In this document: in pieces, positions 1 to 32,000 of the stretch | How the letters are laid out: the number at the start of each line of letters is the position of its first letter | How positions within the stretch are numbered: the stretch's first letter is position 1 | Assembly: GCF_000332275.1 (NCBI RefSeq) | Contig: NZ_CM001776.1 | Coordinates: forward strand, 2,761,737 to 2,793,736 | Length of the DNA: 32,000 bases | Direction: 5' to 3' | Source of the DNA: Synechococcus sp. PCC 7336 | Lineage (GTDB): Bacteria; Cyanobacteriota; Cyanobacteriia; Thermostichales; PCC-7336 | Program-made: the position numbers and the translations under genes | Notes under the pieces: model-generated | Told to the model about the DNA's origin: nothing | What the model saw: only the letters and a program-made list of their open reading frames with translations | Databases searched by the model: none

Positions 1-1253
1 AGCTAGAAAAAGCATTGATTTCTACTAAAATTGCTATCCTACAAAATGGCACACTGCTGACCGGTCTCACAGTTACCGAGTGGGAGTCAAGTACCCATGA
101 CATTCAAAAAACGCTTGAATTCATTAAAATGAGGCTAGCCCATCTTGACTTCCCCAAAGAGGCTGATTGGAGACTAGAGCAGATTTCCGAGCTAGACAAT
201 CCAGAAACCGTTGAAAATTTATCTGCATATTACCTAAGCCGTGTCATCAACCGTGCCCGCAACTGGATTCAGGGCCAACGTAAAGACTTATTCAAAAACC
301 AAACTGTACGCTGGAGCATTAATCTTGGAGTACCGGTAGAGTATTGTGATTCTCCTGCATTGGAGAGATTTCAGCGAGTATTATCCCTAGCATGGTTGTT
401 ATCTAATACACCATCTACTGAAGAGTCATTGACTATATCCTCTTTAAATCTACTAGGAACATACCTGCGCCAATGGATGAAAGATAATGTCACGAATGAT
501 GAATTGGACTGTATGACTACTCCTGAAATATCAGCAGCTGTCTGGTCTTTTCTCAGCTCTCGTCAGGCAAGGGAAAAATTCTATACATTCTTCGACTTTG
601 GAGATGGTACTCTAGATGGCGCTGCCTTTAGGTTTTGGCGAGAAAACGAAGGTGATTCACTAAGAGTTGATTTTTATTTTGGCCAGGTTCGTCCTTTAGG
701 AGTAACAGCTTTTATTCAGCAGACTGCCTCGGAATACGAGACTTCTACCGACAAAATTTATCAGGCTCTTTTTGAGGTGGGATTGGCAGCAGGTGATTGG
801 CTATCTTCCGTAATAGAAACGAGTGTAACGCGGCGAAGTGTTCAAAAGCTCATAGCTTCGGTCGTTACAAATGGTATGAGTAAGCATAAAAACAATCGTG
901 GCATCTTATCTAAAAATGAATTAGGCAATAACCTAGAAGTTTTTTTAGGGGGTGGCGGCGGGCAGAATCCTTTCTTTCGAAACATGGTTCAGGCAACCTA
1001 CAAAGACTTCCAGCACGATAGAGCAGGAATTCCCCAGTATCAAATTAAGCAAATTCCTGTCCCGAATACCTTATCAATGAATGGCTTAGACGCTGATGAC
1101 TTTCATCGCTTTGCCGTTGCCTATGGTCTTTCTATACCCACTTGGGAAGGACCTGAAATCCGTCTTCCCAGTCAAGTCGAGGCAAATTATACTCTTACCC
1201 CTAAGGAGTTAAATCAAGTAACACCATACGAAGATACGAAAGATTTAACGTAA
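1..1253 (+). CDS. Hsp70/actin-fold (ASKHA) ATPase-like protein, nucleotide-binding domain only; 5' end probably upstream of the window
   Basis: The frame is open from nt 3 to the left edge; the ORF track starts it at a TTG at 15. Motifs occur in Hsp70 order: VRWSINLGVPVEY (cf. VITVPAYF), TTPEISAAVWSF (cf. NEPTAAALAY, ~nt 521-556), FFDFGDGTLDGAAF (cf. DLGGGTFD phosphate-2, ~nt 591-630), VFLGGGGGQNPF (cf. LVGGSTRIP, ~nt 941-975) and HRFAVAYGLS (cf. DEAVAxGAA, ~nt 1101-1130). No phosphate-1 DxGTT motif is visible, consistent with truncation by the window edge. There is no substrate-binding domain. Confidence 0.6.
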   Translation, partial: LEKALISTKIAILQNGTLLTGLTVTEWESSTHDIQKTLEFIKMRLAHLDFPKEADWRLEQISELDNPETVENLSAYYLSRVINRARNWIQGQRKDLFKNQTVRWSINLGVPVEYCDSPALERFQRVLSLAWLLSNTPSTEESLTISSLNLLGTYLRQWMKDNVTNDELDCMTTPEISAAVWSFLSSRQAREKFYTFFDFGDGTLDGAAFRFWRENEGDSLRVDFYFGQVRPLGVTAFIQQTASEYETSTDKIYQALFEVGLAAGDWLSSVIETSVTRRSVQKLIASVVTNGMSKHKNNRGILSKNELGNNLEVFLGGGGGQNPFFRNMVQATYKDFQHDRAGIPQYQIKQIPVPNTLSMNGLDADDFHRFAVAYGLSIPTWEGPEIRLPSQVEANYTLTPKELNQVTPYEDTKDLT

Positions 1254-1326
1254 GGAGATCTAATTTCTAATTCTCCTACTTGAGTAAAAGCAATTTTTGC
1301 CTGAGGTTGACTCATATTTCATAGCA

Positions 1327-4300
1327 ATGACCAATCAAAATCAATCGTCAAGCAGCACTGAAAGTTGGAATCCTGAAATTCCCCATCAAGAGGTAAGAAT
1401 TCGCTCCAACCCCGGTCGTCGCGGACTAACTACAGGCAAGGTTCGCAAGGCAGGGACACGTATTTTAGTTCAGGTGCAGTTTGGACCGAACGAGAAAGTC
1501 TACAAGCCGCAGAATCTGCTTGAGCTCTGTGGCGATGATGATAGTATAAAATCTCTATTCAAACAGAAACGATTTGGCGGCCCAGACGATTTAAGGCGAA
1601 TTTTAACCTATGAGAAAGTGAAAGGAAAACTAACCAATGTTTTCTACAGCATGGAAGCCAGTCAAACAGACTTTTATGCCCATCAGTTTAAGCCAGTGCT
1701 CAAATTTCTCAATTCTTCAGTAGGACGTTTGTTGATTGCCGATGAGGTAGGACTGGGTAAAACGATCGAGGCCATGTACGTTTGGAAAGAACTCCAGGCT
1801 CGTGCAGATGCCCGACGACTCCTCATTGTTTGTCCGGCTATGCTGCGTCAAAAGTGGCAAGACGATCTGCGCCAGCGCTTCAACATCTTTGCCGAAATTG
1901 TCAATGCCAAAGAGTTAGTCAATAAAGTTAGAACTTGTTTAGAAACCCAGCACCTCCAGCCTCTTACATGTATTGTTAGTCTAGAGGGACTACGTCCGAG
2001 TGCAAACTGGGAAGATCGGACTGTTAAAAACTCGCGAGCAGAATTTGCAAGACTACTAGATACAAATCCTGCAACTGACGATTTCGGGCTCTTCGATCTA
2101 GCAATTATTGATGAAGCACACTATCTGAGAAATGCTAGCACTGCAAATAATCGCATAGGTCGACTTATCCGCGATGCATCTCGGCATCTGTTGCTGCTGA
2201 CAGCTACTCCTATTCAGGTGCAAAGTTCTAATCTTTACCAATTGTTACGTCTTGTTAGCCCAGATGATTTTTTCAATGAGCTAATTTTTGAAAACATGCT
2301 TGAAGCAAATTATTCCATCATTCAAGCATTACGCTATCTATGGGCGAATCAGCCAAGGCTAGAACAAGCTCGGGCTGCCATCAAACAGTCGATGAGATCG
2401 GAATATTTTAAAGATAATCGTTTGCTTCATTATGTTTATAATATCTTGCAGGAATCTGAGCAGATTGATGAAGCAAATCGTGTTGAACTAGGTTATAAAC
2501 TCGAAAAAATCTCCCTACTCAATCAGTATGTCACACGCAGCCGCAAGCGCGATGTCTTGCCGAACCGAGTAAAGCGAGATCCACAGACTCTAAACGTCTA
2601 TTTTTCTCCTTTAGAACAAGAGATTTATAATTATGTGACTCAAAAAATTAAGCAACAAACTCGAGGCAGGCAAGGAGTCTCTTTATTTAGATTAATCGCT
2701 CGACAGCGCCAAATGGCAAGTTGTATGGTTGCGGCTCTTCAGTCTTGGAAAATTGATGGTATTCTAGGTGACCTGATTGATGAATCACTATGGGAAGATT
2801 TTGGAATTTCAGCAGAATTGCAAGATGGAGAAGCAGAAGAGCAATCACCTCTAGATGTAGTCCTTACCTTGCTCCAAAAAGTTAACACAACGGAATTAGA
2901 GAAGCAAGATAGCAAATATAATCGGCTCCAACAATTTCTCCATAGGCAGCTTCAAGTGAATGCTAGCGAAAAGTTCGTCATTTTTGCTTATTTCAGAGGA
3001 ACCCTCCAGTATTTGGAAAGACGTTTGCAAGCAGATGGAATCTCCACTTGCTTAATCATAGGTGGGATGGGAAATGCCAAGTGGGATGTCATTAATCAGT
3101 TCGCTGAGAAATGCGGTCCTTCAGTCTTGTTGTCTTCTGAAGTAGGCAGTGAGGGTATCGATCTCCAACATTGTCGGTTTTTAGTTAACTATGACTTACC
3201 TTGGAATCCGATGAGGGTAGAGCAAAGAATTGGGCGTTTAGATCGCTTAGGCCAAAAAGCAGATCGAATCTCAATCATCAACTTCAGTTTAGTAGATACC
3301 GTTGAAGAACGTATTTTAGAGCGTCTCTACGAACGGATTAATATATTTCGAGAGAGCATTGGAGATCTAGAAAATATTCTTGGCGAGACAACTGAGCAAT
3401 TGCTTGTTGAACTCTTTTCAGAGCAGCTTACCCCCGAAGAGCAGGAACAGCGGGCCACTGAAACCACAATGGCACTTTTGAAAGAACGTGCTCTACAAGA
3501 TGAATTAGAAACTGAAGCTATTAATATATTAGCTTTCTCAGATCGTATTCTTCAGTCAATCACAGATAGCCGGGAACAAGGCCGCTGGCTTCAACCTGAG
3601 GAACTTCGGACTTTTGTGGAGGACTGTTTTTCTCGCTACTACCCCGGTACAGTAATCGTACCAAAGCCAAATCAGGATAAACTTTATGAAATAACTCTTT
3701 CTGAAGCTGCTAAGGTTAGCTTGCAGTTATTTCTTACTCAAAACCGTTGTGTAACTCCTACACAGCTTCATTTATCGAGTATTCCAATTGCCTGCTTCTT
3801 CGATTCTAAAATCGCAGGCGTAATGGGAAAACGCAATGAACTTTTAGATTCTACTCATCCTCTAATTCTTTGGATTCGCCACCGCTACGAAACAGCAGCT
3901 CAAAAGCTCCATCCTATTTCAGCCACTCAAATTGACCAACAAATAGTTGGCCTACCTCTAGGAATTTATGTTTATGTCGTTTGTCGCTGGACATTTATCG
4001 GACTCAAAACAGAGAATAAAATTGGCTATCAGGTTGCCTGCTACAGCAACAGCAAATTACTCTCCGATCGAGTTTCTGAGTTTGTGTTGGCTAAAGCCAT
4101 GCAGCAAGGAGGGGATAAGCCTAATGCTCATAACTTCATTGACGATCTCGATCGCCTTTTAGACTTACATCAAAAATGTGAAGACTTCCTTGAAGACTCC
4201 TTTGGTAAGGCACTTGAAGAATTTGAGATTGAGAATGAAAATCATTGCAATATTCAGGAGCGTAGTGCTAGAGCTTTTGCCGAACGCAAGCAGCGCGAGC

Positions 4301-4485
4301 TAGAAGATCGCATTCAACGATTTAAGCAAGCTGGCAAGACCCAGATTATTCCAGCCACAGAAGGCCAGTTGAGAAAAGTAAATCGAGAGCTGGAAGTCAA
4401 GCTCAAGTCTATTCAAGAGAAGCGTGAGGGTATCGCCTTCGAGCAAGTTCAATTAGCTTCAGGCGTGATTTTTGTCGAACCGTAA
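1327..4485 (+). CDS. SNF2-family (SF2) DEAH helicase/translocase with beta-rich N-terminal region and ~350-aa unassigned C-terminal region
   Basis: The ORF is open from TTG 1297; the first ATG is at 1327. SNF2/SF2 motifs present: LIADEVGLGKTIEA (Walker A, ~nt 1741), IIDEAHYLRN (DEAH, nt 2110-2121), LLLTATPIQ (motif III), LLSSEVGSEGIDLQ and NYDLPWNPMRVEQRIGRLDRLGQ (motifs V-VI, ~nt 3190-3255). It lies on the same strand as the upstream ATPase-like gene, 43-73 nt downstream, and shares its low GC. Confidence 0.85.
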   Translation: MTNQNQSSSSTESWNPEIPHQEVRIRSNPGRRGLTTGKVRKAGTRILVQVQFGPNEKVYKPQNLLELCGDDDSIKSLFKQKRFGGPDDLRRILTYEKVKGKLTNVFYSMEASQTDFYAHQFKPVLKFLNSSVGRLLIADEVGLGKTIEAMYVWKELQARADARRLLIVCPAMLRQKWQDDLRQRFNIFAEIVNAKELVNKVRTCLETQHLQPLTCIVSLEGLRPSANWEDRTVKNSRAEFARLLDTNPATDDFGLFDLAIIDEAHYLRNASTANNRIGRLIRDASRHLLLLTATPIQVQSSNLYQLLRLVSPDDFFNELIFENMLEANYSIIQALRYLWANQPRLEQARAAIKQSMRSEYFKDNRLLHYVYNILQESEQIDEANRVELGYKLEKISLLNQYVTRSRKRDVLPNRVKRDPQTLNVYFSPLEQEIYNYVTQKIKQQTRGRQGVSLFRLIARQRQMASCMVAALQSWKIDGILGDLIDESLWEDFGISAELQDGEAEEQSPLDVVLTLLQKVNTTELEKQDSKYNRLQQFLHRQLQVNASEKFVIFAYFRGTLQYLERRLQADGISTCLIIGGMGNAKWDVINQFAEKCGPSVLLSSEVGSEGIDLQHCRFLVNYDLPWNPMRVEQRIGRLDRLGQKADRISIINFSLVDTVEERILERLYERINIFRESIGDLENILGETTEQLLVELFSEQLTPEEQEQRATETTMALLKERALQDELETEAINILAFSDRILQSITDSREQGRWLQPEELRTFVEDCFSRYYPGTVIVPKPNQDKLYEITLSEAAKVSLQLFLTQNRCVTPTQLHLSSIPIACFFDSKIAGVMGKRNELLDSTHPLILWIRHRYETAAQKLHPISATQIDQQIVGLPLGIYVYVVCRWTFIGLKTENKIGYQVACYSNSKLLSDRVSEFVLAKAMQQGGDKPNAHNFIDDLDRLLDLHQKCEDFLEDSFGKALEEFEIENENHCNIQERSARAFAERKQRELEDRIQRFKQAGKTQIIPATEGQLRKVNRELEVKLKSIQEKREGIAFEQVQLASGVIFVEP

Positions 4486-4516
4486 TTTTTTCAAGATTTG
4501 ACATACTTCCTATGCC

Positions 4517-4536
4517 AAAAAGACTATGGTCTTTTT
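4517..4536 (+). terminator. AT-rich hairpin AAAAAGAC-TATG-GTCTTTTT 30 nt after the SNF2 stop; possible weak or bidirectional intrinsic terminator
   Basis: Perfect 8-bp inverted repeat with a 4-nt loop whose 3' arm ends in a T-run. The stem has low GC, so it is weak. Confidence 0.3.
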
Positions 4537-4795
4537 AAGAATGTGTTTGGAGCCATCCATCACATCTGACAGATTCAGCGCCGGATTTACCTGCAGCTTC
4601 ACTTTGTTGATAGAGGATTAGGTTGTCAATTGCGGTTTTGTGAATGGCAATGAGGTATTGAGGGCGATCGCCAGTCCCACTTTAGGTTCCAGTCTCGTGC
4701 AGGCAAGAAAATATGAGCTGAGGGGCTTGTTGATGTGGCATTCAAGGAAAGCAATAACTGCAAAGATCCTCGGTAGAGATAGTCTAAAAGGATAA

Positions 4796-5108
4796 TTACC
4801 CTACACTCGCAATCACTTGACCAATATCTTGAGGTGAAGCTCCAGTCGCTAAAATCGTACGAATTAGCAACTCAATGGATACGAAAACATCTCCATTTTC
4901 AGCGTTTGCAATGCGCGGTTGGCTGGAATGAATCCTTTCTGCCAACTCAGATTGAGCCATGAGTGACTGTCTTCGCTCTTTAAGACTATGGCTAAGCGCA
5001 AGCTTGATTTCTCGGAATTGCTTCTTCTGGACTCAATTCTAGGAAATCTGAAACTGTGCCAACTGTCCAGCCCTTATCTTCCAGTTTTTTGCGAGTTTGC
5101 CGATCCAT
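4796..5108 (-). pseudogene. XRE-family HTH antitoxin (HigA-like), frameshifted
   Basis: The minus strand from ATG 5108 reads MDRQTRKKLEDKGWTVGTVSDFLELSPEEA. The frame breaks near 5015-5024. A different frame then continues FREIKLALSHSLKERRQSLMAQSELAERIHSSQPRIANAENGDVFVSIELLIRTILATGASPQDIGQVIASVG* with its stop at 4796-4798. Joined, the two parts give the canonical layout of this antitoxin family. Neither part is in the ORF track because each is under 60 aa. Confidence 0.6.
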
Positions 5109-5112
5109 GCTA

Positions 5113-5208
5113 CTAGCCCTGTTTATCTCTGTCGTACTGACTTAAGCGTTTTTTGCAAATATCGATGACATGCTTGGGTGTTGAAGTTGCCTTAGCAGGA
5201 ATCCTGCC
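5113..5208 (-). pseudogene. C-terminal remnant of a HigB/Gp49-like (RelE-fold) toxin
   Basis: The minus strand reads GRIPAKATSTPKHVIDICKKRLSQYDRDKQG*, ending 4 nt before the antitoxin ATG. The pattern K-x-T-x-x-TPK-x-x-I-x-I-x-KKRL-x-x-Y matches the conserved tail KKTQKTPKREIELAKRR of Gp49-type toxins. An in-frame TGA lies immediately upstream, so only ~31 codons survive. Confidence 0.45.
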
Positions 5209-5390
5209 TCAAGTCTGGCAGGTTAGCTAATAAGGAGGTGTTTTAATCTCACCGTGTAGCCAAACAAGAGGTTTATCGTTTTTGCGCATGCACTTGTCTC
5301 ATATCTGATATATTCTGCTAATGTCAGCGGGCAGCACAAAGCAAATGCCCGCCAGAACCCCAGCCGCGAGAGGAAGAGCCAAGAGGCTAG

Positions 5391-5424
5391 TTCTAATGGG
5401 CCAAAAATTCTAATGGGCCAAAAA
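5391..5424. repeat. Perfect 17-bp tandem duplication TTCTAATGGGCCAAAAA x2 spanning the stop codon of the hydrolase gene
   Basis: Read directly: copies at 5391-5407 and 5408-5424. The second copy contains the minus-strand stop (CTA at 5410-5412) and the last four codons. Confidence 0.9.
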
Positions 5425-6300
5425 CTGACGCACAGTAGCCAAATACTCGTCGGGACATTCCAACATCGGCAGGTGGGCCACCTCGGGCAGTTCGACGTGG
5501 CGAACCTCGGGATTGAGCTCAGCCGCCATTCGACCGAGCGCAGAGGGGATAATGATGTCCTTCTCCCCCGAAACAATCAGGGTGGGACGCTGAATCTTGC
5601 GAAAGGCTTCCGGTTGAGCCACGCTAGCGTGCTTGCTAACGCTGGTATAGAGCGTGCCGAGACTAGCTGGTATGTCCGCTTGCATATAGTCGGCTAAAAA
5701 CGCTTGGCGCACCTGTGCGGGGGGCATTTTGTGGACAAACCGGGCGATCGTCATCCGATCCATCCCCGGTATCCGCGACAGCCACTGAGGCCGAATCCGC
5801 ACGACCGTGCTGCCAATTTGTTGAAACAAGCCAAACACCAGCGCGTTGTATTCGAAGATGCCACCGCAGGCAAAAATAGCCCGATCCACCCGTTCGGGAG
5901 TCTGACTGATAAACAGGGCGGCAATGGAAGACCCCATCGAATGGGCTTGAATCGAGATGCGATCTAAGTGCAGCGCATCTACCAGTTCCTTCAGTTCTGT
6001 GGCGTAATGCTCTAGCGCATAGGCTGCGTGGCGAGGATCGGCGAAGGGGATAGGTTGCTGGAGCGATCGCGCCGAAGATCGCCCAAATCCTCGCAGATCG
6101 TATAGCAGACAGTCATAGGTATCCGACAGGGCGCGGGCCGTGGCTTCCCAATATCGCGCCGAACCGCCCCACCCGTGCAGAAAGACCATGACCGGGCGAT
6201 CGCCTGTAGGTGCATCTCCCCCGTTCTCCACGATCCATTCGTAGTAGTGCGGGCTACTGTCAATGTCGAGATAAGGCATCGGAGAGAGTGGCGATGGCAA
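5410..6300 (-). CDS. alpha/beta-fold hydrolase
   Basis: 296-aa ORF with the oxyanion motif VMVFLHGWGGSARYW and the nucleophile elbow AHSMGSS (GxSxG). GC-rich and contains HIP1. Confidence 0.85.
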   Translation of the reverse strand: MPSPLSPMPYLDIDSSPHYYEWIVENGGDAPTGDRPVMVFLHGWGGSARYWEATARALSDTYDCLLYDLRGFGRSSARSLQQPIPFADPRHAAYALEHYATELKELVDALHLDRISIQAHSMGSSIAALFISQTPERVDRAIFACGGIFEYNALVFGLFQQIGSTVVRIRPQWLSRIPGMDRMTIARFVHKMPPAQVRQAFLADYMQADIPASLGTLYTSVSKHASVAQPEAFRKIQRPTLIVSGEKDIIIPSALGRMAAELNPEVRHVELPEVAHLPMLECPDEYLATVRQFLAH

Positions 6301-6352
6301 ACATCACCGACCATCCTAGGACACTTTGCCGAACATATTCTGGGCCAGCGCT

Positions 6353-7819
6353 CTATCCGGACTGGCTGGTTTCTGGAGATCGATCTCCTTCGAGCTCGCT
6401 TGCCGATTCTGCTGGAGCGGGGGCGTCAGAACTTTCCTGCTCGCTACTCACTGCTTCAGTCGCACTGTCTTCGGGGGGCACAAACAGCTTCATCTTGCCC
6501 GGATTGAGAATGCCGAGGGGATCGGCTTCGTACTTAAAGGCCAATTGTACGGGATTGCCCGCATCGTGCCCCCCTTCCTCCAAAATGAATGTATGCGGAT
6601 TGGAAATTCCCACACCGATCGCGAAACACTCATCCATCATTCCTTGGAGCTGCTCGCGATCGCGATACCGCAACACCGGTAGCGACCAATAATTGACCGC
6701 CCCCATAAACCGCACCATTTCTACGTGGATCGACCAATCTTCGCCAAATTTTTCTTTTAATTGAGACGACTGCTCCCAGCTTTTTTGGGGATCGGCAGCA
6801 AAAGCACATTGCAGGTAAGTGAAATTCTCGTTGTATTTCTTCGCCCACAAGGTGGTATGGTTCCACGTCGCATCGCTAAGGGTTGGGGCTCCGGGCTCGT
6901 ACAGCGGAATCTCGGCAGTGACTCCGCCGTCAAAATCCTGCACCAGCAGTCTGGTTTCATTCGCATCAGTGGGATCGACGAGCAGTAACACTGTATGTTT
7001 GTCGGGATCGGCTACGTTAGCGAGTACTTTTTGGTAGGCAATCAGAGGCTGCTCTAGCAAGGCAATCTCCCGCTTGTGAATCCCCTCGCTCCGCCCCAAG
7101 GCCCAACAAAAATTATGGGCGGCTTGCAGGCTCTCGAAGGCCACGGCCATCTGAATCCAATCGGTGCGATGGGTGAGGGGTAGATCGATCTCCGTAATAA
7201 TGCTGTTCGTGCCATAGGCGTGCAGCACCTTGTCGATCTCTTTGCCTTTCAGCTCCAGCACCTGCGGTTCTTCGTTGGCGGTGACGACCCTAAGGGAGCG
7301 AACGTTACCGCGATCGCGCAACACGCCATGATTGATGCTGCCAATCCCACAACTGCCCCCCGCAATGAATCCCCCGATCGTAGACATGGCGATCGTGCTG
7401 GGATACATGCGCAATTCCAGGCCGCACTCTCGCCCTGCCTGCTCGATATCCAACAGCTTCACACCAGCTTCCACCCGCACGCCGCCATTCTCGAACCCCA
7501 AAATCCGATCCATCGGTTTGAGATCCAGTACAATTCCTCCTTGCAGCGGAATGGCTTGACCGTAATTGCCAGTACCCAAGCCGCGCGCCACCACCGGCAC
7601 CCGATGTCGATGGGCTAGCCGCAGCACGTCGATCGCCTCAGCCTCGGACGAACATTGCACCACTGCATCGGCCTGTTTGTCCGACAACTCTTCTATCAGC
7701 CAAGGACTGTACCAGAAGTAATCCTTCGACAGACGCTCGCAAACCCCCGCATCGGTCAAAATCGCCTCAGCCGAAACAACCGATCGCAGATCTTTGAGAA
7801 AGGCTGGAGGGATTGCCAT
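6353..7819 (-). CDS. FAD-binding (FAD_binding_4 / GlcD-like) oxidoreductase
   Basis: 488-aa ORF. The N-terminal FAD-binding signature is VVARGLGTGNYGQAIP...GGIVLDL and the C-terminal part resembles FAD-linked oxidases. It ends in an acidic, low-complexity tail. Confidence 0.8.
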   Translation of the reverse strand: MAIPPAFLKDLRSVVSAEAILTDAGVCERLSKDYFWYSPWLIEELSDKQADAVVQCSSEAEAIDVLRLAHRHRVPVVARGLGTGNYGQAIPLQGGIVLDLKPMDRILGFENGGVRVEAGVKLLDIEQAGRECGLELRMYPSTIAMSTIGGFIAGGSCGIGSINHGVLRDRGNVRSLRVVTANEEPQVLELKGKEIDKVLHAYGTNSIITEIDLPLTHRTDWIQMAVAFESLQAAHNFCWALGRSEGIHKREIALLEQPLIAYQKVLANVADPDKHTVLLLVDPTDANETRLLVQDFDGGVTAEIPLYEPGAPTLSDATWNHTTLWAKKYNENFTYLQCAFAADPQKSWEQSSQLKEKFGEDWSIHVEMVRFMGAVNYWSLPVLRYRDREQLQGMMDECFAIGVGISNPHTFILEEGGHDAGNPVQLAFKYEADPLGILNPGKMKLFVPPEDSATEAVSSEQESSDAPAPAESASELEGDRSPETSQSG

Positions 7820-8029
7820 AGTGCTTGCGTCGAGCAGTCTGAGTTTACGTAATTCATTGATTCTAGGCTAGGTGTCCGCGCTTGCGCAGATGGGGGCTGG
7901 GGCAGTGGAGTCGTACCCTGCAGAATTCAGCGACAATTCGATGGATAGTTTAGATTGAAATTGTATCCGTGCAGCTCTTACCAATCCTTGCCTCTTTTCG
8001 CAAACGATCGTTCCCCTCGCATCTTCCCC

Positions 8030-8425
8030 ATGCTGGTCCCTCAAGCTTCCATCACCTATTCCCCCAGTACCTATCGCCGAGCGGAGCGAGCCATGCGTTG
8101 TGCGCCGTTTTGCCATCCTCTCTACACCGTCATGCTCGATGGCAGCGTCGATTTAGCTGAAATTGGCGATCGGGCTGGCAGCAGTCGAGGTTACACCCTT
8201 CGCCCCATCTCCGAACGGGCGGTGGAAGACGATTTGATGTGGCTGATTCAAGTGGGGGCGATTCGGCGGGAAGTGGACGGTCAGGGTATTACTAGCCGCT
8301 ATCGCTTGGCCCCCATCGGTCGCCAGTTATTCGGTCGCTGGGACAAAGGCGATCGCATTGCCGGTACCGCAAGCTGGTTGGCGCGTCTTTGGAATCAACT
8401 GCTGCGCTGGCGAATTCTGCGATAG
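8030..8425 (+). CDS. conserved hypothetical protein (cyanobacterial type)
   Basis: ORF 7955..8425. I prefer ATG 8030 (MLVPQASITYSP...) as the start. Composition is coherent and HIP1 is present. I could assign no motif. Confidence 0.45.
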   Translation: MLVPQASITYSPSTYRRAERAMRCAPFCHPLYTVMLDGSVDLAEIGDRAGSSRGYTLRPISERAVEDDLMWLIQVGAIRREVDGQGITSRYRLAPIGRQLFGRWDKGDRIAGTASWLARLWNQLLRWRILR

Positions 8426-8468
8426 GGAAGAATCTTTAACAAGCAGTCATGCGGGAGAGCATTGCAGC

Positions 8469-8741
8469 GTGTCCGAACCCAAAGCATCCCCCCAACCGAC
8501 ATCCGCACCAACGGTCACCATCAAGTTTTTACCGGACGATGTCACCATTCAAGCGACTCCCGGAGAGTCGCTGCTAGCGGTGGCCGCGCGAGCGGGGGTC
8601 TCGATTCCGACGGGGTGTTTGCGGGGATCTTGCCATGCCTGCGAAGTGGAGACCGATTTGTGGGGGCCTATCTGTTCTTGTATTGCGGCAGTGCCGGAGC
8701 AATCGATGGTGGTGGAGCTGTGGAGCGACCCCACTTGGTGA
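8469..8741 (+). CDS. small 2Fe-2S ferredoxin-like protein
   Basis: VTIKFLPDDVTIQATPGESLLAVAARAGVSIPTGCLRGSCHACEV carries the plant-type Cys spacing C-x4-C-x2-C. ORF 8358..8741 overlaps the previous gene, so the in-frame GTG at 8469 is the more plausible start. Confidence 0.55.
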   Translation: MSEPKASPQPTSAPTVTIKFLPDDVTIQATPGESLLAVAARAGVSIPTGCLRGSCHACEVETDLWGPICSCIAAVPEQSMVVELWSDPTW

Positions 8742-8832
8742 GTGCAGGCGAGAGAATCTGTACTGGAGGGGGCATAATTCAAGCTAGAATTGCAGGTGCT
8801 CTGTCCGCATGTTGTGCATTTAGAGGCTACTC

Positions 8833-9165
8833 ATGGCTAAAGGGTTTGGACCGTTCGGCAAGATTCAAGAGGCGCTTAAGAAGGCCCAGCAGGTGAAAGA
8901 GGGGGCTCAAAAGCTCCAAGTCGAGCTAGACGAGATGGAAATTGTCGGCGCAGCTGGAGGCGGTTTGGTGACCGTCTCGTTAAGCGGCAACCAAGAGCCT
9001 CGGGGTGTAACGCTGGCTCCAGAAGCGATGGATAAGTCAGCGGAGGAGTTGCAGGGCTTGTTTTTTGAGGCTTTACAGAAGGCGTATGCCGAGTCGACCG
9101 AGACGATGCGGACCAAGATGGAAGAGTTGACGGGCGATATTAGCCTACCGGGGCTGGGATTTTAA
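8833..9165 (+). CDS. ybaB: YbaB/EbfC-family nucleoid-associated protein
   Basis: 110 aa reading MAKGFGPFGKIQEALKKAQQVKEGAQKLQVELDEMEIVGAAGGGLVTVSLSGNQE..., the typical YbaB sequence. It shows the classic synteny directly upstream of recR. Confidence 0.9.
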   Translation: MAKGFGPFGKIQEALKKAQQVKEGAQKLQVELDEMEIVGAAGGGLVTVSLSGNQEPRGVTLAPEAMDKSAEELQGLFFEALQKAYAESTETMRTKMEELTGDISLPGLGF

Positions 9166-9266
9166 GCTGACCTGCGCGGCAGCTCGCAATACGGTAGGCA
9201 GCTCTCCGCGATCGCGCGGGGGGTTTTGATGTTTTCGATCCATTGCCGTTCAATGGAAGTTCATTC

Positions 9267-9869
9267 ATGTATACTCGCCCTCTAGCCCGCCTGATTGAAG
9301 AACTGCAGAAACTTCCCGGCATCGGTCCCAAATCAGCTCAGCGCTTGGCTCTGCACCTGCTCGACCGGCCTAAAACCGAGGTGGAAGCCCTGGCCCGCGC
9401 CCTCATCGAGGCCAAAGAGCAAATTGGTCAATGCTCCATCTGCTTTCACTTTTCGGCGGACGATCCCTGCGAGATTTGCCGATCGCCTCAGCGAGAGTCC
9501 AGGCAACTCTGCATCGTGGCGGACTCCAAGGATCTGATCGCGCTAGAACGCACCCGCGAGTTTAAGGGCAAGTACCACGTTTTGGGCGGCCTCATTTCCC
9601 CCATGAATGGCATTGGTGCCGAACAGCTCAATATTCGCCAGCTCATTCAGCGCGCCGCTGCCGACAAGCCGGAAGAAGTCATTATGGCCATCAGTCCTAG
9701 CGTTGAAGGGGAAGTGACCATGCATGTGGTTGCCGACTACCTAAAAGAGCTCAACCCCAATCTCAAGGTCACCCGCATTGCTTTCGGCCTACCGATCGGT
9801 TCCGACCTCGAATACGCTGATGAAGTTACCCTCGCTAGGGCATTAGAAGCGCGACAAATTATGACTTAA
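9267..9869 (+). CDS. recR: recombination protein RecR
   Basis: [32 protein letters not shown] is the helix-hairpin-helix. It also has the C4 zinc finger [16 protein letters not shown] and the Toprim segment [19 protein letters not shown] 9267 is preferred over the ORF-track start at 9243. Confidence 0.93.
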
Positions 9870-9903
9870 GTTCGCCTCCGGTACATATTTTTTAGCGATC
9901 GCC

Positions 9904-9996
9904 CGATGGATATGGCTGATGCATGGACATGGCTGATGCTTCGTTGATTGCTGCTGCCGAAAGTTTGGACAAACGAAGAATTTTCGCCTTGGATAG
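9904..9996 (+). pseudogene. C-terminal fragment of a PIN-domain (VapC-like) toxin containing an imperfect 17-bp tandem duplication
   Basis: The plus strand reads PMDMADA, then after a frame-breaking duplication (ATGGCTGATGC occurs twice, 17 nt apart) MADASLIAAAESLDKRRIFALDS. This is the conserved PIN C-terminal block (D-A-S-L-x-A-x-A-E...I-x-T/A-x-D). No N-terminal part is present on this strand. Confidence 0.45.
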
Positions 9997-10105
9997 TTGT
10001 AGAACGAAGCCAATAGCCTCTCGGAAGTCCCCCACTGGTGGGGGATTTAGGGGGCCGAGTGCAATGCTTGAAAACTCCAGATCTCAATCTGGATGAGGTT
10101 TATGT

Positions 10106-10249
10106 CTACACTTGCGGGGCGGGCAAGGGTTTGAGTTGGTGCCAAGGTGAGGGGCGATCGCTTGGGAGGTTTGAAGAACGGGGGAGTTGGTTGCGATCGC
10201 TTCGGTCGGTGAGGGCGTAGAGAAAGCGAGTGTCGATGATAGCGGTCAT
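10106..10249 (-). pseudogene. truncated or frameshifted PIN-domain (VapC-like) toxin, N-terminal part only
   Basis: The minus-strand ATG at 10249 lies 9 nt after the upstream antitoxin-like stop. It reads MTAIIDTRFLYALTDRSDRN, a typical PIN N-terminus with the first acidic residue. The sequence then becomes non-PIN-like and stops after 47 codons. I could find no PIN C-terminal block in any minus frame. Confidence 0.5.
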
Positions 10250-10258
10250 GTGGTGGGG

Positions 10259-10510
10259 CTACTTGAGGGTCCATCCTCGGAGGGGATCGATCTCGGTAGC
10301 GAGGATGCCTTCTTCTGTTTCAGAGATGTCGGTTTGACCGGAGGCTCCTAAGCCTGCGAGGGCAAGCAAGCTAGAGAGACTAGACGTTTTTGGGAGATGG
10401 GTTGGCTCGGTTCTGAGGTGGAGTTGCTCGACGAAGGATGTTAACTCGGGTAGGGCTTCGTTGGGGAGAGATTCGATCGCTTGGATGATATCCTGGCGGG
10501 TTGGGCTCAT
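10259..10510 (-). CDS. small antitoxin-like protein (DUF2281-like partner of PIN toxins)
   Basis: 83 aa. MSPTRQDIIQAIESLPNEALPELTSFVEQL... with the tail ...EIDPLRGWTLK resembles cyanobacterial PIN-associated antitoxins. It sits immediately upstream of the PIN fragment. Confidence 0.5.
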   Translation of the reverse strand: MSPTRQDIIQAIESLPNEALPELTSFVEQLHLRTEPTHLPKTSSLSSLLALAGLGASGQTDISETEEGILATEIDPLRGWTLK

Positions 10511-10666
10511 GGGGAATGAGGTTGGTTAGTTTGAGCATTGTCTGGAGGACTGATGCAGTTTGGGTTTAGTTTAGCTCGTGCGATCGCCCTTTGGCTGAGG
10601 GGGGTTGGGGCGATCGCCGCGATCGGGTTCGATTTCGTAGACTGTAGGAAAGACGAGGGGCGATCG

Positions 10667-11038
10667 ATGGAATTCCAAACGTTAGAGGGCACTTGGGAAG
10701 AGATTCTGACTCGTGCGGACGAGTTAGCCGGTCGGCGAGTTCGTTTGACTGTGCTGCCCGAAATTGATGGGGATAAGGCTGTCAAAGACACTGACGACAC
10801 TGAAGCATTAATGCTCGACAAAACGCTTGAAGGACTGGTTGGAGTTGTTAATTCTGGTGAATCGGATTTGTCTTCCAGAACGGGCGAGGCATTGGTAGAT
10901 CGAATAGCTCTGCAAGAGCGGACCGCGTTCTCTCTGAGTGACAAAGCTTGGCAGGCGTTTACTGAGGCGATCGATCGCCCTCCAGCAGATAACCCAGAGT
11001 TAGTCCGTCTGCTGCACTCGAGGTCTCCGTGGGAGTGA
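10667..11038 (+). CDS. TacA-like (DUF1778) antitoxin with divergent N-terminal half
   Basis: The C-terminal FSLSDKAWQAFTEAIDRPPADNPELVRLLHSRSPWE matches the DUF1778 tail. ATG 10667 is preferred over the ORF-track start at 10538. Its stop overlaps the toxin ATG (TGATG at 11036-11040). Confidence 0.6.
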   Translation: MEFQTLEGTWEEILTRADELAGRRVRLTVLPEIDGDKAVKDTDDTEALMLDKTLEGLVGVVNSGESDLSSRTGEALVDRIALQERTAFSLSDKAWQAFTEAIDRPPADNPELVRLLHSRSPWE

Positions 11039-11540
11039 TGTATAGATTGCCAGAGCCGTTGGCCGAGATCCACGGTACAGATGCATTTGACTGTGGGGAT
11101 GAATCTCTGAATGATTGGCTGCAGCGGCAGTCCAGACAGAGTGAGCAGGTTGGCAATGCTCGGACTTATGTTGTTTGTGTTGAGAACGTTGTCGTGGGGT
11201 TCTACTGTTTGGCTGCGGGGAGTGTTGTCAGACAGGATGCCATCAAGCCAATGCAACGTAATGCTCCAGATCCTATTCCGGCGATCGTTCTCGGACGACT
11301 GGCGATCGATCTCAATCATCAGGGGCAGGGATTGGGGCGAGGGTTGGTGAAAGATGCCTTGCTTCGGGGACTACAGGCAGCCAATGTCATTGGAGCTAGG
11401 GCTTTTATCGTTCATGCGCTTAGCGATCGGGCAAGCTCTTCTATGAAAGTATGGGGTTCAAAGAATCACCCGTCGCGCCCAAAACGCTGATGTTTCCTCT
11501 CAAAGACCTACGGCAGGCGCTGAAATCAGCGGGATGGTAG
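11038..11540 (+). pseudogene. GNAT-family acetyltransferase toxin (TacT-like) with an apparent 1-nt frameshift near 11430
   Basis: FDCGDESLNDWLQRQ...YVVCVENVVVGFYCLAAGSV...PAIVLGRLAIDLNHQGQGLGRGLVKDAL is a typical TacT/GNAT toxin core. The annotated frame ends ...HALSDRASSSMKVWGSKNHPSRPKR* at 11490. A shift of frame after GAT CGG GC restores the canonical tail AKLFYESMGFKESPVAPKTLMFPLKDLRQALKSAGW*, with its stop at 11538-11540. Confidence 0.65.
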
Positions 11541-12220
11541 CGCTTCTCTATATGGAGACTCTTCGCAGATAAACCACACCTTCACACGTCTGTCTTGGGA
11601 AATCTCCGAAGGGTTCGGACGGCATAGATCACCATAAGGAACAGAAAGGGATGTCAGGATTTGTTCTACTTGGAATTCGATGTGAAGGGTGGGGGATTAG
11701 GATTCTAGGAGGATCTCAGAATTCGATAAACCACATCTAGCTAGAAAACCGTAGTTTTGAAAATCAGCTACAGTGCTTACAGAGCAATGGCTTCAGTGTT
11801 CAGAGACTACCACTGGAAAATTCCATGTCTCTACGTGGATGGGGTTTATCATTTCCCTGACGAGTGGACAGCGCCTAAAACATAGTGTATTTTAGGCTTG
11901 GATAAGTGAGGTTCAGGTGCATAGCAAACTCAAGTATAAGGTTTAGTGTTTTCAGATGGGCTTGTTTTGTACTAGTTCTAACGGATTCTGTGGCAGCCGT
12001 ATTTCTGGCCTTATAGCAGTATTTTGCTGCAAGCTTCTGTAGATATAGTGCATTATTTTGTTGTAAATATGTGTATCTTCTGACGAAAGATGAACTATAG
12101 ATAACAGGGATGCAAGTTATGAGGCATTAAAATGTTTGCCTGAATAAGTAAAAACACTCCGACCACAGAAAACGTTAGAACCAGTTTTGTATCAATAGTC
12201 TGGACAGTTTTTACGAAAAT

Positions 12221-12290
12221 GGCTGAAACCCGCATTCTACCGTTGATGATTGGGGCATCCAGACGGCCTGAAATCCGCATTCTACCGTTG
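12221..12290. repeat. Two direct repeats (GGCTGAAACCCGCATTCTACCGTTG / GGCCTGAAATCCGCATTCTACCGTTG) ~45 bp apart, ~100 bp upstream of the MTase start
   Basis: Read directly at 12221-12245 and 12265-12290. The 15-nt core CCGCATTCTACCGTTG-type segment is identical in both copies. They lie in the non-coding AT-rich leader. A TATAAT hexamer occurs at 12333-12338. Confidence 0.8.
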
Positions 12291-12391
12291 CCTCTGAAAA
12301 ACTGTCCGAAGTGTTGCTTGTATATAACTCAATATAATTGGTCCTATGTAGTGCATAATTACTAGTGATGCATCTTCGCGAATAATAATTC

Positions 12392-13411
12392 ATGGTTGAA
12401 GTTTTTGATTTTTTCAGCGGTTGTGGGGGGACAAGCCTCGGTTTCCAGAACTATGGATTCAGAGTTATCGGTGCACTTGATTATGACAAAGACTCAGCAG
12501 AAACTTTCCGAAACAATTTCCCAAAAGTTACATTTATAGAAAAAGATATTAGGCAAGTCAAGCCTGAAGACCTGTCAGGCATATTAATGAAACAGCGCAA
12601 GACGCCTCTATTGTTTTGTGCATGTGCTCCATGTCAGCCTTTTACAGGTCAAAGAAGACTGATCAAGGAAAATGATTCCAGGAAATCTTTATTGTCAGAG
12701 TTCGAAAGGTTTGTCAGGTACTGGAAGCCAGACTTTATTTTTCTTGAGAATGTTCCCGGTATCCAGAATATAAACAAATCTGGAGAGGCTTTTAGTGGTT
12801 TTACAGAATTACTTGAAAAAGATAGATATAATTTTGATTATTCAGTAATAAAAGCATCTGAAATTGGAGTGCCACAAGTTAGAAAGAGATTCATCCTTAC
12901 AGCATCATCGAATGGAAGGAAGGTAAGGCCGATCAAGGAAATTCTTGAGAAATACAGCCAACCTGAGACAAGTGTTAAGGATTGGATTGCAGATCTTCCT
13001 GCGATCAAAGCTGGTGAAAGACATCAAACAATCCCCAACCATGCGGCATTCAACCTTTCGGAGCAAAATCTTATCAGAATTCAACATACACCTGAAGGTG
13101 GAGATAGAAGAGATTGGCCAGAAGGACTAAGGGTAGGGTGTCACAAGAACTATCAAGGTCATACAGATGTATATGGCCGTATGAAGTGGGATGAGCCAGC
13201 TTCTACATTAACTACTAGATGTATAAGTTACTCGAATGGACGCTTTGGACACCCTGAGCAGCATCGAGCAATTAGTGTTCGTGAAGCCGCCAGATTACAA
13301 ACATTTCCGGATGATTTTGTGTTTTATGGCAACTTAGGCTCATGTGCTCGACAGGTAGGAAATGCTGTTCCTCCCTTGATGGCTCAAAGGTTTTCCGAAT
13401 CTTTTATTTAG
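12392..13411 (+). CDS. DNA (cytosine-5)-methyltransferase (Dcm-type, complete motif set)
   Basis: Motif I is FDFFSGCGGTSLGF. Motif IV is CAPCQPFT, with the catalytic Cys codon at 12632-12634. Motif VI is FLENVPG and motif VIII is PQVRKRFIL. Motif IX is REAARLQTFPDDF and motif X is QVGNAVPPLMA. Confidence 0.92.
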   Translation: MVEVFDFFSGCGGTSLGFQNYGFRVIGALDYDKDSAETFRNNFPKVTFIEKDIRQVKPEDLSGILMKQRKTPLLFCACAPCQPFTGQRRLIKENDSRKSLLSEFERFVRYWKPDFIFLENVPGIQNINKSGEAFSGFTELLEKDRYNFDYSVIKASEIGVPQVRKRFILTASSNGRKVRPIKEILEKYSQPETSVKDWIADLPAIKAGERHQTIPNHAAFNLSEQNLIRIQHTPEGGDRRDWPEGLRVGCHKNYQGHTDVYGRMKWDEPASTLTTRCISYSNGRFGHPEQHRAISVREAARLQTFPDDFVFYGNLGSCARQVGNAVPPLMAQRFSESFI

Positions 13412-13421
13412 AGAGAAAATT

Positions 13422-15179
13422 ATGTCTCAAGATATGGATAGTCTCAAAAAAGCATTCCAATGTGGTAGTGACTATAAACCATATATTTCATCTATTGTAT
13501 TTCCTAAATACAAAAATCTATCTCCTTCGTCTGAACTAACACTAGACTTTCCTTTGACATTACTTATCGGAAGGAATGGAACCAATAAAAGCTCGATACT
13601 ACATGCATTATATGGTTGTCCCAGAGGAAAAAGTACAGGAGAGTACTGGTTTTCAACCTACACAGATCCTATTAGTGATAATTCAAGAGCAGCATACTTC
13701 TATCGATATACAGATGTGCAAACTGGCGACACTGCAGAAGTTCTGAAAACAAGAATCAACAGAAAGGGCGATCCTGATTATTGGGAACCTTCTCGACCAG
13801 TTCTTGAGTACGGAATGAAGCCATTCCCGACACTTGAAAACAAAAATCATCCTATAAGGTCGATGACCAGGTGGAATGCAATCAATAAGGAGGTGCTATA
13901 TCTAGATTTCAGGGCAGAAATAAGTGCTTTCGATAAAGCATTTTATAAAGCTGTTAAAAACAGACTGGCACATAGAAAAGCACTTAGAAAATATTCAAGA
14001 CCTCTCAAAGAGGCTATAAAAGAAAAACTTCAGAGTAAAAAATATTACAGAAAAGAAAGAATATCTGTAAATCATTTATTCACGCAAGCGCAACGATCAA
14101 TCGTCAACAAAATTCTTGGTAGTGACTACAAGGAGATTATCTATATTGAACATGATTTCTACTTTTCTGGCAGCTTCTCAGTTTATATAAAAAAAGGGCA
14201 CGAGAATAATTATTCAGAGGCTTTTGCAGGGAGTGGAGAGACGAGTATCATGCGACTTATTTATGCTATAGATAGATCTCCCGAAAAAGCATTGATACTC
14301 CTTGATGAGCCAGAGACCTCTTTACATATAGATGCACAGTATAAATTGAGGGAATTTATTTTAGAAAAAATAAAGGAAAAAAAGCTACAAGTTGTCATCT
14401 CAACTCATTCGCCATTTTTTGCTCGTGGTCTTCCAGATTGTGCAATTAAGGTACTTATTCGTGATGAGGACACAGAAAGAATTAAGCTGTTTAATTCATC
14501 TCCTGCTGATGAAAGCTCTTTTTATTTAGGTTATAAAAGACCTGAATCAAATAAGTCTTTGATTTTTGTTGAGGATAAACTCGCTCAAGCCTTACTAAGA
14601 TTTGTGTTAAATAAAAGACTTTCTGAAAGTCAGCGGGATAAAATTACTGTGGATTTTATCCCTGGTGGTGTCAACACGATGCTTGATATGGCTGCAACTG
14701 AAATGCTGAAGGATAGATCAAATGCTAGTTTTGTTTTTGACGGAGATCAAATGCCTAATGGCGGCATCCGAAATCCTGAAGAGGTTCCACCTTCAGACAA
14801 TGATCGCCTGAAAGACATTCTACAATGCACCTTTAAGTATTGTCCTCGTATACCTATGGATTCAAACAATCAAGAGCAGAAATTTGATCTTTATAGGAAA
14901 TATTTATCTTTTGCAAGAAAGCACTTCCGGTATTTACCTTGTCAGACCTCAGAAGAGTTTATAGTTGCGAACCATAAAGAATTTACTGATCAGAATTCTT
15001 CAGATCCAAAGGAAGTTTTAAAAGATTATGCTGAACGTAAACTTTCTGATTCAGGAGAGATTAATTCGGACGCAATATTTTATCTCCAACGCACACTCTT
15101 GTCTGATATCCCAGAGAATAATGAAGTGTTCGACCAGATTTCAGAAATACTTGTCGAGTTGTCGGACTATGCATCTTAA
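13422..15179 (+). CDS. ABC/AAA_15-21-type ATPase fused to a putative Toprim-like (OLD-family / DUF4435-like) C-terminal domain
   Basis: Walker A is LLIGRNGTNKSSILHAL (K56, nt 13587-13589). GSGETSIMRL resembles the ABC signature. Walker B is LILLDEPETSLH (D295/E296, nt 14304-14309), and ISTHSPFF is the H-loop. The C-terminal part has SLIFVEDKLAQALL (E384, nt 14571-14573), IPGGVNTML and FVFDGDQ (D440-G-D442, nt 14739-14747). The order and ~55-aa spacing match the Toprim E...G...DxD signature. The gene starts 10 nt after the MTase stop. Confidence 0.7.
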   Translation: MSQDMDSLKKAFQCGSDYKPYISSIVFPKYKNLSPSSELTLDFPLTLLIGRNGTNKSSILHALYGCPRGKSTGEYWFSTYTDPISDNSRAAYFYRYTDVQTGDTAEVLKTRINRKGDPDYWEPSRPVLEYGMKPFPTLENKNHPIRSMTRWNAINKEVLYLDFRAEISAFDKAFYKAVKNRLAHRKALRKYSRPLKEAIKEKLQSKKYYRKERISVNHLFTQAQRSIVNKILGSDYKEIIYIEHDFYFSGSFSVYIKKGHENNYSEAFAGSGETSIMRLIYAIDRSPEKALILLDEPETSLHIDAQYKLREFILEKIKEKKLQVVISTHSPFFARGLPDCAIKVLIRDEDTERIKLFNSSPADESSFYLGYKRPESNKSLIFVEDKLAQALLRFVLNKRLSESQRDKITVDFIPGGVNTMLDMAATEMLKDRSNASFVFDGDQMPNGGIRNPEEVPPSDNDRLKDILQCTFKYCPRIPMDSNNQEQKFDLYRKYLSFARKHFRYLPCQTSEEFIVANHKEFTDQNSSDPKEVLKDYAERKLSDSGEINSDAIFYLQRTLLSDIPENNEVFDQISEILVELSDYAS

Positions 15180-15218
15180 TAGAGTGTCGGTATCGAGAAG
15201 CTCTGGAGGATTTCAGAA

Positions 15219-15554
15219 ATGAGCAGTGAAGTAAAAGCAACAGAAGTATTTCAGGGTAGTGGAAATGTATTTGCCGACCTGGAGTCAGAAGGTTCTGGTA
15301 AATTATATACTCGCGCTCAAATTAGATTTCAAGTGTTCGGGATTTTAGAAGAGAAGGGACTCAAACAAAAGGCGATCACAGAGCTGCTTGAGATTAAACA
15401 GTGGGAAGTCTCTCATCTGATGAATGGGTACTTCGACCGGTTCACAACGGATAGGCTGTTGGTGTTTCTTCAGCGGCTGGATTGGAAAGTTACTATTCAA
15501 ATCAGTCCTCACAAGAGTAATGAGCCTTATCGAGCAGTTGTTCTAACTCGTTAG
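15219..15554 (+). CDS. XRE-family HTH protein (COG5606 / HigA2-like antitoxin or regulator), no cognate toxin adjacent
   Basis: The N-terminal GSGNVFADLE box, then KGLKQKAITELLEIKQWEVSHLMNGYFDRFTTDRLLVFLQRLDWKVTIQI, is the characteristic layout of this family. It lies 39 nt downstream of the ATPase gene. Confidence 0.7.
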   Translation: MSSEVKATEVFQGSGNVFADLESEGSGKLYTRAQIRFQVFGILEEKGLKQKAITELLEIKQWEVSHLMNGYFDRFTTDRLLVFLQRLDWKVTIQISPHKSNEPYRAVVLTR

Positions 15555-15712
15555 GGCGATCGCCAGTTTGAGCCTTGCTCAGCACTCGGTGCCGACCCTC
15601 GAACCCTAAACGTTTCCTTCAACATCGCCAACAAGCAAGCAGCGATCGCAAAGTACCCCCACTAGCCCCAAAAGAACGCGGCTGCTACTCCCCTCGCCCA
15701 GGATTGATGCTG

Positions 15713-15967
15713 CTGGCGAAATTCATATTCCGAAACATTGGCCATTTGTCTAGATGCCTGTGGCCCCCTTCCCCTAACCCCTACCCCCAACTTTGGGGGC
15801 AGGGGAACAAGGCCCCGTAAGGATTTTCGGCTGTTTCTCCCCTCTCCCAAACTTGGGAGAGGGGCCGGGGGTGAGGGCCATGCAGAGGACTTGCACCATG
15901 CCAATATTTCTAAATGTTAAATTGGCCAGCAGTATCAGGATTGGGAGAGGGGCCGGGGGTGAGGGCC
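15713..15967. repeat. Nested palindromic GC-rich repeat cluster (MITE-like small dispersed repeats)
   Basis: An imperfect ~33-nt inverted repeat joins 15713-15745 to 15898-15929 (about 25 of 33 positions match). It flanks two hairpin units in opposite orientation: CCCCTACCCCC-AACTTT-GGGGGCAGGGG (15778-15805) and CCCCTCTCCC-AAACTT-GGGAGAGGGG (15839-15864, a perfect 10-bp stem). A perfect 27-bp direct repeat TTGGGAGAGGGGCCGGGGGTGAGGGCC occurs at 15853-15879 and 15941-15967. Confidence 0.85.
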
Positions 15968-16149
15968 GACTGACGCGATCCCCAGCACCAACAAAACCAA
16001 TACTGGAGCTGCCTTTAAGCCCCAAACCGCTGTTTCTGCCGATTTCTGACGCATTAGAACTGTTTCTGCCATAGTAGAGCTGTGGCAATAATGTCACATG
16101 ACGATTAAACAGAGCATATTGCAGACAGCATCATAACCCCCCGAGAACT

Positions 16150-16290
16150 ATGGCAGACGTATTACTCAAAACCGGAGAGCTGATTCGTATCCCTGACGAC
16201 GAGATCGCAGCCTATCTCGAAGAACATACCGATGACATCGAGTCCCGTCAGTTCCGTGCTAAGCGCAAACCTATCAAAACCTCCGCTTGA
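16150..16290 (+). CDS. hypothetical 46-aa protein (MADVLLKTGELIRIPDDEIAAYLEEHTDDIESRQFRAKRKPIKTSA)
   Basis: An ATG-initiated ORF below the track cutoff with native-like GC. Its stop overlaps the TTG start of ORF 16287. I recognised no motif. Confidence 0.25.
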   Translation: MADVLLKTGELIRIPDDEIAAYLEEHTDDIESRQFRAKRKPIKTSA

Positions 16291-16367
16291 CTGACAACCT
16301 TGGCCGTATGTTACTTTGCTCGATTAGGGATAAGCTTGAGACGATAAATATACTGCTAAATATTCTA

Positions 16368-17162
16368 ATGGATCCTGAGTTCGCTCTTTTTCTAGATGAG
16401 ACAGGCAGTCCAAAGCCCAATAGGAAAGATGCTTGCCCATACTTTGGCTTTGGCGGGGTTCTAGTAAAACGGCAGGATGAAAGGGTGATTCGAGATCGCC
16501 TCGATTGTTTCAAATCGAATTGGGACATGAAGAGCGAGACTCTATTACATGGTTCAGAAATTAGAGCCAGAAAGAGAGGATTTGCTTGGCTGGGTAAGTG
16601 TTCTGAGGAAGAGCAAGAACGATTCTTCGACGAGCTAACCAATGTAATTACGAGTCTACCGATTATTCTTACAGCTTGCGTTGTAGATCGGCAAGGTTAT
16701 TTGAATAGATATGAAGCACAATATGGAACTAATACATGGGAAATGATGCGTTCAGCCTTCTGCATCGTTGTTGAGAGGGCTGCAAAATACATTGCATCTG
16801 AAGGAGGAAAACTAATGGTCTATTTTGAGAAAATTGGGAAGAAGGAGGATCGAATAATCAAAGGATACTTTAATGAGTTGAGGAGTAAAGGGAGTCCGTT
16901 CAATCCAAGCACCTCTGATAAGTACTCTCCGCTCGATCGCAATGAATACGCACAGCTACTGCGGGGCATCGAAGGGCTGCCAAAAACAAGAAGTGAGCTG
17001 CAAGTTGCCGACCTTTGCCTCTATCCGCTAGCAAGAGGTAAGCGAGAACCAAATAACAGAGCTTTTCAATCCTTAAAATCGAATCGATTGCTCATCAATG
17101 ACAGAATTGAAGAGTCAGAAATAGAAAGATTGGGAATTAAATATTACTGTTTCGATACTTAA
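16368..17162 (+). CDS. DUF3800-family protein
   Basis: The N-terminal MDPEFALFLDETGSP matches the family's DES motif near the start. It is followed by FGFGGVLV...LLHGSEIR and the C-proximal LQVADLCLYPLARG (the family QxAD motif). The ORF is open from TTG 16287, but ATG 16368 fits the family architecture. The gene is low in GC and lacks HIP1. Confidence 0.6.
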   Translation: MDPEFALFLDETGSPKPNRKDACPYFGFGGVLVKRQDERVIRDRLDCFKSNWDMKSETLLHGSEIRARKRGFAWLGKCSEEEQERFFDELTNVITSLPIILTACVVDRQGYLNRYEAQYGTNTWEMMRSAFCIVVERAAKYIASEGGKLMVYFEKIGKKEDRIIKGYFNELRSKGSPFNPSTSDKYSPLDRNEYAQLLRGIEGLPKTRSELQVADLCLYPLARGKREPNNRAFQSLKSNRLLINDRIEESEIERLGIKYYCFDT

Positions 17163-17171
17163 ATACTCAAA

Positions 17172-17191
17172 AACCGCTGCTTACAGCGGTT
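17172..17191 (+). terminator. hairpin AACCGCTG-CTTA-CAGCGGTT 10 nt after the DUF3800 stop
   Basis: Perfect 8-bp stem with a 4-nt loop. No U-tract follows, so function as a terminator is uncertain. Confidence 0.35.
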
Positions 17192-17409
17192 AGGAGCGGC
17201 AGTCCTACAACTACCCCTGGGCTGAGCCCTCAACTCAATGTTACCCTCTTTCTGTGTGATTGACACACTTGCACGTTCTACTAGCGCCACAAACCTGTGC
17301 TACTAAAGACCTCTACAATACCGCTTTCCTAAAACTTGTGGAGACCCCACCTCATTAGCGTAAACACCTGGCAAACTAGGACTACAACCACCATCCAGAG
17401 CGATCGCCC

Positions 17410-20400
17410 ATGTCCTTCGTCGGCCTGCACATCCACAGCGACTACAGCCTCCTCGACGGAGCCAGCCAGCTCCCCGACCTAGTCGATCGCGCCATCGAAC
17501 TCAACATGCCAGCTGTCGCCCTCACCGACCACGGCGTCATGTGCGGAGCCGTCGAACTGCTCAAACTCACCCGAGGCAAGCCGATTAAACCCATCATCGG
17601 CAACGAAATGTACGTCATCAACGGCGACATCACCGACAAGAAAAAACGCTACCCCCGCTATCACCAAGTCGTCCTGGCCAAAAACACCCAAGGCTATAAA
17701 AACCTCGTCAAACTCACCACCATCTCCCACCTCGAAGGCATGCAGGGACGCGGCATCTTCCAACGCCCCTGTATTAATAAGGAACTACTCGAAAAACACC
17801 ACGAAGGACTGATCGTCACCTCCGCCTGCCTCGGCGGCGAGCTGCCCCAAGCCATCATGCAGGGCCGCCCCGAAATCGCTCGCAAAGTGGCCCAGTGGTA
17901 CCAAGACCTATTTGGAGAAGACTACTACATCGAACTGCAAGACCACGGCTCCCGCGAAGACCGGCTCGTCAATGTCGAACTGGTCAAAATCGCCCGCGAA
18001 CTCGACATCGAAATCATCCTCACCAACGACTCCCACTTCATCTCCTGCAACGACGTCGAAGCCCACGACGCCCTGCTCTGCATCCAAACCGGCAAATCTG
18101 TCACCGAAGACAAGCGCCTGCGCTACAGCGGTACTGAATATCTCAAAAGCTGCGATGAAATGCGCCGGATCTGTCGCGATCACTTAACCGACGACGTTAT
18201 CGAAGAGGCGATCGCCAACACCATCAAAGTGGCCAACAAAATCGAAGCCTACGACATCCTGGGCAAAACCAACCTGCCCGATTACCCCGTCCCCCCCGGT
18301 CACACCCCAGAAACCTACTTCGAAGACGTGGCCTGGAACGGGCTGCTCGATCGCCTTCAACTAACCAGCCGCGATCGCATCCCCGCAGAATACGACGCTC
18401 GCATGCGCAAAGAGCTCAAAATCATGCAGGACAAAGGCTTTGCCGCCTACTTCCTGGTGGTGTGGGACTTCATTCGTTTTTCTCGCGAGCAGAATATACC
18501 GGTCGGCCCCGGTCGGGGCTCGGCGGCGGGCTCGCTGGTGGCCTATTCCATGCGCATCACCAATATCGACCCAGTCAAATACGGCCTGCTGTTCGAGCGC
18601 TTCCTCAATCCCGAACGCAAGTCAATGCCCGATATCGACACGGATTTCTGCATCGAACGGCGGGATGAAGTGATTCAATACGTCACCGAAAAATACGGTC
18701 AGGACAAAGTTGCCCAGATTATCACCTTCAACCGCATGACCTCTAAGGCGGTGCTGAAGGACGTGGCTCGCGTGATGGATATTCCCTACGGCGACGCCGA
18801 CAAAATGGCGAAGATGATCCCCGTCGCGCGGGGCAAACCAGCCAAACTGAAGACAATGATTGGCGAGAACACGCCAGAACCGGAATTTAGAGAGAAATAC
18901 CTCAACGATCCCGTGGTGACCAAGTGGCTCGATATGGCCATGCGGATTGAGGGGACGAACAAAACCTCTGGCGTTCACGCTGCGGGGGTGGTGATTTCTA
19001 AACTGCCGCTGGATGAGATTGTACCGCTGCAGCGCAACAACGATGGCTCGGTGATCACGCAGTACTACATGGAAGATGTGGAAGCTTGCGGTTTGCTGAA
19101 AATGGACTTTTTGGGGCTGCGCAACCTAACTATGATTCAGCGAGCGGTCGATTTGATCGAAAAGACTAAAGGTGAAAAGTTAGATATCGATCTGATTCCA
19201 GAAGGCGATCTCAACACCTATAAATTATTAGAGAAAGGCGAATTAGAAGGGATTTTCCAATTGGAATCTTCTGGTATGAAGCAGGTAGTACGCGATCTCA
19301 AACCTTCTAATTTGGAAGATATTTCGTCAGTGTTGGCTCTGTACCGACCGGGACCGTTAGATACGGGCATGATTCCCGAATTTATCGATCGCAAGCACGG
19401 CAGAAAACAAATTACCTACGGTCACGAAATCCTGCAGCCCATCCTCCACGACACCTACGGCACGATTCTATACCAAGAGCAGATCATGCGGATCGCTCAA
19501 GATATGGCAGGTTACTCGTTGGGGCAAGCGGACCTGTTGCGGCGGGCGATGGGTAAGAAGAAGGTGGCTGAAATGGAGAAACACCGGGAAAAGTTTCTCG
19601 ATGGGGCAGCCCGGAACGGCGTGCCCGGGTCCGTGGCTAAAGGACTGTTCGAGCAAATGTTGGTATTTGCCGAATATTGTTTCAACAAATCCCACTCCAC
19701 AGCCTATGGATTTGTCACTTATCAAACAGCTTATCTGAAGGCTAATTACCCCGTGGAATATATGGCAGCGCTGCTGTCTTCCATTGGCGGCGATCGCGAT
19801 AAGGTGCAGCGCTATATCGCCTATTGTCTGTCCCTCGGCATCGAGATCGAACCGCCGGATGTCAACCGTTCCGGTCTCGATTTCACCCCTTTGGAAAAGA
19901 GTATTCTGTTTGGGTTGGGCGGGGTGAAAAATATTGGGCAAGGGGCGATCGAGAATCTGATAGAAGAGCGCGAAAATAATGGCCCTTACCAGTCTCTATC
20001 GGATTTGTGCGATCGCGTCGATGGCCGCGCCGTCAACCGTCGAGCCTTAGAAGCCTTGATTCACGTGGGGGCATTCGACAAACTCAACCACAACCGCAAA
20101 CAACTCATTGCCGATCTCGATGTGGTGCTGGATTGGGCCTCCAGTCGGGCCAAGGATCGGACCATCGGTCAGGCGAGCCTGTTCGATTTGATGGGAGGCA
20201 GCACTGATAATAGCGGAACTTCCGATAGCTTCGACGCTCCAACGGCACCTCATACCCAGGACTACCCTCAAGACGAACGGCTGCGGTTAGAAAAAGAGCT
20301 ATTGGGCTTCTACGTTTCCGACCATCCCCTCAAGGACGTGCAGCGTCCTTCCCGCATTTTGGCCCCCATCAATTTGGGGGATTTGGCTGACTATAGCGAC

Positions 20401-20913
20401 AAGATCGATATCAGCGCGATCGCCTTAATCGCCAACCTCAAGCCCGTTACCACCAAGAAGGGCGATCGCATGGCCATCCTTCAACTGGAGGATCTGACCG
20501 GTAGCTGCGAAGCGGTGGTGTTTCCCAAAACCCATGCCCTCATTCACGATCGCCTCATCCCCGACACGCGAGTCATGCTGTGGGGCAAAGTGGATAAGCG
20601 GGACGACCGGAAACAATTGATCGTGAATGACATCGAACCGCTAGAACAGGTGCAGATGGTGATGGTGAAATTGGAGGCCGATCGCGCCAGCGATATTGCC
20701 GTGCAGCACCAGCTCGCCGAGATTTTGCGGGAGCAAGCAGGCGATCGCGAGTCTCGCGGTCGCATTCCGGTGGTGGCGGAGGTGTGTGCGGGCGATCGCC
20801 GCCGCTTAGTACGATTCGGCAACCAGTTTTTGGTCAAAGATGCGATCGCAACGGTGGAGAAGTTGAATGCCCATCGCTTTGAGGCCAAGCGACAGCTCTT
20901 GTTAGCCACCTAA
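17410..20913 (+). CDS. dnaE: DNA polymerase III alpha subunit, contiguous (not split, no intein)
   Basis: 1167 aa. The PHP domain starts [19 protein letters not shown]. The polymerase core includes [30 protein letters not shown] and [28 protein letters not shown] is read through without interruption. An OB-fold forms the C-terminal region. Confidence 0.97.
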
Positions 20914-21885
20914 CTGGTGGCGATCGTGGGGGGCCATAAAGTCGATCTCCGGTCCTACGGGCACGATGCGCGTGGGGTTGATGGTCTCGTGGCTGGCGTA
21001 ATAGTGACCCTTGAGGTGGTCGAAATGAACGGTTTCGGCAACGCCGGGGGTTTGGTATAAGTCCCGCAGGTAGCCCCACAGGTTGAGATAATCCACAATG
21101 CGGCGAATGTTGCATTTGAAGTGACCCACGTATACCGGATCGAAGCGCACGAGGGTGGTGAACAAGCGCCAATCGGCTTCTGTGAGGCGATCGCCAGTTA
21201 AGTACCGCGTTTTGCCCAGGCGTTCTTCTAGCCAATCGAGGGTGTCGAATAGGGGTTTGACCGCTTGTTCGTAGGCGGCTTGGGTGGTGGCGAATCCAGA
21301 TTTGTAGACGCCGTTGTTGACGGTGTCGTAGATGCGATCGTTGAGGGCGTCGATTTCGGCGCGCAATGGCTCGGGATAATAGTCTCCCGGTTTGGCCCCC
21401 AGCCCGTCGAAGGCACTGTTGAACATGCGAATGATTTCGGAGGATTCGTTGTTGACGATGGTGTGGGTGTGGGTGTCCCACAGAACGGGGACGGTGACTC
21501 GTCCGGTGTAGGTGGGGTCGGCTTTGGTGTAGACCTGGTGGAGGTATTGGGCTTGGTTGATGGAATCGGGAATGACGCCGTCGGCGGGGTCGAAGGTCCA
21601 GCCCTTTTCTGCCATATACCAATTCACCACCGAAATGGAAATGAGGTCTTCTAAGCCTTTGAGGGCTCTGAAAATCATCGTGCGGTGGGCCCAGGGGCAG
21701 GCATGGGAGACATAGAGGTGATAGCGATCGCCTTCCGCCTTAAATCCCCCTTTGCCTGTGGGGCCGGGGCTGCCGTCGGGGGTAACCCAATGGCGAAATT
21801 GGGAAGCTTTGCGCACGAAGCGTCCGCCCGTGCTTTTGGTGTCGTACCATTGGTCGTGCCAAATGCCATCAACGAGCAGTCCCAT
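20902..21885 (-). CDS. yqjG: glutathionyl-hydroquinone reductase (Xi-class GST, YqjG/ECM4-like)
   Basis: [35 protein letters not shown]...[17 protein letters not shown] is near-collinear with E. coli YqjG and includes the CPWA active-site motif. It overlaps the dnaE stop convergently by 12 nt. Confidence 0.9.
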
Positions 21886-22032
21886 TTCCGCAAGCCTCAG
21901 TGATTTCTTCTAAAGTCAGTTGTCTGGTATCCGCAACTTAGCATCGATTTGCTAGTCACCTCTTGCGCTACATCATCACCGGCAACACTTGTTCGGACCC
22001 AATTACCTGGAGTGTCTACAGACTCTTGCGAT

Positions 22033-22293
22033 ATGCTGAATACATGTATTCATTTGGAGCGAGACATAGCTACTTCGATTCGCCTTTCCTCAGAAATCGA
22101 GCAGAGGCTCGACCTCCTGGCCAAGCAGACTGGTCGCACCAAGGCTTATTACCTACGTCAACTCATTGAGCAGGGACTTGAGGAGTTAGAAGACTACTAC
22201 CTCGCCGCTGACGTGCTAGAGCGCGTCCGCAAGGGGCAAGAGCAGGTTCATTCTGCGGCTAATGTGAGGAAAGACCTTGGCCTGGACGATTGA
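22033..22293 (+). CDS. relB: RelB/ParD-type ribbon-helix-helix antitoxin
   Basis: [61 protein letters not shown] is a typical RHH antitoxin. The start is ambiguous (ATG 22033 or TTG 22054). It overlaps the downstream toxin by 17 nt. Confidence 0.8.
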
Positions 22294-22543
22294 GTACACT
22301 GACACGGCCAAAAAACAACTGCGGAAGCTCGATAAGCAAAGGGCAAGACGCATCCTCGATTATATGGATGAGCGCGTTGCTGAGAGAGAAGACCCTCGCA
22401 GCACTGGTAAAGCATTAACCGGCGCACTTGGAGGTTTATGGCGTTACCGCGTGGGGGATTGTCGGATTATCTGCGATATCCAGGACAAAGCATTGCTCGT
22501 TCTGGTGGTTAGACTCGGCGATCGCCGAGAGGTCTATCGATAA
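22277..22543 (+). CDS. relE: RelE/ParE-family mRNA interferase toxin
   Basis: 88 aa with a TTG start. [33 protein letters not shown]...[35 protein letters not shown] is the canonical RelE/StbE layout. Confidence 0.88.
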
Positions 22544-22810
22544 CTGGCCCTAAGAACAGGAATTGTCGGACAGTTACAATCGCCTCAATTGAATGAGCAA
22601 ATATTCTTGCCAGTAGGCTGAGGTTTTGCGCGATCGCTTTGTCGAGAAACGGCGATGTAATTTTCTTTCTCTTGCGGGAATCTTATTGATAGAAGCTAAT
22701 TCAACCAACCTAATGCCAAATCTCGCAGCCATTGCTGGATATTTCAGTAATGGCTATTTTTTGACTGGTGTTTCTCATCCATCTCATTCGCATCCAAGCT
22801 AAGGATAGTG

Positions 22811-22987
22811 ATGAATTTTGCAACTCTCTCTCGAACTTGGGCGATCGCAATTGCACTCTTTGCTTACATTGTCCTCGGGCCTGCTTTAGCGGGACTGATG
22901 GAGCTATTGCCTCAGATTTTGCTCGTGCTCTCTTTCCCTGTGGCCATTAGCTATCTCCTAATTCAGCTCGATCGCACCTCAGACTGA
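22811..22987 (+). CDS. hypothetical 58-aa two-helix membrane miniprotein
   Basis: ATG 22811 to TGA 22985-22987 reads MNFATLSRTWAIAIALFAYIVLGPALAGLMELLPQILLVLSFPVAISYLLIQLDRTSD. It has two hydrophobic stretches and native composition. It is below the ORF-track cutoff, and the listed 22768..22950 ORF in another frame looks less protein-like. Confidence 0.4.
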   Translation: MNFATLSRTWAIAIALFAYIVLGPALAGLMELLPQILLVLSFPVAISYLLIQLDRTSD

Positions 22988-23027
22988 AGGGCGAACTCGA
23001 CAGAGCCAAGCTCAGCCGAACGGCAAA

Positions 23028-23336
23028 TTAATTTGCGGGTTCGAGGGGAGCCATGGTCAATCCTTCTCGTTTGAGTTGTGTATGATATAACTCTGCAGGC
23101 TCTTGAGGCCCCACCCAAACAATTGCTTGCCCCTGGTGATGGACTTGCATTGTCAACTCGTAGGCCAGAGTTGGATTCATATTAGGAATATATTTCAGCA
23201 GACATTTTTGGACGTGCTGGATCGTATTGAAATCGTCATCCAATACGATCACTTTATAGTTGGGGTACCGTTCCCTCGATCGGTCTAGGTTTCGACTGGG
23301 GGCAGACTGGGGTTTGACAGGAGCTTCAACCGGCAT
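23028..23336 (-). CDS. clpS: ATP-dependent Clp protease adaptor ClpS
   Basis: YKVIVLDDDFNTIQHVQKCLLKYIPNMNPTLAYELTMQVHHQGQAIVWVGPQEPAELYHTQL is the ClpS core. The internal ATG at 23336 gives a typical ~102-aa protein. The ORF is open up to 23456. Confidence 0.88.
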   Translation of the reverse strand: MPVEAPVKPQSAPSRNLDRSRERYPNYKVIVLDDDFNTIQHVQKCLLKYIPNMNPTLAYELTMQVHHQGQAIVWVGPQEPAELYHTQLKREGLTMAPLEPAN

Positions 23337-23829
23337 AATAACAATGGCAGTGCGACAGGGCGGTTTAGCGACAGATGATTTTACGATAGACGATTTTGCA
23401 GTTGCGATCCTAGCACTGACAATTCTGGGCCTACACAGGGGCGATCGCCCTGTCAAACCGACCTCACGATCGAGCGAGCTGCATCGGCGACCCGAAAAGA
23501 ATACCCAATTTTGCCCGACTCGCGTGCGCGCGAAGCCTGTGAGATCCTACGGAATCCCTGAATCTTTTCAGAAACCCCGATACTAACTTCACTGAAATCT
23601 ACGTAACTTCTAGCCAGCAAACTCGTGTCATAATAAGTGAAAATTTGCTGTCTCTACTTGCTATGAGTGGCAACGCTACGCAAAGTCGGCCTTATGGGTA
23701 TCTTTCTGAATAGGAAAATTCCTTCGGGCATTTTAACCCGCGTCTCAATGCACTTGGCATCCTGTCGTTAAATTTGGTTCATTTGTGTTAGTACGTGAAT
23801 CCAGCATCAGAGTTGCACCGATCTCCAGC

Positions 23830-24210
23830 ATGGCCGATCGAAACGAGTCCTTTACTCCCCAATCCTGCCGACATATCTTGTCGGTAGAAGACTGCGACGG
23901 CTTGCGCGACCACGCGCTCGGAGCCCCGAAGTATTTTATTGGGCGCGATATTGCTAACGATATTTGTTTAAACTCTCAATTTGCTTCTCGCTATCACGCT
24001 TTGCTCCTGAGGGTGCCCGCCGAACGAGAAGGAGAGTATTTCTACCGCCTTCTAGATGGAGATCTAGAGGGGAAGCCGAGCACGAATGGTTTGACGGTCA
24101 ACGGCCTGAAAGTCAGTGCCCACGAGCTGCACGAGGGCGACGAGATCTCGTTTGGCCCGGATGCAAAGGCGACCTACCGAGTCGAGTGTCTGTCTGCTGA
24201 TGCCAAATAG
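23830..24210 (+). CDS. FHA-domain protein
   Basis: YFIGRDIANDICLNSQFASRYHALLLRV...STNGLTVNGLKVSAHELHEGDEISFG carries the FHA G-R...S-R-x-H...N-G signature. ATG 23830 is preferred over GTG 23785. Confidence 0.8.
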   Translation: MADRNESFTPQSCRHILSVEDCDGLRDHALGAPKYFIGRDIANDICLNSQFASRYHALLLRVPAEREGEYFYRLLDGDLEGKPSTNGLTVNGLKVSAHELHEGDEISFGPDAKATYRVECLSADAK

Positions 24211-24322
24211 GCGATCGCCGCGCGCACCCCATCTTCCGACGATCCTGCGAGACTGCAGAAGGGGTTTCTCCCAATCGCTACAATAAACCGACATCAGTTC
24301 CAAACACCTCGGGTGGGAAAGT

Positions 24323-25954
24323 ATGTCGCCCCTATTGACCAGTTGGTTGTGGATTTTGCTGGGGGGATTCATCGCCGGACAGCTTGCCCGACGTCTGGGA
24401 GCTCCCCCATTACTGGGAGCTATTCTTGTTGGGCTGGCCTTGGGCTGGGGACAGGCGATCGCCCCAGAGGTGTTGGAGCAAGCCGCTGCGCCCCGCACCC
24501 TCGCAGTCACGATTGTGCTGATGCGGGCGGGATTGGGGCTCGATCGCAGTAAACTCGCCCAGCAGGGGACGGTAGCCTTGAGACTGGGGGTTTTGCCAGG
24601 AGCCTGCGAAGCGATCGCTATTGCAGCCATTTCCACCCGCTTGCTGGGTTTCGATTGGCCCACAGGACTGCTGTTGGGCTGCATTGTTGGGGCTGAGTCG
24701 CCTGCCGTGATCGTGCCGGGGATGTTGCGTCTCAAAAGCACTGGCTGGGGGGTAACCAAAGGAATCGCCGATGCAATTTTAACGGGGAGTGCCCTCTCCG
24801 ATGCCCTACTCCTCTTAGTTTTCAGTCTTCTGCTCAACCTACTGACCCAAGGAAGCATCCCACAACTCGCTCTGCCGGGAGGTTGGTCCCTCAACGCTGC
24901 CCAACTGTTACCGCTGCAAGTCCTCCTGCAGGTGGGGTTGGGAGTTGCGATCGGATACGGGGTGGCCTGGGGGTTAGTCCGACTGTTGGCCCAGCAGCGA
25001 TGGACTCAGAACGCTACTCAGGATCTGCTAGTGGCAGCGGGAATCTCGCTGCTGTTGGTGTTACTGGCTCAAAGATGGCCCTACTTCTCCGGCTATTTGG
25101 CGGCGATGTCGATGGGATTTTTCCTGATTGAATTGGATGCACCGCTGGCACGGCGATTGCGTGCGGGCTTTAACGGCCTCTGGGTGGTGGCCGAAATCGC
25201 TCTGTTTGTGCTGCTGGGAGCCAGTCTCGATCTGGCGGTGTTGGGCGATCGCCTCTTATCGGGACTCGCAGTCTTGACAGTTGGCCTGTTGCTCGGGCGA
25301 ACGGCGGGATGGTATCTCTCCACTGTCGGCAGCGACTGGACGTGGCGGGAGCGGCTGTATTTACTGCCGGGGAATTCGGCCAAAGCGACAGTGCAAGCGG
25401 CCATTGGGGCAGTGCCCCTGTCGCAGGGGCTGGCGGGGGGCGAGACGATTTTGGCGATCGCAGCTCTCTCCATCCTCGTCACTGCACCGCTGGGGGCCTG
25501 GGCAATCCCATTTTTTGCCCCCAAATTGCTGCAGCGAGGGACAGTAGATCCCGCCAAAGTCGCGCTCTCGGAGCGGACGCGGGTGCTGGCAGCCGTGGAT
25601 ACCTCAGCGCTGGCGACATCCGTCTTACTGGAAGCCGCTAACTTTGCTCGCCGCACCGATGGAGACGCCATCCTACTGCACGTCTGCGTCACAGATAACC
25701 GCGAACAACTGCAATCCCTCCATTCACTCGCCAGCCCACTGTTGGCCGATATCCGCTACCGCTGGATCGCGATCGAGGGCAGCATTCCCGAAACCATCGT
25801 GCAGGTGGCCCGCGACTGTCAGGCCACCAATATCGTCATGGGCCGTCGGGGGCACCGCGATCGCATTCTGTTGGGGTCAGTCTCTCAAGCCGTGCTCGAA
25901 ACCAGCCCATTGCCTGTAATGCTCGTGGAGGATCGCGATCGAACTCAGGTCTAA
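24323..25954 (+). CDS. cation:proton antiporter (CPA/Na+-H+ exchanger family) with C-terminal universal-stress-protein domain
   Basis: 543 aa and polytopic. The N-terminus LLGGFIAGQLARRLGAPPLLGAILVGLALG is typical of CPA antiporters. The C-terminal RVLAAVDTS...ILLHVC...IVMGRRGHRDRILLGSVSQAVLETSPLPVMLV is USP-like. Confidence 0.8.
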   Translation: MSPLLTSWLWILLGGFIAGQLARRLGAPPLLGAILVGLALGWGQAIAPEVLEQAAAPRTLAVTIVLMRAGLGLDRSKLAQQGTVALRLGVLPGACEAIAIAAISTRLLGFDWPTGLLLGCIVGAESPAVIVPGMLRLKSTGWGVTKGIADAILTGSALSDALLLLVFSLLLNLLTQGSIPQLALPGGWSLNAAQLLPLQVLLQVGLGVAIGYGVAWGLVRLLAQQRWTQNATQDLLVAAGISLLLVLLAQRWPYFSGYLAAMSMGFFLIELDAPLARRLRAGFNGLWVVAEIALFVLLGASLDLAVLGDRLLSGLAVLTVGLLLGRTAGWYLSTVGSDWTWRERLYLLPGNSAKATVQAAIGAVPLSQGLAGGETILAIAALSILVTAPLGAWAIPFFAPKLLQRGTVDPAKVALSERTRVLAAVDTSALATSVLLEAANFARRTDGDAILLHVCVTDNREQLQSLHSLASPLLADIRYRWIAIEGSIPETIVQVARDCQATNIVMGRRGHRDRILLGSVSQAVLETSPLPVMLVEDRDRTQV

Positions 25955-26023
25955 AAGGGGTCGAAAACTGGAAGTTCTGGCAGTCAGTGCGTAAGATCGT
26001 TGCGCCTATCCTTCGAACAGTTC

Positions 26024-28261
26024 ATGAAATTTCCGCTCCCTCGGTGGCGATCGCCCTCCGCCAGCCCTGCAAGCAGCGACACTGCCACCACCGCTGGTTT
26101 AGGCGCATTTGGTGGCGTTTACACCCCCTCTATCCTCACCATTCTGGGCGTGATCATGTATCTGCGCTTCGGCTGGGTCGTGGGTAACGTGGGGCTGCTC
26201 GGCACTTTGGTCATCGTCACACTGTCCACCTCGATTACGTTTTTGACCTCCCTCTCCGTCTGCGCGATCGCCACCGATCGCGTGGTGCGCGTCGGCGGTG
26301 CTTACTACATGGTCAGTCGCGCCCTCGGCATCGAGACCGGCGGAGCTGTGGGAATTCCCCTTTATTTCGCCCAAGCACTGTCGGTGGCCCTCTATACCAT
26401 TGGCTTTGCCGAAAGTGTGACCCTCTCGTTTGGCAATCTCAATTTGACCCTCGTTGCCCTCGTAACAACCCTAGCAGTTGCAGTCTTGGCCCTCACCTCT
26501 GCCGAAGCTGCCATTAAAGCACAGTACGCGATTATGGCAGCGATCGCCCTTTCCCTAATCTTGCTGGTATTCGGCCATCCCCTCGACCCTACTGAAACGA
26601 CGAGTGCTGTGGCTGTGGGAGTGACGGAGACAACCTCGTTTTGGCGCGTGTTTGCCGTGTTCTTTCCCGCCGTCACCGGCATTATGGCAGGGATTAATTT
26701 GTCTGGCGATCTGAAAGACCCCAGCCGTGCCATCCCGCTCGGAACCCTCGCTGCAGTGGCTACGGGATACGTTATCTACCTGATTGTGCCGATTGTTTTG
26801 GCTGCGCGGGTAGACACAGCGACGCTCATTGCCGATTCGTTGGTGATGCGCCGGATTGCGGCATGGGGACCGGCCATTTTACTGGGGGTTTGGGGGGCGA
26901 CCCTGTCCAGTGCGATCGGTAGCCTGTTGGGCGCACCGAGGGTATTGCAGGCGCTGGCCCGCGATGGCGTATTGCCTCGCTGGATGCGGATCTTGGGGAC
27001 GGGCAGTGGCCCGAACGACGAACCTCGCATCGGCACGATGGTGACACTGGGGGTGGCCCTAGCTGCGGTGAGTATTGGGGATTTGAATGCGATCGCCCCC
27101 GTACTGACAATGTTTTTTCTCACCACCTACCTCGTCCTCAACGTGGCTGCCGGGATTGAAGGGTTTGTCCAAAGCCCGTCCTTTCGGCCCACATTTCCGG
27201 TGGCCTGGTGGCTGTCACTGTTGGGGGCAGTGGGCTGCATTATCGTGATGCTGGCGATCGATCCGGCAGCTACCGTGGTGGCCGCAACGATCGTTCTGGT
27301 CATTTACTTTTGGCTGCAGCAGCGATCGCTCATCGCCACCTGGGGAGATGCTCGCAATGGCTTGCGGCTGGCACTGCTGCGGGAAGGCATTTTCCAGCTC
27401 GACCCTGCTGCCGAAGATCCCCGCAGTTGGCGCCCCAATATCTTGGCCTTGACCGGCACACCTAAAAAAAGATGGGCGCTGGTGGAGTTTGCCGATGCGT
27501 TGGTCCACAATCGCGGCTTCATTACGATCGCCAGCATTTTGCCGAGTGGGTCGCGGGATGCGGCCCAAAAAACCAATATGGAAAGTACTATCCGGGATTA
27601 TTTGGAGAAGCGGGGGGTGCAAGCACTGGTGCGGGTGATTGCCGCTCCCGATCCCTTGGATGGAGCGCTGCAACTGGTGGAAGCCTACGGTATCGGTCCG
27701 CTGGTGCCCAACACGGTGGTGCTGGGGGCCAATGGAGAGCCCGATCGCCGCGAGCGCTATTGTCAAACGATCGCCGATATTCATTGGGCGGGGCGAAGCG
27801 TTGTGGTGTTGCGGGAAAATGAAGCGCGCGGTTTTGGCCGCCGCCAGAAAATCGACGTGTGGTGGCGGGGCTTGCAGGGCAATGGCGCTCTGATGCTATT
27901 GCTGGCGGATCTCTTGCGCAACGACGTGGCTTGGCGCAACGCCGAGATTTGCCTCAACCTAGTGGTTGCAGATGAAAATGCAGCTCAATCGGCAGCGGCC
28001 AATTTGGCCGACTTGATTCGACAGTTGCGGGTGAGCAGGGCGCGATCGCAGGTGGTGGTGGCCGAAGGGCGATCGTTCGACACAATTTTGGCTGAGACTT
28101 CGCGCCATGCAGACCTGGTCTTTTTGGGCATGGCCCAGCCAGACGAGTCGTTTGCCGAACGGTATACCGAGCTAGAGGAACGCGCTGCGCAATTGCCAAC
28201 CACAGTCTTCGTTTTGGCCGATCCAGATTTTGCCTTTCAAGACATCCTGTCAGCTCAGTAA
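26024..28261 (+). CDS. APC-superfamily permease of the SLC12 / cation-chloride-cotransporter-like type with large cytosolic C-terminal domain
   Basis: LGAFGGVYTPSILTILGVIMYLRFGWVVGNVGL is the hallmark N-terminal TM1 region. There are ~12 hydrophobic segments followed by a ~270-aa soluble tail. ATG 26024 is preferred over TTG 26000. Confidence 0.8.
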   Translation: MKFPLPRWRSPSASPASSDTATTAGLGAFGGVYTPSILTILGVIMYLRFGWVVGNVGLLGTLVIVTLSTSITFLTSLSVCAIATDRVVRVGGAYYMVSRALGIETGGAVGIPLYFAQALSVALYTIGFAESVTLSFGNLNLTLVALVTTLAVAVLALTSAEAAIKAQYAIMAAIALSLILLVFGHPLDPTETTSAVAVGVTETTSFWRVFAVFFPAVTGIMAGINLSGDLKDPSRAIPLGTLAAVATGYVIYLIVPIVLAARVDTATLIADSLVMRRIAAWGPAILLGVWGATLSSAIGSLLGAPRVLQALARDGVLPRWMRILGTGSGPNDEPRIGTMVTLGVALAAVSIGDLNAIAPVLTMFFLTTYLVLNVAAGIEGFVQSPSFRPTFPVAWWLSLLGAVGCIIVMLAIDPAATVVAATIVLVIYFWLQQRSLIATWGDARNGLRLALLREGIFQLDPAAEDPRSWRPNILALTGTPKKRWALVEFADALVHNRGFITIASILPSGSRDAAQKTNMESTIRDYLEKRGVQALVRVIAAPDPLDGALQLVEAYGIGPLVPNTVVLGANGEPDRRERYCQTIADIHWAGRSVVVLRENEARGFGRRQKIDVWWRGLQGNGALMLLLADLLRNDVAWRNAEICLNLVVADENAAQSAAANLADLIRQLRVSRARSQVVVAEGRSFDTILAETSRHADLVFLGMAQPDESFAERYTELEERAAQLPTTVFVLADPDFAFQDILSAQ

Positions 28262-28322
28262 TCTGGTTGGAGGGGCTAGGATAACTGCAGAGAAGCACTA
28301 GAGAGCTGGAGGAGAGCCCGAG

Positions 28323-28574
28323 ATGAGTCCAGAAACCGAAGCTGCGTTTGATACAGTTGGCAAGCTCCTAGTACAACTGACTGAAAGGCAAACAGCAACT
28401 TCCACCCTGATTGGCCAAGTCGCACAATTACAAAAAGAGCACGAAGAAGCTAACCAACGAGAATTTGAGCTTGTCCGGCAGGAATTTGGGCTTGTTAGGC
28501 AGGAATTGGCTGAATTGCGCCAAATCGCTGACAGCAATGCTCGCTCTATTCAAGCAATCTCGCAGCAAGATTAA
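28323..28574 (+). CDS. coiled-coil miniprotein, paralog 1 (83 aa, unknown function)
   Basis: MSPETEAAFDTVGKLLVQLTERQTATSTLIGQVAQLQKEHEEANQREFELVRQEFGLVRQELAELRQIADSNARSIQAISQQD. The sequence has heptad-like character. It contains an extra 21-bp internal duplication (28467-28487 / 28488-28508). Confidence 0.6.
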   Translation: MSPETEAAFDTVGKLLVQLTERQTATSTLIGQVAQLQKEHEEANQREFELVRQEFGLVRQELAELRQIADSNARSIQAISQQD

Positions 28575-28675
28575 TCCAAAGCTTGCCTTGCAAGACATCC
28601 TGTCGGCTCGTTCATCCGAGTGCAGGGACTAGGATGGCGGTAGAGAAGAGATGGGGAAATGGAGGGGAGTCTGAG

Positions 28676-28906
28676 ATGAACCCAGAAACACAAGCTGCGT
28701 TTGAAATGGTTGGCAATCTATTGGTGCAACTGACTGAAAGGCAAACGGCAACTTCCAACCTGATTGGCCAAATCGCACAATTGCAAAAAGAGCACGAAGA
28801 AGCTAACCAACGAGAATTTGAGCTTGTCCGGCAGGAATTGGCTGAATTGCGCCAAATCGCTGACAGCAATGCTCGCTCTATTCAAGCAATCTCGCAGCAA
28901 AATTGA
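28676..28906 (+). CDS. coiled-coil miniprotein, paralog 2 (76 aa)
   Basis: MNPETQAAFEMVGNLLVQLTERQTATSNLIGQIAQLQKEHEEANQREFELVRQELAELRQIADSNARSIQAISQQN. The start is set at ATG 28676 by homology to paralog 1; the ORF track opens it at 28583. Confidence 0.6.
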   Translation: MNPETQAAFEMVGNLLVQLTERQTATSNLIGQIAQLQKEHEEANQREFELVRQELAELRQIADSNARSIQAISQQN

Positions 28907-29004
28907 TTTGAACAGCAAGGACTGGGATGATGCCAACCGCGTGCCTGCCCGCCAACCCCTTGTTACGGTAAACATGAGTCCTGCTACCCGGTAATGCCCC
29001 AGCG

Positions 29005-30000
29005 ATGGTCGATCTCCTGCGCAACGTCCCGTTAGGCACCTATCTGGAATCGCCCGTCACGTGGCTGCACCGTCTCGATCCCCGCGTTAAATTTGTTTGG
29101 CTTGTCAGTATTTTACTCAGTCCCATCTTGGCCGATGGCTGGTGGCGGTTAGCGGTGGTGGCCTTTCTCGTTCTGCTCACCTGGGGGTCGCAATTGCCCT
29201 GGCGCGTCTGGCGAGGTCAGTTGGGCATCGCTTTAGCCATCGCCCTCTTCGCCACTCTCCTCACCGCCTTTGCTCCCGAGGCGTTAGGCGTTCGTTCCGA
29301 GCCAGTGCGGCCCGCTGCCGAAATGGCTTACGGACTGCTCTTGCCCTTAGCGGAGTCCGCAGTCACCGCCGATCCGAGCGACACAGCCGCAACCGCGCCT
29401 GCAGAGATAGAGCGCCTGCGAGTCGTGGATTGGGAGCAATTGCCACAACCGACCCGCTACCGCTACGAGCTGCTGACGATACCGCCAGTGCTGGGACGAG
29501 AACTGCGGATCTCGCGGCGATCGCTGGCGATCGCTATTCGCCTCGCCACCCTCATTTTCACGCTGCTCTACAGTACGTCCCTATTTTTACTCGCCACTGC
29601 CCCTGAAGAAATCACCGAGGCGATCGCCTTTTTCTGCGCGCCTCTGCGCCCCCTCAAAGTGCCGGTAGCCGAAATTGTCTTAACTCTGACCTTAGCCCTG
29701 CGGTTTTTGCCTCTGGTGCTAGAAGAAGTGCAAAACATCGCTCGGGCCGTGCGCACCCGCGACATTCACTGGCAGGGATTGGGCTTAAAGGGGGGCGTAA
29801 AATTGGCCCTCTCTTTGGTGGAAAGGGTGCTGCAAAATCTGTTGATTCGGGCAGAACAAACCGCCTCGGCCATGCAAGTGCGAGGCTATCTCGGACCGGA
29901 GCTTGCGGTTCAGTGGCACGTACTGAAAATGCAAAGATTCGATTGGGCGATTTTAGCGGGCGTTCCCCTGTTTTGGGCCTGCCGCTTGCTCCTGTTTTAG
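29005..30000 (+). CDS. energy-coupling-factor transporter transmembrane (T) component, CbiQ/EcfT family
   Basis: The N-terminal ...[21 protein letters not shown] is followed by multiple TM segments. The conserved C-terminal region is ARAVRTRD...[14 protein letters not shown] proline/alanine-rich insertion sits mid-protein. Confidence 0.75.
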
Positions 30001-30131
30001 CCAAACCTACCCCACTGACAGAGCATTTCCCTGGCAGGATTGTTGCAGAATACTGCCGCTACAACTCTACAGTCGAAAGAAACCGTAAAGTCTGGTGTAA
30101 AGTGTGGGTGGTTTGCCCCCTGCTAGATTTT

Positions 30132-31313
30132 ATGAAAGCGATTACTCTTCTCGGTTCGACCGGTTCGATTGGCACCCAAACCCTCGACTTGGTGGCCCAA
30201 TACCCCGATCGCTTCCGCATTGTTGGCTTGAGTGCCCACAACAACATCGCCCGATTAGCCGAGCAAGTCCGGCAATTCAAACCCGAAATTGTGGCCATTT
30301 CCAATCCCGATAAGTTGGGGGAACTAAAAGACGCGATCGCTGGCTGCGATCCTTCGCCGCGCTTGCTGGCAGGCAGTGAAGGTGTGTGCGAGGTTGCGGC
30401 CTACGGCGATGCCAACTTAGTGGTGACCGGCATCGTGGGATGTGCGGGGTTGTTACCCACGCTGTCGGCGATCGCCGCTGGCAAAGATATCGCTCTGGCC
30501 AATAAAGAAACCCTCGTGGCAGGCGGTCCGGTCGTTCTGCCAGAGGTGAAAAAGTACGGCATTAATCTGGTTCCCGTCGATTCCGAGCATTCAGCGATTT
30601 TTCAATGCTTGCAGGGGGTTCCCGCAGGGGGCTTGCGGCGCATTATCTTGACGGCCTCCGGCGGCGCTTTCCGCGATCTGCCCATTGATAAGCTGTCTTC
30701 TGTGACCTTGGCGGATGCCCTCAAACATCCCAACTGGGTCATGGGACGCAAGATTACGATCGATTCCGCCACCCTGATGAATAAAGGGTTAGAGGTGATT
30801 GAAGCCCACTGGTTATTTGGCGGCCTCGACTACGACAACATCGATATTGTGGTGCATCCCCAAAGCATCATTCACTCTCTCATCGAGCTGCAGGATACGT
30901 CAGTCATTGCGCAGTTGGGCTGGCCCGACATGCACCTACCTATCCTCTACGGCATTAGCTGGCCGGAACGCATCTACACCGACTGGAAACCGCTGGATCT
31001 GGTGGAAGTCGCCTCTCTCACTTTCAAGGCCCCCGACCACCGCAAATATCCCTGCATGAAGTTGGCCTATGCTGCCGGACGGGCTGGGGGCACGATGCCT
31101 GCAGTCTTGAATGCGGCCAATGAAGCGGCGGTGGCCCTGTTCCTGAACGAGCAAATTGGCTATTTAGATATCGCTCGCTTGCTCGAAGCAGTGTGCGATC
31201 GCCACAACACCATCGCTCAGCCCAGCCTAGACGATATTTTGGAGGTAGATGCTTGGGCTCGCCGGATTGCAAAAGAACAGGCTGGTCTCTCGAGTGCAAC
31301 TGTCGCGGTTTGA
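30132..31313 (+). CDS. dxr: 1-deoxy-D-xylulose-5-phosphate reductoisomerase
   Basis: [19 protein letters not shown] is the NADPH-binding motif. Also present are [31 protein letters not shown] and [16 protein letters not shown] 30132 is preferred over the long ORF-track start at 29913. Confidence 0.95.
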
Positions 31314-31403
31314 GTGGAGTCAAGGCGGAGGCGATCGCATGCTCGAGCCTTTATGCACGCAGTTCCATGTAGAGATGGGCAGTAGCCAGTTTCGCTTGCA
31401 CTC

Positions 31404-31967
31404 TCAGACATCCTTGCCGACAAACAGTCTCTCAACCGAAATCTCAATCTCGGGGAAGGCCAGCGGAGAAACCGTGCCGCATTGCTGCATCACCTTTGAA
31501 GTGTAATCCCCATCGACGGGCTCGCGGTGAATCCACAACTGCCGCTGTTCTACATCCAAAACCCAATACTCTCCGATACTATTCCTGGCATACATCTCGG
31601 CCTTCCGGCCCAAATCAAGGGCAACCGTAGTTTTCGACACTTCAACCACCCAATAAAAATCCTCCGATCGCGGCAATCTCTCCATATAAATCGTCCCCAG
31701 CGGGGCCACTACCGCCACATCCGGTTCGGGCTCCGACCCATCGGCGGATAACTCGATCGGGCCGGGGGGAAGCACCTGGGCGCGATCGCCTAAAAGTTGT
31801 TTCAAGTAATCCAAAACTGAGGCATTCGTGTAGCGGTGGAGGGGGCCTTCTGGGGCCATTTCAACAATGTCTCCGCCAATGAGTTCGACTTTGCGTCCGG
31901 CTAACACGCCCGCCTCGATCGTGCGGTGGTAGTCCGTCAGAGACCACTTCGCCAGCGTCAAGCCCAT
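31404..31967 (-). CDS. Uma2-family (DUF820) restriction-endonuclease-fold protein
   Basis: LTDYHRTIEAGVLAGRKVELIGGDIVEMAPEGPLH...PDVAVV...WVVEVSKTTVALDLGRKAEMYARNSIGEYWVLDV is the typical Uma2 PD-(D/E)xK layout. ATG 31967 is preferred as the start. Confidence 0.85.
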   Translation of the reverse strand: MGLTLAKWSLTDYHRTIEAGVLAGRKVELIGGDIVEMAPEGPLHRYTNASVLDYLKQLLGDRAQVLPPGPIELSADGSEPEPDVAVVAPLGTIYMERLPRSEDFYWVVEVSKTTVALDLGRKAEMYARNSIGEYWVLDVEQRQLWIHREPVDGDYTSKVMQQCGTVSPLAFPEIEISVERLFVGKDV

Positions 31968-32000
31968 TTTGCCTGCCCTACCGCGACAGCATTGCAATCA

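Follow-up and report, generated by a model that had tools for sequence, protein, structure and literature searches.

The window, a stretch of 32,000 nucleotides from Synechococcus sp. PCC 7336, carries on its plus strand a gene for a C5 cytosine DNA methyltransferase (MTase) of 339 aa (12392..13411), followed by a gene for an OLD-family, HEC-04-like ABC-ATPase::Toprim protein of 585 aa (13422..15179). The MTase stop codon (TAG, 13409-13411) and the ATPase start codon (ATG, 13422) leave a gap of 10 nt, AGAGAAAATT (13412..13421, plus strand), a tight operon junction that was read directly in the sequence, and both open reading frames and the gap are present as a preliminary description of this DNA had given them. 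In close relatives, the same junction is an overlap of 16 or 8 nt or a gap of 3-8 nt.

The pair lies within a low-GC island of ~4 kb (11491..15555), extending from a TacA/TacT-like pair to the first downstream HIP1 site, with a GC content of 0.36-0.42 compared to ~0.55 in the flanks. The HIP1 sequence GCGATCGC occurs 50 times across the window, where 0.85 sites are expected, and is absent from 10618..15555, in keeping with the acquired, HIP1-free cassette proposed previously. A search of the island found neither a tRNA nor an integrase, nor direct repeats on its flanks. A repeat search revealed a leader element upstream of the MTase gene (12193..12316, plus strand), with a 23-nt direct repeat in two copies that are 96% identical (12223-12245 and 12268-12290), flanked by a 20-nt inverted repeat (12193-12212 / 12297-12316). 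The element is a candidate operator and may act as a regulatory site. An Rfam search upstream of the MTase gave no structured-RNA match, and promoter and terminator scans gave no signal above shuffled background.

Two further genes were considered as parts of the system. A 111-aa HTH_37 (XRE-like) protein is encoded inside the island on the plus strand (15219..15554, PF13744 at 2e-16), 39 nt past the end of the ATPase gene, by a gene with GGAGG as its ribosome-binding site. The gene is also found on the sole other contig with an identical cassette, but none of 80 related loci has a homolog, and it is absent beside the closest relatives; it is rejected as a system part and is a local passenger or possible controller, outside the conserved pair. 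The DUF3800 gene (16287..17162) was rejected likewise, having no homolog in the 80 loci or beside the closest relatives.

The MTase matches PF00145 over its full length (1.4e-61, residues 3-336), TIGR00675 dcm (1.7e-46) and the PADLOC model MTase_II (2.4e-90). The motifs read from the sequence are I (FFSGCGG, residues 7-13), IV (PCQ, residues 80-82, 12629-12637, with the catalytic Cys81), VI (ENV, residues 119-121, 12746-12754), VIII (QxRxR, residues 162-166), IX (RE..LQTFP, residues 297-306) and X (GNAVPP, residues 323-328), all on the plus strand. The enzyme is a complete Dcm-type MTase, as first described, with the ten-motif catalytic core, its SAM-binding FxGxG included, that defines the C5 cytosine DNA methyltransferases (PF00145, Dcm type). 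Among 71 MTases paired with an ATPase-Toprim protein, the P-C of motif IV, ENV of motif VI, QxRxR of motif VIII and RE of motif IX are invariant, and the target-recognition region is strongly conserved within the enzyme's own clade. The paired MTases span at least three clades and are 25-71% identical to the window MTase, with the corresponding ATPase-Toprim proteins at 33-57% identity (71 pairs).

Architecture of the ATPase-Toprim protein

The N-terminal part of the 585-aa protein is an ABC ATPase domain (residues ~20-345, 13479..14456, plus strand), delimited by invariant alignment columns and matching the Pfam families AAA_15 (8.7e-19) and AAA_21 (4.9e-17). The alignment places Walker A at G50-S57 (13569-13592, with K56 at 13587-13589), the ABC signature at S271-E273 (14232-14240), Walker B at L291-E298 (14292-14315) and the H-loop at H329 (14406-14408), and in 34 aligned members K56, S271-G272-E273, D295-E296 and H329 are invariant, bearing out the ABC ATPase assignment made earlier. 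A Toprim core follows (residues ~377-445, 14550..14756, plus strand), recognized from invariant residues, the alignment to HEC-04 and a fold match. It contains E384-D385 (14571-14576), G415-G416 (14664-14669) and D440-G-D442 (14739-14747); E384-D385, G416 and D440-G441-D442 are invariant in the same 34-member alignment. The remainder is a C-terminal helical region (residues ~450-585, 14769..15176, plus strand), defined by the secondary structure of the predicted model.

Profile searches connect the protein to several defence families. Among the PADLOC models, HEC-04 (an ATPase fused to TOPRIM) matches best (1.8e-29, residues 203-444), 'ATPase-Toprim_I-B' covers residues 44-452 (1.2e-18), and the GajA and Old models match as well; phrog_3940, of unknown function, matches at 1.5e-49. 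When the C-terminal domain was searched alone, HEC-04 was the sole match (E=0.024). With Pfam, neither Toprim nor OLD-Toprim nor DUF4435 was matched, even when the last 245 aa were searched at a threshold of E<=10. The full-length AlphaFold model (pLDDT 87.5) has the Thermus OLD nuclease 6p74 as its best PDB match (1.4e-14), followed by GajA. With the C-terminal model (pLDDT 91) as query, the seven best-scoring PDB matches are without exception OLD/GajA Toprim regions, among them the OLD Toprim regions 6njx, 6nk8 and 6p74, the best with E 3.8e-3, probability 0.97 and a TM score of ~0.3, and none reaching E<=1e-3. A family profile searched against PDB sequences aligned to the ATPase half only, and AriA, OLD 6p74 and PtuA resemble the protein in sequence within that half alone. 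The Toprim assignment of the preliminary description thus stands on the invariant E384/D440/D442, the HEC-04 match and the OLD/GajA fold, and is less firmly founded than was implied, given the lack of a Pfam Toprim match; likewise, AAA_15 and AAA_21 match as anticipated while OLD-Toprim and DUF4435 do not. Together, the N-terminal ABC ATPase, which has all four of its motifs, and a C-terminal Toprim with the Glu and DxD residues, although lacking a Pfam Toprim/OLD-Toprim match, support an OLD-family architecture for the protein.

HEC-04 and IbfA are single-protein ABC ATPase-TOPRIM phage defence systems that are active alone, without a methylase; phage defence by HEC-04 requires the Walker A lysine and the E/DxD metal site, and the protein is toxic on induction, while IbfA has an abortive phenotype and HEC-04 was discovered within the methylase-containing Hma system (Payne et al., bioRxiv 10.1101/2024.01.29.577857; PMC12111858). 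Similar to HEC-04, the window protein has an ABC ATPase followed by Toprim, the Walker A lysine and an E...DxD triad with identical 56-residue spacing. Positions 312-379 of the HEC-04 model align to the Toprim core, and E384/D440/D442 correspond to model positions 319/375/377, whose mutation abolished HEC-04 defence. The alignment covers only positions 145-379 of the 494 in the model, however, and the window protein is ~90 aa longer, the additional residues residing in an N-terminal ATPase insert and the C-terminal helices. Neither a full-length model match nor a stand-alone gene is found here, and whereas HEC-04 and IbfA are solitary, members of the window protein's clade nearly always have a C5 methylase with them; the protein belongs to a clade related to HEC-04/IbfA and is not a member of it. 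The nuclease has its nearest relatives in HEC-04/IbfA, OLD and GajA.

OLD proteins are divided into classes 1-4 by genomic partner, which is none, a UvrD-like helicase, a retron RT with ncRNA, or the split AriA/AriB arrangement (PMC10568477, PMC12392090). The window protein resembles OLD and GajA in whole-protein fold and in the fold of its C-terminal Toprim, but differs in that its sequence similarity is limited to the ATPase half and the Pfam OLD-Toprim and DUF4435 families do not match. None of the four classes (P2 Old/Thermus OLD, GajA-GajB Gabija, the retron Eco8 effector and PARIS) has a methyltransferase partner. The suggestion that the gene is a merged PARIS is contradicted by its C-terminal 245 aa, in which the AriB-type DUF4435 Toprim was not detected by PF14491 (E<=10) or by PADLOC AriB, and the similarity to AriA is restricted to the ATPase half (residues 169-334 for PADLOC AriA, 268-344 for PDB AriA).

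In the ATPase-Toprim protein, no domain was recognized that would read methylation or the DNA sequence. Per-segment conservation is lowest over the final ~65 residues, where divergence between groups with different MTase partners is also greatest, which makes the C-terminal helical region a candidate partner-specific or target-specific module.

Linkage and distribution of the two genes

The ATPase family comprises 362 clusters at 50% identity (E<=1e-30, among 1.84 billion representatives) and occurs in Proteobacteria, Bacteroidota, Actinomycetota, Bacillota, Planctomycetota, Spirochaetota and Cyanobacteria. Its current annotation is limited to 'AAA family ATPase' or 'ATP-dependent nuclease.' A C5 MTase is present at 74 of the 80 species-representative loci encoding the family, and at 57 of them the two genes are immediate neighbours on one strand, with the MTase downstream at 29, upstream at 23 and overlapping at 5. 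Among the six loci without an MTase, five end at a contig edge and one has enough flank. The pair is found on 66 of 69 viral contigs, where nine loci are convergent, a layout common in restriction-modification (R-M) systems. The association also holds from the side of the MTase: in IMG/VR, the ATPase lies alongside 38 of the 42 MTases that are at least 49% identical to the window enzyme and none of the 38 that are at most 43% identical. Since distant ATPase relatives (26-28% identity) are similarly without an MTase partner, the pairing defines a specific clade of each protein. The MTase and the ATPase have co-diversified within these clades (Mantel r = 0.62, p <= 0.001, 71 pairs).

A third conserved gene was not found in a Pfam census of 146 flanking genes, where no family occurred more than five times. 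UvrD-like helicases account for 2 of the 146, the 25 neighbour families listed include no RT, and the genomic contexts of known OLD proteins (solitary, with a UvrD-like helicase, in a retron or as split AriA/AriB) are not those of this family. As in R-M systems, an MTase and a nuclease are genetically linked, with linkage in both directions, both gene orders, convergent variants and co-diversification. The notion that the two are chance neighbours within a defence island, an orphan methylase beside a HEC-04/PARIS-like abortive-infection gene that acts independently and by itself, was one of the two readings offered originally and draws on the ability of HEC-04 and IbfA to function alone and on the clustering of defence genes in islands. 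It is refuted by the two-way, near-obligate linkage at ~150 loci in many phyla, and junctions with 3-16 nt gaps or overlaps, the existence of both gene orders, co-diversification and the clade-specific nature of the pairing argue against it too, leaving coincidence extremely improbable. The data support a functionally coupled unit whose linkage is not accidental, as the other original reading held, and genes that never co-occur, the outcome that would have spoken against coupling, are not what the loci show.

The pair occupies acquired islands. In E. coli, it is present in 8 of 5,426 complete genomes, in lambdoid prophages, where it lies between Q and the lysis genes and is transcribed against the late genes, a position typical of defence 'morons'. 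Neighbours at some loci are type I HsdR, GHKL ATPases and AbiEii. A tblastn search of 50,697 isolated phage genomes gave no match. Plasmids carry distant relatives only, and the one plasmid relative inspected (H9) has no annotated methylase within ~4 kb upstream or 0.5 kb downstream.

Some loci are decayed. A broken ATPase gene accompanies an intact MTase at three loci (L057, L148 and L151, the latter on the same contig as L186), and two orphan MTases, L195 and L200, are from the same clade. The opposite pattern is seen in a frameshifted MTase beside an intact ATPase (L054) and a lone ATPase without an MTase within 4 kb (L037), both from metagenome bins. Decay is mostly in the direction expected if the nuclease is the dangerous partner, the ATPase being broken first in three loci, with L054 and L037 contrary.

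A classical endonuclease for the same MTase is encoded at 11 of the 80 loci (~14%; HpaII at seven, SmaI at two and EcoRII-C at two), and the ATPase-Toprim protein therefore need not be the sole or cognate nuclease; at such loci it may be a second or guarding nuclease. Vsr repair genes are found at 19 of the 80 loci, and since they coexist with the pair, the idea that the ATPase-Toprim protein substitutes for Vsr was rejected. More broadly, the protein might nick or process damage caused by the C5 methylase, for example the T:G mismatches left by deaminated 5mC or methylase molecules trapped on DNA as covalent adducts, as a Vsr or SbcCD/Rad50-Mre11 analogue. The protein partners with C5 methylases alone, and these have several specificities; in M.HpaII-R.HpaII-ATPase triads the gene occupies the spot adjoining the R-M pair that is often taken by vsr-like genes at the HpaII locus, and MutS, Rad50 and SbcC are ABC ATPases with DNA lesions as substrates. 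Besides the coexisting Vsr genes, such a maintenance role is opposed by the prophage moron sites and defence-gene neighbours, by a decay pattern that suggests a costly ATPase, and by the nature of the characterized close relatives, every one of which is a defence or abortive-infection nuclease, HEC-04 being toxic; we regard it as quite improbable.

Possible modes of action

The conservation of the catalytic residues in all 71 paired MTases, together with the Vsr genes at 19 of 80 loci, indicates that methylation occurs and is under selection. The best supported of the readings, although unproven, is that the pair makes up a self-sufficient module for defence or addiction that moves horizontally and works like an R-M system, for and against which we find the case about evenly balanced. 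In such a module, the C5 MTase would mark a specific sequence in host DNA, and an ATP-regulated OLD/HEC-04-type nuclease, in which an ABC ATPase sensor is joined to a Toprim metal-dependent nuclease, would be harmless only when the MTase is present and active, and would attack unmarked incoming DNA. The nuclease substrate is presumed to be DNA, and methylation, rather than protein contact alone, would restrain the nuclease. The near-obligate two-way linkage, the lack of a conserved third gene, the co-diversification, the location in acquired islands and prophage moron sites and the prevailing direction of decay all favour this model, as does homology to nucleases of proven activity such as HEC-04, whose Walker A lysine and E/DxD residues are invariant here. 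It is weakened by the own endonucleases of 11 of the 80 loci, where the ATPase is a second nuclease at most and an accessory or guard role fits equally, by the intact ATPase beside a frameshifted MTase (L054) and the ATPase without MTase (L037), by the absence of an identified sequence- or methylation-reading domain, and by the best-studied relatives, P2 OLD, AriB, HEC-04 and IbfA, which do not discriminate by methylation. The MTases of at least three clades are awkward if the nuclease recognizes each target itself, and we know of no Toprim nuclease serving as an R-M endonuclease.

Systems with analogous components are known. The ATP/GTP-dependent restriction systems LlaJI, BsuMI and CglI/NgoAVII, against which C5 methylases give protection, and type III R-M enzymes employ McrBC-like AAA+, SF2 helicase, PLD or PD-(D/E)xK modules. 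The former resemble the window pair in combining a C5 methylase with an NTPase-coupled nuclease in one operon, where the methylase may provide the self-mark, and in type III systems the methylase also provides target recognition. None of them contains an ABC ATPase-Toprim protein, and the methylation sensitivity of the window pair is putative. By analogy to type III systems, the nuclease may rely on the methylase for sequence recognition. The pair could then represent a new, type III-like kind of R-M system, where the C5 MTase supplies both self-mark and recognition and a docked ABC ATPase-Toprim protein supplies ATP-controlled cleavage, a proposal that we consider rather unlikely as it stands. 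Docking of this type would allow one nuclease family to serve several MTase specificities, including those that come with a classical endonuclease.

Guard-type abortive infection, in the manner of PrrC-EcoprrI or PARIS, is the principal alternative, though less likely than the R-M-like reading. Here, the ATPase-Toprim protein would be held latent by binding the MTase or by sensing its activity, the active nuclease would cut tRNA or DNA indiscriminately, the infected cell would stop growing, and this nuclease would not take DNA methylation as a self-mark. PrrC-EcoprrI and RloC are ABC-ATPase anticodon nucleases embedded in R-M loci, and PrrC, which is masked by the type I R-M enzyme until a phage anti-restriction factor appears, is a direct precedent for an ABC-ATPase nuclease genetically embedded with a modification enzyme. 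PrrC is, however, a HEPN-type nuclease with a type I (N6-adenine) partner, whereas the window family always combines Toprim with a type II-like C5 methylase. Guarding explains how the nuclease can accompany the complete HpaII, SmaI and EcoRII-C systems and how one nuclease family tolerates MTases of several clades, and the tight junctions and overlaps suggest a stoichiometric complex. The exclusive linkage to C5 methylases is difficult to reconcile with a general R-M sentinel, which should accompany N6-adenine systems too, and at most loci there is no endonuclease to guard. To our knowledge, no phage inhibitor of type II C5 methylases has been described. Even where the locus has just the two genes, the catalytic residues of the MTase do not vary, a constraint that a protein serving only as bait or scaffold would not need, and translational coupling is impossible at the nine convergent viral loci. 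Relatives do act in this way: P2 OLD, an abortive tRNase, and PARIS AriB cleave tRNA on sensing infection, the trigger of PARIS being anti-restriction proteins, for instance Ocr (PMC11464382), and further parallels are the abortive IbfA and HEC-04 with its place inside the Hma system.

No description of a C5 methylase paired with an ATPase-Toprim protein was found in full-text searches of the literature, although a passing mention in an ABC-ATPase survey or in REBASE is possible. If the R-M-like function holds, the nuclease is of a kind that R-M systems are not known to use. Few building blocks of bacterial immunity are as widespread as the OLD-type ABC-ATPase/Toprim proteins, and a question common to the whole family is how each of them is silenced and triggered. 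In the pair described here, the silencing partner has been fixed by evolution and is a tractable one, a small C5 methylase, and given that the pair resides in lambdoid prophages of E. coli, cloning in a standard host can distinguish between methylation, protein contact and neither. Restraint by methylation would make this the first Toprim-based restriction system, and restraint by protein contact a new guard-type abortive system. Were the type III-like reading true, Toprim would join the short list of restriction nuclease folds and the OLD family would gain a fifth genomic class. As the family is sizeable (~360 clusters) and generically annotated, it would add an unrecognized system to the catalogues of defence finders and to the interpretation of 5mC methylomes.

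The locus and its acquired island

The C5 cytosine DNA methyltransferase (MTase; 339 aa, 12392..13411, forward strand) and the 585-aa ABC-ATPase with a Toprim-like C-terminal half (13422..15179, same strand) were both recovered as open reading frames where the preliminary description had placed them, separated by a 10-nt spacer that reads AGAGAAAATT. The two genes lie in an island of ~4 kb (about 11.5-15.55 kb) with a GC content of 0.36-0.42, compared with about 0.55 in the flanks. The HIP1 site (GCGATCGC) occurs 50 times in the window, against 0.85 expected, and is absent from the island, in agreement with the HIP1-free acquired cassette proposed from the sequence. No tRNA, integrase or flanking repeat was found at the island borders.

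Directly upstream of the island, a TacA-like antitoxin gene (PF08681, 3.4e-08) overlaps that of a GNAT acetyltransferase resembling the TacT toxin (10538-11490), and this pair has host-like GC and carries HIP1 sites. Within the island, a repeat element (12193-12316) extends to 76 nt before the MTase start codon at 12392. It comprises two copies, 45 nt apart, of a 23-nt direct repeat (CTGAAAyCCGCATTCTACCGTTG) within a 20-nt inverted repeat, gave no Rfam match, and may be an operator. Downstream of the ATPase gene, an HTH_37 gene of XRE-like type (15219-15554) has GGAGG as a strong ribosome-binding site, and only 1 nt separates its end from the first HIP1 site past the island. The identical cassette, including this gene, was found on only one other contig, the short metagenomic L239, and no further homologs of the HTH_37 gene were found among the related loci; its product may act as a local controller or be an orphan antitoxin of the HigA-like kind. 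Two perfect copies, 88 nt apart, of a G-rich 27-nt direct repeat, TTGGGAGAGGGGCCGGGGGTGAGGGCC, with an associated inverted repeat, lie in the spacer that separates this gene from the next (15853-15967). That next gene, of intermediate GC, encodes a DUF3800 protein (PF12686, 9.9e-09; 16287-17162), lies just upstream of dnaE (17410..20913), and lacks homologs at the related loci.

A second HIP1-free stretch of low GC (0.40-0.44) occupies positions 1-4663 of the window. It encodes a 412-aa protein without a Pfam match (15..1253) and a 1062-aa SNF2/ResIII-type helicase-like protein (1297..4485). The stretch probably represents a further acquired island, with a possible role in defence.

Catalytic domains of the two proteins

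The MTase matched PF00145 over residues 3-336 (1.4e-61), TIGR00675 (1.7e-46) and PADLOC MTase_II (2.4e-90). Motifs I (FFSGCGG), IV (PCQ, with the catalytic Cys81), VI (ENV), VIII (QxRxR), IX and X (GNAVPP) are all legible, as expected of the complete Dcm-type enzyme first described. Among 71 partner MTases, P-C of motif IV, E-N-V of motif VI, QxRxR of motif VIII and R-E of motif IX are 100% conserved, and this, with the Vsr genes described below, marks the partner methylases as real enzymes. The methylases paired with the ATPase belong to at least three MTase clades; a specificity common to the window's clade is likely because the target-recognition region is highly conserved within it.

The 585-aa protein matched AAA_15 (8.7e-19) and AAA_21 (4.9e-17). 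The Toprim assignment of its C-terminal half was upheld by residues, PADLOC models and fold, but not by Pfam: neither the whole protein nor, even at E<=10, its C-terminal 245 aa alone matched the Pfam Toprim, OLD-Toprim or DUF4435 models, and alignment of the family profile to PDB sequences was confined to the ATPase half. In 34 homologs (36-66% identity), E384-D385, G416 and D440-G441-D442 are invariant, together with the ATPase residues K56, S271-G272-E273, D295-E296 and H329. The PADLOC model HEC-04, an ATPase-Toprim fusion, matched residues 203-444 (1.8e-29; E=0.024 for the C-terminal domain alone), and 'ATPase-Toprim_I-B' matched residues 44-452 (1.2e-18). In the alignment of the C-terminal domain alone, E384, D440 and D442 correspond to HEC-04 model positions 319, 375 and 377, and mutation of E319, D375 and D377 abolished HEC-04 defence (Payne et al., bioRxiv 10.1101/2024.01.29.577857). 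This comparison assumes that model positions equal residue numbers; the 56-residue spacing is identical regardless. The AlphaFold models were confident (pLDDT 87.5 for the whole protein, 91.1 for residues 341-585), and that of the whole protein best matched Thermus OLD (6p74, 1.4e-14), followed by GajA. For the C-terminal model, the top seven PDB matches were all OLD/GajA Toprim regions, the best with an E of 3.8e-3, a probability of 0.97 and a TM of about 0.3, a match that is specific, not strong. We accept the ATPase::Toprim architecture.

By architecture the protein is of the OLD family, as had been suggested, and among characterised proteins it is most closely related to HEC-04/IbfA. It does not belong to HEC-04 itself: only 47% of the HEC-04 model aligns to it, and HEC-04 acts alone whereas the clade of the window protein is almost always paired with a C5 methylase. 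The initial alternative of a merged PARIS protein was rejected, the C-terminal domain having no AriB/DUF4435 match.

Linkage of methylase and nuclease

The ATPase family is large, with >1,800 matches in a 90%-clustered collection and 362 clusters (50% identity, E<=1e-30) in a set of 1.84 billion representatives. At 80 ATPase loci from species-representative genomes, a C5 MTase was present in 74: directly adjacent on the same strand in 57 (29 downstream, 23 upstream, 5 overlapping), on the same strand but 0.8-4.8 kb away in 15, and on the opposite strand in two. A contig end cuts five of the six loci lacking an MTase, leaving L037 as the sole locus with about 4 kb on each side and no MTase. Among 69 IMG/VR viral contigs bearing the ATPase, 66 carry an MTase (53 adjacent on the same strand, nine adjacent and convergent); the MTase-less contigs with some flank on both sides, L156 and L157 (the latter with only 194 nt downstream), encode distant relatives of 26-28% identity. 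The reverse search, covering the 80 best MTase relatives in IMG/VR, found the ATPase next to 38 of the 42 MTases at least 49% identical to that of the window, two of the other four being at contig ends, and next to none of the 38 at <=43% identity. Across 71 pairs, the identity between MTases correlates with that between their ATPase partners (Mantel r = 0.62, p <= 0.001), and junctions in close relatives are overlaps of 16 or 8 nt or gaps of 3-8 nt. This linkage excludes the early reading of an orphan methylase beside an unrelated gene, and coincidental adjacency is extremely improbable.

When 146 flanking genes at 78 loci were classified by Pfam, none proved to be a conserved third component; the most frequent families (Vsr, GHKL ATPase, S24 peptidase) occurred five times each. 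Since the linkage holds in both directions and no third gene is conserved, the pair is a self-contained mobile two-gene module, of which the window copy is an ordinary, intact member. The module was also found in 8 of 5,426 complete E. coli genomes, annotated 'ATP-dependent nuclease | DNA cytosine methyltransferase'. One E. coli prophage copy is at 1776566-1779400 of NZ_CP010121. The E. coli copies (L001-L006) are flanked in lambdoid prophages by the Q antiterminator and the holin/lysis genes, which is where Stx phages carry the stx genes. They are antisense to late transcription, with the ATPase gene preceding the MTase gene, opposite to the order in the window.

Vsr mismatch-repair genes accompany the pair at 19 of the 80 loci (five of them Pfam-confirmed), which rules out the ATPase as a Vsr replacement. 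A repair role for 5mC-linked damage is very unlikely more generally, given this coexistence, the toxicity of relatives and the context of defence islands and prophage morons.

Possible mechanisms and relation to known systems

The most likely reading of the pair, about as likely as not to be right, is a restriction-modification-like module, in which the methylase would mark self DNA by methylation, the OLD/HEC-04-type nuclease, controlled by its ABC ATPase, would attack unmarked DNA, and the nuclease would be tolerated only when the methylase is present. The observed basis is the architecture, the invariant catalytic residues, the near-obligate linkage and the lack of other components; we infer methylation as the restraining signal and DNA as the substrate. 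Gene decay, in small numbers, tends to point to the nuclease as the costly member of the pair. The ATPase gene is disrupted by interruption, frameshift or truncation next to an intact MTase gene at three loci (L057, L148 and L151, the last on the same contig as L186), and L195 and L200 are orphan MTases of the clade. The converse was seen in two metagenome bins only, with a frameshifted MTase (L054) and a lone ATPase (L037). An unlikely variant is type III-like, with the methylase supplying sequence recognition too; it is the variant that best fits one nuclease family serving several MTase clades. The ATPase-Toprim segments diverging most between partner groups (residues 201-220, 421-440 and the last ~65, in the variable C-terminal helices at 521-585) are only suggestive as to mechanism.

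Some loci hold additional genes. At six Bacteroidota loci, Flavobacterium being represented among the triads (L042, L063, L066, L067, L069, L086), a full-length HpaII endonuclease (PF09561, ~1e-144) lies between the two genes, in the order M.HpaII-like methylase, R.HpaII, ATPase-Toprim on one strand; in a seventh triad (L061) truncation leaves an HpaII gene of 259 aa next to an intact ATPase. A SmaI-like endonuclease takes this position at two actinomycete loci, and EcoRII-C endonucleases flank two more. Because of these endonucleases, the nuclease is seen also to accompany complete classical C5 systems of differing specificities. Such triads are explained naturally if the pair is a guard-type abortive system in which the methylase keeps the nuclease masked until a phage factor intervenes, in the way that a type I enzyme masks PrrC. 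Other precedents are PARIS, which is triggered by anti-restriction proteins and whose Toprim subunit cleaves tRNA (PMC11464382), P2 OLD, reported to be an abortive tRNase (bioRxiv 10.64898/2026.07.10.737580), and IbfA, with its abortive phenotype (PMC12111858). A guard function does not account for the link being exclusively to C5 methylases, for invariant MTase catalysis where there is nothing to guard, or for the convergent gene pairs, and we regard it as the main, though less likely, rival.

Three loci carry a GHKL ATPase (HATPase_c_3) gene between methylase and ATPase-Toprim (L019:4294-5946, L059:4292-5953, L070:3189-5111), with a C-terminal Hypoth_Ymh domain in two of them and a type I HsdS-like gene upstream in L019, and may represent a three-component variant. 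In L087 (1379-5979), the methylase and ATPase-Toprim genes are separated by genes for a HEF_HK/GHKL protein of 1007 aa and a Response_reg_2 protein, a two-component-like pair embedded in the module.

The nearest functional analogues of the methylase-nuclease pair are type III systems and LlaJI, BsuMI and CglI/NgoAVII, NTP-dependent restriction systems protected by C5 methylases; all of these use motors and nuclease folds other than those of the pair. No published description of the pairing was found in the full-text literature, a passing mention in REBASE or a 2020 ABC-ATPase survey being possible, and PADLOC v2 holds no dedicated model. PHROGs places the ATPase-Toprim protein in a family of unknown function, and in NCBI it is annotated as no more than 'AAA family ATPase' or 'ATP-dependent nuclease'. 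Four OLD classes are distinguished by whether the protein is solitary or occurs with a UvrD-like helicase, with a retron, or as split AriA/AriB (PMC10568477, PMC12392090). The methylase-paired protein belongs to none of these, and the pair amounts to a fifth context in which OLD-type nucleases occur, one coupled to a methylase.
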